Assembly (NCBI GenBank): GCA_049320885.1
Contig: JBMORA010000033.1
Location: forward strand, 1 to 64,000
Length of the DNA stretch: 64,000 nucleotides
Origin: Thermodesulfobacteriota bacterium
GTDB taxonomy: Bacteria; Desulfobacterota; Desulfobacteria; Desulfobacterales; SURF-7
Reading direction: 5' to 3'
Part shown: one piece after another, positions 1 through 64,000 of the stretch
Position numbering within the stretch: position 1 is the stretch's first letter
Layout of the letters: each line of letters begins with the position of its first letter
Translations under genes and position numbers: made by a program
The notes under the pieces: generated by a model
The model's input: only the letters and a program-made list of their open reading frames with translations
Database searches by the model: none
What the model was told of the DNA's origin: nothing

Positions 1-188
1 TTGGTTCCAAAAGCCGAAAAACTGATAAATTTTTAAAATCTTTAATCGGAAAAAATATTTTCGTTAATATAGATAAATATATTTATATGTTACACGGTTT
101 TTAAAAAAGTTAACCGGACAGCAATGGCTCCGGATTAATATTTTTAACTAATATCTCTGTAGTAATTATGATCATTGTCGTTGATCCA

Positions 189-312
189 GCATAACGACCA
201 CCATCACAGGTGAGCAGGGGTTAAGGATTTCGTAAATGAGAGTTCAACACCAAAATTGTTAGATGCCAAAGCAGCCCGCCCCTGCGAATCCTTGTGAATG
301 GTGATGTTAGGA
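189..312 (-). mobile_element. attC: integron attC site
   Basis: Minus strand TCCTAAC-atcac-CATTCACA...TGTGATG-gtggtc-GTTATGC; long imperfect hairpin with an extra base in L''. Confidence 0.8.
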
Positions 313-322
313 AAAAATTTCA

Positions 323-351
323 TTGACCTTTGCCGAGAGCGCACTTATAAT
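323..351 (+). promoter_or_regulatory. sigma70-type promoter of the AbrB/VapC TA cassette
   Basis: TTGACC-N17-TATAAT just upstream of the antitoxin. Confidence 0.65.
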
Positions 352-387
352 CTTACCAAAGTCTTACTTTGCTGTCTGGAGGTTACG

Positions 388-639
388 ATGCAAACAACGA
401 AATTATCCAGCAAGGGACAAGTTATTATACCGAAACTATTTAGAAATAGATACAATTGGAATTCAGGCCAAAAATTAAACGTTATTGACACAGGTGACGG
501 CATTCTATTGAAACCTTCTCGCCCATTCAAAAAAACCGAAATCGATCAAGTGGCTGGAATTTTAAAGCATTCAGGCAATCCGATATCGATCGATCAAATG
601 AACGAGGCGATAAAAAAGGGCGCTTTGGAGCGAAAATAG
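388..639 (+). CDS. AbrB/MazE/SpoVT-family antitoxin
   Basis: MQTTKLSSKGQVIIPK AbrB motif; GGAGG RBS; overlaps the PIN gene. Confidence 0.85.
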   Translation: MQTTKLSSKGQVIIPKLFRNRYNWNSGQKLNVIDTGDGILLKPSRPFKKTEIDQVAGILKHSGNPISIDQMNEAIKKGALERK

Positions 640-1028
640 TGATTTCGGTAGACACAAACGTCATTGTTCGCTTGCTGACCGGCGATGATCCAATACAATT
701 TGAAAGATCAAAAGCATTATTTTCGACAGACACCATTTTTATCCCCACATCCGTAGTTCTCGAATGCGAATGGGTTCTGCGATATGCCTATAACTTCAAA
801 CAGACTGAAATCACAGCTGCTTTTCAATCGTTATTTGGATTGCCAAATGTCCAGCTGGAAAATCCACATGAAATCTCCAATGCTATTGAATGGCATCAAA
901 ATGGAATGGAGTTTGCCGATGCCATTCATTTGGCTCTATCGGAAGAAGCCGAAGCATTTTTAACATTTGATAAATGTCTGATTAAAGCAGCCCTCAAAAA
1001 TACTACTATTCCGATACGAGAGCCCTAA
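639..1028 (+). CDS. vapC: VapC-family PIN-domain toxin
   Basis: VDTNVIVR, FADAIH and LTFD PIN motifs. Confidence 0.9.
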   Translation: MISVDTNVIVRLLTGDDPIQFERSKALFSTDTIFIPTSVVLECEWVLRYAYNFKQTEITAAFQSLFGLPNVQLENPHEISNAIEWHQNGMEFADAIHLALSEEAEAFLTFDKCLIKAALKNTTIPIREP

Positions 1029-1084
1029 CGCTCGGCATGAGGCGCGGCGGCTTTTTTCCGTCGCCCTCGATACCGTTGTTCTGC
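1023..1084 (-). mobile_element. attC: integron attC site
   Basis: Minus strand GCAGAAC-aacgg-TATCGAGG...CCTCATG-ccgagc-GTTAGGG hairpin. Confidence 0.8.
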
Positions 1085-1088
1085 TCAA

Positions 1089-1355
1089 CTATTCATAATG
1101 GGTCCACATACGGATTACTTTTACTATCTTTTCATTCTCTACCACTTCATAGATCAACCGGTGCTGGATATTTATTCGACGGGAATAGGCACCAGCTAAA
1201 TCTCCGACAAGTTTTTCGTAGAAAGGTGGCGTTTGATAAGGATTGTCACGTAGGATTTCGAGTAATTGCTCGGCCTTTGCTCTTAGACCATAGACGGACA
1301 ATTTTTTAGCGTCTTTTTGAGCCTGTTTTGTAAAAACAATCTTGTAATTTACCAA
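1089..1355 (-). CDS. yoeB: Txe/YoeB-family toxin
   Basis: EKLVGDLAGAYSRRINIQHRLIY...MWTHYE; TTG start overlapping the antitoxin stop. Confidence 0.9.
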   Translation of the reverse strand: MVNYKIVFTKQAQKDAKKLSVYGLRAKAEQLLEILRDNPYQTPPFYEKLVGDLAGAYSRRINIQHRLIYEVVENEKIVKVIRMWTHYE

Positions 1356-1591
1356 TCGAGTTCCTCTTTGCAATCCTCAATAGGCGTTGATAGGCCATCG
1401 CGAATAGATTCACGCATTCCCGGAATATTTAAAAGATACATAGTTTCCTGGATTGACCGCCAATCGTCCTCCGACAGGAGGATGGCATTGCCTTTTTTAC
1501 TTGTAATTACAATTGGTTCATGCGATGAGGCCGCTTGGTCGATAAGACGATATAATTTAGATCGTGCCTCGGTTGCTGATAAAGTTGGCAT
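1349..1591 (-). CDS. yefM: Phd/YefM-family antitoxin
   Basis: ATEARSKLYRLID...IQETMYLL; CGTACG-repeat palindrome upstream (about 1618-1635) is a likely operator. Confidence 0.9.
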   Translation of the reverse strand: MPTLSATEARSKLYRLIDQAASSHEPIVITSKKGNAILLSEDDWRSIQETMYLLNIPGMRESIRDGLSTPIEDCKEELDW

Positions 1592-1655
1592 AAATCACCT
1601 CACAATTTTTCCTGTAGCGTACGTTATTGCGTACGACATGTCAAGGTCCATTTTT

Positions 1656-1727
1656 GCAGAACGCATTTCTCACCGGCAGGTGTGTAGCGGCAGCGGAACA
1701 TCTGTCCGGTGAAGAAAAATGTTCTGT
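1656..1727 (-). mobile_element. attC: integron attC site
   Basis: Minus strand ACAGAAC-atttt-TCTTCACC...GGTGAGA-aatgc-GTTCTGC; its R' is the exact complement of the R'' at 1078-1084. Confidence 0.85.
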
Positions 1728-1730
1728 TTT

Positions 1731-2027
1731 CTATTGTTTCGGCAATAATGAGCCATTTAAATATTTATGAATAATGCTTGAAATAAGTGTTTGATAGGGA
1801 ATACCTTCTTCAACGGCTTTTATCTGAATTTCGTGATAATCCTTTTGGGATAAACGCAGATTGATGCGCTTTTCCTTTTTCAGAGTATTTCGCGCTGCTT
1901 CAACAGCGGCTTTTTTTTGTTGTTTTAGGTCCTTAACAGATTGCCATTCATCATTTTCAAGCGACTTCATCAGATCGCTTTCTTCCTTATCTAATGGCTC
2001 AAACGCCTTTTTATTCATTTTTTTCAT
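1731..2027 (-). CDS. CopG/BrnA-like antitoxin
   Basis: C-terminal RINLRLS...GIPYQTLISSIIHKY ribbon-helix-helix; paired with a BrnT-like gene. Confidence 0.8.
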   Translation of the reverse strand: MKKMNKKAFEPLDKEESDLMKSLENDEWQSVKDLKQQKKAAVEAARNTLKKEKRINLRLSQKDYHEIQIKAVEEGIPYQTLISSIIHKYLNGSLLPKQ

Positions 2028-2296
2028 ATTTCCCCCTTTAAACCAAAACGCTTTGTATGCTTTCGACTTGGAAAAGCTGTTTTGAGAAATATCTCATTCT
2101 CACGTTCAATAAAAGGGACGATGTAAGCATAATTTTCAATTTCCAAAATGTAGATTTTTTGATTGGGGTGTCCTGGATTTTCTTCTATTCCAAGAATGTT
2201 CCCAGCCTCAATCAGCAATGCAATTTCCTCAAAGGAAATTTCCCTTTCGGCTTTTAGCAGCTCATTTTTTTCTTGGCTCCAATTCAAATATTTCAT
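2024..2296 (-). CDS. BrnT-like toxin
   Basis: WSQEKNELLKAEREISFEEI...FLKTAFPSRK. Confidence 0.8.
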   Translation of the reverse strand: MKYLNWSQEKNELLKAEREISFEEIALLIEAGNILGIEENPGHPNQKIYILEIENYAYIVPFIERENEIFLKTAFPSRKHTKRFGLKGEI

Positions 2297-2380
2297 GATT
2301 CAAATTTAGGCCGCTGTCTGCCTTATGTCAACATCATTTATTAGGCCTTTAGGCTCGGATGGTAAGGTGCTGTATTTAGT

Positions 2381-2473
2381 GCAGAACGTTGGCGATAAGG
2401 CGCGCGGGGGGGGCAACCATGTTGACCAAAACCGCAGAGTCATAAACCCGTCGCCTTAATTGCCGTTTTATAC
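2381..2473 (-). mobile_element. attC: integron attC site with degenerate R'' box
   Basis: Minus strand GTATAAA (AAC expected)-acggc-AATTAAGG...CCTTATC-gccaac-GTTCTGC. Confidence 0.7.
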
Positions 2474-2511
2474 GCATTCGTTTCTCTTGTGCTTGGCCAA
2501 CCTACTTTCTA

Positions 2512-2697
2512 TCAATGAACTTGAATGACCTGACAGCTGTTTGGGTCAATAGCCTCTTTGCATGATGAGCATTTCCGAATCTTGTAAAATTCATCCGAGA
2601 AGACTTCAGCCTCCTGCCCGCAGATATAGCACTTAAGTCTGAATATGCGCACTTCCTTCTTTGGAGTCATGTCCATCCACTTCTTATAAGTCATCAT
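2512..2697 (-). CDS. small Zn-ribbon-like cassette protein
   Basis: 61 aa with CYIC and CSSC; AGGAGG upstream; sole ORF between two core sites. Confidence 0.65.
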   Translation of the reverse strand: MMTYKKWMDMTPKKEVRIFRLKCYICGQEAEVFSDEFYKIRKCSSCKEAIDPNSCQVIQVH

Positions 2698-2751
2698 CTA
2701 CCTGATCCTCCTTAAATCACCGAGCAATCGTTGGAGCATAGCAAGTTTGTA

Positions 2752-2790
2752 GAATAACGCATTTTTTCGCAAAACCGACTTCCGGTCCCA
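2752..2790 (-). mobile_element. attI-like core site (no attC hairpin)
   Basis: Minus strand ttttgcgaaaaaatgc-GTTATTC opens the Zn-ribbon cassette; no matching upstream R''/L'' arm seen. Confidence 0.4.
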
Positions 2791-2866
2791 GAATCAGTTG
2801 CCGGTTTTTCTGGTTTTTGCCTTCAACCCAATCCTGAAAGGGGTTTATCAGTAAGCGTTCAGCGAA

Positions 2867-4453
2867 CTACACGTTCTGCGACCAGCAATTCAGAAGAGCA
2901 GAATCAATATTCCAAGGCAAGAGATTTTTGTAATCCTGCTCGGTTTCCGTATATGGCAACTTTTCAAACAGAAAGCGGAGATATTCATACGGCCTGAGCC
3001 CATTGGCCTTGGCGGTTTCAATCAGACTGTACAGGCTTGCGCTGGCACTGGCTCCATTCGGTGATCCGGAGAACAGCCAGTTTTTTCTGCCTACCACAAA
3101 CGGCCGTATGGCGTTTTCGGCAAGATTGTTGTCCGGCCTCAAACGACCGTCATCGATATATCGGATCAGCCGGTCCCAGTTTTTAAGAGCATAATTGACG
3201 GCGATTCCCAGCAGGCCCCGGGGCGGCGTGATATCCGCTTTGATCTGCAACCATTTGTGAAACTTATCCAATATGGGTTTGGCTTCCTCTTGCCGGAGCC
3301 GATAAACGGCATCCGGATCGAGGTTCTTTTCCATGGCCTGTTTCTCAATCCGGTACAGGTCTGCGATCAGTTTCAAAGCCTTATCCGCAACTCCCTCTTT
3401 CTTTTTACCGGATTTGGCTTTGATCACTTCAAAAAATTTCCGACGGACATGCGCCCAGCAGCCCAACAGTAAAATACCGTCCTTTTTCTCCAGGGCATCA
3501 TACCCGGAATACCCATCGGTCTGGATGTACCCCCGGTACCCCTCCAGAAAGGACAAGGCTACCTGGCCCGATCGGGTGGGATGATATTGATAGAGCAATA
3601 CCGGTTTGCCCGGGTCTCCCCCGCGGTATACCCACATATACGATTTGCTGGTGTTGGACCGCCCGGGTTCCTTCAATACCTGAACCGGGGTTTCATCGAT
3701 GTTGATAAGCGGGCCGGATCGGATTTCATCCTGAAGAAGCTTCATGATCGGCTTGATCTCGTCAGCGACTTTCACCGACCAGTTGCAGAGGGTGGATCGG
3801 GGAATGTCCACCCCCATCCGCTGTAGGATTTTCTCCTGGCGGTAAAACGGCAGGGCATCTTCAAACTTGGCCACGACGATATGGGCCAGAAGGCCCGGTG
3901 TCGCGATGCTTTTGGGGATAATCTGGGGCGGAAGAGAAGCGATTTTGACCGTCGGACCGTCTCCCTCAACCCCTTCACAGTTCTTGCAGGCATATTTTTT
4001 ACGGACATACCGGATAACCTGAATCTTGGCCGGTATGATTTCAAGCTTTTCCGAGGTGTCGTTGCCGATATGGCTCAACTCGCAACCGCAACCGCAGACC
4101 TTTTCCGATTCATCAATATCCAGGACAACCTCGATGCGCGGCAGTTCTTCGGGAAGCGGCTTTCTGCCGCGTTTTTTTCTGTTATGGGCCGGAACCGCGA
4201 CCGTTTCCGGAGCATCATCCGGATCATCCGCATTCTCTTCATCAAACAACAAGAGCTGCTGCTGATCCGGTTTGGGCTGTTTTTCGGTCTTGCGGCCAAA
4301 CAGTTCTTTCTGCAAAAGACGGATGCGTTCTTCCAGAAATTCGATGCGGGATTGATTTTTTTCTTGAATGGATTGCAGCGAAAAAATGATATTTTTCAGC
4401 TCGGCGGTATCGTCCGGAAGTCTTGCCAAATCTGCATTCATGGTGAATTCCAT
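2867..4453 (-). CDS. tnpC: IS66 transposase TnpC
   Basis: LFGRKTEK, zinc finger, IDETPVQVL, GCWAHVRRKF, DNNLAENAIRP, YSLIETAKANG. Confidence 0.95.
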   Translation of the reverse strand: MEFTMNADLARLPDDTAELKNIIFSLQSIQEKNQSRIEFLEERIRLLQKELFGRKTEKQPKPDQQQLLLFDEENADDPDDAPETVAVPAHNRKKRGRKPLPEELPRIEVVLDIDESEKVCGCGCELSHIGNDTSEKLEIIPAKIQVIRYVRKKYACKNCEGVEGDGPTVKIASLPPQIIPKSIATPGLLAHIVVAKFEDALPFYRQEKILQRMGVDIPRSTLCNWSVKVADEIKPIMKLLQDEIRSGPLINIDETPVQVLKEPGRSNTSKSYMWVYRGGDPGKPVLLYQYHPTRSGQVALSFLEGYRGYIQTDGYSGYDALEKKDGILLLGCWAHVRRKFFEVIKAKSGKKKEGVADKALKLIADLYRIEKQAMEKNLDPDAVYRLRQEEAKPILDKFHKWLQIKADITPPRGLLGIAVNYALKNWDRLIRYIDDGRLRPDNNLAENAIRPFVVGRKNWLFSGSPNGASASASLYSLIETAKANGLRPYEYLRFLFEKLPYTETEQDYKNLLPWNIDSALLNCWSQNV

Positions 4454-4494
4454 AGCACAAAACCATGAATGATGGTAGTTGTTTTTTAAAAAAA

Positions 4495-4683
4495 TTATAA
4501 CAGCGTTGCATAGCTGAGCTTCTCATGCGCCCGGATCGCTCCCGGATCCAGTCCTTCCAGAAGCCAGCCCAGTTCCCGCTGATCTATTTCCAGAACATCC
4601 TCCGGATAATCCGGCCACCGGAACCGATGTTTCTCCAGACGCTTCTGCCACAGGCAGAATCCATTCCGGTCCCAGTATAATAG
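4495..4683 (-). pseudogene. tnpB: IS66 TnpB accessory protein, 5'-truncated
   Basis: LYWDRNGFCLWQKRLEK...LGWLLEG is the C-terminal half only. Confidence 0.85.
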
Positions 4684-4885
4684 GCGGTGAGCTGCGTCCA
4701 TCGGCAGGAGGAACTTCGCCATCAACGATGGATGTCGCGATCTTTTAACTGAAATGTTTCCCCAATTGGATCGAGAGTCATGTTAAAACTGCCGAAGCAA
4801 TCTCAAATCTCAGAGGCTCTCCCGCATCAATCGTTTTTCATCTGAAAGCAATCCCCTTATAAATAGTCGCTTCGAATCCGGGCTT

Positions 4886-4948
4886 TTTGAACATCGGATT
4901 GGGTCTGACCTTCGTCCCTCAGGTCAGCACAATCCTTGTGGGTTAGCC
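4886..4948 (-). mobile_element. attC: attC-like site with non-canonical spacing
   Basis: GGCTAAC overlaps the SnoaL stop and complements GTTAGCC at the cassette start; GGATTG..CTGACCT/AGGTCAG..CAATCC stem; GTTCAAA. Confidence 0.55.
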
Positions 4949-5362
4949 ATCGGCATTCTGTTCGAGCAATTGGAGCAAACCGTGAACGTCGCCAAGGACC
5001 CACAAGTCAGCAACCTTCTCACCCTTGAACGAAAAGAGAGCAGACCCCAGCCACTCAACAGGTTTGTTGGTCGGTTTGAAGCTAAAGAACTCACCCCGAT
5101 GAATGCCGGAAAAACGCATGCGCGCAAACGCCTTTGAATCCTCAACAACAAGGTCAAGTATGTCGCAGCGATAACTGGCCAGGGCGGAGTGCACAAAATC
5201 GACGTATGACCCAAACCCCTCGTGGCCGACCTTGGCCTGGCCGAGTGAGCCACGAAAAGTGAAGCCGTCACAAAGCAAGACCGGGATCTTCGATTTGTCG
5301 TGTCGGTTCCAGATGTCGGCGTAGAAGCTTTCTACGACTGCTCGAATGTGTGATGAGTTCAT
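4943..5362 (-). CDS. SnoaL-like ester cyclase / NTF2-fold protein
   Basis: FSGIHRGEFFSFKPTNKPVEW...WVLGD motif. Confidence 0.85.
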   Translation of the reverse strand: MNSSHIRAVVESFYADIWNRHDKSKIPVLLCDGFTFRGSLGQAKVGHEGFGSYVDFVHSALASYRCDILDLVVEDSKAFARMRFSGIHRGEFFSFKPTNKPVEWLGSALFSFKGEKVADLWVLGDVHGLLQLLEQNADG

Positions 5363-5367
5363 GGAAT

Positions 5368-5428
5368 GGCTAACGTATTGCTCACGGGGCGCGCGCTTTT
5401 TGCGCACCCGTGCAGCAAATTGTTGTGC
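5368..5428 (-). mobile_element. attC: integron attC site
   Basis: Minus strand GCACAAC-aattt-GCTGCACG...CGTGAGC-aatac-GTTAGCC; canonical layout. Confidence 0.9.
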
Positions 5429-5992
5429 CTATACATAGCTTTTTCTATATAGATCAGTCAAAATGTAGTTTTGAGGCAACTTATCGATAAGTGCTTCAGT
5501 CCCTTTTTCGTGACAAAAATCAAGTTCCGATTTTGTAATACCAAGGCAACAAATCACATTTGCCGGTTTGCCCTGAAAATCAAATGATGCGATTCGCTTG
5601 AACAAGAAGGCCTCAATTGTAGAACCTTCTGGAGTTGCTTCTCCAATGTCCATTGTTTCGCCATCATCTATCTCATTATCAATGGTGTAATAGGCAAGAC
5701 GGCAAATAATATCGATACCCCAATCCTCATCTTCCTGATGGGCAACTGCAAGTTCATAATTTCCATGGGAGTTAGGTTTTTGATCTTCACATCCGATCAA
5801 ATCAGTTGTCACATATAACTTCCCGTTTGTGAAGTCTGAAAAACTCACAACATCAGGACTTCCGCCAATATCCTGCCCGAGACCAAAAGGAATCATTGCG
5901 TGTAAATGTGTTTCGTCACATTTCCCAAAAGCAGATTCCAAGCCAAACATACGAGCGTCCCAAATTTCTTGCCATTCATTTTCTTCAGACAC
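5429..5992 (-). CDS. suppressor-of-fused (SUFU) domain protein
   Basis: Acidic protein with YVTTDL..YELAV..GETMDIG..LGITKSEL..TDLYRKSYV pattern; GTG start with GGAG. Confidence 0.7.
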   Translation of the reverse strand: MSEENEWQEIWDARMFGLESAFGKCDETHLHAMIPFGLGQDIGGSPDVVSFSDFTNGKLYVTTDLIGCEDQKPNSHGNYELAVAHQEDEDWGIDIICRLAYYTIDNEIDDGETMDIGEATPEGSTIEAFLFKRIASFDFQGKPANVICCLGITKSELDFCHEKGTEALIDKLPQNYILTDLYRKSYV

Positions 5993-6004
5993 ATTTTCTC
6001 CGAG

Positions 6005-6040
6005 GCACAACATATATTATTATCGAGCCGGCTCGAATAG
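6005..6040 (-). mobile_element. attI: attI-like site heading the array
   Basis: Minus strand ctcgataataatatat-GTTGTGC; complements R'' GCACAAC of the first cassette; no attC hairpin. Confidence 0.6.
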
Positions 6041-6309
6041 CCGACAAGAATTAACATTCTGTCACTTTTTCATATAAACGTAGAAAAATCCAACAAAACC
6101 ACCGAAAATCCATTAACACAATATTGCACTATTTTTCAACCCCTTATGGAAAGATCAAGCTCTTTGGCTGCTTGATGGCACGAAAATTACGTGCTTATCG
6201 AGTCGGCTTGATAATTTTTGGAAATAATTATTTTTCTGTTTACATACATCATATTGTGGTTAGATTAATATTCTAATATCAATATATTCTGCTACGAAAA
6301 TAATAATAA

Positions 6310-6410
6310 ATCAAAAAAGAGCGGGCCTTCAATGATTTTGAAAACTATTTAGAATCAAAACAAATTGTAGATAAAAAGCAGATTCCATATTATGTTTATT
6401 GGATCAAAGA
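6310..6410 (+). pseudogene. intI: probable N-terminal relic of an integron integrase
   Basis: FNDFENYLESKQIVDKKQIPYYVYWIK resembles, from memory, the N-terminus of long Desulfobacterota IntI; divergent from attI; no start codon or catalytic domain. Confidence 0.5.
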
Positions 6411-6720
6411 CTCTCGTGCAAAATTCCGGAAAGATATAGTGAATGAATTACCAAGAAGGCGCTGTTCAGAATGCAGGAGCCCGGTTTTCTCGGAAGGGAG
6501 GCCGGGTTTTCTTTTTCCGGGGGACCCTGACGGCGCTGTCCGGTCACCTGGGGGCCGGGATGGATTCCCGACCTTGTGGTCGGTCTGGAGGGTGTCGGGA
6601 TGGCCGGCGGAAACCTGGATGCCCATAACCGTCACCGGCGGCCGATCGGGTGCAGAGCGGCGGATTATTTTTTCTGGCGGCATCATTTCCGCTACTGGGT
6701 TGCTATAGAGTAGCAAAATC

Positions 6721-6760
6721 AAAAAGGGCTTAGAGGTGATTCTCTCTAAGCCCTTGTTTT
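6721..6760 (-). terminator. intrinsic terminator after the tRNA
   Basis: AAGGGCTTAGAG/CTCTAAGCCCTT stem with T runs on both sides. Confidence 0.75.
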
Positions 6761-6764
6761 TATT

Positions 6765-6838
6765 TGGCTGAGGGACAAGGATTCGAACCTTGATTAACGG
6801 GGCCAGAACCCGTCGTCCTGCCGTTAGACGATCCCTCA
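6765..6838 (-). tRNA. tRNA-Gln(CTG)
   Basis: TGAGGGA acceptor stem, ACGGG-TTCTGGC-CCCGT anticodon arm, GGTTCGAATCC, CCA end. Confidence 0.95.
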
Positions 6839-6961
6839 GAAACCTGTGGTGATCCAATACAGAAATACGTCAAAAGAGTCAATAAAAAAACCGGCTGCCA
6901 TTCCAATCCCCGGTGCTCCGAACAGCTGGAAGACGCCGGAACCGTCTATAACCATAAGGGT

Positions 6962-8353
6962 TTATGGATTTTCAATCCGTTTCAAGGCCGCCCGCAGCCG
7001 GGACAGGACAACGTCCTTCGGCAGCACGGTCATGATTTCGAAAATACCCGGGCTCACCGTGGCGCCGGTCAAGGCGACCCGCACCGGCTGGGCGATCTTG
7101 CCTAGTTTGAGGCCGGTTGCTTCCATGACCTCCTTGAAGGCTTCTTCCAGTTGCGGCTCGGAAAAGGGTTCGGTTCTTTCCAGGCGCTCGATGATCCGGC
7201 GCAACGGTTCCAGGGCCTCCTGGTTGAGGTGCTTGGCGGCCTTTTCATCCATGGGAACGGTTTCGCCGTAATAAAAACCGGCGGAATTCGCCATGTCGAT
7301 GAGGGTCTTGCTGCGCTTGTTCAGGGTTCCGATGACCTTGGCCAGATACGCGTCGGCCGCGGCCGGAATGCCCTTTTCCAGGAGAAAGGGCAGCAGATGT
7401 TCGGCCAGATTTTCCGGCGCCGCAGCCTGGATGTGGTCGGCATTCAGGGACAGCAGTTTTTCCGGATCGAAAACCCCGGCCGACCGGCCGATGTTTTCCA
7501 GGGAAAATTTTTCAATGAGTTCGCCCCGGGTGAAAAATTCCTGATCCCCGTGGGACCAGCCCAGACGCACCAGATAGTTGATCAGGGCATCGGGGAGATA
7601 GCCCATCTCCCGGTAAGCGGTCACCGACATGGCGCCATGCCGCTTGCTCAGGCGGGTGCGGTCCTTGCCCAGCACCATGGGAACATGACCGAAGGTCGGC
7701 ACGGCCGCCCCTAGCGCCTTATATAAAAGGATCTGCTTGGGAGTGTTGCTGACATGGTCATCGCCGCGGATGATGGTATTGATCCCCATGGTGATATCAT
7801 CCACCACCACGGCCAGATTGTAAATGGGCGTCCCGTCGCTCCGCTGAATGACAAAATCCTCGATATCGCTGTTCTGGAAAACGATATTCCGTTTGACCAC
7901 ATCCTCCACCACCGTGGTCCCGACCGCCGGCACCTTGAAGCGCACCACGGCGCCCGGTGTTTTGGCCAGCCCTTTCTCCCGGCAGGTGCCGTCGTACTTG
8001 GCCTTGCCGTCAGCGGCCATGCCGGCCTGGCGCATGGCCTCCACCGCCTCCTGGGTGCAGGTGCAATAATAGGCATGCCCGGTGTCCAGGAGCTTCTGGA
8101 TATATTCCTTGTGAAGGTCCACCCGCTCGGTCTGGAAATACGGCCCCTCGTCCCAATCGATTCCCAGCCATTCCAGGGCCTCCAGGATGGCGTCCACGGA
8201 CGCCTGGGTGGAACGTTCCGTATCCGTATCCTCGATCCGGAGAATGAAACGACCTTTCCGGTTGCGGGCATACAGCCAATTGAACAATGCGGTGCGGGCG
8301 CCGCCCACATGCAGGTATCCCGTGGGGCTCGGTGGGAACCGTGTGATGATCAT
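6962..8353 (-). CDS. gltX: glutamate--tRNA ligase
   Basis: RFPPSPTGYLHVGGART, RIEDTD, LSKRHG. Confidence 0.97.
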   Translation of the reverse strand: MIITRFPPSPTGYLHVGGARTALFNWLYARNRKGRFILRIEDTDTERSTQASVDAILEALEWLGIDWDEGPYFQTERVDLHKEYIQKLLDTGHAYYCTCTQEAVEAMRQAGMAADGKAKYDGTCREKGLAKTPGAVVRFKVPAVGTTVVEDVVKRNIVFQNSDIEDFVIQRSDGTPIYNLAVVVDDITMGINTIIRGDDHVSNTPKQILLYKALGAAVPTFGHVPMVLGKDRTRLSKRHGAMSVTAYREMGYLPDALINYLVRLGWSHGDQEFFTRGELIEKFSLENIGRSAGVFDPEKLLSLNADHIQAAAPENLAEHLLPFLLEKGIPAAADAYLAKVIGTLNKRSKTLIDMANSAGFYYGETVPMDEKAAKHLNQEALEPLRRIIERLERTEPFSEPQLEEAFKEVMEATGLKLGKIAQPVRVALTGATVSPGIFEIMTVLPKDVVLSRLRAALKRIENP

Positions 8354-8587
8354 TCCCTTTTTTCCTTTCCTGGTGTAGATTCGGGTAACAGGGTTGGACC
8401 TTTTCCCGAAAAGCATAAATTGTGGCTTTTATCATATTAGCCCTGGAAGCACAAGGGCCAATCCCGATGCAATCAATGAAATTTCTTGACAATCACCGGG
8501 ATTTGAAATACTAGAGTCTCTGTTTTTTATTCCCGAAAGTGGAAATACGAGATATTTATTATATATCAGTAAGTTAGGAGATACACC

Positions 8588-8767
8588 ATGGCATTACCGA
8601 AGCGCAGATGTTCCAAATCCAGACGCGACAAACGGCGGACCCATAAAAAGACGGCGGCGCCCAACGTATCCGCCTGCCAGGAATGCGGCGAAGCCAAACA
8701 GCCGCATCACGCCTGCCCTAGCTGCGGCTCCTACAAAGGCCGGACAGCCATCGAGGTCGCGGAATAG
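8588..8767 (+). CDS. rpmF: 50S ribosomal protein L32 (not in the ORF track)
   Basis: MALPKRRCSKSRRDKRRTH...CQECG..HHACPSCGSYKGR. Confidence 0.95.
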   Translation: MALPKRRCSKSRRDKRRTHKKTAAPNVSACQECGEAKQPHHACPSCGSYKGRTAIEVAE

Positions 8768-8969
8768 GCGGCAATAAATCCTATTCAATACCTAACCTTC
8801 CGATTCGGAAGCTGAAACACATCCCCATCAATCTATCTGTTTCATCGGGTGGCCGTTTCATCGGGTTACAGCAGTGTCGATTTATCGGGTTTCTGAAAAG
8901 GCCGGTTCAAGTGAACCGGCCCCATCGCCCCAGTTCGCAGCGGGATGATTATGGGAAAGGAGAAAATAC

Positions 8970-9200
8970 ATGTCGGTTCAGGATAAAGTGATCAAAGTGA
9001 TAGCGGAAAAACTCGGTATTGAGAAAAGTGAAATCGTTTTGGAGGCCTCCCTGGTGGATGACCTCGGCGCGGACTCCCTCGACCTGGTGGAACTGGTCAT
9101 GACCATGGAGGAAGAATTCGATATCGAGATTCCGGATGAAGACGCGGAAAAACTGGTAACCGTCAAAGACGCCATTGATTATATCATCGCCCATTCGTGA
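8970..9200 (+). CDS. acpP: acyl carrier protein
   Basis: [14 protein letters not shown]. Confidence 0.97.
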
Positions 9201-9236
9201 TTCGTAAATACCATTAATTTTGTCAGGTCGGCCCCG

Positions 9237-10511
9237 ATGTCGCCACAGCAGCCACTCAGAAGGGTTGTCGTCACCGGAATCGGCCTGGTGACCCCCTTGG
9301 GCATCGGGATCCGGGAAACCTGGTCGGCATTGTGTTCCGGAAAATCAGGGGTCGTTGGCATTTCCCGTTTCGATGCCACGGGTTTCACCACCCGGATCGC
9401 GGCCGAAGTCCGGAATTTTCAGCCGAAAAACTTTCTGACCGCCAAGGAAGCCAACCGGACGGAGCTGTTTGTGGCCTACGGTCTGGCCGCGGGACGTCTG
9501 GCCGTGGAAGATGCCGGGCTGACCATCGATCACACCAATTCCCATCGCACCGGCGTGTTGACCGGCTGCGGGTTCGGCGGACTCGCCAGTCTCGAAAGAA
9601 CTTGTGACATACTGCGCCTCAAGGGACCCGGCCGGGTCAGCCCCTTTTTCATCCCCATGATGATCGGCAACATGGCGGCGGGAATGATCTCCATCCATTT
9701 GAATGCCCGGGGGCCGAATTCCTCCATTGCCACGGCCTGTGCGGCCGGAACCCATGCCATCGGCGAGGCGTTCAACCTGATCCGGCGCGGCGCCGCGGAC
9801 GCCATGATCACCGGCGGCACCGAGGCCCTGGTGACGCCCACCTGCATTGCGGGCTTCAACGCCCTCAAGGCTCTGTCCACCCGCAACCACGAACCGGAAA
9901 AAGCCTGCCGGCCGTTTGACAAGGACCGAGACGGCTTTGTGGTGGGGGAAGGCAGCGGCATGCTGGTGCTGGAGACGCTTGCGGCGGCCCGGGAGCGCGG
10001 CGCCCGGATTTACGCCGAAATCACGGGATTCGGCATGAGCTCAGACGGGTTCCATATCACCGCGCCCCCGCCGGACGGCGAGGGCGCCGCCCGCTGCATG
10101 CAGGCAGCCCTGGGAGATGCGGGACTTTCCCCCACGGATATCGATTACATCAATGCCCATGGAACCGGGACGCCGCTCAACGACCTGGCGGAAACTCGGG
10201 CCATCAAGACCGTCTTCGGCCCCCATGCCGGCGCCCTGGCCGTATCTTCCACCAAATCCATGACCGGGCATCTACTGGGAGGCGCGGGCGGAATCGAAAC
10301 CGCCTTTACCGCGCTCGCCATCCATCATGGCGTCATACCGCCCACCATCAACCTGGATCAACCGGACGACGGCTGCGATCTGGATTATGTGCCCCACAAG
10401 GCCCGCGACAAGCAGGTGCGGGCCGCGATGAACAATTCCTTTGGTTTCGGCGGGACCAACGCCTGCCTGGTGTTGCAGGCACACGACGGATTCCGGGAAA
10501 AAAGCGTCTGA
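9237..10511 (+). CDS. fabF: beta-ketoacyl-ACP synthase II
   Basis: TACAAG, NAHGTGT, KSMTGH, NSFGFGG. Confidence 0.95.
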   Translation: MSPQQPLRRVVVTGIGLVTPLGIGIRETWSALCSGKSGVVGISRFDATGFTTRIAAEVRNFQPKNFLTAKEANRTELFVAYGLAAGRLAVEDAGLTIDHTNSHRTGVLTGCGFGGLASLERTCDILRLKGPGRVSPFFIPMMIGNMAAGMISIHLNARGPNSSIATACAAGTHAIGEAFNLIRRGAADAMITGGTEALVTPTCIAGFNALKALSTRNHEPEKACRPFDKDRDGFVVGEGSGMLVLETLAAARERGARIYAEITGFGMSSDGFHITAPPPDGEGAARCMQAALGDAGLSPTDIDYINAHGTGTPLNDLAETRAIKTVFGPHAGALAVSSTKSMTGHLLGGAGGIETAFTALAIHHGVIPPTINLDQPDDGCDLDYVPHKARDKQVRAAMNNSFGFGGTNACLVLQAHDGFREKSV

Positions 10512-10520
10512 CGACGGCGC

Positions 10521-11372
10521 TCAGAAAACAATCCCCACATACCCCACGAAACTGTCACCGGGATGTTTTTCATAACTGGTGGCATAGGCCACCTGTTCGG
10601 CTGCTCCGGCCCCCAGCGCTTGCCCTGCCGCTATGGCCGTGGCCGCCGCGCCGGCGCAGCAGGCATTGTGTTTGCGCTCGGCCTCCCGCAGGACCGAAAG
10701 GGGGTCCATGGCGAGCATGGCCGTTATCACCGCCCGATCGTTTTCCAGGCGCACCCATTCATGGGCGCCCTTGCCCGCGCCCCGGGGGGCGAAGCCGTAA
10801 CCGGCGCCATAGTGGGTCAGATCCGTGGAGCCGAGCACCTTGACCTTCAGGCCCAGTTCCAGGGCCTGCTCCACGGCATACCGGCCGATTTCCAATGATC
10901 CGGGGTTGGGGGGGACCCCCATGGGCAGGATGCGGCTGTCCGGGAAAAAATATTTGACGAAGGGCAGCTGAAGCTCGATGGTGTTGTCTTCCGTGAAGCG
11001 CTCCGCGGTTTCCACGCGGAACGGAAACTTGCCTGTCAGTCGGGAGGCCATATCCGCCGCAATGGCAAGATCGCCGAAGGGGGTTTCCCAGGCGCCTTCG
11101 GCCATGATGTAATTGGCGGAGTGGGGGTGGAGGTGCATGCCGAAAAGAAGGATGACGTCCGGAGCCGGTCCCTCCGCAAGACGCTGGATGACGTTACAGG
11201 CGATTTTGCCGGAGTAATACCAGCCGGCATGGGGCACGATGCCGCCCACAAGGCCGGTGCTCCTCCCGGGAGCGCTCCCGGCGTCCGCCAGGAAGGAACG
11301 GATTTCCGTCTCACACGCCGAGGCCCTGTCCGGATACCAGCTGCCCGCAAAAACGGCTTTTCGTCTTTTCAC
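10521..11372 (-). CDS. AmmeMemoRadiSam protein B (MEMO1 family)
   Basis: AGSWYP, PHAGWYYSG, ELQLPF, STDLTHYG, VGYVGI. Confidence 0.85.
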   Translation of the reverse strand: MKRRKAVFAGSWYPDRASACETEIRSFLADAGSAPGRSTGLVGGIVPHAGWYYSGKIACNVIQRLAEGPAPDVILLFGMHLHPHSANYIMAEGAWETPFGDLAIAADMASRLTGKFPFRVETAERFTEDNTIELQLPFVKYFFPDSRILPMGVPPNPGSLEIGRYAVEQALELGLKVKVLGSTDLTHYGAGYGFAPRGAGKGAHEWVRLENDRAVITAMLAMDPLSVLREAERKHNACCAGAAATAIAAGQALGAGAAEQVAYATSYEKHPGDSFVGYVGIVF

Positions 11373-11435
11373 CGCGCCTGTCTCCTTTCGTTCCCTGGTC
11401 GGAGCGGGCCCCTGGTGGCCGGACCGCCGTCCGGA

Positions 11436-12560
11436 TCACTTCACCTGGCAGTCGACCCGATCCGGTCCGAAATCGGTCACCTCGAAACCCTGCCCGCCGA
11501 ATTTCCTGCCGTCCAGCAGCTCCGCCAGCTCTTCGCTGGTTCCCTTGTAGCGGAGATCCAGCACCAGCAGTCCGCTGGTTTTGTTCCAGCCCTCTTTTTT
11601 GCTCGAGGCCACCTGTTTCATGGATTCGATATCGGCCACGGCCTCCTTGTACTGCCGGAAGGTTTTGATGTTGGTGATATACAATTTCAAGGGAGCGCCG
11701 TTGTTCAGGTAGTCCTGGAAGGATTCGGTGACGGCGTTGACCAGGTAGTCGTCCACGGTCTTCTGAACCGCTTCCTTCAGCGACAGGGTGGCGCCCGTCA
11801 GGGGACTGATATGCGCCGCTACTCCGTTTTTCACCACCGAGCCCAGCAGAAGGCCGCTCTGACTCTGGACCACCTTCAACTGCATGCTGGACTGCAGGGA
11901 GCGCATTCCGGTTCCGGCAATGGCTTCGCCGATATCCTGAACCACGGCTTTTCCCAGAATGACATATTGGGCGCCGAAGGCCAGCCCCAGACTGGAGGCG
12001 GCTTCCAGATTCCCGGCCAGGGCCTGGCGCGCCTTGTCCTGGGCTTTGGCCTGTTCCACCTGGGTCTTGTCCACCAGCTCGAACCCTTTGGCCTGGAGCT
12101 GAGCGCTCAACTCGGTCTCCGCGATGCGCATCTGCGGTTTGGCCATGTCGAGATAATCCTCTTCGATGAGAATCATCAATTTGGGACGTTCCATGCTGTC
12201 CAGGAGGATCTTCAGGGCCATCAGGTCATCCTTGATTTTATCCAGGGAGACCGTGGCGCGGATTTTGGCCGTGTAGTTGCCGTTGCTCTGGACTTCGGTC
12301 AACACTTTGAACTGCTTAACATATCCCTGGGTGCGGGACAGAATTTTATCCTTCTGGAGGACATAGTTCTCCGTCTCGGTCTCGGAATGAATGAACACGC
12401 CGACCCCCTGTTCCACGGCCGCCCGCTGGGCCTGCCGGATGGCGTCCTCCTTGGAGATATAGCTGATTCCCTCCGCTTCCACCACCTTGTCTTCCGCAAA
12501 AACGCCGGCTGCCGGCAAGATCACTATCAGGAAGATCCACAATCCGATCCGTTTTTTCAT
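11436..12560 (-). CDS. exported protein with FlgT-N-like domain
   Basis: Signal peptide; VEAEG..AIRQAQRAAVEQGVGVFIHSET..ILSRTQGYVK. Confidence 0.65.
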   Translation of the reverse strand: MKKRIGLWIFLIVILPAAGVFAEDKVVEAEGISYISKEDAIRQAQRAAVEQGVGVFIHSETETENYVLQKDKILSRTQGYVKQFKVLTEVQSNGNYTAKIRATVSLDKIKDDLMALKILLDSMERPKLMILIEEDYLDMAKPQMRIAETELSAQLQAKGFELVDKTQVEQAKAQDKARQALAGNLEAASSLGLAFGAQYVILGKAVVQDIGEAIAGTGMRSLQSSMQLKVVQSQSGLLLGSVVKNGVAAHISPLTGATLSLKEAVQKTVDDYLVNAVTESFQDYLNNGAPLKLYITNIKTFRQYKEAVADIESMKQVASSKKEGWNKTSGLLVLDLRYKGTSEELAELLDGRKFGGQGFEVTDFGPDRVDCQVK

Positions 12561-12565
12561 CCGTT

Positions 12566-13291
12566 TCACCCCTCCAGCGCTGTTGCAACCTGCTTCTCAT
12601 AGGCAGGGTCAAGAGCGACACATTGATGAAATAATTTTTCAGCGGCGGCCCGGTCACCCTTATCCAGGGCCTCCAGACCGTTCGAAAAATACACCGCGGC
12701 CTCGATGCCGCCCTTGGACACGCCCGTTTCCGGCTGATAGGCCACCCGCAGGGACTCGGCGATTTTACCGGCCAGATTCCGCTCCAGTTCGATGAAAGCA
12801 TCGCTTTTCCCGGAAATGGATTCGGATATGATCAACTCGCCGGTTTCCACTTTCACGATCCGGACATCGATGCGCACCTCCGCTCCCAGAACCATGAAGG
12901 ACCCGAAGGCAATGCTTTGGGCGCCCAGGAGTTTCCCCACCTGCACCGCGGTGGACGGATCCACGCTCCCGGTTTGACCCAGGGCGATTTCCTTGAGCAG
13001 GGCCTCGATTTTGCTGCGTTCGATCAATTTCAGGGTTCCGCCGCCCTTGCTGAGATCCGTGATCAGCATCGCGGCCAGTCCCTTGCGGAGGGGTTCATAG
13101 TGCTCCGCATCGGTGACGGCGTTGTTTTCGAAAGGCAGGATCGCCAGGGTTTTCGGCTTGCCGTCCAATTCCACCGCCGGCCCCGTCGTCACATCACCGG
13201 TGGGCGTGGCCCCCGCGCAGCCGAACAGCAGCAACAGAACCAGCCAGGCGGCAGGCCTGCACAAACGATTTCCCGTGGGTACTGTTCTCAT
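12566..13291 (-). CDS. CsgG/HfaB/FlgO-like lipoprotein
   Basis: Lipobox LFGC; LAILPFEN, IERSKIEALLKEIALGQTG, GKLLGA; C-terminal TPR. Confidence 0.75.
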   Translation of the reverse strand: MRTVPTGNRLCRPAAWLVLLLLFGCAGATPTGDVTTGPAVELDGKPKTLAILPFENNAVTDAEHYEPLRKGLAAMLITDLSKGGGTLKLIERSKIEALLKEIALGQTGSVDPSTAVQVGKLLGAQSIAFGSFMVLGAEVRIDVRIVKVETGELIISESISGKSDAFIELERNLAGKIAESLRVAYQPETGVSKGGIEAAVYFSNGLEALDKGDRAAAEKLFHQCVALDPAYEKQVATALEG

Positions 13292-13381
13292 CCGTACAAT
13301 TTCCTTGCAAATTCAATGGGGACAATGGTGTCGACGGAAACGGACAACCACCCCGTCAATCCGGCCCTTCCCCGGCCGCCA

Positions 13382-14632
13382 TCAATGGCCGCCGCCACCA
13401 CCACCGCCGCCGCCGCGACCTTCCTTGGCCGCTGCTTCCGCGGCTTTATCGGCCTTGGTTTGATTATCCTTGGCGGTTTGGATGGCCGTCTCCACATAGG
13501 TGGCCACATCGCCTGCCGACATGGCGGCAAGCTGACCCACGGCCGGCGTGGATGCCGTCGGGCAGGAAACATATCCGTCCCGGGCCATGTCGAATTTCGG
13601 ATCTTCCTGGAGTGCCATGGCAAACAGGTTCTTGGCCTTGGCCCAATTGCCGGCGTCCATGGCGTCCAATGCGTCGCCATAATACATCAGGGCCTTGAAA
13701 TTGGTGGTATGGGGCGTGCCGATGGCCCTGGTTTCCTCGGGAGTCAGCCGGATGTCCATCATTTTAGCCGTATCCATCACAATCTGTTTGGGAATATCGA
13801 AAAAGGCCTCCTGGGGAACCGTGGCCGTGGTGGTTCCCTTGACCTTCCCTTCGATGGCGGAGGCCAGGGATGTCGATATCTGAATGCCTTCGGACATTCC
13901 GCCGGTAACCAACGTTCCCGCGCCCAGCAACTTGCCGACCCGGGGCGCCGACCCCTGGTCCACGACGCCGGTCTGGCCGAGCTTCATTTCCTGCATGAGG
14001 GCCTGAAGACGGACCCGTTCCACGACTTTCAGGGATTTGATTTTGGAAAGGTCCGTAATGACCATGGCCGCCAGTCCTTTCTGAAGGCTGCGCAGCCGGT
14101 TATCCGGCGACAGATCTTTATAATAACAAACAGCGACGGTGTTCGGCGATTGCCCGGCGGTTTTCAGCGAGGCCTCGGCGGCCAGGGCCTCCCTGGCCGC
14201 TTTTTGGCTTTCGGCGATTTGAAGCACGGTGATCATCCGGCGGATTTCCTCTTCCACCAGCGGTTTTTTCTGGTCCCGGTAGCCCTGCCACACCGCTCCG
14301 GCTTTGCCGAATTCCCCCTTGTTCAGATAAGCCGTGCCCAAATACAGGACGGCATAGGGATCTCCGGGCTTCAGCACAAGGGTCTTTTCAAAGGTGGACA
14401 CGGCCTGGTCGAGTTTGCCGGATTTCAGATACGCAAACCCGAGCTTGTTCATTTCATCGATGGAATCCGGATGCTGCTGAAGATAGGTCTCCAGGATGGG
14501 TATGGCTTCGTCATAGGCTTCCTGGCTCATTTTGAAATCCGCCTTGACAAGGTCCAGACCGGAACACCCCGAAAAACAACTGGCCGCCGCCATGAAAAAA
14601 ATGAACAATCCAAGCTGTCTCGTCATCCTCAT
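13382..14632 (-). CDS. TPR + CsgG-like domain lipoprotein
   Basis: Lipobox FSGC; TPRs; VERVRLQALMQEMKLGQTG..GKLLGA; poly-Gly tail. Confidence 0.75.
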   Translation of the reverse strand: MRMTRQLGLFIFFMAAASCFSGCSGLDLVKADFKMSQEAYDEAIPILETYLQQHPDSIDEMNKLGFAYLKSGKLDQAVSTFEKTLVLKPGDPYAVLYLGTAYLNKGEFGKAGAVWQGYRDQKKPLVEEEIRRMITVLQIAESQKAAREALAAEASLKTAGQSPNTVAVCYYKDLSPDNRLRSLQKGLAAMVITDLSKIKSLKVVERVRLQALMQEMKLGQTGVVDQGSAPRVGKLLGAGTLVTGGMSEGIQISTSLASAIEGKVKGTTTATVPQEAFFDIPKQIVMDTAKMMDIRLTPEETRAIGTPHTTNFKALMYYGDALDAMDAGNWAKAKNLFAMALQEDPKFDMARDGYVSCPTASTPAVGQLAAMSAGDVATYVETAIQTAKDNQTKADKAAEAAAKEGRGGGGGGGGGH

Positions 14633-14889
14633 CGAGTCCTCCTTGATATGTGGTGCATTCTCCTCGCAAGCGTTTCATCAGCCGGAATAAGGTTCGAATA
14701 TTATCCCAAACCGTTTCCATTGGCAAGAATTTCTCTCCATGGACTTTTTTTATCGATTTACATGATTAATGTATTGTAACCGCGACGATTTATGATTATA
14801 CAACATCAGGACGAACCGGTTGCGGAACCAATTCAATAGGGTGGACACGGGTCCTGTGGAATGGTACGTTGTACCCTGGGAGGAAAAAC

Positions 14890-15714
14890 ATGTGGGAATA
14901 TACGGATAAAACCAAAGATCATTTTTTGAATCCTCGTAATGTCGGCGTAATCGAAGACGCCGACGGTATCGGCGAGGTCGGCTCCATTGCCTGCGGGGAT
15001 GCCCTCAAACTGACCTTTAAATTGGACGAAAACAAGCGCATCCGGGAAGCCAAATTTCAGACCTTCGGTTGCGCCAGCGCCATCGCCTCTTCTTCCGCCC
15101 TGACGGAAATGATCAAGGGCCTGTCCATCGAGGAAGCCCAAAAGATCACCAACGAACAGATCGCCCAATATCTCGGCGGATTGCCGAAGGAGAAAATGCA
15201 TTGTTCCGTCATGGGACGCGACGCCCTGGAAAAAGCCATCTCCTATTACCGCGGCGAAGCCGCCAAACAAATCGAAGGGGAAATCGTCTGTGAATGCTTC
15301 GGCATCACGGATCTCGAAATCAAACGGGTGGTGACGGAAAACCGTCTGGCCACCATCGAGGAGGTCACCGATTTCGTCAAGGCGGGAGGCGGTTGCGGAA
15401 AATGCCACGAAAAGATCCAGACCATCATCGATGATCTGACCGGGCGGGACAGGGCCGATAAGAAAAAGGCCTCCCGGTTGACCAATATTCAGAAGATCAA
15501 GCTGATCGAAGAAACCCTCCGCCGGGAAATCAAGCCCGCCCTGGAGAAAGACGGTGGGAACATCGATCTGGTCGACGTGGACGGCTCGCGGGTTCTGGTT
15601 TCCCTGCGGGGCACCTGCGCGACCTGCAGTAAATCCCAGATCACCCTGAAGAATTATGTGGAATCGAAGCTGCGGGAACTGGTCGCGGACGATCTCGTTG
15701 TGGAGGAGGTCTAG
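14890..15714 (+). CDS. nifU: Fe-S scaffold NifU
   Basis: ACGDAL, FGCASA, KMHCS, VCECF, GGGCGKC, GTCATC. Confidence 0.95.
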   Translation: MWEYTDKTKDHFLNPRNVGVIEDADGIGEVGSIACGDALKLTFKLDENKRIREAKFQTFGCASAIASSSALTEMIKGLSIEEAQKITNEQIAQYLGGLPKEKMHCSVMGRDALEKAISYYRGEAAKQIEGEIVCECFGITDLEIKRVVTENRLATIEEVTDFVKAGGGCGKCHEKIQTIIDDLTGRDRADKKKASRLTNIQKIKLIEETLRREIKPALEKDGGNIDLVDVDGSRVLVSLRGTCATCSKSQITLKNYVESKLRELVADDLVVEEV

Positions 15715-15717
15715 CCC

Positions 15718-16878
15718 ATGAACGTCATCTATACCGACAACAACGCCACGACCAGAGTGGACGAGCTGGTTTTGGAGGCAATGCTTCCGTATCTCCGGGA
15801 TTACTACGGCAACCCGTCCAGCATGCATACCTTCGGCGGACAGGTCGCCCGCGAGATCGCCAATGCCAGAGCCCGGACGGCCGCCTTGCTGAACGCCAGG
15901 CCGGAGGAAATCCTTTTCACCAGTTGCGGCACCGAAAGCGACAGCACGGCCATTCGGGCGGCGATCGCCTCCAATCCGGAAAAGCGCCATATCGTCACCA
16001 CCCGGGTGGAGCATCCGGCCATTAAAAACCTCTGCGAGCATCTGGCCAAAAACGGCTACCGGATCACCTTCGTGCCGGTGGACCGGAACGGGGCCCTGGA
16101 TTTAGACACCCTGCACAAAAGCCTTTCCAATGATACGGCCATCGTCAGCGTGATGTGGGCCAACAATGAAACCGGCGTGATTTTTCCGGTCGAGGAAATC
16201 GCCGCCGAAGTCCGTGAACGCGGGATCGTCTTCCACAGCGACGCGGTCCAGGCGGTGGGCAAGATACCCATCGACCTCGGCAAACTGGATATCGATATGC
16301 TGTCCCTTTCCGGGCATAAAATCCATGCGCCCAAGGGGATCGGCGCCCTCTATATCCGGAAGGGAACCAAGTTCTCGCCTTTTCTGATCGGCGGCCACCA
16401 GGAATCCGGCCGAAGGGGTGGGACGGAAAACGTCGCCGCCATCGTCGGCCTTGGAAAAGCCTGCGAACTGGCCGGAGCGCGGATGGCGGATGAAAATACG
16501 CGGGTCAGGGAATTGCGCGACCGACTGGAGAATTCCCTGCTGAAAAAAATCGACCATGCCTTTGTCAACGGCGCGGGCCAGCAACGGCTGCCCAATACCA
16601 CCAGCATCGCCTTCGAATATGTGGAAGGGGAAGCCATTCTGTTGATGATGAACGAATACGGCATCTGCGCCTCGTCCGGCTCTGCCTGCACATCCGGCTC
16701 CCTGGAACCGTCGCATGTACTGCGAGCCATGGGGGTTCCCTTCACCGCGGCCCACGGTTCCATCCGGTTCAGCCTGAGCATTTACAATACGGCGGAAGAG
16801 ATCGACATCATCGTGGACAAACTGCCGCCCATCATCGCCAGGCTGCGGGAGCTGTCTCCTTTTTGGAAAACATCCTGA
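15718..16878 (+). CDS. nifS: cysteine desulfurase NifS
   Basis: DNNATT, SGHKIH, SSGSACTS. Confidence 0.95.
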   Translation: MNVIYTDNNATTRVDELVLEAMLPYLRDYYGNPSSMHTFGGQVAREIANARARTAALLNARPEEILFTSCGTESDSTAIRAAIASNPEKRHIVTTRVEHPAIKNLCEHLAKNGYRITFVPVDRNGALDLDTLHKSLSNDTAIVSVMWANNETGVIFPVEEIAAEVRERGIVFHSDAVQAVGKIPIDLGKLDIDMLSLSGHKIHAPKGIGALYIRKGTKFSPFLIGGHQESGRRGGTENVAAIVGLGKACELAGARMADENTRVRELRDRLENSLLKKIDHAFVNGAGQQRLPNTTSIAFEYVEGEAILLMMNEYGICASSGSACTSGSLEPSHVLRAMGVPFTAAHGSIRFSLSIYNTAEEIDIIVDKLPPIIARLRELSPFWKTS

Positions 16879-16915
16879 AGCGGAAGATTGTTCCACCACC
16901 AGGAGAGCGGGGTTT

Positions 16916-18505
16916 ATGTATCGCGTCATGATTCGGGACAATATGGATCCGGTGGCCCGGGAAATCCTTGAATCCACGGGTCAAATCCAGGTGACCGTCG
17001 ATAACCGGAAGGAAACCGGCAGCCCGGAGGCCGTTGCGGAGTGGATCGGTCAGTATCACGGCATCGCCGTCCGCAGCGGTACGCAACTATCCGCCGGTGT
17101 GCTGGAAAAAGCCGGGCAGCTGAAAGTCGTCGGCCGGGCGGGAATCGGGGTGGACAATATCGATGTGGCGGCGGCCACCCGGCAGGGGATCGTGGTAATG
17201 AATGCGCCCGGCGGCAACACCGTCACCACCGGGGAACACGCCATAGCGCTCCTGCTGTCCCTGGCCCGGAACATCCCCCAGGCAACGGCCTCGATCCGGG
17301 CGGGCCGCTGGGAGAAGAAGCAGTTGACCGGCATCGAGATAACCGGAAAAACCATCGGTGTCATCGGTTTGGGCCATATCGGCCGGATAGTCGCGAGCAG
17401 GGCCAAGGGGTTGTTGATGAATGTGATCGCCAGCGATCCGTTTGTGAGCCCCGCCTCCGCCCGGGAGATGGGCGTCGAACTGGTGCCCCTGGAAGACCTG
17501 CTCCGCAGGTCCGATTTCATCAGCCTGCATGTGCCGCGGATGAAAGAAACCCTGAACATGATCAATGCCGAAACTCTCCGCATGGTGAAGCCCGGTGTCC
17601 GGATCATCAATTGTTCCCGGGGAGAAGTGGTCAACCTGGATGATCTCCATCGGGCCCTCGAGAACGGAACCGTCGCCGGCGCGGCCCTGGACGTGCTGCC
17701 GAAGGAACCCCCGGATCCTTCCCTGCCCATACTCCAGCATCCCCGTGTCATCTTCACTCCCCACCTGGGCGCCAGCACCGACGAAGCCCAGGTGAAAGTG
17801 GCGCAAATGATCGCGACGCAGATGGCCGATTATCTCTGCCAGTCGATTATCGTCAACGCCGTCAATTTTCCTTCGATTTCAAAAGAGGTGCTGGAAAAAA
17901 TCCGCCCCCACCTTATCCTGGCGGAAAAAATGGGCTCCCTGATGGGGCAGATGAGCCAGAAAGCCTGCGACATCACCATTTCCTACAACGGCGACATGGC
18001 CCGGCTGGACACCCGGCCCCTGACGCATGCCGTGTTGAAAGGCCTGCTGTCCTCCTTTACGGACGAACCGGTCAACGATGTGAGCGCTCCGAGTCTGGCC
18101 GCGGAAAAGGGCATCCATTTCAAGGAAACCACGAGTTCCCTGTCCGACGATTTCGCCGGCTTGATCAAAATCAAGCTGGAAGGTTGCGAAGACGCCCCCA
18201 ACGAAATCTGGGGCACGGTCTTCAGCAAGAAGCATCCGCGCATCGTACGATTCGGCGAAATCTATATGGACGCCATTCCCGAAGGGGACATGCTCATCGT
18301 CCAGAATATCGACCGGCCGGGAGTGATCGGCAACCTCGGGACCACCCTGGGACGCCACCAGATCAATATCGCCCGCTTCCAGCTGGGCCGCCGGGGGGAT
18401 CGGGCATTGTGCATGGTCAATATCGATACGCCGGCGGATGAAAGCGTTATCGAGGACATTCGCCGCCTGCCCAACATCCTTTCCGTCTGCCAGGTGCGCC
18501 TGTAA
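16916..18505 (+). CDS. serA: D-3-phosphoglycerate dehydrogenase
   Basis: RAGIGVDNID, GLGHIG, TPHLGAST, C-terminal ACT domain. Confidence 0.95.
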   Translation: MYRVMIRDNMDPVAREILESTGQIQVTVDNRKETGSPEAVAEWIGQYHGIAVRSGTQLSAGVLEKAGQLKVVGRAGIGVDNIDVAAATRQGIVVMNAPGGNTVTTGEHAIALLLSLARNIPQATASIRAGRWEKKQLTGIEITGKTIGVIGLGHIGRIVASRAKGLLMNVIASDPFVSPASAREMGVELVPLEDLLRRSDFISLHVPRMKETLNMINAETLRMVKPGVRIINCSRGEVVNLDDLHRALENGTVAGAALDVLPKEPPDPSLPILQHPRVIFTPHLGASTDEAQVKVAQMIATQMADYLCQSIIVNAVNFPSISKEVLEKIRPHLILAEKMGSLMGQMSQKACDITISYNGDMARLDTRPLTHAVLKGLLSSFTDEPVNDVSAPSLAAEKGIHFKETTSSLSDDFAGLIKIKLEGCEDAPNEIWGTVFSKKHPRIVRFGEIYMDAIPEGDMLIVQNIDRPGVIGNLGTTLGRHQINIARFQLGRRGDRALCMVNIDTPADESVIEDIRRLPNILSVCQVRL

Positions 18506-19842
18506 TGAAACCGGCGGGAACCGCCCCCCTCAACCAGGCAGAAAAAAACACCCCTGTCAAAAATCCCGTTACCGCCCTGGTTGCCGATGCCCGGGGAAAG
18601 ATATTCGAACTCGAGGGATACGGCGCCGTCGGCATGGCCGGGAAAGTCCTCACCCCGCTGACCGGCGACCAGATGATTCCCATGCCCCATGGAAGCGAGC
18701 TGATGATGCTGCCGGACCGCGCTCCCGTTCTTTTCAACCTGGAGCGGCAACGCCTGGAAACGATTCACGACAATCCCTTCCGGCCGAAAGAGGCGATTTT
18801 TCCGGTGGCGGCCTTTCACTCCCCGGGATACATGAACGCCTTTACCTGCGCGTATGAAGAGAGAGCCTCGGCCGGGATCCTGCCACTTTTTGCTTACGGC
18901 GCCGTGGGATGGCAGCGGAACGGATTTCAATCGGCCGTGATCCGGGTCGACAAGGAACGGCGCCAGGACCTGCGGTTGATGCCCCTGGAAAAGGTGAAAA
19001 CCGGCGTGAAACAGATGCGAAGCCAGATGCCGGCGAATCGTCTTCGCCGGCATCTGGAAAAATGCGCCCTGACCTACGGCTGCCCGGCCGCCAAAAATTT
19101 TTTTCTCGGCCGGTTCGAAGCCCCGCTGCCGACGGCAAGACAATGCAATGCCGGCTGTCTCGGCTGCATTTCCCTCCAAAAAAAGGAAACCGGCGTCAGC
19201 AGCCCCCAGGAACGCATCGATTTCGAGCCGACGCCGGACGAAATCAGCGAAATCGCCGTCCGCCACATCCGGCGGGTCCGGAACGGCGTCGTCAGCTTCG
19301 GCCAGGGATGCGAAGGCGATCCTCTGCTGGCGGCGGATGTCATCATTCCGGCCATCCGCCAAATCCGCCGCATCACTTCTGCCGGCACCATCCATATGAA
19401 CACCAATGGCAGCCGGACCGATATTCTGGACCGGCTGTTCGACGCCGGGCTGGACAGCGTGCGGATCAGCATCAACAGCTTTCGTCCCGAATGCTACCAT
19501 GCCTACTTCAACCCGGCGGGATACGGATTCGAAAACGTGATGGCCAGTATCGCCCTGGCCGGAAAAAGGGGAAAGTTCGTCTCCATCAATTATCTCAACT
19601 GCCCCGGCGTCACGGATGCGCCGGAGGAAGTGCGGGCCCTGCTGGATTGTTTAGACCGGCACCCGGTGAATATGATCCAGTGGCGCAATCTGAATTACGA
19701 CCCGCTTCGTTACTGGCGGATGATGGACACGGCGGCGCATCTCGGCCGGCCAACGGGCATGCGGATCCTGCTGCAGACCGTCCAGCGGCGTTTTCCGGCT
19801 GTCCGCCACGGCTATTTCAACCCTCCCAGGGAAAATTCCTAA
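18505..19842 (+). CDS. radical SAM protein
   Basis: CNAGCLGC; SFGQGCEGDP. Confidence 0.9.
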   Translation: MKPAGTAPLNQAEKNTPVKNPVTALVADARGKIFELEGYGAVGMAGKVLTPLTGDQMIPMPHGSELMMLPDRAPVLFNLERQRLETIHDNPFRPKEAIFPVAAFHSPGYMNAFTCAYEERASAGILPLFAYGAVGWQRNGFQSAVIRVDKERRQDLRLMPLEKVKTGVKQMRSQMPANRLRRHLEKCALTYGCPAAKNFFLGRFEAPLPTARQCNAGCLGCISLQKKETGVSSPQERIDFEPTPDEISEIAVRHIRRVRNGVVSFGQGCEGDPLLAADVIIPAIRQIRRITSAGTIHMNTNGSRTDILDRLFDAGLDSVRISINSFRPECYHAYFNPAGYGFENVMASIALAGKRGKFVSINYLNCPGVTDAPEEVRALLDCLDRHPVNMIQWRNLNYDPLRYWRMMDTAAHLGRPTGMRILLQTVQRRFPAVRHGYFNPPRENS

Positions 19843-19899
19843 AGGAATTGAAGTAATTGTCCGATAAGTATTATAAATCAATATGCAAAGGTGAACCCC

Positions 19900-20193
19900 A
19901 TGGATATCGTGATCGGATCAGTGCCCACCATCGGCAAACAGGAAAAAAAGCGCAGCCCGGGAGAAGAAATGTTTATCGAGGCCCAGGTGTTGAATGTGCG
20001 CCATCCCCGGAAACCTTACGGCCTGCCGCCGGAAAATGTGCAGGATCGACGCCAGAAAATCGCGACTCCGGACCCGGCCCGGGGAAAGATCATGACCATA
20101 CTCATTCCGGAAGCCTACAGCATCCCCCAAGACGCGGCCTCGGGGAAGTACAGAATCCTGTTGCGGTTCGTGCATAAGCGGCAGGGCATATGA
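19900..20193 (+). CDS. hypothetical protein
   Basis: ORF between the two radical SAM genes; AAGGTG upstream of the ATG. Confidence 0.5.
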   Translation: MDIVIGSVPTIGKQEKKRSPGEEMFIEAQVLNVRHPRKPYGLPPENVQDRRQKIATPDPARGKIMTILIPEAYSIPQDAASGKYRILLRFVHKRQGI

Positions 20194-20217
20194 AAGGCAT
20201 GGAAGCGGCCCCGTGAA

Positions 20218-21822
20218 ATGACCGACATATTGCTGATCCAGCCGCCCGTTCAGGATTTCTACCTGACCGTCAAGCGCACCATGCCGTATGGGCTGGCGTG
20301 CATAGCGGCCGCTCTCAGGGCTGCGGGCTTCACCGTCGATCTGTTCGACGCCCTGGCGACCCACAAAACGCGGCCCCTTTCCCGGCCGCCGGAAATGGCC
20401 TTTCTGGAACCATATTACGGCCGGCCGGATTGCTCACCCTTCGCCCTTTTCCACCAGTTCCGCCATTTCGGTTACAGCCTTGAACGCATCGGCGCCGCGG
20501 CGCGCGACTCCGGGGCGTTCCTGATCGGCATCTCCTCTCTTTTCACCGCTTACAGCGACATGGCCCTGCGCACGGCGGAAACCGTCAAGGCCTTCCATCC
20601 CCGCTGCCGCATAGCAGTGGGCGGTCATCATCCAACGGCATTGCCGGAAGCGGTCATGGCGCATCGGGCCGTGGATTATGTTCTGCGCGGCGAAGGAGAG
20701 GTTTCCATGCCCATGCTGGCCCGGGTCCTGCAACGGGGCGGTGATCCCGCCGGAATTCCGGGAATCGTGTTCCGGCGCACCGACGGGACCCTGCATATAA
20801 GCGCGCCCGCCCTGATGCCGGATATCGACGCTTCGCCCCCGCCGGCCATGGATTTGGTGAAGCATTCCTTTTACCAGCGGAAAAAGGCGGGCAGCACCGT
20901 CATCGTCGGCAGCAGGGGCTGTCCCATGTCCTGCCGCTATTGCGCCGTTGCCGGCTGGCCATACCGCCGTCGCAGCGTCTCCGGCGTGATGGAGGAAGTC
21001 ACCCGGGCGGTGGATCGTTACGGGGTCCGTTTCATCGATTTCGAGGATGAAAACCTGTCCCTTGAAAAAAAATGGTTCGCCGAGTTGCTGGACAGGATCG
21101 CCGGGCGCTTCGGCAACCTCGGGATAGAGCTGCGCGCCATGAACGGATTATATCCGTCCACCCTGGATATGGATCTCCTTGTCCGGATGAAAAAAGCCGG
21201 ATTTCGAGCCCTCAATCTGTCACTGGGCTCCGTGGATCCGGAACAGCTGCAGCGGTTTCAACGGCCGGACAGCGGAACCGCCTTTGGAAAAACGGTTCAG
21301 CAGGCGCGTCTGCTTGGCCTGACCGTGACGGGTTACATCATCGTCGGCGCCCCCGGTCAATCGCCGGAAACATCCGTGGACGACCTCCTGTACCTTGACG
21401 GCCTGGGGGTTTTGGCCGGAGTGTCCGCCTATTATCCCGCGCCGGGAAGCAGGGACTTCCAGCATCTTGGAAGTTCCAGCCGACTGCCGGATGACCACCG
21501 GCTGATGCGCGGAAGCGCTCTTTCCGCTTTCGGACCCGCCACCCGGGAAGAAATCGCAACCCTTCTGCGCCTGGGACGGATCCTCAATTTCATGCGCCTG
21601 CTGTCGGAGCCGCAGCAACGCCCGGGGGAAACGAATCAGGAACGCACCGCCCTCGGATATCGCCTGCTGCAGGACTTTTTTCAGGACGGCTCGATCCGCG
21701 GGATCACTCCGGACGGGGAGGAATACGCCCACCGGATTTCCAGCAAATTGACCGCGCGGTTCATCGCCGGGATAAAACGCCGCCGGGAACCGTTCACCGG
21801 TTTCAGGGCGGGAAACCCGTGA
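20218..21822 (+). CDS. B12-binding radical SAM protein
   Basis: PYGLACIAAAL, GGHHPT, GEGE, RGCPMSCRYC. Confidence 0.9.
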   Translation: MTDILLIQPPVQDFYLTVKRTMPYGLACIAAALRAAGFTVDLFDALATHKTRPLSRPPEMAFLEPYYGRPDCSPFALFHQFRHFGYSLERIGAAARDSGAFLIGISSLFTAYSDMALRTAETVKAFHPRCRIAVGGHHPTALPEAVMAHRAVDYVLRGEGEVSMPMLARVLQRGGDPAGIPGIVFRRTDGTLHISAPALMPDIDASPPPAMDLVKHSFYQRKKAGSTVIVGSRGCPMSCRYCAVAGWPYRRRSVSGVMEEVTRAVDRYGVRFIDFEDENLSLEKKWFAELLDRIAGRFGNLGIELRAMNGLYPSTLDMDLLVRMKKAGFRALNLSLGSVDPEQLQRFQRPDSGTAFGKTVQQARLLGLTVTGYIIVGAPGQSPETSVDDLLYLDGLGVLAGVSAYYPAPGSRDFQHLGSSSRLPDDHRLMRGSALSAFGPATREEIATLLRLGRILNFMRLLSEPQQRPGETNQERTALGYRLLQDFFQDGSIRGITPDGEEYAHRISSKLTARFIAGIKRRREPFTGFRAGNP

Positions 21823-22043
21823 TTCTGTCCGGCGAAACCCGGAGGAAATCCATCCCGGCCGCGGGATCTTTTTACCTTGCCTCTTGCGGGTTCGTATGAT
21901 AAGGATGCAGAGATAGACCTGACAATTATAATTATATCATATCAACTGCTTATAAAAAGCAACCGGGCTTATGGCTACAATGCCCCGGAACGCCTGATGG
22001 ATTTCCGAATTCCGGCCGGATTATGGATTCAAGGGGGCTGCTG

Positions 22044-22427
22044 ATGGAAAAAAAGATTCTGATCGTCGACGATGAAAAAATGATCCGGGATATGCTGGAA
22101 AAGGCGTTCACACGGGAAGGATATGTTACCCGCAGCGCGGAAAGCGCCGAAGACGCCCTGGATTTGCTGGCCCGGGAGAAAATCAAAGTCATGTTTCTGG
22201 ACCTGAAACTGCCGGGAATGAACGGCCTGGAACTCTGCCGCCAGATCCGGTCGGAAAACCCCATGTCCATCATCTATGCCGTAACCGGATATGCTTCCCT
22301 GTTTGAATTGTCGGATTGCCGGGACGTCGGCTTTGAGGATTACTTCACCAAGCCGGTCGATTTAAAGACCCTGTTCAAAGCCGCCAGCGATGCCTTCGAT
22401 AAAATCATCCGCTGGGAAAAGCACTAG
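22044..22427 (+). CDS. single-domain response regulator
   Basis: ILIVDDE, FLDLKLPG, TKP. Confidence 0.9.
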   Translation: MEKKILIVDDEKMIRDMLEKAFTREGYVTRSAESAEDALDLLAREKIKVMFLDLKLPGMNGLELCRQIRSENPMSIIYAVTGYASLFELSDCRDVGFEDYFTKPVDLKTLFKAASDAFDKIIRWEKH

Positions 22428-22467
22428 CGCCCCTCTCCTTCGTTCGGGATGGATCCAGATTCCATGG

Positions 22468-22932
22468 CTATGCATGGTCCTTGGGAAAAAGCCGCCCTTT
22501 CCGTGGATGGATTTCGATGACGAAGACCAACTTGTTGCCCTTTTCATTATACCAGAAGAGATCACTGTATTTGCGGATAATCGCCAGCCCCCGGCCATGA
22601 TCGCTTTCCAGCAGGGGCTCTTTTCGCCGGGCCGCCCGCCAGTCGAATCCGTCGCCTTCGTCCTCAATCTCCGCGATCAGCCGGTTCTCGCTGATCACCA
22701 ACTGATAGTGAATGAGCTTGTCGCATATGAACCCATGCCCGTGCTTGACCGCGTTGGTCATTCCCTCCCGCATGCCGAGGCAAACGGCGAACACGGCGGG
22801 TTCAAGCCCCTTTTCCATCAAAAAAAGCCTGGTTTCTTCATCGGCAAGATCAATATTCTCCAGACGCGAGGAGCAGGTGATGGACAGCTGGTCCCGATGC
22901 TTAATGATATTGAATATGGAATTTTTCTGCAT
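22468..22932 (-). CDS. RsbW-like anti-sigma/Ser kinase (HATPase_c_2)
   Basis: EGMTNAVKHG, DEGDGFD, GRGLAII, NEKGN. Confidence 0.85.
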   Translation of the reverse strand: MQKNSIFNIIKHRDQLSITCSSRLENIDLADEETRLFLMEKGLEPAVFAVCLGMREGMTNAVKHGHGFICDKLIHYQLVISENRLIAEIEDEGDGFDWRAARRKEPLLESDHGRGLAIIRKYSDLFWYNEKGNKLVFVIEIHPRKGRLFPKDHA

Positions 22933-22955
22933 GGTTGTGTCCGGCTTACCCCCCG

Positions 22956-24077
22956 CTAGATTTCGACTCCCAGTACGACCAGATCATCCTCGGCCCTATT
23001 ATCCTCCGGCCGCAGCATCCCCACGATCCGCCGGGGGGCTTCCTCAATGGACGCACCTCGCACTTCATTGCATGCAAACAGGATATCATCCAGTTTTTTG
23101 GCCCATACATTTCGATGCTGAAGGGATTCCGTCAATCCGTCCGAATACAGAAAAAACCTGTCGCCGGAAGCCACCGCCAGTTGCCGTTGTCCGAGGCAGA
23201 CATCCTTGAAAATCCCCAGAATGTCCCCTTCCAGTTTGATAAATTCCGCCTCGCCGTTTTTCGGAATGTACACCATCGGGGGGTGTCCGGCGTTGATCAG
23301 GACCAGTTGCCCGGCTTTGCGGTTCAGTCGCGCATAACATGCGGTGAGATATTTCCCTTCCGGCAGAATTTCCACCAGCACATCGTTGATCATCTTGATG
23401 CTTTCGAGGGGCTGGTAAATCGGAGAGGCGTTCTGTTTCAACAGGGCCTTGATGGACGCGGTCAGATAACTGGTTTTGATGTCATGACCGGAAAAGTCCG
23501 CCAGAAAATAGCCGAATATATCCGGCGTAACCGCCAGAACGTCGTAAAAATCCCCGCCGGCTTCCTCCAGCGTATGATAATAGACACCGAAATTCGCTTT
23601 CGGCTGCATGGCCGGCGTGGTCAGCATGGAAACCTGGGCCTCGGTGATCTGTTTCAATCTTTCCGCCTGGGCGGCGATCATGGAATTGGTGGCGATGGAA
23701 AGCTTCAGGTGCAGGCGCACTCTTGCCAGTACTTCCCGGGGATGAAACGGTTTGGTGATATAATCGACGGCTCCGAGCTCGAATCCCGACAGCTTGGCAT
23801 CGATTTCGCTGACGCCGGTCAGAAAAATCACCGGAATGGCGGAGGTGGCGGCATTGTTTTTCAGGGCCTTGATGACCTCGAAACCATCTTCCCCCGGCAT
23901 GCGGATATCCAGCAGAATGAGATCCGGACGTTCCTCCAGAGCGGCTTTTCGGGCTGCCGGGCCGTCAGCGGCCGCGATAACCCGGTAGCCTTCCTTGGTC
24001 AATGTCGTTTCGAGCAGCTTTACGTTGACCGGAGTGTCGTCAACGACAAGAATGGAAAAAGGATGGTTGGAATCCAT
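22956..24077 (-). CDS. receiver + PP2C (RsbU/SpoIIE) phosphatase
   Basis: REC domain, then GGDFYD, ADFSGH, NAGHP, YSDGL, DDL. Confidence 0.9.
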   Translation of the reverse strand: MDSNHPFSILVVDDTPVNVKLLETTLTKEGYRVIAAADGPAARKAALEERPDLILLDIRMPGEDGFEVIKALKNNAATSAIPVIFLTGVSEIDAKLSGFELGAVDYITKPFHPREVLARVRLHLKLSIATNSMIAAQAERLKQITEAQVSMLTTPAMQPKANFGVYYHTLEEAGGDFYDVLAVTPDIFGYFLADFSGHDIKTSYLTASIKALLKQNASPIYQPLESIKMINDVLVEILPEGKYLTACYARLNRKAGQLVLINAGHPPMVYIPKNGEAEFIKLEGDILGIFKDVCLGQRQLAVASGDRFFLYSDGLTESLQHRNVWAKKLDDILFACNEVRGASIEEAPRRIVGMLRPEDNRAEDDLVVLGVEI

Positions 24078-24095
24078 GATGGTTTTGCCGGTGTT

Positions 24096-24425
24096 TCAAG
24101 AGGGCTGCAAATCGTTCAGGGCTTTTTCAACGGCCTCCAGTTTTTCCGTCAGCACGGTGAGGCGTTCCGTCATGAAGTGGGGCTGCTTGTTGTTAGCATT
24201 CTTTTCCAATTCCCTGGCCTCGGCGGCGAGAACGGAAAAACCGAGATTGCCCGCCGAGCCTTTCAGGGAATGGGCGGTTTCTTTTATCGCTTCATAATCC
24301 CCGTCAGCCAGAGACGCCTGGATACGAAGAATGTCGTTACGGGCCGTCTCCAGGAAAAGCTGCACCAATTCACTGAATTCACGGATATCCAAGCCCAGGT
24401 TGGCGGCCAGCTCCTGAAATTGCAT
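24096..24425 (-). CDS. Hpt domain protein
   Basis: AHSLKGSAGNLG. Confidence 0.9.
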   Translation of the reverse strand: MQFQELAANLGLDIREFSELVQLFLETARNDILRIQASLADGDYEAIKETAHSLKGSAGNLGFSVLAAEARELEKNANNKQPHFMTERLTVLTEKLEAVEKALNDLQPS

Positions 24426-24556
24426 GCACTATTCCTCCCGAGGTTGCGGTAGGCCGCTCCGCCGTAAAATCATTGCGGAAGCGACATAATACACTATCTT
24501 AGCGGACGGGATAATCGATTGCAATACCCAATATTGAACAGCGATAAGGTTGGGGG

Positions 24557-24606
24557 TTGACAAATACCATTCCAGCCGCTATCATATCAAGAAATCTAGA
24601 TATGAT
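24557..24606 (+). promoter_or_regulatory. sigma70 promoter overlapped by a SahR-type operator
   Basis: TTGACA-N17-TATCAT; palindrome ATCATATC-AAGAAATCTA-GATATGAT at 24581-24606. Confidence 0.8.
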
Positions 24607-24609
24607 AAT

Positions 24610-25524
24610 ATGAAACCCATTGCCTATTTCAAAGCCCTTTCCGACAGTACCCGCGTCCGCCTGGTCAACGCCCTTGGAGATCACGAACTGAGCGTCAACG
24701 AGATGGTATCGCTGCTGGGAATGGGTCAATCCCGGATTTCCCGCCATCTCAGGATACTGATGGACGCCGGATTTCTTCGATGCCGGAGGGACGGCGCCTG
24801 GGCTTTCTATGGCATCAGTCCGGATGGCGAGGCCAGACGACTGCTGGAGGCTGTTCAATTCACCCTTCAAGACGAACCGTTGTTGCTGGCAGACCGGAAG
24901 AGGGTTTCCACTTTGGTGGAAGACCGCCGGCGGAATACCATGCATTTCTTTGATACCATCGCCCCGGACTGGGATCTGCTCAAACAGGAAATCATCGGCG
25001 ACGTCGATCTGAACGGCGCCATCGCGGACTGGATTCCGCCCGGCGTCACGGTGGTGGATCTGGGCTGCGGCACCGGAGATTTCCTGGTGGTTGCCGCCGC
25101 CCGGGCGGGCAAAGCCATCGGTGTCGACAGTTCCGCCAAAATGCTGGAGCTGGCCCGGCGGAGATTCCAGGGAAACCGCAACAAACCGGAATTCCGCCTG
25201 GGGGAATTGGAACATCTGCCCCTGGGAGACGGTGAGGCGGACTGCGCCGTGGTTTCCATGGTTCTCCATCATGTCCCGGATCCCGGCACGGCCATCGCCG
25301 AAATCAGGCGCACCCTGAAACCGGGAGGCCGGCTGCTCATAGCGGAACTGGAAAAACACGGCAGCGAAGAAATGCGGGAGCGCTTCGGGGACCGATGGCT
25401 GGGATTCAGCCGTCATGAAATGGAGCAATATCTGAGCGGCAACGGTTTTGTATTGGATACGCAGCGTTCCCTCGCGTTACGGAAATCGCTGTGTCTGGGA
25501 TTATTTATTGCATTGAAATCATAA
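24610..25524 (+). CDS. sahR: ArsR-HTH + methyltransferase regulator SahR
   Basis: [27 protein letters not shown]; directly upstream of ahcY. Confidence 0.85.
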
Positions 25525-25543
25525 CTTATTCAGGAGAAAACAG

Positions 25544-26998
25544 ATGACTTCACCCACCTTTTCGACCAACGGCAACAATTTTTTGGAACTGGATCTGACC
25601 CTGCCCTACCGGGTGGCCGACATCTCCCTGGCGGATTTCGGCAACCGGGAAATGCAGCTGGCGGAAAATGAAATGCCCGGCCTGATGGCTGTCAGGGAAA
25701 AATATGGCCCGAAGAAACCATTGAAGGGACTGAAAATAATGGGAAGCCTCCACATGACCATTCAGACCGCCATGCTCATCGAGACCCTGAAGGCGCTGGG
25801 AGCCGATATCCGCTGGGCGACCTGCAACATTTTTTCCACCCAGGATCATGCCGCCGCCGCCATTGCCAAGAACAAGTCCGCCGCCGTGTTTGCCTGGAAA
25901 GGCGAAACCCTGCAGGAATTCTGGTGGTGCACGGAACAGGCCCTGGTCTGGCCGGACGGTTCGGGCCCGGATCTGATCGTGGACGACGGCGGTGATGCCA
26001 CCCTGTACGTCCATCAAGGCGTGGCCGTGGAAAAGGACCCCTCCCTGCTGGACCAAAAATACACCAACGCGGACATGCACTGCCTGATGGAAAGACTGGC
26101 GGCGTCCCATCGCCGCAATCCGGAATTCTGGACAAGCATTGCCGCCAGGATCCGGGGGGTTTCCGAGGAAACCACCACGGGGGTGCATCGGCTCTATCAT
26201 CTGGCCAGGGAAGGCAACTTGTTGTTTCCGGCGATCAATGTCAACGATTCCGTCACCAAGTCCAAATTCGACAATCTTTATGGCTGCCGGGAATCCCTGG
26301 CCGACGGCATCAAACGGGCCACGGATATCATGATCGCGGGCAAGGTCGTGGTGATCTGCGGTTATGGCGATGTGGGCAAGGGCTGCGCCCAGTCCATGCG
26401 CGGCTTCGGTGCCCGGGTGCTCATCACCGAGGTGGATCCGATCTGCGCGCTCCAGGCGGCCATGGAAGGCTACGAGGTGGTGACCATGGAAGCGGCCGCG
26501 CCCCTGGGCGACATTTTCGTGACCGCCACCGGCTGTATCGACGTCATCACCGGTGCCCATATGGAACAAATGAAAAACGAGGCTATTATCTGCAATATCG
26601 GCCATTTTGATAACGAGATCCAAATGGGGTACCTGCAAAACAACCCGAAGTGCCAACGGCTGACCGTCAAACCCCAGGTGGACAAATGGACCCTGCCTTC
26701 CGGACGGTCGCTGGTGGTGCTTGCCGAAGGCCGCCTGGTCAACCTGGGTTGTGCAACCGGGCATCCCAGCTTTGTGATGAGCAACAGTTTCACCAACCAA
26801 TGCCTGGCCCAGATGGAGCTGGCCGCCAAGCCCCACGAGAAAAAAGTGTATACCCTGCCCAAGACCCTGGATGAGGAAGTGGCGCGTCTTCACCTGGCCA
26901 GACTGGGCGCAAACCTGACCCGTCTGAGCGCTTCCCAGGCGTCTTATCTCGGGGTTCCGGTGGACGGACCGTTCAAGCCGGATCATTACCGGTATTAA
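25544..26998 (+). CDS. ahcY: adenosylhomocysteinase
   Basis: [33 protein letters not shown]. Confidence 0.97.
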
Positions 26999-27108
26999 CC
27001 GCCGCTTTCGGCTCGGGCGGTTGACTTGAATCCGGGGCGGACTTATGTTCGTACAAATGTTCGATACCGATGTGCTTGACCGGACAACCCACTATAAAAG
27101 GGGGTGCG

Positions 27109-28569
27109 ATGATGGAAGCCCTGATAAGACTGCCCGAACTGGAAAAAAAACGATCCGAAAACGAACAGATCCACTACATGGACCATATATTCGACACCCA
27201 GAAAGCTGCTTTTGAACGAAATCCGGTGCCGGACGCCGGGGAACGCATCCGGCACCTGACAACCCTCAAGGAAAAACTGCTCGAACATCAGGAAGCGATC
27301 ATTGCGGCCATCGACCAGGATTTCGGCGGCCGCTCCCGGAATGAGTCCCTGCTGGCTGAAATCCTTCCCAGCGTGGAAGGCATCCGCTACACCGTGAAGC
27401 GGGTGCGGAAATGGATGCAGCCTTCCCGCCGGAAAGTCGGCCTGCTCTTTCAGCCGGGCGGCGCCCGCGTGGTTTACCAGCCCCTGGGCCTGGTCGGTAT
27501 TATTGTTCCCTGGAATTATCCGGTTTATCTGGCGCTGGGCCCTTTGACCGGCGCCCTTTCGGCCGGCAACCGCGTCATGATCAAGATGAGCGAATACACA
27601 CCCCGAACGGCCGCCGCCCTGAAAAAAATGCTATACGAGGCCTTTGACGAAGACCATGTGGCGGTGGTGACCGGCGAAGCGGACGTGGGCGTGGCTTTCT
27701 CCCGCAAGCCCTGGGATCATCTGGTCTTTACCGGTTCCACTGCCGTGGGACGGCAGGTGATGAAATCCGCGGCGGACAACCTCACACCGGTGACGCTGGA
27801 GCTGGGCGGCAAATCTCCCGCCATTATCGGACCGGATGCGCCCATCCGGGATGCGGCACAGCGGATTGCCTTCGGCAAGGTATTCAATGCAGGCCAGACC
27901 TGCGTGGCCCCGGATTACGTGCTCTGCCCGCGTGGGGCGGTGGACCGCTTCGTGGAAAGCTTTTCCTCGGCGGTTGCCGGCATGTATCCCTCCTTGGTGG
28001 ACAACCCGCATTACACCGGCATCATCAATGAGCGTCAACACCAGCGCCTTCAGGGCCTGGTGACGGACGCCGCCGAAAAAGGCGCGCGGATCACGACCAT
28101 CAACCCGGCGGGGGAGGATTTCTCGGAGACCCGCAAAATGCCGGTCCGGGTGATGACGGAAGTGGACGAATCCATGCGGATTCTCCAGGAAGAAATCTTC
28201 GGACCGCTGCTGCCGGTGATTCCCTACGATACGCTGAAGGATGCGGTGGCTTACGTCAACAAGCATCCCCGTCCGCTGGCCCTCTATTACTTCGATTACG
28301 ATCGGGAAAAAGTGGACTATGTGGTATCCAGAACCTTTGCGGGCGGAATGGTGGTCAACGACACCCTCGCCCACGTGGCCCAGGACGATCTGCCCTTTGG
28401 CGGAGTCGGCCCCTCGGGGATGGGGGAATACCATGGGCATGAGGGATTCCTGGCGTTTTCCAAGGCCAAGGGTGTCCTCTACAAACAGCGCCTGAACAGC
28501 ACCGGATTGATCTATCCCCCCTACGGACGATGGATCCACCGGCTGATTTACCGGTTGTTCCTGCGATGA
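27109..28569 (+). CDS. coniferyl-aldehyde-dehydrogenase-like ALDH
   Basis: PWNYP, FTGST, LELGGKSP, NAGQTCVAPDY, EEIFGP. Confidence 0.9.
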   Translation: MMEALIRLPELEKKRSENEQIHYMDHIFDTQKAAFERNPVPDAGERIRHLTTLKEKLLEHQEAIIAAIDQDFGGRSRNESLLAEILPSVEGIRYTVKRVRKWMQPSRRKVGLLFQPGGARVVYQPLGLVGIIVPWNYPVYLALGPLTGALSAGNRVMIKMSEYTPRTAAALKKMLYEAFDEDHVAVVTGEADVGVAFSRKPWDHLVFTGSTAVGRQVMKSAADNLTPVTLELGGKSPAIIGPDAPIRDAAQRIAFGKVFNAGQTCVAPDYVLCPRGAVDRFVESFSSAVAGMYPSLVDNPHYTGIINERQHQRLQGLVTDAAEKGARITTINPAGEDFSETRKMPVRVMTEVDESMRILQEEIFGPLLPVIPYDTLKDAVAYVNKHPRPLALYYFDYDREKVDYVVSRTFAGGMVVNDTLAHVAQDDLPFGGVGPSGMGEYHGHEGFLAFSKAKGVLYKQRLNSTGLIYPPYGRWIHRLIYRLFLR

Positions 28570-29342
28570 AGGAAAACGAAAACCCGGAAGGGGCCTATAC
28601 GTTTCGCCCCATCGGCTATTTTCATTCCTGTTTCAAGGAAAAATTCGGCATTCCCCGCCAGCCGGGCATCGTGGAAAACGCCCGGGGCCAGCTGGAGCTG
28701 TTGCCGGACCACGGCAGTCCGGATACCGTGCGGGGACTGGAGGATTTTTCGCATATCTGGCTGCTGTTCGTTTTCCACGCCGTGACGCATCGGCGGCAAC
28801 GGACGACGGTCCGGCCGCCGCGACTCGGCGGCAACCGCCGGATGGGCGTCTTTGCCACGCGCTCGGGATTCCGGCCCAATCCCATCGGCATGTCCGTGGC
28901 GGAACTGGAAGGCATCTCGCGCCGGCAAGGAAGTCTGCTGCTGCATCTGAAGGGGATCGATCTGTTGGACGGAACGCCGGTCCTGGATGTGAAGCCGTAC
29001 CTGCCTTACGCCGACGCGGTCATGAAAGCCACCGGCGGGTTTGCCGAAACGGAGCAGCCGCCCCTGCTGCGCGTTGAATTCGATCCGGAGCCTCTCCGGC
29101 ATTGCATGGACCGGGAGGCGGCCGATATTCCGGAACTGCACCGCTTCATCGTCCAGATGCTGGAAAACGATCCCCGGCCGGCTTACCACCGGAAACATCC
29201 TCAACCGAAAACCTTCGGTACGAAGGTCTTCGATCTGGAGGTGAGATGGGTCGTATCGGGAGATCAGGCGCGGGTGATTGAAATCCGGCAGCAGCCGGTG
29301 CCGCATGAACCCGGCATCATCGCCGCCAGAAAAAACTGCTGA
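28566..29342 (+). CDS. tsaA: tRNA m6t6A37 methyltransferase TrmO/TsaA
   Basis: KFGIPRQPG, VRPPRLGGN, RPNPIG, DGTPVLDVKPY. Confidence 0.92.
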   Translation: MKENENPEGAYTFRPIGYFHSCFKEKFGIPRQPGIVENARGQLELLPDHGSPDTVRGLEDFSHIWLLFVFHAVTHRRQRTTVRPPRLGGNRRMGVFATRSGFRPNPIGMSVAELEGISRRQGSLLLHLKGIDLLDGTPVLDVKPYLPYADAVMKATGGFAETEQPPLLRVEFDPEPLRHCMDREAADIPELHRFIVQMLENDPRPAYHRKHPQPKTFGTKVFDLEVRWVVSGDQARVIEIRQQPVPHEPGIIAARKNC

Positions 29343-29595
29343 TCACCAGGAGAACACCGCCGATGACAAAACAGACGAGGTAAATCGGTAAATCCAGAAA
29401 CCAGTCCGCCCCGCGCTGCATTCCATACCAGCCGATGGTGTCCATGCGGTCGATGAAATCCATGTTGAAAAGGTCTATCATGTGCAGGGTTTTATAGACC
29501 GATTTCGGGGTCATGACCGATTGGATCGCCTGGTAACCGAGGGCCATGAATCCGAACAGACAACTGATGATACCGGCGATGGCAATTCTTGACAT
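29317..29595 (-). CDS. small two-TM hypothetical protein
   Basis: Hydrophobic ends; GGAGG upstream. Confidence 0.65.
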   Translation of the reverse strand: MSRIAIAGIISCLFGFMALGYQAIQSVMTPKSVYKTLHMIDLFNMDFIDRMDTIGWYGMQRGADWFLDLPIYLVCFVIGGVLLVISSFFWRR

Positions 29596-29730
29596 AGGCG
29601 TCCTGCCTCCTGATGGTCTTGGTGAACAGATGGAACGGCTGGCGTACGATACCGTTTCGGCCGTTTTCTTTCAAGTCAAAAAGGGAAACGGCTCCGCCCG
29701 CCTTTTGACCGGCACCCCGATGCGGTCCGG

Positions 29731-30981
29731 TTATTCTCCCGGGGGCTCCGCCTTGTCCTGGTACCGAAGCTGAATGGAGCGGATCATATCCAGGGTGTTG
29801 AAAAAGATTTCCACCAGCTCCGGATCGAACTGGGTACCGGCTCCGGCTTCAATGGTCGACAATACCTTCGCTTCCTCCCAGGCTTCCTTGTAGACCCTTG
29901 CGGAGCACAAGGCGTCATAGACATCCACCAGGGATACCACCCGGCCGTAAATGGGGATTTCATTCCCCTTTTTACCGTTGGGCCGTTGAACCGGGAAACC
30001 GGTCTCGCCCAGCCGATGCCCCCTGTCGGTATCGATATGGCCCGGGTATCCCTCGCCGTTCCACCATTCATGGTGGTTCAAGGCCACCTGGGCCGCCATG
30101 TCGTCAAAATCGGACTGCCGGTCCTGAAACAGCTGGGCCCCCAGCACCGTATGCTGTTTCATGATCTCGTATTCCGCCGCATTGAACCGCCCCGGTTTTT
30201 TCAGAATCTGATCGGAGATGGCGATTTTCCCCACATCGTGGAGCATGGCGGCCATGCGGAAGATATCGCGGTTTTTTTCGATTTCGCGGGTGTCATATCC
30301 CTGTTTGCGCGCCCATTTTTCATAGATTTCGATGGCGTATCCGCCGACACGGTTGACATGGGCGCCGGTCTCCTTGGGGTCGCGCATTTCCGCCATGCGG
30401 ATCATGCGCAGGATCATGGCGCGGGTCATCTGGGCCCGTTTCAGGGCCACGGCGGCGATGCTCGCGAAATGCATCATCATCCGTTCATCCTTGTCGGAAA
30501 AAGCCACGAAATGACCAGCCTCATCCCTGGCATTGATGATCTGAAGCACGCCGATGACGTTCCCCTTGGCGCTTTTCAGCGGCAGGGTCAATGCGGAACG
30601 GGTCACATAATGGGAGGCTTCATCGAATTTTCGGCCGAAATGATAGGGTTTTGAGCTGTCGATGGCGTACACGTCCGGAAGGTTCAAGGGCCGGCCGGTG
30701 GCGGCCACGTATCCGGCGATGCTCGTTTCGTCCACCGGTATGCTGAATATGGAATAGATCAGTTTTTCGCCCGGAGAGCATCTTTTCTGCAGGGTATCGT
30801 TCTGGGTATAATTGAAATGCAGTTCATCCCCCTCGCGGATATAAATGGAACCGGCGTCGGCGTTGACAAAACGGCGCGCCTCGGTGAGGATCTTCTCCAT
30901 CAGGATATCCAGATCCTGGACCTGGTTCAGCTCGATCCCCAGAACGGTGAGGACATCCAGTTTTTCCGCTTCACTCAACAT
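29731..30981 (-). CDS. GAF + HD-GYP phosphodiesterase
   Basis: ETGAHVNRV, LHDVGK, HHEWWNGEGYP. Confidence 0.9.
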   Translation of the reverse strand: MLSEAEKLDVLTVLGIELNQVQDLDILMEKILTEARRFVNADAGSIYIREGDELHFNYTQNDTLQKRCSPGEKLIYSIFSIPVDETSIAGYVAATGRPLNLPDVYAIDSSKPYHFGRKFDEASHYVTRSALTLPLKSAKGNVIGVLQIINARDEAGHFVAFSDKDERMMMHFASIAAVALKRAQMTRAMILRMIRMAEMRDPKETGAHVNRVGGYAIEIYEKWARKQGYDTREIEKNRDIFRMAAMLHDVGKIAISDQILKKPGRFNAAEYEIMKQHTVLGAQLFQDRQSDFDDMAAQVALNHHEWWNGEGYPGHIDTDRGHRLGETGFPVQRPNGKKGNEIPIYGRVVSLVDVYDALCSARVYKEAWEEAKVLSTIEAGAGTQFDPELVEIFFNTLDMIRSIQLRYQDKAEPPGE

Positions 30982-31042
30982 GGAAAGCCACCTGCCGGTT
31001 TATCGTGATCCACGCGGACATGATCCCGATTCCCTTTCGACA

Positions 31043-31900
31043 TCACTTGCCGCCGGAATTCATCAGCCCCCTGACGGCGGCCGGGATGTCCGCCGGCAAC
31101 AGGACGATCTTGGCATTCTGCCCGCCGGAAATCTCCTTGATCGCCTCGATGTATTTTTCCCCCAGCAGAAACATGACGGGCAGTTCGTTCTGGGCAATGG
31201 CCTCGGTCACTTTCTGAATGGCGCGCTGGCTGGCCTCGGCCAGAACCACCTGGGCCTGGGCGTCCCGCTTGGAGGCCTCCAACCGGCCTTCGGCCTGCAG
31301 GATGGCGGCCGATTTGTCCCCCTCGGCCCGGGTGACCGTGGCCCGGCGGGCCCGTTCGGCGGCGGCCTGCTCCTCCATGGCCCGCTGCATGGTTTCGGAA
31401 GGGTTGATATCCTGAATTTCCACGGTTTTCATGGTAATGCCCCAATCGGAGATGTCGTCGGAGATGGCGGTTTTCAATTTGGCCTTGATGGCGTCCCGGG
31501 AGGAAAGGGCATCATCCAGATCCATTTCGCCGATAATGGAACGCAGGGAGGTCTGGACCAGGTTTTGAATGGCGATGCGATAATCCTCGACGCCGTATAC
31601 CGCTTTTTCCGGTGACACCAGATTGATATAGGCCACCGCATTGACGATGATCACGGCATTGTCCTTGGTAATGACGTCCTGGGAGGGAATATCCAGAACA
31701 ATATCCTTGGTGGTCACCTTGTAGGCGACCATATCCATATAAGGGATCAGGATGTTCAAGCCGGGGCCCAATGTTTTGTGGAATTTTCCAAGTCGCTGGA
31801 TGACATACTTGCTGCCCTGGGGAACGATGCGGACACCGAGGGCGATGGTCACGATGACCAGAATGACGAAAACCAATACCACGACGGTGGTTCCTTCCAT
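31043..31900 (-). CDS. SPFH/band 7 (QmcA-like) protein
   Basis: RLGKFHKTLGPGL, QDVITKDNA, AERARRA. Confidence 0.9.
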   Translation of the reverse strand: MEGTTVVVLVFVILVIVTIALGVRIVPQGSKYVIQRLGKFHKTLGPGLNILIPYMDMVAYKVTTKDIVLDIPSQDVITKDNAVIIVNAVAYINLVSPEKAVYGVEDYRIAIQNLVQTSLRSIIGEMDLDDALSSRDAIKAKLKTAISDDISDWGITMKTVEIQDINPSETMQRAMEEQAAAERARRATVTRAEGDKSAAILQAEGRLEASKRDAQAQVVLAEASQRAIQKVTEAIAQNELPVMFLLGEKYIEAIKEISGGQNAKIVLLPADIPAAVRGLMNSGGK

Positions 31901-31948
31901 GAGTTTCCTCCGTTAGCGTTGAGTTGAATCAGGTTGACGGTCAAGCAG

Positions 31949-32407
31949 CTATCGGTCGCGCTTTTCCACAATGAGGGTGTTGCCGGAAATGTCCGTGACA
32001 AACACCCGGTCGCCTGTTGCCACCTCCTGGTTGCAGATGAACATCCATTCGTCCGCCCCGATCAGGGGTGCGGAAAACCGGACGACGCCCCGTTTTCCTG
32101 CCACCGGTTCACTGATCACCAGCCCCCCCTGTCCCAAAACGGCCTCCCGGGGGATTCCGGCTTTGGTATTGTCCGTCATCCGCGGTTTGATGTAGCGGAA
32201 CCAGAAAACCGCGAGACCGATCGATGCCAGTGCCCAGACCAACAATTGCCATGAAAGCTTCAGGGAGGGAAGCACCCAGAGCAGCGCCGCCACCAGCACG
32301 CCGGCAAGCCCGAACCAGAATATCGTGAAGCTGGGGATGAAGATTTCGCAGATGATCAGAATCGCGCCGAAGATCAGCCAGTGCCAGTACAGCAATTTGA
32401 ACTCCAT
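31949..32407 (-). CDS. NfeD-family protein
   Basis: WHWLIFG..EIFIPSF; C-terminal OB fold; paired with SPFH. Confidence 0.88.
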   Translation of the reverse strand: MEFKLLYWHWLIFGAILIICEIFIPSFTIFWFGLAGVLVAALLWVLPSLKLSWQLLVWALASIGLAVFWFRYIKPRMTDNTKAGIPREAVLGQGGLVISEPVAGKRGVVRFSAPLIGADEWMFICNQEVATGDRVFVTDISGNTLIVEKRDR

Positions 32408-32474
32408 GACAGGTCCTTTCCCGCAGGCGAAGCCGCAGAATAATGCCGGCTTTGCCTGTCGAACGGCCGGATGA

Positions 32475-32873
32475 TTAGCGTGTCGAAACCACCAGCCGCT
32501 GATCCATGACCTCGAGGCGCAGGAGCGTCAGCGGTTCTTTCCCGGGCCCGCTCAGCACGTCGCCCTTGGAGCTGTAAGTGGTTTTGCTGACACTGCAGCA
32601 ACGAAAATTGTCGGTCCCGGCCAGGGGATCGATCCGCCTCCCCATATGCGTGCATTTGTTTTTGATCGCCGTATATCCGCCCCGGGGATCATGGTAAATC
32701 ATCAGGCGATCCGGAAGCCCCCGGCCCTCCAGGCGAATGGCGCCATGGGGCGGATTCAGTTCGGGGGTGCGGCGCAGATCGATGGTGACTTTCCCGTCAC
32801 GGTGGTCCCAGCAGCCCGGATCAGCCGGCGGTTTGGTTTCACAGATGCCGAAAATACGCTTTAACAGGCCCAT
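32475..32873 (-). CDS. Rieske-like ferredoxin with atypical second motif
   Basis: NKCTHMG, RCCSVSKTTY, GDVLSGP..PL. Confidence 0.75.
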   Translation of the reverse strand: MGLLKRIFGICETKPPADPGCWDHRDGKVTIDLRRTPELNPPHGAIRLEGRGLPDRLMIYHDPRGGYTAIKNKCTHMGRRIDPLAGTDNFRCCSVSKTTYSSKGDVLSGPGKEPLTLLRLEVMDQRLVVSTR

Positions 32874-32908
32874 GTCCCCTCTCCAGGTGTTTGTCCATGA
32901 TGGTTCTG

Positions 32909-33766
32909 TCAGCCATCGAACTCCTCCTCCAGAAACATTTCCGCGGCCAGTCTTCCCTCGCAGATTTTGACGGCCGGTCCGCACAGGGTGACGGCATAAT
33001 CGTCCGCAATCACGAGACGGATGGTTCCGCCGGGCATATGCACCGTGATGCGGCCGTCACAAAGACCCAGGCGACGCGCAACCGCACCGGCAGCCGCGCT
33101 GCTGCTGCCGGAAGCCAGGGTATACCCGGCCCCCCGCTCCCAGATTTCAAGCCGGATGTTGGCCCGATCCAGTACTTCCATAAACTGGACATTGATTTTA
33201 TTGGGAAACATCGGGTCCGTTTCAATTGCCGGCCCCAGACGCCGCGCCTCATCCGGCAACGCCTTCGCCCGCTGGATCACACAGTGGGGATTGCCGATGG
33301 TGGCTGCGCAGAAGGTTAAGACTTCGCCTTTCACCGCAATGGATTCGTTGATTACCTCCCGGGCAGGTCCGGCCACCGGGATGTCCGGGCTGTAAAAACC
33401 GACCCGGCCCATCTCCACGGTAATCATCCGGCCCCCTTCCTGAACCTGGGACGAAACCGTCCCGCCCGGTGTGCGGATGGTAAACGGCTCGGTGCCGACA
33501 AGACATCTGTCCCAGAGGTAGCGGGAAAAAATGCGCAGCCCGTTGCCGCTTTTTTCCGCTTCACTACCGTCCGGGTTGAAGATCCGCAGCGAAAAGCCGC
33601 TGGTTTTTCCCGGCAGGGGCCCCAGCAGGATTCCGTCCGACCCGACGCCGTAATGGCGATGGCAGATACGACGAATCTGATCGGCCGTCAGCGCCTCAAT
33701 TCCCGACTCCGCCGGATCGATGAGGATATAGTCATTGCCCAGTCCGTGGTATTTGTGGAAAATCAT
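32909..33766 (-). CDS. dapF: diaminopimelate epimerase family, Ser/Ser variant
   Basis: KYHGLGND, GSDG, NPDGSEAEKSGNG, GNPH, ERGAGYTLASGSS. Confidence 0.85.
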   Translation of the reverse strand: MIFHKYHGLGNDYILIDPAESGIEALTADQIRRICHRHYGVGSDGILLGPLPGKTSGFSLRIFNPDGSEAEKSGNGLRIFSRYLWDRCLVGTEPFTIRTPGGTVSSQVQEGGRMITVEMGRVGFYSPDIPVAGPAREVINESIAVKGEVLTFCAATIGNPHCVIQRAKALPDEARRLGPAIETDPMFPNKINVQFMEVLDRANIRLEIWERGAGYTLASGSSSAAAGAVARRLGLCDGRITVHMPGGTIRLVIADDYAVTLCGPAVKICEGRLAAEMFLEEEFDG

Positions 33767-34047
33767 GGATCGTTCCGTAAACGGATGTCCGGGCGCCCCT
33801 GACGCGAGGATGGTCCGCCGCCCGCCTGAACTCTTTTCAGATATGACGGATTCTGTCACGGGAAAACCATCGGGTCAAGCAAAATGAATGCGTCCTTCTG
33901 TGGCCGCCCCATGTTTACCGTTATTAGCTATTGAAAGCGGGAACGCGCAGCGGTATGCTGGCGGCAAGGATCGTCAGCGGCCGGTTTTCGGGACAGGATG
34001 CCATCTTCCCGGAATGGCAGGTCAAACCAGGATATGCGGAAGCGGAC

Positions 34048-36906
34048 ATGAAAACGAATTTGCCGGAGGAAATCGAGCGGGAAACAGAGGACAAATGGCA
34101 GCGTCTGCTCGAGTCGGCCGGCACCGGGACAGCGGGAAAATCCATTCCGGGGGAACTGAGACAGATCCTGGCTTTTTCCAATTTCGTGGCCAACCATCTG
34201 ATCCATAAACCCGAATTGTTGCAAGACCTGCTGAATGGCGGAGATCTGGAGCGATCCTACGGGGATGGTGAATATCAGCAGCGGGCAATCGCCCTTGCGG
34301 AGCAGACGGACGATGAAACCCGCCTGGGAAACGCCTTGCGCCGGTTCCGTTGCCGGGAAATGATCCGGATCGCTTTCCGGGACTTGACCGGCCGGGCGGA
34401 ATTGTCGGAAACCATGCGGGATCTCAGTGCCCTGGCGGATGCCTGCATTGACGCCGCCATGTCGCGCCTGTATCGCTGGCTGGAGGAAAAATACGGAACC
34501 CCGGCGGACGAAAACGGTGACCATCAGCCCATGATCGTCATCGGGCTTGGAAAGCTCGGGGCCAAGGAACTGAATTTTTCATCGGATGTGGATCTCCTCC
34601 TTGCCTATCCCCGGTCCGGACAAACCCGCAATGGACCCCGCATCATGGACAATGAGGAATTCTTTCTGCACTTGAGCCGCCGTTTCCTGGCTCTTTTCAG
34701 CGCCACGTCGGAGGAAGGCCTGCTGTTCCGGGTGGATTTGCGCCTGCGACCCTTCGGAGAAAACGGGCCGCTCATCATGAGCTTCAACGCCCTGGAAGAC
34801 TATTACCAGGCCCAGGGCCGGGAATGGGAACGGTACGCCCTGATCAAGGCCAGGGTGGTATCCGGCGACAAGACAGCCGGCAAGGAAATCCTGACCCGCC
34901 TGGAGCCCTTCATCTACAGAAGGTATTTCGATTACGGCACCTTTGAGTCCCTGCGCCTGATGAAAGAAAGCATCGCCCTTGAGGTCAACCGGAAAGGCAT
35001 GCAGGACAATATCAAGCTGGGGCCAGGGGGCATCCGGGAAATCGAGTTTTTCGGGCAGGTCTTCCAGCTGATCCGCGGCGGAGTGGAACCCGAACTGAAA
35101 GAGCCCGCCATTTTGAAAGTGCTGCAACTGCTGGTGGATAAGCGCTATATCGAGCAGGCCACCTGCGACGAATTGACCGCGGCATATCGGTTCCAGCGCA
35201 ATACGGAACACCGCCTGCAGATGCGGGACGATCTTCAGACCCATCTGCTGCCGCAGCAGATGAAGGAGAAATCCCGCCTGGCCTTGGCCTCCGGCTTTGC
35301 CGCCTGGGAAGAGTTCGCCCATCACCTCTCGGTTCACATGGGCAATGTCAATCGCCATTTCAACGGTCTGCTGGCGGTTGAAGACCACGGAGCGGCGGCG
35401 GATGACCGGCTGAAAACGCTGGAGGGTCTCTGGCTGAATCTGCTGGATGCCCAGAAAGCCAGGCAGGAGCTGAAGGAAATCGGATATGACTCGCCGGACG
35501 ACATCCTGAAGGTCATCGACTACCTGCGCAATGATCCGGAAACCAGGGCCTTGAGCCCCGAAGGCCGCAAACGCCTGAACCGGCTGATCCCCATGATCCT
35601 GAAACGCGCGGCGGAATCCGGGAATCCGGGAATCGTGTTCAAACGGCTCATGGAGCTTGTCAAAGCCATTGAAAGACGCACCTGCTATATCGCCCTGCTG
35701 CTGGAAAGCCCCGAGACCATCGACCAGCTGGTCAAACTCGGCCAGGCCAGCCCCTGGATCGTTTCTTTCCTGGCGCGACACCCGGTGCTGCTGGATGAAC
35801 TCCTCGACGCCCGCAATCTGTACAAACCGCCGTCCCGGCCGGAGCTGGAGCAGGAACTCCATCTGCGCATGGCGCGGATCCCGGACCGGGATCTGGAGTT
35901 TCAGCTGGAATCCCTGTGTATTTTTAAACAGATCAATATATTGCGGGTCGCCGCAACGGACATATCCGCCGTCTATCCGCTGATGCGGGTCAGTGACCAC
36001 CTCTCGGACATCGCGGAAATCGTGATCAACCGGATATTCGATCTGGCCTGGGAACATCTGGCTGCCAAACACGGAATCCCCAGGGCGGAAATAGGGGGGA
36101 ACCCCTGCCGGACCGGATTCGCGGTGGTGGCGTACGGCAAACTGGGGGGGCTCGAGCTGGGATACGGCTCGGATCTGGATATCGTCTTTCTTCACGCCGC
36201 TTCTCCGGGCCAGACCTCCGGTGGCCCCGCTCCCACTGAAAATGTTCAGTTCTACAGCCGCATCGGACAGCGGATCATTCATCTGCTGACCGCCCCCACC
36301 CGGGCGGGGGTCCTGTACGAAATCGACACCCGCCTGCGTCCCAGCGGCAATTCCGGCCCCCTGGTCAGTCAAGTGGAAGCATTCCGGGAGTACCAGCTGA
36401 ACCAGGCCTGGACCTGGGAGCACCAGGCCCTGGTCAGGGCCCGGGTGATTTGCGGGGATGCTGATTTGGCCGGACGCTTTCAGGAAATCCGCCGGGAAAT
36501 CATCTGCCGGCCGAGGAATCGCAAGGAACTGGCGGAAGAAATCCGGAACATGCGCGGCCGCATGCGGGAAAACCTCCCGCTCCCCCCCGCCGGCATGTTT
36601 GACCTGAAACAAGGGCCGGGCGGAATCGTGGATATTGAATTCCTGGTGCAGTATCTGGTGCTGCTGCATGCCCATCAGCATCCGGAACTGGTTCGCTGGA
36701 CCGATAATGTGCGCCAACTGGAAACGCTTTCGGAAACGGGAATCATCGACCCGGCCACGGCCCTTTTCCTGAAACAGGCCTATCTGCATTTCCGGGGGGC
36801 GGTGCATCGGCTGAACCTGCAGGAAACCCCCGCCGTGGCTCCGGAAGAAGCGTTCCGGGACAACAGCCTGCGGGTCGGCGGACTCTGGCGGGAATATATC
36901 GAATGA
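34048..36906 (+). CDS. glnE: glutamine synthetase adenylyltransferase
   Basis: GKLGAKELNFSSDVDL and GKLGGLELGYGSDLD duplicated NT domains. Confidence 0.95.
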   Translation: MKTNLPEEIERETEDKWQRLLESAGTGTAGKSIPGELRQILAFSNFVANHLIHKPELLQDLLNGGDLERSYGDGEYQQRAIALAEQTDDETRLGNALRRFRCREMIRIAFRDLTGRAELSETMRDLSALADACIDAAMSRLYRWLEEKYGTPADENGDHQPMIVIGLGKLGAKELNFSSDVDLLLAYPRSGQTRNGPRIMDNEEFFLHLSRRFLALFSATSEEGLLFRVDLRLRPFGENGPLIMSFNALEDYYQAQGREWERYALIKARVVSGDKTAGKEILTRLEPFIYRRYFDYGTFESLRLMKESIALEVNRKGMQDNIKLGPGGIREIEFFGQVFQLIRGGVEPELKEPAILKVLQLLVDKRYIEQATCDELTAAYRFQRNTEHRLQMRDDLQTHLLPQQMKEKSRLALASGFAAWEEFAHHLSVHMGNVNRHFNGLLAVEDHGAAADDRLKTLEGLWLNLLDAQKARQELKEIGYDSPDDILKVIDYLRNDPETRALSPEGRKRLNRLIPMILKRAAESGNPGIVFKRLMELVKAIERRTCYIALLLESPETIDQLVKLGQASPWIVSFLARHPVLLDELLDARNLYKPPSRPELEQELHLRMARIPDRDLEFQLESLCIFKQINILRVAATDISAVYPLMRVSDHLSDIAEIVINRIFDLAWEHLAAKHGIPRAEIGGNPCRTGFAVVAYGKLGGLELGYGSDLDIVFLHAASPGQTSGGPAPTENVQFYSRIGQRIIHLLTAPTRAGVLYEIDTRLRPSGNSGPLVSQVEAFREYQLNQAWTWEHQALVRARVICGDADLAGRFQEIRREIICRPRNRKELAEEIRNMRGRMRENLPLPPAGMFDLKQGPGGIVDIEFLVQYLVLLHAHQHPELVRWTDNVRQLETLSETGIIDPATALFLKQAYLHFRGAVHRLNLQETPAVAPEEAFRDNSLRVGGLWREYIE

Positions 36907-36990
36907 TCGTCCGCCTCTTGAAAAAACGGATGGAAACAAATACGCTGCGTTCGGTAACCGTCAAACAAACGCAACCCCAAGGGAGAGGCA

Positions 36991-37998
36991 ATGGCTGAAC
37001 GAATTCTGCTGGATCACGGCAGCGGTGGCAAGATCGCCAACCGGTTGATCCGGGATCTGCTGCTTCCGGCCTTCGACGACCCGGAGCTGTCCCGTCTCAA
37101 CGACGGCGCCATTCTGGAAACGAATGGCCTGCGGATCGCCTTTTCAACCGACTCCTTTGTGGTGGAACCGCTTTTTTTCCCCGGCGGCAACATCGGCGAC
37201 CTGGCCGTCAACGGCACGGTGAACGACATCGCCATGTGCGGGGCCGTTCCGTTATACCTGAGCACCGGTCTGATCCTGGAGGAAGGCTTCGACATGGGCG
37301 AACTTTCCGTCATCGTCGACACCATGGGCCGGGCGGCCCGCGGGGCCGGGGTCCGGGTGGTCACCGGGGACACCAAGGTGGTCCCCGGGGGCGCGGCGGA
37401 TAAACTGTTCATCAACACGTCCGGTATCGGGATCATTCCGGCGGGCGTGGATATCGCGGCCCGGCGGGCCGAACCCGGTGACCTGATCCTGCTCAGCGGT
37501 ACCATCGCCGATCACGGCATGGCGGTTTTGGCCCGACGGGAAGGGCTCACCTTTGAAACCACCATCGTGAGCGATACGGCCCCCTTGAACCGGATGGTGG
37601 CCGCCATGCTGGCCGTCACCCGGAATATCCACACCCTGCGTGACCCCACCCGCGGCGGTGTCGGGGCGATCCTGAACGAAATCGCCCAGAGCGCCGGAGT
37701 GGGCATCCGGATCTGGGAGGAAAAAATTCCCCTCCGGCCGGAAGTCGGAGGGCTTTGCGAATTGCTCGGCTTCGATCCGCTCTTTGTCGCCAATGAAGGC
37801 AAACTCGTGGCTTTTGTGCCCGAGGCGGAAGCGGAAGCCGTCCTGGAGGCCATACGCCATGATCCCCTTGGGGAAAACGCCTGTATCATCGGCCGGGTGC
37901 TGGCGGATTCCCCGGGCCGGGTGGTCATGGAAACCCGTATCGGCGGGACACGTCTGATCGACACTCCCGCCGGAGAACAACTGCCGAGGATTTGCTGA
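36991..37998 (+). CDS. hypE: hydrogenase maturation protein HypE
   Basis: HGSGG, FFPGGNIG, RDPTRGG, C-terminal LPRIC. Confidence 0.97.
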   Translation: MAERILLDHGSGGKIANRLIRDLLLPAFDDPELSRLNDGAILETNGLRIAFSTDSFVVEPLFFPGGNIGDLAVNGTVNDIAMCGAVPLYLSTGLILEEGFDMGELSVIVDTMGRAARGAGVRVVTGDTKVVPGGAADKLFINTSGIGIIPAGVDIAARRAEPGDLILLSGTIADHGMAVLARREGLTFETTIVSDTAPLNRMVAAMLAVTRNIHTLRDPTRGGVGAILNEIAQSAGVGIRIWEEKIPLRPEVGGLCELLGFDPLFVANEGKLVAFVPEAEAEAVLEAIRHDPLGENACIIGRVLADSPGRVVMETRIGGTRLIDTPAGEQLPRIC

Positions 37999-38001
37999 TT
38001 C

Positions 38002-39036
38002 ATGAAACCGTTTCGCATTCCGATTTTCTGTTGTCTGTGCTGGCTGATCGCCGCCGGTTGCGGCCTGAAAAAGGAACTGGTGTTCAGCGGCAAGACCATG
38101 GGGTCGACCTATCAGGTCAAGGTGGTGGCCGGATATTTCCAGAGTGCCGGAGATCTGGCCCAGGCCATCGAACGCCGCCTGGCGGAAATCAACCAACACC
38201 TGTCCATCTATCGCAAGGACAGTGAGATCAGCCGTTTCAACCGCCATGCCGCCAGCGACCCTTTCCCGGTTTCGGACATGTTTGCCGAGATCCTGGAGAT
38301 ATCCCGGCCCTTGTACGAACTGACCGGCGGCGCCTGGGATCCGACGGTGGCGCCGCTGGTGGAACTCTGGGGATTCGGCGCCGGGGAACCCACCGGCCGG
38401 ATCCCCCCCCGGGCCGCCATTGAACAACGGATGGCCGCCGTCGGTTTCCACCGGCTTGAATTCAAGGACCGCGCGTTTATCAAAGAGCAACCGGGGCTTT
38501 CCCTGGACCTGGGCTCCGTGGCCCAGGGATTCGGGGCGGACCAGGTCGCGAAAGTCATCGAGGCGGCCGGATTCCGGGATTATCTGGTGGAAATCGGCGG
38601 AGAAGTTATCGCCTCCGGCGTCCGCCGGGACGGCACGGACTGGCGCATCGGTATCAACACCCCGGTCCAGGGCTCGCCCTTCGACAAGGTCTACAAGATC
38701 GTAACCCTGCGCAACCATGCCCTGGCCACCAGCGGCGACTACCGCAATTTTTTCGTCGTGGACGGCAAAACCTATTCCCACATCATCGATCCCCGCACGG
38801 GTTATCCGATCGCAAACGGCGTGGTCAGCGTGTCCATTCTCGCCAAAAGCTGCACCTTCGCCGACGGCCTGGCCACGGCCCTGATGGTCATGGGCCGGAA
38901 GGAAGGCCTTGCGCTGATCCGCAACCTGCCGGACGTCGAAGGGATGATCGTGGAAAGAGATCCGGACGGCCGGCTCACGGACTACTACTCTGAGGGGTTC
39001 AGGCCGGTGCCGGAAAATAAAGCAATTACAAATTAG
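38002..39036 (+). CDS. apbE: FAD:protein FMN transferase (ApbE) lipoprotein
   Basis: Lipobox AAGC, TMGS, ATSGDYRN, HIIDPRTG, ADGLAT. Confidence 0.92.
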   Translation: MKPFRIPIFCCLCWLIAAGCGLKKELVFSGKTMGSTYQVKVVAGYFQSAGDLAQAIERRLAEINQHLSIYRKDSEISRFNRHAASDPFPVSDMFAEILEISRPLYELTGGAWDPTVAPLVELWGFGAGEPTGRIPPRAAIEQRMAAVGFHRLEFKDRAFIKEQPGLSLDLGSVAQGFGADQVAKVIEAAGFRDYLVEIGGEVIASGVRRDGTDWRIGINTPVQGSPFDKVYKIVTLRNHALATSGDYRNFFVVDGKTYSHIIDPRTGYPIANGVVSVSILAKSCTFADGLATALMVMGRKEGLALIRNLPDVEGMIVERDPDGRLTDYYSEGFRPVPENKAITN

Positions 39037-39049
39037 GAATTACGAATGG

Positions 39050-39232
39050 TGGATTGAACACGCCCCGCAACCAGCCGGAATAGAATTGGTCGGTGTCGGT
39101 GCCGGCAGGAATCCGGCCCAACAGATCAAAGCCATCATCCGGGGTGACTCGATAGACCGCAAGGCCGTTGAAGGCGTCGGCTTGACGTTCTTCAGCGGCA
39201 TAGGGGTAGACCGCCATCGGAATGGCCAGCTC
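39050..39232 (-). pseudogene. fragment of a beta-propeller domain protein
   Basis: LAIPMAVY..FNGLAVYRVTPDDGFDLLGRI..RGVF resembles the Beta_propel C-terminus; no N-terminus. Confidence 0.45.
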
Positions 39233-39233
39233 C

Positions 39234-39581
39234 TTATCGTACCTGTTTGGATAGGGGGAAAACCTGAAAATTGACTTGAATGACCTGATCCGCGGACTCG
39301 TCCCGGCAGGCCATCATCAACAATTCCTTACGCAACGCCGCGATCAGCTCCTTGATGCGTTGGATCCGGCTGCCGCTGACGCCCAAGGTCAGTCCAGTGA
39401 TGTCCCGCTCAGCGGATGGATGGCGATCGATGGATTCGGCGGTGAGCCGCAGCATTTCCTTGTGAAAATTGGCAACGGCCAAGGAATGAACTTCCGGCCC
39501 GGTGGTGACTGCCTGATCGGCCTGCTGCCATTTTCCCTCCCCGTCCTGTTGGATGAGGCCGAGTTCCGCGAGCAGTTTCAA
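39234..39581 (-). pseudogene. TIGR02147/DUF4423-like C-terminal fragment
   Basis: LGLI..W..ADQAVTT..AVANFH..ERDITGLTLGV..QVNFQVFPLS. Confidence 0.65.
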
Positions 39582-39689
39582 GGTATAATAACATTATCGC
39601 CGATTGTTCCGATTCATGATACCCCTTGACCGTCATCGTCAAAGGAGGCTTGACCTCCCGGCCGGATTGGGATAGAGATTCTCCTGTTC

Positions 39690-39740
39690 CCGGCAATACC
39701 GGAAACGGGATGCGTTGCGCCCGATAATCGGTTTTGCCGG
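39690..39740 (+). ncRNA. structured 5' leader hairpin (pan-motif-like candidate)
   Basis: CCGGCAA-t-ACCG-GAAA-CGGG..CCCG-ATAAT-CGGT-t-TTGCCGG. Confidence 0.5.
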
Positions 39741-39770
39741 ATGTGATCAACCGAGTTATGCACTAGGCAG

Positions 39771-39808
39771 AAGCCACCCAGACTCCGGTCCGGTGGCTTT
39801 TTATTTTT
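39771..39808 (+). terminator. intrinsic terminator/attenuator before pabA
   Basis: AAGCCACC...GGTGGCTT followed by TTTATTTTT, 17 nt before the start codon. Confidence 0.7.
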
Positions 39809-39825
39809 GGAAACACGGGGGGAAT

Positions 39826-40443
39826 GTGCCAAGCCCGGAAACGGCCAGACTGCTGGTCATCGACAACTATGACTCGTTTACCTACAACCTGGTGCAGATG
39901 TTCCGGCAATACCCGCTGGATATCCGGGTTTATCGCTGCGACCGCCTGACGCTGGAAACCGCAGAAAATTATCGTCCCGACTACGTGCTGATCAGCCCCG
40001 GCCCCAAAGATCCCCAGCATACCGGTGTTTCCGTGCCCATCATCCATGCATTCTGCCACCGGATACCCATCCTGGGGGTCTGCCTGGGAATGCAATGCAT
40101 CAATGCAGCTTTCGGCGGCGCGACCGTCCGGGCGCCCCTGCCCGTTCACGGCAAGACCAGCCTGATCCGGCACGAAGGTCGCTTCCTGTTTCACGACCTG
40201 CCGTCACCCTTCCGGGCGGCCCGGTATCATTCCCTGATGGTCCGGCCGCGGAACGATGAGCTGACCATCACCGCCGAAAGCGAAGACGGCGTGATCATGG
40301 GGTTGTCCCACCTTCGCCACCCCCTGCACGGCGTCCAATTTCATCCGGAAAGCTTTTTGACGGAATATGGTTTCCGGCTGGTGGAGAACTTTCTGCGCCT
40401 GGGACCGCTGGCCCGGCCGGAAAAACAGAGGAGGCCATCATGA
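39826..40443 (+). CDS. pabA: aminodeoxychorismate/anthranilate synthase component II
   Basis: IDNYDSFTYN, SPGP, GVCLG, QFHPES. Confidence 0.9.
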   Translation: MPSPETARLLVIDNYDSFTYNLVQMFRQYPLDIRVYRCDRLTLETAENYRPDYVLISPGPKDPQHTGVSVPIIHAFCHRIPILGVCLGMQCINAAFGGATVRAPLPVHGKTSLIRHEGRFLFHDLPSPFRAARYHSLMVRPRNDELTITAESEDGVIMGLSHLRHPLHGVQFHPESFLTEYGFRLVENFLRLGPLARPEKQRRPS

Positions 40444-42716
40444 AACCGGAGCCGATGGAACTGACGGAAGTCATCCGGGGAATCCATGTGGAACCCCTTG
40501 AGCTGACGCAACCCCTGCCGGAAATCGCCGGTCATTTTGCCGCCGAACCGGGAACCGTATTGTTGTTGAGCGGCGGCGATCTGGATTGCGCCCGCTATCA
40601 CTTCCTGGCCGTAGATCCCTGGCTGCAGTTGCGCGGCAGCGGCCGCGACATGACCCTGGTCACCGGCAACCGGCGGACCGAATTTGCCGCCGACCCCTTC
40701 GAGACCCTCGATTTCCTGCTCTCCGCTTGCCGGCTGCCATCGCCGGACCTGGCCCTGCCGGTGGGGGCCGGGCTCTTCGGCTATCTGTCCTATGACCTGA
40801 AAGACCGCCTGGAAAACCTGCCCCGGACCTCCATGGATGCAGCGGGTTTGCCCCAGATCTGCCTGTATGCTCCCGGAATTCTAGTGGTTCAGGACAAGCT
40901 CGCGGACCGCTCCTGGCTGTGTTTGCCGAAATTCGAGGGGCGGAATGAAGCCTCGGTTCAGCGGCAAATCGCGGCCTTTCGGGAGAAAATCTGCCGGCCC
41001 CTGCCGCCGGACGGGGGCTTTTCCGGCAATCCGGACGGGTTCCGATCGGATTTCACCAGGGAAGAATACGAGGCCGCCGTGCAAACCATCCGGGAATACA
41101 TCGCCGCCGGCGATGTCTACCAGGTCAACATGTCCCAGCGCTTTGAAATGACGTTCCACGGCGACGGGTACCATCTGTTCAAATCCCTTTACCGCCGGAA
41201 TCCGGCTCCTTTTTTTGCCTACATCCAGGCCGGCGATCACCAGATCGTTTCCACCTCCCCCGAACGCTTTCTGAAGCAGCGGGGCCGCGCCATCGAAACC
41301 CGGCCCATCAAGGGCACCCGGCCCCGGGGAACCACAGCCGAGGAGGATGCCGCCTCCGGCGAACAGTTGCGGAACAACCCCAAGGACGATGCCGAGCTGT
41401 CCATGATCGTGGATCTGCTGCGCAACGACCTGGGCCGGGTTTGCCGGGCCGGCTCCGTGCAGGTTACGCAGCACAAACGCCTGGAGGCCTATCAGAATGT
41501 ATTTCACCTGGTTTCCGTGGTGGAAGGCCGCCTGGAGGAAGACAAAACCGCGGTGGATCTGCTCCGGGCGACGTTTCCGGGGGGCTCCATCACCGGCTGC
41601 CCGAAAATCCGCGCCATGGAAATCATCGACGAACTGGAACCGGTGCGCCGCCATATCTATACCGGCGCCATCGGCTATTTCGGCTTTCATGACACCATGG
41701 ATCTGTCCATCGCCATCCGCACCGCCGTCATCCACGAGGGCCGGATTGTTTTTTCCGTGGGCGGCGGCATTGTCTTTGATTCGGTTCCGGCCGACGAATA
41801 CGCCGAAACCCTGCACAAAGGCAAAACTTTGATGGAGGCTTTTGCCGGCGAAGGAACCCCATCCGCGGAACCGTCCCCGGTGGTCTGGATCAACGGCCGC
41901 TGCCGGAATCCGGACCAGGCCGGGATTCCCATTACGGATTTGGGGGTTCAATACGGCTTCGGTTTCTTTGAAACCATCCGGGTCCATCATGGGACGCCCC
42001 TGCACCTTGCCGATCATCTCCGGCGTTTCAATCGGACCTGGGGCCGGCTGTTTCCTTCGTCTCCGCCGGATCTCACCTGGGACGACATCATCCGGGAAAC
42101 CGTCAGACGCAATGGGCTGGAAGATCGGGTCAGCGCCGTGAAAATCATCGCCACCCGAGGTACCCGGCTGCGGCCGCCCGTGGATCATACCCTGGCGGTC
42201 CTGGCCCGGCCCTATGTCCACCGCCTGGAGGCGACCCAAAAGAACGGCCTGGATCTGGCCACCTATCCGGAACCCCGCCGGACGCCCCTGGCGGATTATA
42301 AAACATTGAATTATCTGTATTATCATCTTGCCGGCGAGTGGGCCCGGGAAAACGGGGCGGATGAGGCCCTGATCCTGAATCCGGACGGCACGGTTTCCGA
42401 GACCAACTCCGCCAGCCTGGTGGTCATCCGGGACCGGGACCTGATTCGCCCGGAATCCCCTGCGGTGCTGCCGGGCGTCATGGCTGAACAGGTGTGCGGG
42501 CTGCTGTCCAAGGAAGGGTTTAGCGTGCAGACCCGGCCGGTCCATCCCCGGGAGTTGACCACCGCCGACATGGTGCTGATGACCAATGCCCTCATCGGGG
42601 CGGTGCCGATTCTGCACCTGGACGGCTTTGCCCTGAAGCCGCCGTCCGATCTCTGGCGCCGGATCAACGCGCAAGTGCTGGCGCCGCCCCCCATGGACGA
42701 ATATCCAGCCGGATGA
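40440..42716 (+). CDS. pabB: fused ADC synthase component I / ADC lyase (PabB-PabC)
   Basis: SPERFL, RPIKGT, MIVDLLRND, GSITGCPK, then class IV aminotransferase (GFFETIR, YKTLNY, LPGV). Confidence 0.9.
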   Translation: MKPEPMELTEVIRGIHVEPLELTQPLPEIAGHFAAEPGTVLLLSGGDLDCARYHFLAVDPWLQLRGSGRDMTLVTGNRRTEFAADPFETLDFLLSACRLPSPDLALPVGAGLFGYLSYDLKDRLENLPRTSMDAAGLPQICLYAPGILVVQDKLADRSWLCLPKFEGRNEASVQRQIAAFREKICRPLPPDGGFSGNPDGFRSDFTREEYEAAVQTIREYIAAGDVYQVNMSQRFEMTFHGDGYHLFKSLYRRNPAPFFAYIQAGDHQIVSTSPERFLKQRGRAIETRPIKGTRPRGTTAEEDAASGEQLRNNPKDDAELSMIVDLLRNDLGRVCRAGSVQVTQHKRLEAYQNVFHLVSVVEGRLEEDKTAVDLLRATFPGGSITGCPKIRAMEIIDELEPVRRHIYTGAIGYFGFHDTMDLSIAIRTAVIHEGRIVFSVGGGIVFDSVPADEYAETLHKGKTLMEAFAGEGTPSAEPSPVVWINGRCRNPDQAGIPITDLGVQYGFGFFETIRVHHGTPLHLADHLRRFNRTWGRLFPSSPPDLTWDDIIRETVRRNGLEDRVSAVKIIATRGTRLRPPVDHTLAVLARPYVHRLEATQKNGLDLATYPEPRRTPLADYKTLNYLYYHLAGEWARENGADEALILNPDGTVSETNSASLVVIRDRDLIRPESPAVLPGVMAEQVCGLLSKEGFSVQTRPVHPRELTTADMVLMTNALIGAVPILHLDGFALKPPSDLWRRINAQVLAPPPMDEYPAG

Positions 42717-42757
42717 ATTTTTGGGTCTTGCAATCCGGCGGTTCATTTGCTAACGAA

Positions 42758-42773
42758 CGTTCGTATGCGAACG
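42758..42773. promoter_or_regulatory. putative MarR operator over the start codon
   Basis: CGTTCG-TATG-CGAACG palindrome. Confidence 0.55.
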
Positions 42774-43247
42774 AACCATCCCGAACCGAAATATTTCATT
42801 TGCTCCCTGGCTTCCCAGGCTGTCCGCAAGATGGTGGCGTATTACAACAGCGTCCTGGAACCCCTGGGATTGACGGCCCAGCAGGTGATGGCCCTGGGGG
42901 TGCTCTGGCGGGGGGAAAATATGAGTCTGGGGGAATTCGCCGGCCGGGCCGGCATCGGCAAGGCCGCCGCCGTCACCATGATTCAGCGCCTGGAAAACAT
43001 GCAACTGGTCCGGCGCAAGCCGCATCCGGAAGACGCCCGCCTGAATGTGCTGACCCTGACCGAAAAGGCGCGGGGCCTGGCACCCGGACTCCTGGCAACC
43101 GGCGGCAAACTGGAGCGCTCCATCGAGGCCGCCGTGGGACCGGAAACCATGGCAGCCCTGATCAAAGGCCTCACCACCATCTGCGAACTGGATATCGACC
43201 ACCTGAAATCCGCATCCAAAAATCGTGAACAAAGGAACAGCTCATGA
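42765..43247 (+). CDS. MarR-family regulator
   Basis: LGLTAQQ..IQRLE..EDAR..LTLTEK. Confidence 0.9.
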   Translation: MRTNHPEPKYFICSLASQAVRKMVAYYNSVLEPLGLTAQQVMALGVLWRGENMSLGEFAGRAGIGKAAAVTMIQRLENMQLVRRKPHPEDARLNVLTLTEKARGLAPGLLATGGKLERSIEAAVGPETMAALIKGLTTICELDIDHLKSASKNREQRNSS

Positions 43248-43948
43248 ATCCCGTTTCGTCAGCTCTTGCCCAAGGACAGCGGGCTCTTTCCGAATATCAA
43301 TCCAAGGAACTGCTCCGCGCCTATGACATCCCCGTAACCCGGGAAATTCTCACCGAACATGTGGCGGACGCCATCCGCGCCGCCGGGGAAATCGGCTATC
43401 CGGTTGCCTTGAAAGCCTGCGCGCCGGAACTGATGCACAAGAGCGAATCCGGGGCCGTCGCCCTGAATTTGAAAAACGAGGAAGACATCCGGGAAGCCCA
43501 TGAACGGATCAGCGCCGGGCTGGCGCCGGCCAAAACGGCCATGCTGGTGCAGGAAATGATCGCGGGTCAGCGGGAGCTGGTGATCGGACTGACCCGCGAT
43601 CCCCAATTCGGTCCCTGCGTCATGCTGGGGCTGGGCGGGATTCTGACCGAAATCCTTCAGGACACCGTCTTCCGGGCGGCGCCGTTCGATCTCATCGAGG
43701 CCCGGGACATGGTCCGGGAACTGCGCGGGAAGGCCATCCTGGAGGCCTTTCGCGGTCAACGGCCGGCGGATCTCGATACTCTTCTGCGGGCCCTGGTTGC
43801 CGTGGGCCGGATCGGTCTGGAACAACCGGCCGTGACCGAGCTGGATATCAACCCGTTGATCATCGATCCTGCCGGGCGTATCGTGGCCGTGGACGCCCTT
43901 GTGGTCCTGAACCCGAATCCGGCGGCAGCAGGAGGGCAGAACACATGA
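43244..43948 (+). CDS. ADP-forming acyl-CoA ligase, ATP-grasp subunit
   Basis: LSEYQSKELL, GYPVALK, HKSESG, DPQFGP, LDINP. Confidence 0.9.
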   Translation: MNPVSSALAQGQRALSEYQSKELLRAYDIPVTREILTEHVADAIRAAGEIGYPVALKACAPELMHKSESGAVALNLKNEEDIREAHERISAGLAPAKTAMLVQEMIAGQRELVIGLTRDPQFGPCVMLGLGGILTEILQDTVFRAAPFDLIEARDMVRELRGKAILEAFRGQRPADLDTLLRALVAVGRIGLEQPAVTELDINPLIIDPAGRIVAVDALVVLNPNPAAAGGQNT

Positions 43949-45417
43949 TTCCGTCGATCCAGGAAAATCCGCTTTACGCCATCGCCAATCCGGGCAGCAT
44001 CGCCTTCTTCGGCGCGTCCAACAATTTCAGCGCCATGGGAACCAATATCCTCCAATCCGTTCAGTCCCTGGGATATGCCGGCCGGATCTATCCGGTCCAT
44101 CCCAAGGAAAAACGGGTCATGAACCTCCCGGCCCACGCGGATGTGGCCGATCTCCCGGAAACGCCGGACATGGCCTTCATCGTTCTGCCCACGGATATCG
44201 TCATTCCGACACTGGAGGCCTGCGGCCGTAAGGGCATCCGCCATGCCGTGATCGTTTCCGCCGGATTTAACGAGGTGGGCGGCAAAGGCGTCGACCTGCA
44301 GCAAGAACTGCTCCGGGTGGCCCGGCAATACGGCATCCGTTTTTCCGGACCGAACTGCATCGGCGTGGTGAACCCGCATCACCGCTTGAACGCCACTTTC
44401 CTGCCCTATGAAGCTCGGCCGGGGTTCATCGGCATCGCTTCCCAGAGCGGCAGCTTCGTCACCCAGATGTTCAACTACCTGGATCGCTTCGGGCTGGGCT
44501 TCAGCACCGGCTTCAGCCTGGGCAATGAAGCCGATATCGATCTGGTGGACGCCATCGAATATCTGGGAGCCTGCCCGCACACCCGGGTCATCGCCATGTA
44601 TGTGGAATCCATCCGCCGGGGCAGGGCCTTCATCGAAGCCGCGAGATCCATCATCCCCCGGAAGCCGGTGGTGGCCTTTTATGTGGGCGGCTCCGAAGCC
44701 GGCAAGCGCGCCTGTTTTTCCCATACCGGCGCGCTGGCCGGATCGGACCGGCTGTATGACGGCATTTTCCGGCAAAGCGGGGTGATCCGGGCCCGCTCCA
44801 TCGAGGAAATGTTCGATTTCTGTTACGCCTTCGGCGCTTCGCCCCCGCCCCGGGGAAACCGGGTCATCATTCAAACCCATTCGGGCGGACCGGGGGCGGC
44901 CGCGGCCGACGCCGGGGGTCGGGCCGGGCTGGCGCTGCCGGCCTTGACAGATGAAACCGTCCGGAAACTGGCGCCGTATATGCCCCACACCGGCAGCAGC
45001 GCCAATCCCATCGATCTCACCTATACCAAAAACCCCCTGGACTATTTCCACACCATTCCCGATATCCTGCTGGAGGATGCCGATGCGGATGCGCTGCTGG
45101 TGTATTTTCTGGCCTCCTCCGGCATGGTCCGCCGCGCCCTGGAGGGCCTGGGAATCCCCCAGGAAGAATCCGCGGCCCATGCGGAAAAAATCATCGCCGA
45201 TCAATGCAAGGCCATCGCTTCCCTCGTGGAAAAGCACCGGAAACCACTCATCGGCTATTCGTTCCTGACCCGGGAGAATCCTTTTATCCGGGGCCTCCAG
45301 GATCTCGGCGTGCCGGTCCTGGGCAGCCCGGAACGGGCCGCGCGGGCCGCCGGGGCCATGGCAACCTACGTGCAGCTGAAGCAGAAAATTCTGGAAAGCG
45401 AGAAATCTTCGAGCTGA
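43945..45417 (+). CDS. ADP-forming acyl-CoA ligase, CoA-binding subunit
   Basis: SIAFFGAS, GPNCIG, SQSG, SHTGALAG, NPIDLT. Confidence 0.9.
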   Translation: MIPSIQENPLYAIANPGSIAFFGASNNFSAMGTNILQSVQSLGYAGRIYPVHPKEKRVMNLPAHADVADLPETPDMAFIVLPTDIVIPTLEACGRKGIRHAVIVSAGFNEVGGKGVDLQQELLRVARQYGIRFSGPNCIGVVNPHHRLNATFLPYEARPGFIGIASQSGSFVTQMFNYLDRFGLGFSTGFSLGNEADIDLVDAIEYLGACPHTRVIAMYVESIRRGRAFIEAARSIIPRKPVVAFYVGGSEAGKRACFSHTGALAGSDRLYDGIFRQSGVIRARSIEEMFDFCYAFGASPPPRGNRVIIQTHSGGPGAAAADAGGRAGLALPALTDETVRKLAPYMPHTGSSANPIDLTYTKNPLDYFHTIPDILLEDADADALLVYFLASSGMVRRALEGLGIPQEESAAHAEKIIADQCKAIASLVEKHRKPLIGYSFLTRENPFIRGLQDLGVPVLGSPERAARAAGAMATYVQLKQKILESEKSSS

Positions 45418-45559
45418 AATCGAAAACGGATAAGTGTAGCGAGTGGTTGAATAGATCAGTGATGACGTTTGACCAAGATCTTCATTTTTATGATCGGTTC
45501 ACCCCTTCACCCCTCCCATTGTCGAACCAGGAAATAGGCGCGTGCCGAGAATTCGGGGT

Positions 45560-45606
45560 TTGACTTATTAAATGACCATGGTATTATGACCTTGTCATAA
45601 TGGTCA
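45560..45606 (+). promoter_or_regulatory. TA promoter/operator
   Basis: TTGACT..TATTAT with TTATGAC-CTT-GTCATAA and TGACCAT/ATGGTCA repeats. Confidence 0.6.
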
Positions 45607-45658
45607 GTCCAAGGCCTGAAGGACCAGTTGCGGGGAAGCGTAAAGAGGAATCGGCAAC

Positions 45659-45892
45659 ATGGAAAAGCAGATATCGAAATCACAATTTAAACCTAGGGTT
45701 TTGCAACTTTTCAGGGAAATTGAACGAACGGGCAGGGCGCTGATCATCACCGACCGGGGCAAACCGGTGCTGAAGATCGAACCCTATGCTGAAAAGCCGT
45801 CCGACATCTTGAAAATACTTAGAAATACGGTTATCAAATATGAAGATCCAACCGCACCTGTTGGCCTGGATGACTGGGAATCGCTAACATGA
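45659..45892 (+). CDS. Phd-family antitoxin
   Basis: ISKSQFK..LIITDRGKPV. Confidence 0.88.
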   Translation: MEKQISKSQFKPRVLQLFREIERTGRALIITDRGKPVLKIEPYAEKPSDILKILRNTVIKYEDPTAPVGLDDWESLT

Positions 45893-46284
45893 TCGTCCTC
45901 GATACGCATGCTTGGGTATGGTATGTCAGCAACCCCGAAAATTTTTCCCGAAAAGCAAAAAAAGCGATAGATGACGCGCTGGATCAGCAACAAATCTATA
46001 TTTCCTCAATCAGCGCATGGGAAATTGCGATGCTGGCTTCCAAAAAACGGTTGGAACTGGCTCTCACAGTAGAGGACTGGATTGCAAAATCAGAAAAATT
46101 ACCTTTCTTTCATTTTATTCCGGTTGATAATGCCATTGCGGTTAAGTCGGTTGGTTTACCCCAGCCTTTCCATAATGATCCGGCAGACCGGATCATTATA
46201 GCGACCGCGTTATTATTGGGTGCGGCGGTCATCACCAAAGATGAAAAAATACGGAATTACCCGCATGTAAGAACCATCTGGTAG
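45889..46284 (+). CDS. vapC: VapC PIN toxin
   Basis: LDTHAWVW, ISAWEI, HNDPADRIIIATA, TKD. Confidence 0.9.
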   Translation: MIVLDTHAWVWYVSNPENFSRKAKKAIDDALDQQQIYISSISAWEIAMLASKKRLELALTVEDWIAKSEKLPFFHFIPVDNAIAVKSVGLPQPFHNDPADRIIIATALLLGAAVITKDEKIRNYPHVRTIW

Positions 46285-46420
46285 AATTACAACACGAAAA
46301 AAGTCCCGCTTACTTTCAACTAATCGTATGTTCAGAGGGAAACGGTTTAGCGGCGTTACACCACCCACTGCGTTCAAAAAGAAATGGACATAACCTGATT
46401 AACGGATATAATGGGAAGCA

Positions 46421-46584
46421 GGGGCATGTGGTCGCATCTTAAAAATTAATTATTTTCTTTCCGATCCGATCGACCCGCACTATCTTAACGGCACCACATT
46501 ATCAATACTTGATATTTTAGATGCGACCCTTCTGTTTCCTCATTATCAATACTTGATATTTTAGATGCGACCCTTCTGTTTCCT
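46421..46584. repeat. 119-bp inverted-repeat element, copy 1, plus 44-bp tandem duplication of its right end
   Basis: GGTCGCATCT..AGATGCGACC termini; 46497-46540 identical to 46541-46584. Confidence 0.85.
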
Positions 46585-46896
46585 TTCCGTTTTGTTGCCG
46601 TAGTGATCCGTGACAGTGAGAAGATCCGATGCGGCATCATAGGCATAAAAGGTCGAAAAGACCGCTTCGCGCTCGTCGGCTTCATTGTATTCGTCAACTT
46701 CGATGATCCTGCCGAGATAGTCGCGTTTCTCCACTTTCCGGTTATTGTCCGGGTCGGTGATGTTTGGAAAATCACATCTTCCGCTCTTAAAACGCTTTTT
46801 TCAGCCCCAAAAACATCATTCTAAGACCTCAAAATGGTCTGTTTTTTATCCTAACCAATTGATAGTAATAGGTTCTACTTGGTCCGACAAGAAATC
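46584..46896. repeat. 313-bp direct repeat, copy A (Rhs stub + 135-bp non-coding module)
   Basis: Matches 49527-49839 with 8 mismatches counted by eye. Confidence 0.92.
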
Positions 46897-46967
46897 CAGA
46901 AATCGTTTGCAAGCAGTTACCTATGTCCGGCAAGAAATCAAAATCATTCTCTATTGGCCTGTCTTCT

Positions 46968-47384
46968 TCACTTCATCTTAATTAATTTACCATTATTTTT
47001 ATCTATACGCCATCTTGTTGTATTGCTATCTCTATTGGTGTGCTCTATAAACTCAAGAACATTATCCTTGCTATAAAAGTATTTAAAAATATCTGTTATC
47101 TTATCTTCGACTTGTCCGTTATTTAAATTCCACTTTTGATGTTTTTCATAATAATCGATAGTACCATCTTTATTGTAGTAAACAGTTAAATAAGCGTCTT
47201 TATAATCCGCTATTTCTTCTGAAGTCATCTCATAACTAGGATCAGGTTCAATTGGTATTGTCATAAGATTAGCTCTTTTATAGTAATATGGGCCACCGAT
47301 GCGATCGCTATGTGCATTGCATGAAAAATTTATCAATAAAACTAAAAATATAAAAAAAAAGATACAAATATTAAATTTTAGCAT
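46968..47384 (-). CDS. putative lipoprotein immunity protein
   Basis: MLKFNICIFFFIFLVLLINFSC signal/lipobox; AT-rich; directly after the Rhs tip. Confidence 0.7.
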   Translation of the reverse strand: MLKFNICIFFFIFLVLLINFSCNAHSDRIGGPYYYKRANLMTIPIEPDPSYEMTSEEIADYKDAYLTVYYNKDGTIDYYEKHQKWNLNNGQVEDKITDIFKYFYSKDNVLEFIEHTNRDSNTTRWRIDKNNGKLIKMK

Positions 47385-47415
47385 TGAAAATTTTCCTCTC
47401 TTATAATGTAGCTTC

Positions 47416-49704
47416 TTATTCATTTTTCCGAGAACGTTCCTGGGCTTTTTCATTAAGATGATTGACCATATCGGATTGAAATGTTTGGCATTCTTGAGCA
47501 AATGAATCAACTCCAATTCTATAGCTTCCCTCAAATGAGTGCGCATAGTTCTCCATCTCTTGTTTAGCTTCTTCACAAGTCATCTCAGAATTTCTTATTT
47601 CTAAATTATACACTCTATCCGCTGGCTTCCCCTCATATGGATCATGATCTTCTTCTCCGCCAGGAAAAACACCGACACCGTTTACAATTCCTCTAACGCC
47701 AGTCAGCGCTTCATAGTTACTGACCCGCTTCTCAGGGTACAATCCCCAACTTTTTACATCAGGAGTTCTAGGATTAGCTTCGGACCAATAATGACCCCAC
47801 TTGGTTCTCTCTGGATCTTTTTTAAACAGATCAGGATCAATTTGCTTAAATTCAATATCTGTGCAAACCACAATCGATTCTGAAACCGATTGACTGCTAT
47901 TCCCCTCACTATTATCGTTTCCTGATTCACTCGATCCATTTGAGTTGGAGCCACCAAAAAGTCCTGCCACACCTCGACAGAAATTTCCTATAGCTCCGGA
48001 TATTCCTTCGCCGTCGTCCCAAGAATGGCCAGTCGGATCAATATATTTTAGCGGATTGTTTCTTGCATAAGCATATCGGTTCAAACCTTGCGGATCATAG
48101 TAATTAGGCCAAATATTATCCGCACTAACAAACACCCCCAATATCGGATCATACAACCGCGCCCTATAGTTGTAGAGCCCGATCTCGGCATCCTGCTCCT
48201 GGTCCGTGAACTTATAGTTCGATACGGTCTGATGATTGCCGGAGCGGTTCTGGCCGAAGGGCATGTATTGGGTGGTTTCGCTGCCGGTAGCGGGATTGCC
48301 GCTTGCGTCGGTGACGATGGTGGAGCTGCCGAGGTGGTCCTTGTGATAATAATGGATTTCTTCCCCTTCTCCGGTATTCGTTATCTTCGCGATCCGCTGG
48401 TTGTTGGCGAATATATATCTTACCGGCACGCCGTTGACAATCTCGTATTCCCTGGTGACGTAGAGGGTCGTACCGGCGGTTGTCTCTTTCCTGACCCTGC
48501 TGTTGTCCGCATCATACAAGAGGTGGGTTGTACGGGTCTCGCCGTTTTTGGTGTAATCGATCTTCTCCGCCATGTTGTCGATGCTGAAGGTGATCTCGCG
48601 CACGGCCGGAGCGGTGATGTCGCTCAAATCCCAGCCCCTGGTCATGTTGCCTTTGCGGTCGTATTCGAATTGATAGGACGCGCCGTTCCGCTTGATGGTT
48701 TTCACCGCATGGGGGTGGGTAGAATCATAACCGTATTCCATGACGAAATCGGCCGGGTATTTCGGATCGCGTTCCGGGGCCTCCTGCTTCAAGCGATGCA
48801 GGCTGTCGTAATTGTAATACGCTTCAAGCTGATTGGGATTATCCCGGATAAACCGGACGTCTCCCGCCGGAGAATATTGGTATTCCAATTCCTGCAAAAT
48901 GCCGGCTTCAGAAACAGTATATGTCTGGGCCGACGTCATGCGCAGGGAATACGGATCGTACCCGTAATTCGTATAGACGACCCCACCGCCGTATTTTATG
49001 GAACCGACACTGCCGGACGGATTGTACCCCTCGAACTCGGCATAACCAACATTCCTGACCAGCCCGGTTTTAGGGTAATAGTCGTAGGTCACCGTCCCGA
49101 GCTCATCAGGCCACAGGATGCTCCGCAATTTTCCGGCGACATCGTATTGGTATTTAATCAGATAGCTTTGCTCGCCGATCGCCTTGCCGGTTTTGACGAC
49201 CCGGCCCATGCTGTCATATTCATAGGCCGCCATAACCGTTGCGGGGGTCCGGTGATCCTCCGAGTAATGCAGCCGGCCGACGCCGTTTTCCGGGGATGTG
49301 TCGTAATGAAATTCCACATACCCTTTATCGACGCCGCCGGATAGATAGGCACGCCGGGTGATCCGGCCCAGGGCGTCCGGCGTGAACGCAACGGATTCCA
49401 CCACCGCATCGCCTTCGCCCAGCAGATACTGGCCGGTCAGCACGCCGTTGCGGTTATATTCATACCGCCGGTTGCCCATGTCCGGATCGCTCATCCGGGT
49501 CTTGCGGCCCAGCGTATCGTAAATCATTTCCGTTTTGTTGCCGTAGTGATCCGTGACAGTGAGAAGATCCGATGCGGCATCATAGGCATAAAAGGTCGAA
49601 AAAACCGCTTCGCGCTCGTCGGCTTCATTGTATTCGTCAACTTCGATGATCCTGCCGAGATAGTCGCGTTTCTCCACTTTCCGGTTATTGTCCGGGTCGG
49701 TGAT
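47416..49704 (-). pseudogene. orphan Rhs/YD-repeat fragment with C-terminal toxin
   Basis: YD repeats, DHLGSS, FTDQEQD, YNYRARLYDP, NRYAYARNNPLKYIDPTGH; starts mid-core. Confidence 0.9.
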
Positions 49705-49839
49705 GTTTGGAAAATCACATCTTCCGTTCTTAAAACGCTTTTTCCAGCCCCCAAAACATCGTTCTAAGACCCCAAAGTGGCCTGTTTTTTATCCTAACCA
49801 ATTGATAGTAATAGGTTCTACTTGGTCCGACAAGAAATC
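49527..49839. repeat. 313-bp direct repeat, copy B
   Basis: Offset 2943 bp from copy A. Confidence 0.92.
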
Positions 49840-49886
49840 GGAGCGCAGTACCGCACGCGGCGGGCTCGGCACAAGGCATTCGTCGG

Positions 49887-50207
49887 TTAAAAGGGAGACT
49901 CTTCTGCATCACGATTCCACCCCCAATCTTTTAGCATTTCAATAAAACTTTGCCTATCGTAGGGTTCTTGGCCATACGAATTATCGATAATCGATACTCC
50001 ATATCCCATGTTAATAATTTCATTTGTAAATAATTTAACAGAGTCAAATTTATTAACGATAAGCATGCCATTAGGTGGCCCGAAATCCTTTACTAATAAT
50101 TCTGCGAATATTTGGTCACCGGATGGCAGCTTCAATCTATAAGGTGTGACTATTATAAAGCCTATATCTTCTGCAGCCAATTGCCACCTTTTAATTATAT
50201 CACTCAT
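49887..50207 (-). CDS. putative cytoplasmic immunity protein
   Basis: AT-rich 106-aa ORF with GAGGA RBS right after the Rhs tip; no signal peptide. Confidence 0.65.
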   Translation of the reverse strand: MSDIIKRWQLAAEDIGFIIVTPYRLKLPSGDQIFAELLVKDFGPPNGMLIVNKFDSVKLFTNEIINMGYGVSIIDNSYGQEPYDRQSFIEMLKDWGWNRDAEESPF

Positions 50208-50225
50208 AATATTACGTCCTCACGA

Positions 50226-51059
50226 TTATCTGATAGGAATATGTCTTACAGGGCCAACATGTCCGTGCCAAATATTGATATTCCTATCAGGATGTATTTC
50301 AGGGCCTCTTACCGTATTTTCTGGAAAAGGATCTTCAAGTTGTTTATTCAACTCTTTATAAGTACTCATATCATCAGCAGAAATGCCGCCTTTCTTTTTA
50401 TCTTGCTTAGCCATTTCTACTAATGCCTGTTTTTCATCACTATGTTTTCCACATTCAGTGTCAGTCGAGCCTTGATTTTGTTTGACTTGAGGCAAACTTT
50501 CAAGAAGATTATAAAGATCCAATGTGGCCGCGCCTGTCATGAGTCCTGCAGCGAGAATATCACCGAAAGGTAATGGGCCATCCATAATAGCCATATACCC
50601 CGCAATAGGAGCTGCTGCTTGCAGATAAAATTCACCCGTTGGATCAATCAGGTTCACCGGATTATTCAGGACATATCCATACAGATCAGTATCCCCACCG
50701 TCAAAAAGGATCGGATCTTTAGCGGTCCATCGACCTGTCTCCGGGTCATAGTCGCGGTAGCCGAATCGCACCAGCCCGGTGTCCCGGTCATGCAGGCCGC
50801 CGGCAAATCCGAACGGAATTGTGAAGGCGGGGTTCGTGTCCGCGAGTATATACCCGAAGGCGTCGTAGTCAACTGTTTTGATGAGATTGCCTAACGCATC
50901 CGTCACCGCGCGTAAGGACCCCACTTGATCGTAGAGGAGATAGTAGCGCTGGCCGGAGCGGGTCAGGGAGACGGGCAGGCGGCTGTCCGCGTATTCCAGG
51001 CGCAGGATCAGGTTGTCGGCGCCATCATAAACCGCCAGAAGTTGTGTCAACCCCTGCCA
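50226..51059 (-). pseudogene. orphan Rhs core end with C-terminal toxin
   Basis: DQVGSLRAV, FGFAGGLHDRDTGLVRFGYRDYDP, YVLNNPVNLIDPTGE; 5' end abuts the repeat element. Confidence 0.9.
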
Positions 51060-51064
51060 GGGCG

Positions 51065-51183
51065 GGGGCATGGGGTCACATCTCAAAATTTAAGTATTTT
51101 CTTTCCGATCTGATCGACTCGCGCTATCTTAGCGGCACCACCATATCAATCCTTAATATTGTAGATGCGACCGTTCTGTTTCC
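51065..51183. repeat. 119-bp inverted-repeat element, copy 2
   Basis: 104/119 identical to 46421-46539 by eye; same orientation. Confidence 0.85.
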
Positions 51184-51189
51184 CCCGCC

Positions 51190-51345
51190 GCCGTATTTTA
51201 TGAGCATTTTCAGGTCCGCGGAACTTCAAGGATTGAATCCTGTCGAGAAAACCATCGAAGACGCCAGGACTTTGCGCCAAGGTAAAAATGATGATAGGGT
51301 CGGATTCGAATTGGCAGCCTAATTTTCAAAGAGCCAAACTGTTAC
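51190..51345 (+). mobile_element. 3' remnant of an IS66-family (ISBst12-like) element
   Basis: FMSIFRSAELQGLNPVE transposase-like tail followed by an AACTGTTAC terminus. Confidence 0.55.
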
Positions 51346-51360
51346 GAAAAGATGAGGAGG

Positions 51361-51795
51361 ATGCAAGCGGTGTCCATGTCCGATCTGCGAAAAATCGTCG
51401 AACCCTTTGTGCGGAATGTGCTGGGATGCGGCTGTCCGGATGCGGTTTTTGACGATATCCGGATGGTCGATCCAAAGGACGGATTGGCGGGAATGCCGAT
51501 CGATTATCTGCTCCTAATCGGCGGCCGCCTGCTCATTGTCGTCTGCGCATCCGATCCTGATGCGGATATGGCGGCGCATCTGGCACAACTGGTCCATTCC
51601 GGCAGGCAGTTGCGCGACGAGCTTGGCTTCAATCGCTTCCGGTTGGTGGTGCCGCTTGCCGATATGGAATCAACCCGGAAACTCCGGCAGGCCTTCGCAG
51701 CCCTGACCGGATTGGATGATCGCACCCACCTGCATGTCCTGGCGCCGTCCATGCTGCCGACAATCCAGTTCCCGTCGCACCCGCTTCAGGGATGA
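51361..51795 (+). CDS. hypothetical protein
   Basis: GAGGAGG RBS; LGCGCPDAVF...GFNRFRLV...DDRTHLH. Confidence 0.65.
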   Translation: MQAVSMSDLRKIVEPFVRNVLGCGCPDAVFDDIRMVDPKDGLAGMPIDYLLLIGGRLLIVVCASDPDADMAAHLAQLVHSGRQLRDELGFNRFRLVVPLADMESTRKLRQAFAALTGLDDRTHLHVLAPSMLPTIQFPSHPLQG

Positions 51796-51807
51796 TCCCT
51801 GAGCCAG

Positions 51808-52281
51808 TCATTTCAATTTTTTTTCCATGAAAAGTGCTGTGGGGTCCGGGTTAAATCGATAGGTTCCTATTTCCTTGAAGCCCACGCTTTTATACAACGC
51901 TATCGCTCTGTCGAGCTTCCGGAGCGTGTCCAACCGTACTGCCGTGTAGCCCAGGTCTGTGGCTGTTTCAATAAAACGATCGGTGAGTGCTTTTCCGATT
52001 CCCTTACCTTGAAAGGAAGGAAGCACATACATGCGTTTCATTTCCGCGATGCCTTCGCCAAGATCGCGCAGCCCAACGCACCCGACAAAATCACCGCCAA
52101 CGCTGGCCAGCAACAGCGCCCCTCTTGGCGGTCCGTACATGACCGGCAAAGAATTCAATTCGGCTTCAAACCCCTGGAAGCACAGATCCACTTCGAGGAA
52201 TTGCTGGTATAACTCAAAGAGCCGCCTTGCTTCGGCGAACTCTGCTGGTTGCGTTGCGGTGATGATCAGCAATTCCGTCAC
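51808..52281 (-). CDS. GNAT acetyltransferase
   Basis: LCFQGF, EMKRMYV, GKGIG, ALYKSVGF. Confidence 0.9.
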   Translation of the reverse strand: MTELLIITATQPAEFAEARRLFELYQQFLEVDLCFQGFEAELNSLPVMYGPPRGALLLASVGGDFVGCVGLRDLGEGIAEMKRMYVLPSFQGKGIGKALTDRFIETATDLGYTAVRLDTLRKLDRAIALYKSVGFKEIGTYRFNPDPTALFMEKKLK

Positions 52282-53108
52282 CGCACGATGAATTCAACCC
52301 GGCGGTTCTGGGAGCGCCCGTCGGCGGTGCCGTTGCCGGCAAAGGGCTTGTCGTAGCCGAACCCCATGGTGATAATCCGGCGGGCGGCGATGCCGTTCCG
52401 GATCATGTACTGCCTCACGGCCTGGGCGCGTTTCCGCGAGAGATTCAGGTTGTAGGTCTGGGAGCCGATGCTGCATGTATGCCCCTGCAACACCACCTGC
52501 GCCTCCGGATCGGCCTTCAGGTCCCGGATGATGTTATCGATGATATAGAAATAAGGCGGCTTGACGATATCCTTGTCAAAATCGAAAATGACGTAGTTCT
52601 CCGGCTCCCCGCCGGCCCCGGAACCATCCCGGGACATTCCGCCCGGCCCGCCGGTTCCATCTGCCCCGCCAGCTCCGCCCGGACCACCGGATGAACCCCC
52701 GGAGCCGCCCCACCGCCCTCCCCGGCCCTGGCGGCCCGGGCAATCGTCGCATATTTTGGTGAGTTGGAACTTATCGCCCTTAGCCGGCGCATATCCGCAA
52801 TCTTCGAAACGGAATTGAACTTCGCCGCCGTCGATCCTCACCAGCCAATGATCCGGGTCCAGTTTGTACATCAGGACCCGCTTGCCTTCTTCCGTTTGCG
52901 GACATATCTTGCCGAATTTAATCGGGTCCTGCACCGTGGCCACATAACTGCCCCCATCGGAAACCAGGGTCAAGGTCTTTGAAACCGGACAGAGCCCCAG
53001 ATAGTCGTTGAATTCATAGAAATCAAGGCCGAAGACCGGCTGCGGAAACAGCAGAAAAAAGCCGGCCGCCAGAATCATCGCCATGGAATAAGAACTCTTG
53101 CTGCGCAT
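52278..53108 (-). CDS. OmpA-C domain exported protein
   Basis: Signal peptide, Gly-rich linker, FDFDK, GHTCSIG, LSRKRA, NRRVEF. Confidence 0.88.
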   Translation of the reverse strand: MRSKSSYSMAMILAAGFFLLFPQPVFGLDFYEFNDYLGLCPVSKTLTLVSDGGSYVATVQDPIKFGKICPQTEEGKRVLMYKLDPDHWLVRIDGGEVQFRFEDCGYAPAKGDKFQLTKICDDCPGRQGRGGRWGGSGGSSGGPGGAGGADGTGGPGGMSRDGSGAGGEPENYVIFDFDKDIVKPPYFYIIDNIIRDLKADPEAQVVLQGHTCSIGSQTYNLNLSRKRAQAVRQYMIRNGIAARRIITMGFGYDKPFAGNGTADGRSQNRRVEFIVR

Positions 53109-53433
53109 GCGTCATGATCCGCTCTGGAGTGATTATAGTGGACTCTATCCCCGGATTTATCACCGGATGGCATTGCCCGTATTATAGTGTCCCCTTTTTG
53201 TTTTTGCAACTCCTTGTTTCAATTTGCCTTCTGCATGATCTGCGTGAATCGGCGTAATCTGCGGATAGAAAAAATGGGCGGTTGGGCATTCATCGTCCTT
53301 AAAATTGTGGGAAGATGCTTTTTACTTGTGATGTCCATGTCCCGCAGTACCGCCAAACTTGACAAGGTCCGGGCTTGTCTGTAAATGTTTCCTTACGTTT
53401 TGATCCCTTTTTGTAAGTGAACAGGAAAATGTC

Positions 53434-54501
53434 ATGAGCCGTTTCTGGAGCGAAGTCGTCACCGGCCTGAAACCCTATGTGCCGGGCGAACAACCCAAAA
53501 TCACCAATCTGATCAAACTCAACACCAATGAGAACCCCTATGGGCCTTCTCCGAAAGTGATCGAGGCCTTGAAAGCCGAGGTCGCCGACACCTTGCGGCT
53601 GTATCCGGATCCCAATGGCGATTTGCTGAAACAAGCCGTGGCGGACTATTACGCGCTTCCACCCGGCCAGGTTTTTGTCGGCAACGGGTCCGACGAAGTC
53701 CTGGCCCATGCGTTCCAGGCTCTCCTGAAGCATGAAAACCCCCTGCTGTTTCCGGACATCTCCTATAGTTTCTATCCGGTGTATTGCGGATTATACCGCA
53801 TCGACTTCGCGACGGTGCCCCTCACGGAAACATTTGAGATCGACCTGCGGGATTACCTGCGGCCCAACGGCGGCATCATTTTCCCCAACCCCAATGCACC
53901 CACGGGTATCGCCCTGCCCCTCGGCGCGGTGGAAGAACTCTTGCGCCGCAATACGGAATCCGTTGTCGTGGTTGATGAAGCCTATATCGATTTCGGCGGG
54001 GAAACCGCCGCACCGCTGGTGAACCGCTACCCGAACCTGCTGGTGGTCCAGACATTGTCCAAATCCCGTTCCCTGGCCGGCCTCCGGGTGGGCTTCGCCA
54101 TGGGCCGGGAAGACCTCATCGAAGGCCTGGAACGGGTCAAAAACAGCTTCAACTCCTACCCCCTGGACCGGCCGGCCCTGCGGGGAGCGGCGGCGGCCAT
54201 GGCGGACCGGGCCTATTTCGATGAAACCCGGAACCGCATCATCCGCACCCGGGAAAAGCTGGTGGAAAATCTGAAAAACCTGCACTTCCAGATATTGCCG
54301 TCCAAGGCCAATTTCATCTTTGTCCGGCATCCGGAGCGGGATGCGGCGGAAATCAGCCGCCGGCTGCGGGAAAAATCCATTATCGTCCGCCATTTCCGGC
54401 AACCGCGCATCGAGCAGTTCCTGCGCATCACCATCGGCACGGATGGGGAATGCGACCGACTGGTCGAGGCCCTGGAGACCATCCTGGCGGATCGTTGCTG
54501 A
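53434..54501 (+). CDS. hisC: histidinol-phosphate aminotransferase
   Basis: [36 protein letters not shown]. Confidence 0.95.
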
Positions 54502-54525
54502 TTGTCCCTGTTACAAGGCCGACGC

Positions 54526-55974
54526 TCACTCCTCCGGTCCTTTCACCCCGGTCTGGATTTTCAGGCCGTACCGCTCGATGCGGGCCAAAAGGGTCGGCCG
54601 GGAAAGCCCCAGCATTTTCGCCGCCTGGGTGCGATTGCCCTCGGTGATCTTCAGGGCCTCCCGGGTGACAATGCCGCCGAAATAATCCATCATGCTGTCG
54701 AACAGGTTCTCCTCACCGGAGGAAACCAGCAACTCGTGGACCCACTCCCGCAGCCCGGCCTCGAACCCCTCGGCGGAATTGGCCCGGGATGGTTTCCGGG
54801 CGCCGTGATATTCATCCATGGTGTGGAGGATATCCTCCTCGGTGAGCGGAGCCCCCTGGCTGAAGATCAACGCTTTCTGAATGGTGTTGGAAAGCTCCCG
54901 GACATTTCCCGGCCAGGCGTGCCGCCGCAAGGCGTGCAGGGCGGCATCCGACCTGCCGGGATCGGGGATATTCATCTCCCGGCTGTATTTCTGCAAAAAA
55001 TAATCGATGAGCAGCGGCAGGTCCTCCGGTCGCTCCCGCAGCGGCGGCAGGTTCAGGCTGACGACTTTCAGGCGGTAATACAGATCTTCCCGGAACCGGC
55101 CCTCGGCCACCGCCGCCTCCAGGTCGCGATTGGTGGCCGCGATGATCCGGACATCCACGGGAATCGGCTGCCGCCCGCCCAGACGTTCGATGCTCCGTTC
55201 CTGCAGCAGCCTCAGAATCTTCGCCTGGATGTTGTACGGCATATCGCCGATCTCATCCAGAAAAACCGTTCCATTGTTGGCCTGCTCGATTTTGCCCACC
55301 CGCCGCGTCACGGCGCCCGTAAAGGCGCCCTTTTCATAACCGAACAATTCGCTCTCCAGCAGCGTGTCCGGAATGGCCACGCAATTGATCACCAGAAACG
55401 GCTTGTCGGATCTCAGGCTGTGCTGATAAATGGCCCTGGCCACCAGTTCCTTGCCGGTTCCGGACTCGCCACGGATGAGAATCGTGGCGTCGGTGGGCGC
55501 GGCCCGGCCGATGGCCTTGTAAACTTCCTGCATGGGTGCGCTCTGGCCCACAATGGCGTCCTGGGTCATGGATTTGGCGGGGGCGTTCATCGTGACCTGG
55601 GAACGCATGAACCGGCCGGCCTGCAGGGCCTTCCCGATGAGTTCGAGTATTTCCGGGATTTCAAACGGTTTGATCACATAATCAAAGGCCCCCATTTTGG
55701 TGGCCTCGATGGCCGTTTCCGTGGTTCCGTAGGCCGTCATGATGATCACCGGCAATTTGGGATTGATCCGGTGCATGATTTCAAACGCCTCCAGACCGCT
55801 CATTCCCGGCATGCGCACGTCCATGATCACCAGGTCCGGCCGGTTCTCCTTGACCACGGCGATGCCGGCTTCGCCGGAATTGGCTGTCAACAATATATGC
55901 CCCTCGCTTGACAGAATCTTCTGAAAGCTCTGCCGCAGTTGCGGATCATCGTCGACAATCAGAATTCTAGCCAT
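54526..55974 (-). CDS. sigma54-dependent response regulator (NtrC family)
   Basis: REC, GESGTGKE, GAFTGA, WPGNVREL, Fis HTH. Confidence 0.95.
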   Translation of the reverse strand: MARILIVDDDPQLRQSFQKILSSEGHILLTANSGEAGIAVVKENRPDLVIMDVRMPGMSGLEAFEIMHRINPKLPVIIMTAYGTTETAIEATKMGAFDYVIKPFEIPEILELIGKALQAGRFMRSQVTMNAPAKSMTQDAIVGQSAPMQEVYKAIGRAAPTDATILIRGESGTGKELVARAIYQHSLRSDKPFLVINCVAIPDTLLESELFGYEKGAFTGAVTRRVGKIEQANNGTVFLDEIGDMPYNIQAKILRLLQERSIERLGGRQPIPVDVRIIAATNRDLEAAVAEGRFREDLYYRLKVVSLNLPPLRERPEDLPLLIDYFLQKYSREMNIPDPGRSDAALHALRRHAWPGNVRELSNTIQKALIFSQGAPLTEEDILHTMDEYHGARKPSRANSAEGFEAGLREWVHELLVSSGEENLFDSMMDYFGGIVTREALKITEGNRTQAAKMLGLSRPTLLARIERYGLKIQTGVKGPEE

Positions 55975-57436
55975 GAATCGCCTCCTTCATCGGCAGGGCG
56001 ATGACGAAGGTCGCCCCGGCACCTTCTCCGGGCCGGACATCGATCTCACCACCGTGCTCTTCAATGATGCGTTTTGCTATACTGAGCCCCAACCCGGAAC
56101 CTTCTTCCTTGGAGCTGAAAAACGGCTGAAAAACCTTTTCCTGGAGCGTCTCCGGTATCCCCGGGCCATTGTCGTGAATCTGGATCAGGGCCACCGCCCC
56201 AAGGTTTTCCCGCAGCCCGGTCTCCTCCACGATCTGAATCATGCCACCTTCGCCCATGGCCTCGCAGGCGTTCACCAGCAGGTTCACCAGCACTTCCTTC
56301 AGCTGGTCCGTATCGATGGAAATCTCCGGCAACCGTCCGATCCGCTTCACCTGCACTTCCGTTCGGTAGGAATCGAACCGATGCCGCAGCAACTGCAAGG
56401 TCATATCCACCACGTCCGAGGGACTGGCCGGATGCATTTTCAGCTTCGGCGGCCGGGAATACTCGAGGAAATTCCGTAGAATGGTGTCGATATGGCGGAT
56501 TTCCTCGGAAATGACATCCAGATCTTCCTTCTGGGTCGGCGTCAGCCGCAGGCTGCGTTCCAAGGTGAACAGCCTCATCTTGACGGAGGTCAGCGGATTC
56601 CGAACGCTGTGGGCCACACCGGCCGCCAGCTTCCCCACCATGGCCAGTTTTTCCGACTGAATCAGGTGGGTCTGGCTTTCCACGAGCTTGGCCCGGGTCT
56701 GCCCGATGTTTTCCACCAGGTGGTCCAGCCGGTTCTTGACGGCCTTGACTTCGTCCCCCATGGGTTTCCGCCATTCGCCGTTTTCCATGGCCAGTTCGCG
56801 GATGGGCGTCAAAATCTGCCGCAACAGGACAAGCGTGAGCAAAATACTGATCAAGAGGACGCAGGGAATGGCGGCCCAGGCGAATATCACCATTTTGGAA
56901 TTGGATTTCCGGAACTGGTTGCGCAGATCCTCGATCTGGTTTTCATGGGCGGCCTTGAATTTTTCAGCCAGATCGAAAACGGCGAAAAATTGCTCCCGGA
57001 CCCGCCAGTGACGGTTTTCCCCCTCCTCGCGCTTGCCGTCCTTGTACAGGGCGACCACCTGGTCCCGCTCGAAGACATATCGGATATATCTGGATTCGAT
57101 TTCGTTCAGGATTTCCGTGGCCGCCTCGATGTTGTTGGCCGCCCGGGCGCGGCTCAGCCAGCTTTTGAAATTATTGTGCCGCCCGCCCAGCTGTTCCAGC
57201 CATTTGTCATCACGGGTAAGTAAATAATAGGTGGCCAGGCCTTTCTGCATGACCAGCTCGGTTTCCATCTTCTGGGCCGCGGTCAAGGATTTCACATCCC
57301 GATCCAGCATATCGGCATAGATGCTCTGGACCCGGTAGGTGTACCAGACCGTTCCCAGGGAACCGAAAAGGTTCAACAACGCCAAGGCCGTGATGAGCAA
57401 TAGCAGCCGCTGCCGCAAACTGATGGTTTGAAACAT
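55967..57436 (-). CDS. sensor histidine kinase
   Basis: Two TMs, four-helix sensor, AHSVRNPL, DNGPG, GSGLGL. Confidence 0.92.
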   Translation of the reverse strand: MFQTISLRQRLLLLITALALLNLFGSLGTVWYTYRVQSIYADMLDRDVKSLTAAQKMETELVMQKGLATYYLLTRDDKWLEQLGGRHNNFKSWLSRARAANNIEAATEILNEIESRYIRYVFERDQVVALYKDGKREEGENRHWRVREQFFAVFDLAEKFKAAHENQIEDLRNQFRKSNSKMVIFAWAAIPCVLLISILLTLVLLRQILTPIRELAMENGEWRKPMGDEVKAVKNRLDHLVENIGQTRAKLVESQTHLIQSEKLAMVGKLAAGVAHSVRNPLTSVKMRLFTLERSLRLTPTQKEDLDVISEEIRHIDTILRNFLEYSRPPKLKMHPASPSDVVDMTLQLLRHRFDSYRTEVQVKRIGRLPEISIDTDQLKEVLVNLLVNACEAMGEGGMIQIVEETGLRENLGAVALIQIHDNGPGIPETLQEKVFQPFFSSKEEGSGLGLSIAKRIIEEHGGEIDVRPGEGAGATFVIALPMKEAIHG

Positions 57437-57549
57437 GTCGCCCTTTCTTTCCTGAATGACCCGCCATCGCATTCATTGGAAATCCGGTGTATGGGGTAGG
57501 AAGGTTGCCAAACGGGCCTATTCTATTCGCCGTCACCCGCCCTGTCTAC

Positions 57550-57709
57550 TGTAAAAAAATCCGACACTCCAACGGAAGACCTGTAAAAAAACCAAACACC
57601 CGGAGCCGGACAGACCGCCCATTTGCCACCTGCCGATGAAATAATTTTCCTTTATATCAAAATATTATTTCAAACCCCAGCCGCACCGACTCCCTGGCAT
57701 GCTCATTGC
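57550..57709 (+). promoter_or_regulatory. sigma54 promoter with IHF site and tandem enhancer sites
   Basis: TGT-N11-ACA at 57550-57566 and 57582-57598; TATCAA-N4-TTA at 57655-57667; TGGCATGCTCATTGC at 57695-57709. Confidence 0.75.
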
Positions 57710-57829
57710 CACCATCCATATCGAACCCATTGCCGGCCGTGCTATTCTGTATGGCAAGCAAAAGTCGTACAAAACCGGATATGGGAAGAAAGGCCATGAA
57801 AAATAAACACTGCGGCAGTTATAAAGCTC

Positions 57830-58255
57830 ATGACCAGTAGACAGTTTACCATATTGATCGCCGATCGGAACCCCCATGTCCGCGAACTGCTGAAACGGGA
57901 GTTGACCGACAGCGGATACCGGATACATCTGGCGAAAACCGCCCAGGAGGTCGTGGACGTGGCTTTCCGATCCGAGCCGCCGGATCTGCTGATCCTGGAT
58001 CCGGATCTGCCGGACAACGGACGTCTTTCCCCGCTGCGAAAGCTGAAGGAGTGCGCCCCGGCCTTGCCGCTCGTTCTCCACCTCCATAGCCCGGACACCA
58101 CGGCCGGCCTGGAAGGGCTGCTCGTCTGCGGCATCATTGAAAAAACCGGGAACAGCATCGAAAACGTGAAAAAGACCGTCGCCGAGCTTTTTAACCGCCG
58201 GAATACGTCTGAAAATCCACCAGGGCACCGCGGCCTTGCGCCGGGTCCGGGATGA
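57830..58255 (+). CDS. degenerate receiver-domain protein
   Basis: ILIADRNPHVRELLKREL..DLLILDPDLP. Confidence 0.7.
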   Translation: MTSRQFTILIADRNPHVRELLKRELTDSGYRIHLAKTAQEVVDVAFRSEPPDLLILDPDLPDNGRLSPLRKLKECAPALPLVLHLHSPDTTAGLEGLLVCGIIEKTGNSIENVKKTVAELFNRRNTSENPPGHRGLAPGPG

Positions 58256-58262
58256 ACCGCCC

Positions 58263-59978
58263 ATGAGTCAACCCATGATCCGTTCGGAAGCCCATTTTTA
58301 CCAGAACCTGACCCGCAGGATTATTTCGACCATCCTGATCGTGTCGTTCACCCCCATGATTCTGGCCACCGTAATCCTGCTCTACCAGTTCCGGGAGGCC
58401 TATATCGAAAAAACCAACGAACATCTGGTGGAAGTGGTGATGAAGCACAAGCAGAACATCGACGCCTTTCTGAAGGAGCGCCTGAGCAATCTGCGCTTCC
58501 TGTCGGCCAACCGAAGCATAGAGGAACTGATCGATGAACCCTTTCTGCAGGAAAAACTGAATCTGCTCAAAAGAGAATACGGCCTTGTTTTCACGGATCT
58601 GGGCCTCATCAATGACGAAGGGATTCAGATGGCCTATGCAGGCCCCTTCAACCTTGCCAATGCCCGTTATTCGGAAGCCGCCTGGTTTCATCAGGCGATC
58701 AAGACCAGCTACTATATCAGCGATGTGTTCCTGGGTCTGCGGGGGCATCCCCATTTCATCATCGCCGTCCGGCATACATACAGGGGACGATATTGGATTC
58801 TGCGGGCCACCATCGATTTCGCCGCCTTCAACTCCCTGGTGGAAAACCTGCGGGTCGGCAAAACCGGCATCGCCTTTTTGATCAACAAGGAGGGCCAGCT
58901 CCAGACAAAGCCCTCCTTTGATGTCTCCCCGGAAAAAATCGACTACCTGCTGAAAATCTCCCAACAGAATGACAGCGAATTTCATGTGTTCCGGGATTCG
59001 TACGAAGGCGGCGAGCATGTCTTTGTGACCGCCTTTCTGAAAAACCATAACTGGCTGCTGATATTTCAGCAGGACACCAATGACGCCCTGGCGGATGTCG
59101 ATCGTACCGCAAAAATCGCCGCCGTGATCTTTCTGCTGGGCGCCTGCGCCATCCTGCTTATGGCCTTGATTCTGTCCCGGCGGATCGTGCGCATTATCCG
59201 TTCCGCCGACAAGAAAAATGAACTGATGCAGCAACAGGTGGTGGAGACCGGCAAACTGGCCTCCCTGGGAGAACTTGCCGCCGGCATCGCCCATGAAATC
59301 AACAATCCGGTGGCTATCATGGTGGAAGAGGCCGGCTGGATCGGCGATCTGCTGGAAGAGGAAGACCTTCGGCAAAGCAGCAACCTGGAGGAATTCCAAA
59401 AATCCCTCCGGCAAATCCACACCCAGGGCAAACGGTGCAAGGACATTACCCATAAACTGCTCAGCTTCGCCCGAAAAACGGACAGCCAGACCAAGGATGT
59501 TCAGGTCAACGATCTGATAACGGAAATCGTGGCCCTCAGCGCCCAGATGGCCAAATACAACCGGGTGGATATCCGGACCCACCTGCAGAAGGATATCCCG
59601 CGCCTGAACATTTCCCCATCGGAAATGCAGCAGGTGCTGCTGAACATGATCAACAACTCGCTGTATGCGCTGGAAAAACGCGGAGGCGTCATCGATATAA
59701 CCAGCAAGCAGTCCCAGGATCAGGTCTTTATCGATATCGCAGACAACGGTCCGGGAATTCCGGAATCCATTCTGCCACGGATTTTCGATCCTTTTTTTAC
59801 CACCAAACCGGTGGGCAAGGGAACCGGTCTGGGTCTGTCCATCTGTTTCGGCATCATACAGAAAATGGGAGGTGATATCACGGTCAACAGTGCGGTGGAT
59901 ATCGGAACACGGTTCCGGATCAAGCTGCCGCTGAAAGCAGGAACACAGGTTGCAGGAGCTGCCTCCGCGGGCGCCTGA
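58263..59978 (+). CDS. Cache-type sensor histidine kinase
   Basis: AHEINNP, DNGPG, FFTTKPVGKGTGLGL. Confidence 0.92.
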   Translation: MSQPMIRSEAHFYQNLTRRIISTILIVSFTPMILATVILLYQFREAYIEKTNEHLVEVVMKHKQNIDAFLKERLSNLRFLSANRSIEELIDEPFLQEKLNLLKREYGLVFTDLGLINDEGIQMAYAGPFNLANARYSEAAWFHQAIKTSYYISDVFLGLRGHPHFIIAVRHTYRGRYWILRATIDFAAFNSLVENLRVGKTGIAFLINKEGQLQTKPSFDVSPEKIDYLLKISQQNDSEFHVFRDSYEGGEHVFVTAFLKNHNWLLIFQQDTNDALADVDRTAKIAAVIFLLGACAILLMALILSRRIVRIIRSADKKNELMQQQVVETGKLASLGELAAGIAHEINNPVAIMVEEAGWIGDLLEEEDLRQSSNLEEFQKSLRQIHTQGKRCKDITHKLLSFARKTDSQTKDVQVNDLITEIVALSAQMAKYNRVDIRTHLQKDIPRLNISPSEMQQVLLNMINNSLYALEKRGGVIDITSKQSQDQVFIDIADNGPGIPESILPRIFDPFFTTKPVGKGTGLGLSICFGIIQKMGGDITVNSAVDIGTRFRIKLPLKAGTQVAGAASAGA

Positions 59979-60066
59979 AGAGAATCGAGTAGAAACAGGC
60001 CGGCCCGGCCGGAGGCGGTTTTTGGAAAGGACGGTTTACAACAACGCATTGAAGGGAGAACAAGGT

Positions 60067-60498
60067 ATGACCATCGCTAATATATTGCTGGTTGACGACG
60101 AAGTCCCATTCGTGGAGGCCATTCAAAAACGTCTCGTCAAGAGGGAACTCCATGTCCTCTCCGCCCATAGCGGCAAGGAAGCCTTGGCATTGCTGGAAAA
60201 ATCCAAGGACACCGAAGTTGTCATCCTGGACGTCAAAATGCCGGAAATGGACGGAATCCAAACCCTGACGGAAATCAAAAAACGCCATCCCCTCGTGGAG
60301 GTGATCATGCTCACCGGGCATGCCACGGTGGAATCCGCCATCGATGGAATGAAGCAGGGCGCCTATGACTACCTGATGAAGCCTTGCGACATGGATATCC
60401 TCATCACCAAGGTCAAGGAGGCCGCGGACAAGAAAAGAAAGCATGAGGATAAAATCGTCGAGGCGCGCATGAAGGAAATCACCCAGCGCATGGCGTAA
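60067..60498 (+). CDS. single-domain response regulator
   Basis: LLVDDE, LDVKMP, LTGH, MKP. Confidence 0.9.
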   Translation: MTIANILLVDDEVPFVEAIQKRLVKRELHVLSAHSGKEALALLEKSKDTEVVILDVKMPEMDGIQTLTEIKKRHPLVEVIMLTGHATVESAIDGMKQGAYDYLMKPCDMDILITKVKEAADKKRKHEDKIVEARMKEITQRMA

Positions 60499-60509
60499 GG
60501 ACCCGGGGT

Positions 60510-60932
60510 ATGACGGCACAGTCAACAACAACACGGAATTCGAGACAAAAGCCCATCAGGCTGCTGTTGGTGGACGATGAAATCGCCTACGCCAACGTGC
60601 TGGCCAACCGTCTCGAAAAACGGGGCTGCCGGGTGGTGAAAAGCTACAGCGGCACCGAAGCCGTCCGTGCTCTTCGCCATCAGGAATTCGATGTGGCGGT
60701 TCTGGACTTGAAAATGGAAGACATGAGCGGCATCGAAGTGCTGAAGATTTTCAAAAAACTGGCGCCCGAAATGGAAGTCATCATGCTCACCGGCCATGGT
60801 TCCGAAACAGCGGCCAGGGAAGGCATGGAAACCGGCGCTTTTGATTATCTTACCAAGCCATGTGAAATAGACGAATTGCTGCCGAAAATCACGGCGGCCT
60901 ATCAGGCGAAACAAGGAAGCATGGAAGGATGA
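60510..60932 (+). CDS. single-domain response regulator
   Basis: LLVDDE, LDLKME, LTGH, TKP. Confidence 0.9.
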   Translation: MTAQSTTTRNSRQKPIRLLLVDDEIAYANVLANRLEKRGCRVVKSYSGTEAVRALRHQEFDVAVLDLKMEDMSGIEVLKIFKKLAPEMEVIMLTGHGSETAAREGMETGAFDYLTKPCEIDELLPKITAAYQAKQGSMEG

Positions 60933-61017
60933 ATCCCCCTTGCCGGGGGACGACGGTCACCCATGGCCGCAACAACGGCAACGGAAGATTCAAAGAACGT
61001 GAGGAGAGACGGAAGCA

Positions 61018-61416
61018 ATGGAATCCATTACGGTGCTGCTGGTGGATGACGAGGAACGTTTTGTCACCTCAAATGCAAAACTGCTGAATAAGTTGGGATT
61101 TAGAGTTCTGACCGCCATGAGCGGGGATGCGGCCATACAAATCCTGGAAAGCAATGACGTGGATGTGGCCGTTGTGGATGTCAAGATGCCGGGCATGGAT
61201 GGAATCACCCTGCTGACCGTCATGAAAAAACGATTCCCCTTGGTGGAAGTGGTGATGCTCACCGGGAACGCCACGTTTGAATCCGCTGTTTCCGGTCTGA
61301 AAATCGGCGCCAGTGATTATCTCATGAAGCCGGCGGATCTGGACGAACTGGTTCTGAAGATACGGGAGGCGAATGAAAAACGCAAAATCCAGCTGGAAAA
61401 AACCCGCCCGCGTTAA
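61018..61416 (+). CDS. single-domain response regulator
   Basis: LLVDDE, VDVKMP, LTGN, MKP. Confidence 0.9.
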   Translation: MESITVLLVDDEERFVTSNAKLLNKLGFRVLTAMSGDAAIQILESNDVDVAVVDVKMPGMDGITLLTVMKKRFPLVEVVMLTGNATFESAVSGLKIGASDYLMKPADLDELVLKIREANEKRKIQLEKTRPR

Positions 61417-61461
61417 TGGAGACGGGGACAGCTTCCCCGGGAAAGGGATCGAGGTGCGTAA

Positions 61462-61878
61462 ATGAAAGTTCTATTCGTCGACGATGAGTCCGTTTTTCTG
61501 GATGTCATTCTCCGTCGCATGAAAAAACGCAATATTGACGCCCATGGCGCAACCGACGGTGATCGGGCCATCGAACTGATGGAAAAAAACAATTTCGATG
61601 TCGCGGTTCTCGATGTCAAAATGCCCGGGAGCAGAAGCGGCATTGAATTGCTGAAGGAGATTAAAGTTCGTTGGCCTCTCATCGAAGTGATCATGCTCAC
61701 CGGCCACGCCATGCTCGAGGCAGCCAGAGACGGCATGGAAAACGGGGCGTTCGACTATATCGTCAAGCCGGCGGACACCGACGAACTGTTCTATAAAATC
61801 AATGACGCTTATCAGAAGAAGTCCCTGCAGGAAATGAAAATCAGGCATATCGATAGTATCATGAAGGACAAGAAATAA
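61462..61878 (+). CDS. single-domain response regulator
   Basis: LFVDDE, LDVKMP, LTGH, VKP. Confidence 0.9.
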   Translation: MKVLFVDDESVFLDVILRRMKKRNIDAHGATDGDRAIELMEKNNFDVAVLDVKMPGSRSGIELLKEIKVRWPLIEVIMLTGHAMLEAARDGMENGAFDYIVKPADTDELFYKINDAYQKKSLQEMKIRHIDSIMKDKK

Positions 61879-61910
61879 AAAACAAGCAATTTATCAAGGA
61901 GGTTTGCAAC

Positions 61911-63191
61911 ATGAATTGGTTAACGACAACAGGCCGATTTCTCATGGCCGGCGCGAAAGCCCACGCGGACTGGGAAATCAGTACGGCCAACACCATTCTG
62001 ACATCCAGAAAGCGCCTGGCGGTACTGGGCCTGATGCTGCTCCCGATCCTGATCGGCGGGATCGTGTTCGCCGAGGATATCGCCACCGAACTCCCCAAAT
62101 ACCTGGGAGGAAAAACCGCTTACAGTCCATCCTTTTTCACCATGGGGGTTTTTGTTTCCTCCATTTTCATCGGGCTTTGCGCCGGTTTGATCACCGGCTG
62201 CATCGGCGCGGGCGGCGGGTTCATCATTGCCCCGGCGTTGATGAGCGCGGGCATCAAGGGTATCCTGGCGGTGGGCACCGATCTCTTCCATATTTTCGCA
62301 AAAGCCATCATGGGCAGCGTGCTGCATAAGAAGCTCGGCAACATCTCCGTGGCCCTGGCCCTCATTTTTCTGATCGGCTCGGTTTTCGGCGCCACCCTCG
62401 GCGGTTATATCAACCGCGTCCTGTACGAACTGAATCCGATCATCAGCGACGCCTTCATCACCACCATCTATGTGCTGATGCTGGGCGCCCTGGGAGCCTA
62501 TTCCCTCCTGGATTATTTCAAGGCCAGAAAAGCCGGCGGCGGCGGCGATGCCCACGGCGGGAATGCCGAAGGCACCGAAATGGGCAATCTGCCGAAAAAA
62601 CTCCAGGCCATCAATCTGCCCCCCATGGTATCCTTTGACCAGGGCATCATCCCCGGCGGGCGCCATATCTCCTCGTGGTTCCTGATCTTGAGCGGATTTG
62701 CGGTGGGTCTTTGCGCCGCCATCATGGGTGTGGGCGGCGGCTTCCTGACCTTCCCGATTTTTGTATATGTTCTGGGTGTTTCCTCCATGACCACTGTGGG
62801 AACGGACATTTTCCAGATCATTTTCACCGCCGGGTATGCCGCCATTGGACAATACGCGATCTACGGTTTTATTTTTTACACCCTGGCCATGGGCATGCTG
62901 CTGGGTTCCCTGCTGGGCATTCAAATCGGCGCCATGGCCACCAAGGTCGTAAAAGGCATCACCATCCGCGGCTTTTACGCCATGGCGGTTCTGGCGGGAT
63001 TCATCAACCGCTTTTTCGCCCTGCCGTCCAAATTGTCCTCCGTGGGCGCCTTTCCACTGTCGAAAGAACTCGCCGGCACCCTGGATACCATCGGTATCTG
63101 GCTTTTCTTCGTGTTTATTTCCATTTTCGCCGTCTGGGTGATCGGTACATTTGTGATGAACATTAAAAAATTAAAAGGTGAGGAGGCGTAA
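61911..63191 (+). CDS. TauE/SafE-family membrane transporter
   Basis: Repeated GAGGGF / GVGGGF and VGTD motifs; multiple TMs. Confidence 0.88.
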   Translation: MNWLTTTGRFLMAGAKAHADWEISTANTILTSRKRLAVLGLMLLPILIGGIVFAEDIATELPKYLGGKTAYSPSFFTMGVFVSSIFIGLCAGLITGCIGAGGGFIIAPALMSAGIKGILAVGTDLFHIFAKAIMGSVLHKKLGNISVALALIFLIGSVFGATLGGYINRVLYELNPIISDAFITTIYVLMLGALGAYSLLDYFKARKAGGGGDAHGGNAEGTEMGNLPKKLQAINLPPMVSFDQGIIPGGRHISSWFLILSGFAVGLCAAIMGVGGGFLTFPIFVYVLGVSSMTTVGTDIFQIIFTAGYAAIGQYAIYGFIFYTLAMGMLLGSLLGIQIGAMATKVVKGITIRGFYAMAVLAGFINRFFALPSKLSSVGAFPLSKELAGTLDTIGIWLFFVFISIFAVWVIGTFVMNIKKLKGEEA

Positions 63192-63196
63192 GCGTT

Positions 63197-63889
63197 ATGA
63201 TAACCGACAAGAAAGAATTCTATGGCGGCGCCGCCATGATGGCCGGTTTTTTGGCCGTACTGTTCATTATGTTTCTGCCCCTGTTCGAGGGCCAAAAAAA
63301 CAGCTTGAATTATCTGGACGACTTGTTTAATTCCATATCCAAAAACTCGGCTTACTATATTCCGACAATCAAAACGAATGTGGCCAAATCGGAAACCGGA
63401 AAAAATCTGACCCTCGATCTTTCATTGGATTCGGACACCCTGGCCAAGGAAGGCGCCCTGCTGCTCCAGAAAAGCGGCGCTTCGGTCGCTGTGGATGGCA
63501 AATCCATACATGCCGTCGGAGATCTGGGTCTGATGCTGGGTAATTGCCTGGATGACGCGGACACCCTGTTTAACAACAATGGACAGGCCCTTCAGGACAA
63601 ATACGGAATCGAAGGGAAAAAAACCCTCTTCGTCTGGCACAGCATTTTGAAGTCTTTACAAAAGGCCTTGGACAAACAGGAAAAATTCGATGAAAGCAAG
63701 GTCGTTTACACGGTCATGACCAAGGCCGTGGAATGCGCCTACAATTATTATCGGGTGGTGCCCCAGAAAATGTCCGAACGCCTGGGAATGGTCGTTTTTT
63801 CGCTTGTCTTTTATGTCATTTACACCATGTGGTACGGCTATGCGATTTTATATTTGTTTGAAGGCTGGGGACTTCAGATCAGTCACTAA
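63197..63889 (+). CDS. hypothetical membrane protein coupled to TauE
   Basis: N- and C-terminal TMs; GAGGAGG RBS. Confidence 0.75.
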   Translation: MITDKKEFYGGAAMMAGFLAVLFIMFLPLFEGQKNSLNYLDDLFNSISKNSAYYIPTIKTNVAKSETGKNLTLDLSLDSDTLAKEGALLLQKSGASVAVDGKSIHAVGDLGLMLGNCLDDADTLFNNNGQALQDKYGIEGKKTLFVWHSILKSLQKALDKQEKFDESKVVYTVMTKAVECAYNYYRVVPQKMSERLGMVVFSLVFYVIYTMWYGYAILYLFEGWGLQISH

Positions 63890-63907
63890 TCCGGCGATTT
63901 GTATCCC

Positions 63908-64000
63908 ATGAAGTGGATAACGGATTTTTTCAAGCGCCGTTTCGGAGCGAGGAAGCAGGAAGACGATCCGGGCACCGAAGAACTGCGCATCGCGTTCAAG
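63908..64000 (+). CDS. partial CDS, possibly a PEP/pyruvate-binding (dikinase-like) protein
   Basis: MKWITDFFKR...EELRIAFK runs off the window; identity inferred from context only. Confidence 0.4.
   Translation, partial: MKWITDFFKRRFGARKQEDDPGTEELRIAFK

Follow-up and report, generated by a model that had tools for sequence, protein, structure and literature searches.

The window analysed here, 64,000 nucleotides of a contig from a member of the Desulfobacterales, contains an array of truncated Rhs genes bracketed by two copies of a short inverted-repeat element, and the question that it raises is how the ends of such small elements came to lie on Rhs breakpoints. An initial annotation took the pair to be part of a dedicated system for shuffling polymorphic toxins. 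The two copies, E1 and E2 (Table 1), are internally deleted, gene-less copies of TIRYT elements (RAYT-like, with a Y1/HUH transposase), that is, non-autonomous derivatives. Their ends were probably joined to Rhs DNA by a transposase acting in trans, in what would be the general behaviour of such ends.

E1, E2 and the Rhs array between them

E1 and E2 lie in the same orientation and align ungapped at 104 of 119 positions (BLASTN E 1e-36; 13% divergence), as the initial annotation had counted, and they are the only full-length copies of the 119-base element in the 5.6-Mb assembly of 68 contigs (BLASTN). The inverted ends of E1 read GGTCGCATCT..AGATGCGACC, and that on one side of E2 is GGTCACATCT. 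In each copy a TIRYT left end is fused to the last 12 transposase codons, the stop and the right end. These codons and stop fall by translation at ~46477-46439 in E1 and ~51121-51083 in E2, so the element's original description as non-coding holds for the lack of a whole gene and fails for this retained tail. A TIR matrix starts the left TIR of E1 at 46530 and ends the right one at 46428. The right TIR of E2, at 51072, is GGGGTCAC and fits GGGGWSAS, and the remaining three ends have variant forms that intact elements also carry. Folding of E1 and E2 consists mainly of the two ends pairing, with z about -2.2 in three of four strands.

Table 1. Features in and around the Rhs array, in window coordinates.
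Feature	Position	Strand	Basis
Phd/YefM antitoxin	45659-45892	+	Pfam PF02604, E 4e-6, below cut-off
PIN toxin	45889-46284	+	Pfam PF01850, E 5e-20
E1, mini-TIRYT	46421-46539	-	alignment of each half with TIRYT ends L011 and L012; translation; TIR matrix matches
E1 left-end tandem reiteration, 44 bp	46538-46581	-	1 mismatch against E1 end
Rhs-B stub, truncated at both ends	46581-46777	-	part of 316-bp duplicate of 49524-49839
Decayed end of other TIRYT type (C27/C31 type), second copy	46777-46896	-	sequence matches
Putative immunity gene B, 138 aa, low GC	46968-47384	-	position behind Rhs-CT
Rhs-B, 5'-truncated, core end and C-terminal tip	47416-49704	-	TIGR03696, E 1e-21; YD repeats
Decayed second-type TIRYT end, first copy, fused to Rhs-B start	49720-49839	-	sequence matches
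Piece of another dispersed repeat, 44 bp	49843-49887		sequence matches
Putative immunity gene A, 106 aa, low GC	49887-50207	-	position
Rhs-A, 5'-truncated, core end and tip	50226-51059	-	TIGR03696
E2, mini-TIRYT	51065-51183	-	alignment to TIRYT ends; translation; TIR matrix

Both elements adjoin truncated Rhs. On the E1 side a tandem reiteration of the element's own left end, of a kind common among TIRYT elements, meets the Rhs stub at 46581 with 5 nt of microhomology and 10 nt outside the TIR; the first reading of this junction had the right neighbour and made no mention of the reiteration. E2 ends, as originally estimated, 5 nt from the point at which homology to an Rhs of the same-genus genome G197 starts (51059), and the distance from its TIR to the breakpoint is 12-13 nt when measured on this 73%-identical homolog, which is not the true parent. 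The 73% DNA identity is to a long (at least 750-aa) Rhs frame. The outer extension of E2 contains an ATG, at 51071, that is in frame with Rhs-A. On the far side of the array, the antitoxin/toxin pair converges on the right end of E1.

As in the orphan rhs-CT/immunity arrays (PMC3967940) and their CDI equivalents (PMC4927057), in the parts of those papers available, the cores are co-oriented and 5'-truncated, with tips and downstream small genes (immunity-like here by position), there is a segmental duplication, and transposase remnants lie between modules. Unlike known orphan arrays, this locus has no homologous main rhs with which to recombine, and its 5' breakpoints coincide with HUH-element ends. 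Neither Rhs-A nor Rhs-B has a match on the other contigs, including two full-length rhs genes elsewhere (BLASTN; assembly 98% complete, 68 contigs). The putative immunity genes fall in no NCBIfam family, and neither A nor, above cut-off, B matches Pfam; Rfam returned no match across 45300-51600. As leads only, the Rhs-A tip is nearest Ntox21 (at 0.89) and the Rhs-B tip resembles unnamed clusters and TseH-like domains. A metagenome search with Rhs-B gave 24 pattern matches, none of them confirmed.

The interval had been described as Rhs-CT/immunity modules throughout; the array is indeed there, and with it are remnants of ends of a second TIRYT type. One of these belongs to a 316-bp segment, 46581-46896, that duplicates 49524-49839 with 9 mismatches. 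Depth in the contigs of run X1, possibly the source sample, is about 40 over this segment against 19-23 elsewhere, so the duplication is not an assembly artefact. The decayed end at 46777 matches C28:28-155 and C35:73512-73638, weakly also Rhs arrays on contigs C10 and C30, and it resembles the 3' end of the elements on C27 and C31 as well as TIRs of that type. An IS91-type ori end with a CTTG-like motif was considered for this second repeat and dropped, since the same bases form a TIR variant of an intact TIRYT in genome G111 (L216). The dispersed repeat at 49843 recurs upstream of the C27 TIRYT and in about ten places in G197; an attC-like reading of it was unsupported by eye.

Parent elements and class assignment

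Both halves of the element align, keeping the C-terminal codons in frame, to TIRYT ends in genomes G103, G197 and G255, and the closest relatives are flanked by TIRs of the same type. The transposase of parent L012 has 324 aa, with Y1_Tnp (PF01797, E 1e-13) and Bac_DnaA_C (PF08299, E 9e-9) domains; its best NCBIfam match is REP_Tyr_transpos, below cut-off, and it has none to IS200. The longer copies that the idea of non-autonomous HUH/RAYT-type ends had called for thus exist, as parents that match E1 and E2 at their ends and carry a Y1/HUH transposase with a C-terminal HTH between their TIRs. No intact transposase of this TIR type is present in the assembly; the cognate enzyme survives there only as decayed pieces, and E1 and E2 are therefore probably now relics. 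Intact TIRYTs occur as multi-copy units, and TIRYTs are present in 242 of 301 genomes of the order.

TIRYTs form a large subclass of RAYTs, also called TIRtrons (Di Nocera et al. 2013, PMC3733652), and occur in 14.9% of strains according to the available part of Quentin et al. 2018 (PMC6006769), where they are TnpA-Y1 subclass 2.1; that label is applied here on the strength of domain content and of a TIR motif that agree with the description given there. In the available parts of both papers, as here, a Y1/HUH transposase with a DnaA-type C-terminal HTH lies between TIRs that fit or come near GGGGWSAS, a TIR overlaps the 3' end of the gene, and TIR dimers are dispersed. Unlike those elements, E1 and E2 are 119-bp left-plus-right deletion derivatives with no gene. 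The term rhs occurs in neither main text, and the same parts do not mention large deletions or target duplications, or joins that lie 5-12 nt beyond the TIR. No biochemistry on any TIRYT was found in the literature searched.

IS200/IS605 elements, with a short TnpA, subterminal hairpins and no TIRs, were rejected because the parent, at 324 aa, has TIRs and an HTH tail. Classical MITEs of DDE insertion sequences are short non-autonomous deletion derivatives with inverted ends. E1 and E2 are likewise short, non-autonomous and inverted at their ends, but they differ in low copy number, in a Y1/HUH rather than DDE parent and in the absence of target-site duplication. The class is ruled out, as there is none at E1 or E2 and, among 79 mini-elements related to them, ordinary target duplications do not rise above chance (longest direct repeat 3.59, against 3.63 shuffled). 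REP and REPIN sequences, which are high-copy short stem-loops tagged with GTAG/GTGG, resemble E1 and E2 in being non-autonomous repeats served in trans by an enzyme of the same superfamily (REPtron or TnpA-REP; PMC8266576, in the part available); they were rejected as well, the present element having no GTAG-tagged short hairpin and two copies, not hundreds.

Where TIRYT ends meet other DNA

Of 92 Rhs starts, 13 have a TIR match in the interval -40..+200 nt, and of 393 other ORF starts at these loci, 8 do; when positions were permuted among intergenic sites, the count for Rhs starts averaged 4.5 and reached at most 11 in 2000. Rhs segments with less than 250 nt upstream were left out, as was, from this count, the suspect L061:8150-8989; because the latter is really an Rhs fragment ~8 nt from a TIR, its omission is conservative. 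When orphan Rhs 5' breakpoints were mapped to the base against same-genome Rhs paralogs, the outer end of a TIR lay at a distance of 7-12 nt from 8 of 37 (chance mean 0.7, maximum 4 of 500), in 4 of 13 genomes of the same order, a signal from few genomes of one order that are, as kin, not independent. The observation that ends sit on Rhs breakpoints accordingly holds at base resolution at this locus and in other genomes of the order. Across 22 genomes drawn from the phylum's other orders it failed to replicate, at 1 of 52 (chance 1.1), and pooling both sets gives 9 of 89 mapped breakpoints, for a TIR library that lacked GGGACAG types. The first retained Rhs base is C in six of the eight, a post hoc observation on which no claim is placed. 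In genome G276 one TIRYT end is joined to different positions of one Rhs core. A TIRYT lies inside Rhs at L061, with a 250-bp exact target duplication, and at L036 a TIR pair of the E1/E2 family lies inside Rhs with about 220 nt missing.

Beside DNA in general, homology breaks 4-16 nt outside the TIR at 20 of 52 informative ends (a small, non-random share of 564), against 1-6 per equal bin further out. Seventeen of the 20 are away from Rhs arrays.

How the ends may have been joined to Rhs

It is likely that generalist TIRYT ends truncated this Rhs array. The predicted cleavage is a nick in single-stranded DNA, 5-12 bases beyond the inverted repeat, made by a TIRYT transposase that works in trans; the nicked end would then be joined to adjoining DNA, here Rhs fragments. 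Each end would be joined separately, so that a neighbouring gene could be cut or undergo partial deletion or duplication, and no ordinary target duplication would arise. The cleavage step is modelled by analogy on other RAYT subclasses, TnpA-REP enzymes being described as cleaving and strand-transferring ssDNA at short sites near their repeats (PMC8266576, in the part available). A 5' cut would spare the Rhs tip and immunity gene and be tolerated, which is likely why Rhs arrays collect such scars. At this locus a single deletion would have created the mini-element, to be followed by its old duplication (13% diverged), a later duplication of the 316-bp segment (3%) and, last, the joining of the E1 left end into that duplicate and its reiteration. 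Against a role for the enzyme, the 5-nt microhomology at the E1 join could also be used by host illegitimate recombination.

TIRYT ends might do more than truncate, and offer a homology-independent route by which orphan Rhs arrays are built in the order, capturing tips and immunity genes, sometimes with a promoter or start codon, along with other cargo; we consider this unlikely. Repeated units of TIRYT end, truncated Rhs and immunity gene are seen in G276, G005, G135 and G148, TIRYT left ends with their first codons are fused to Rhs in G345 (in frame, two copies) and G421 (two copies), the ATG beside the E2 TIR is in frame, and TIRYT arrays alternate with other toxin/immunity-like and TA modules. 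The lack of DNA matches for the two Rhs cores on other contigs points to an outside origin or lost parents. However, the outer-end signature is found at just nine of the 89 breakpoints, insertion followed by deletion yields the same scars, and a scan for consensus promoters, which gave 16 sites where 11.3 were expected, placed none on the Rhs strand within E1 or E2. Nor were the proposed signs of movement seen: the run X1 contigs held no excised circle, no translocated identical tip was seen, and no empty site was found, G111 having both flanks on separate contigs without the island. The sole joint in those contigs, 46904 to 49818, falls within the 316-bp duplicate, and a graph artefact is its likeliest explanation. 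Movement of the array as a unit is unsupported, and a composite transposon from E2 to E1 was rejected for its lack of target duplication, its 13% divergence and the missing empty site.

Decidedly improbable is a passive history in which TIRYT wrecks and Rhs fragments pile up in the same AT-rich island and are joined by host recombination, homologous between repeated ends and illegitimate at microhomologies, with no part played by the transposase. TIRYTs are very common in the order, the 316-bp duplication is consistent with homologous recombination, and the replication set stands at chance level; in the available parts of the respective papers, orphan arrays are also described as harbouring transposase and integrase genes (PMC4927057) and as rearranging through duplication and homologous recombination (PMC3967940). 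Such a history nevertheless leaves unexplained why joins cluster 5-12 nt outside the TIR beside Rhs and non-Rhs neighbours alike, and why TIRs are enriched over other ORF starts and intergenic positions at the same loci.

That a mobile Rhs-tip cassette has E1 and E2 as its ends, and that their family is specialised for Rhs, is hardly credible: both genome copies touch Rhs breakpoints and bracket the array, and one further TIR pair of their family lies inside Rhs in G276, but Rhs is carried at one of the 122 loci where mini-elements of this TIR family lie, is near 2 of 128 TIRYT loci and abuts neither, accounts for 0 of 70 neighbour ORFs, and is away from 38 of the genome's ~44 TIR-like sites, while E1 and E2 are 13% diverged with no flanking duplications. 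Scatter independent of rhs, which the initial annotation had itself named as refuting its dedicated shuffling system, is largely what is seen, and that proposal is already largely refuted.

Separately joined, generalist TIRYT ends thus remain the favoured account, and the locus is not a new dedicated toxin-diversifying system. Rhs paralogs provide a ruler that places TIRYT joins at base resolution, and the account makes a sharp prediction: a cut 5-12 nt outside the TIR, with independent ends and no fixed target duplication. A preprint (10.1101/2024.07.17.603846) mentions RAYT and Rhs in separate places and draws no link between them. More tentatively, and with the odds clearly against it, TIRYT transposases may be end-joining enzymes that cut 5-12 nt outside each TIR independently and so assemble cassette-like arrays with no integrase involved; within the order they might then provide homology-independent gain, trimming and sometimes re-expression of Rhs tips, alongside toxin-antitoxin and other cargo. 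The joins bear on the origin of the 5' ends of orphan Rhs modules, for which core-to-core homologous recombination alone is an insufficient explanation.

The 119-bp repeats, their island and their parent element

The positions that the initial annotation gave for the two 119-bp repeats, E1 and E2 (either copy is called E), are confirmed. The copies agree at 104/119 positions in a gap-free alignment, and the BLASTN check that the annotation proposed turns up no further full-length copy in the 5.6-Mb assembly. Rhs-A begins to match a long Rhs from the same-genus genome G197 at 51059, 5 nt from E2. The second Y and the Rhs-B stub belong to a 316-bp duplicate with 9 mismatches, over which contig depth is doubled in sequencing run X1, possibly that of the source sample; the duplicate is therefore real.

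Island features in minus-strand order, followed by one island junction, a dispersed repeat and loci elsewhere (G000, own genome; other G numbers, compared genomes; C, contig; L, extracted locus)
Feature	Location	Description
E2	51065-51183	mini-TIRYT
Rhs-A	50226..51059	truncated, with tip
Gene A		putative immunity gene
44-bp repeat piece	49843-49887	from the dispersed GC-rich repeat listed below
Y	49720-49839	120-bp repeat
Rhs-B	47416..49704	truncated, with tip
Gene B		putative immunity gene
Second Y	46777-46896	120-bp repeat
Rhs-B stub
E1 end, reiterated		44 bp
E1	46421-46539	mini-TIRYT
Phd/PIN pair		converging
Y/Rhs-B junction	49712-49727	8-nt match to E-type right TIR, ~7 nt ahead of recognisable Rhs codons
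Dispersed GC-rich repeat (~100 bp), piece	49843-49887	also G000 C27:62366-62410; ~10 places in G197
Orphan Rhs modules	G000 C10:25200-28200; C30:122070-122569	shared composite leader
Giant Rhs-type protein	C30:105718-121629	5303 aa
Rhs	C24:69020-85858	1850 aa, behind a 3723-aa ORF
TIRYT array	L223, L224 (G059:C1:3845000-3885000)	at least 9 full or partial co-oriented copies, mostly near-identical, over 40 kb
TIRYT array	L225 (G135:C6:5000-24000)	6 frameshifted copies

Matches to E occur in 19 of 301 genomes of the order, presumably Desulfobacterales, and outside its own genome each match covers one half of E. The best of these are the ends of RAYT-like genes beginning MARPLRIE. Read on the minus strand, E starts with ~62 nt that align with the left end of such elements and closes with ~57 nt that align with their right end; the latter stretch takes in the final transposase codons (E2 reads RVDQIGKKILKF and then stop; its G197 counterpart reads RVDQIKKKIFNI). 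Another deletion derivative, of ~400 bp, is found in G103. Y1_Tnp and Bac_DnaA_C domains are present in the parent protein. The HUH/RAYT-type enzyme first guessed was the right family, and the ~26-bp terminal inverted repeat (TIR) is the same in the parent's closest relatives. The parent fits the TIRYT/TIRtron transposons of PMC3733652 and subclass 2.1 of PMC6006769; the supplementary TIR tables of both papers may bear on this assignment. E is a non-autonomous, previously undescribed member of a family that is already described but, in the literature searched, not assayed.

The genome itself has eight Y1_Tnp matches, with E-type transposase present just as decayed pieces on C9, C24 and C51. 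Repeat Y is similar to the 3' end of a second type of TIRYT, found at C27 and C31; there are further copies at C28 and C35 and weak ones within the C10 and C30 Rhs arrays. The 8-nt match at the Y/Rhs-B junction is possibly a decayed third end, or chance. The dispersed GC-rich repeat frequently adjoins TIRYT ends and occurs in Rhs arrays.

TIR ends at Rhs breakpoints

Orphan arrays are known to contain interspersed transposases (PMC4927057) and to rearrange by duplication and homologous recombination (PMC3967940). Neither the Rhs-A nor the Rhs-B fragment matches the full-length rhs on C24 or C30 at the DNA level, and redeployment by homologous recombination therefore lacks a visible partner.

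Within the order, 60 regions around Rhs cores were taken from 43 genomes (picked, short frames favoured, from 150 listed of 583 matches), and 10 of them hold TIRYT coding pieces. TIR matrices, trained on TIRYT loci chosen independently of Rhs, match 62 times in these 561 kb, versus 1-2 times in shuffles. A match falls at -40..+200 nt of 13 of 92 Rhs starts (8/39 genomes) versus 8 of 393 other ORF starts; random intergenic placement yields a mean of 4.5 and a maximum of 11 in 2000 trials. For +-40 nt the corresponding figures are 6 versus 1.75. At breakpoints base-mapped against same-genome paralogs, a TIR outer end lies 7-12 nt away in 8 of 37 cases (4/13 genomes; chance 0.7), the motif being absent elsewhere in the 60-nt windows. 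G276 has a single TIRYT end joined to differing positions of one Rhs core, as well as an E-family TIR pair inside Rhs with ~220 nt of Rhs missing, while in G005 a TIRYT inside Rhs is flanked by 250-bp exact direct repeats. Together these arrangements point to two ends that were joined independently. The composite leader of the C10 and C30 modules, a TIRYT right-end remnant plus another short repeat, meets the same Rhs core position in both and also in G111 (L069), and this join is therefore taken to be inherited within the genus.

The association of TIR ends with Rhs breakpoints seen in the order failed to replicate in other orders of the phylum: across 60 regions of 36 genomes, the signature marks 1 of 52 breakpoints (chance 1.1), and TIR matches fall at 4 of 101 Rhs starts. 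On post hoc inspection, truncated Rhs in G345 (L395, L396) and G421 (L406) is fused to the left end of a TIRYT together with its start codon and first 14-25 codons; in G345 the fusion is in frame and could yield a chimeric protein. One Rhs in G320 is preceded by a TIR-like end.

The repeats are a real feature, but the dedicated polymorphic-toxin shuffling system proposed in the initial annotation is not supported. Rhs lies within 1.5-4 kb of 2 of 128 TIRYT loci, abutting in neither, and is absent from the 70 TIRYT-neighbour ORFs scanned (of 140 prepared), a mixture of metabolic, TA-like and IS genes. Scanning GTDB for pairs of E-type TIRs spanning 54-110 bp gave at least 122 loci in several phyla. 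Rhs was found near none of the 80 whose flanks extend to at most 3 kb, and near one of the 42 with ~300 bp of flank, which is the G276 element again. In the own genome, 6 of ~44 TIR-like sites are <2 kb from Rhs. At least 121 distinct gene-less pairs with unrelated spacers (L253-L374) occur in Desulfobacterota, Verrucomicrobiota, Planctomycetota, Acidobacteriota and others, with small families in several genomes.

TIRYT ends beside other DNA

Joining is general. For 52 of the 564 TIR ends that lie outside the Rhs sets, a TIR-free homolog of the flank was available. Homology breaks 4-16 nt outside the TIR at 20 of these, versus 1-6 in each bin of equal width further out; of the 20, 17 adjoin non-Rhs DNA. 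No target duplication was seen in 79 mini-elements. Tandem reiteration of the outer end, as at E1, is frequent in TIRYT elements. Intact TIRYTs often have the same 5-13 extra bases beyond both TIRs, in inverted orientation (L094, L126, L150, L161, L168, L181), as though the flank on one side had been duplicated at the opposite end; mini-elements have a weak excess of such bases (1.08 vs 0.41 nt).

In four genomes, G059, G135, G276 and G037, TIRYT copies are interleaved with TA modules, sugar genes and further toxin/immunity-like pairs. The G059 copies alternate with TA pairs, sugar-modification genes and ATPases, resembling an integrase-free cassette array. Those of L225 alternate with genes for paralogous membrane proteins and with toxin-like ORFs that are truncated, and two junctions have a 9-10 nt join signature; this is a putative polymorphic toxin/immunity-like array, not of Rhs type, assembled on TIRYT ends.

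A proposed route to the joins

Related TnpA-REP enzymes nick single-stranded DNA near REPs (PMC8266576). A TIRYT acting in trans would bind the TIR and nick single-stranded DNA a few bases outside it, and each nicked end would be joined to its target separately. Rhs arrays would retain such scars because, we propose, a 5' cut spares the tip and immunity gene. The divergences (13% between E1 and E2, 3% in the 316-bp duplicate, one mismatch in the 44-bp reiteration) suggest that joining of the E1 end continued after the mini-element lost its gene. An in-frame ATG adjoins the TIR of E2; a promoter scan called none inside E1 or E2 on the Rhs strand.

In a largely open-access literature judged on titles and abstract openings, no link between TIRYT/RAYT ends and Rhs breakpoints was found; the available part of one preprint (10.1101/2024.07.17.603846) handles RAYT and Rhs separately. 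The main value of the finding is a testable prediction of the cut site.
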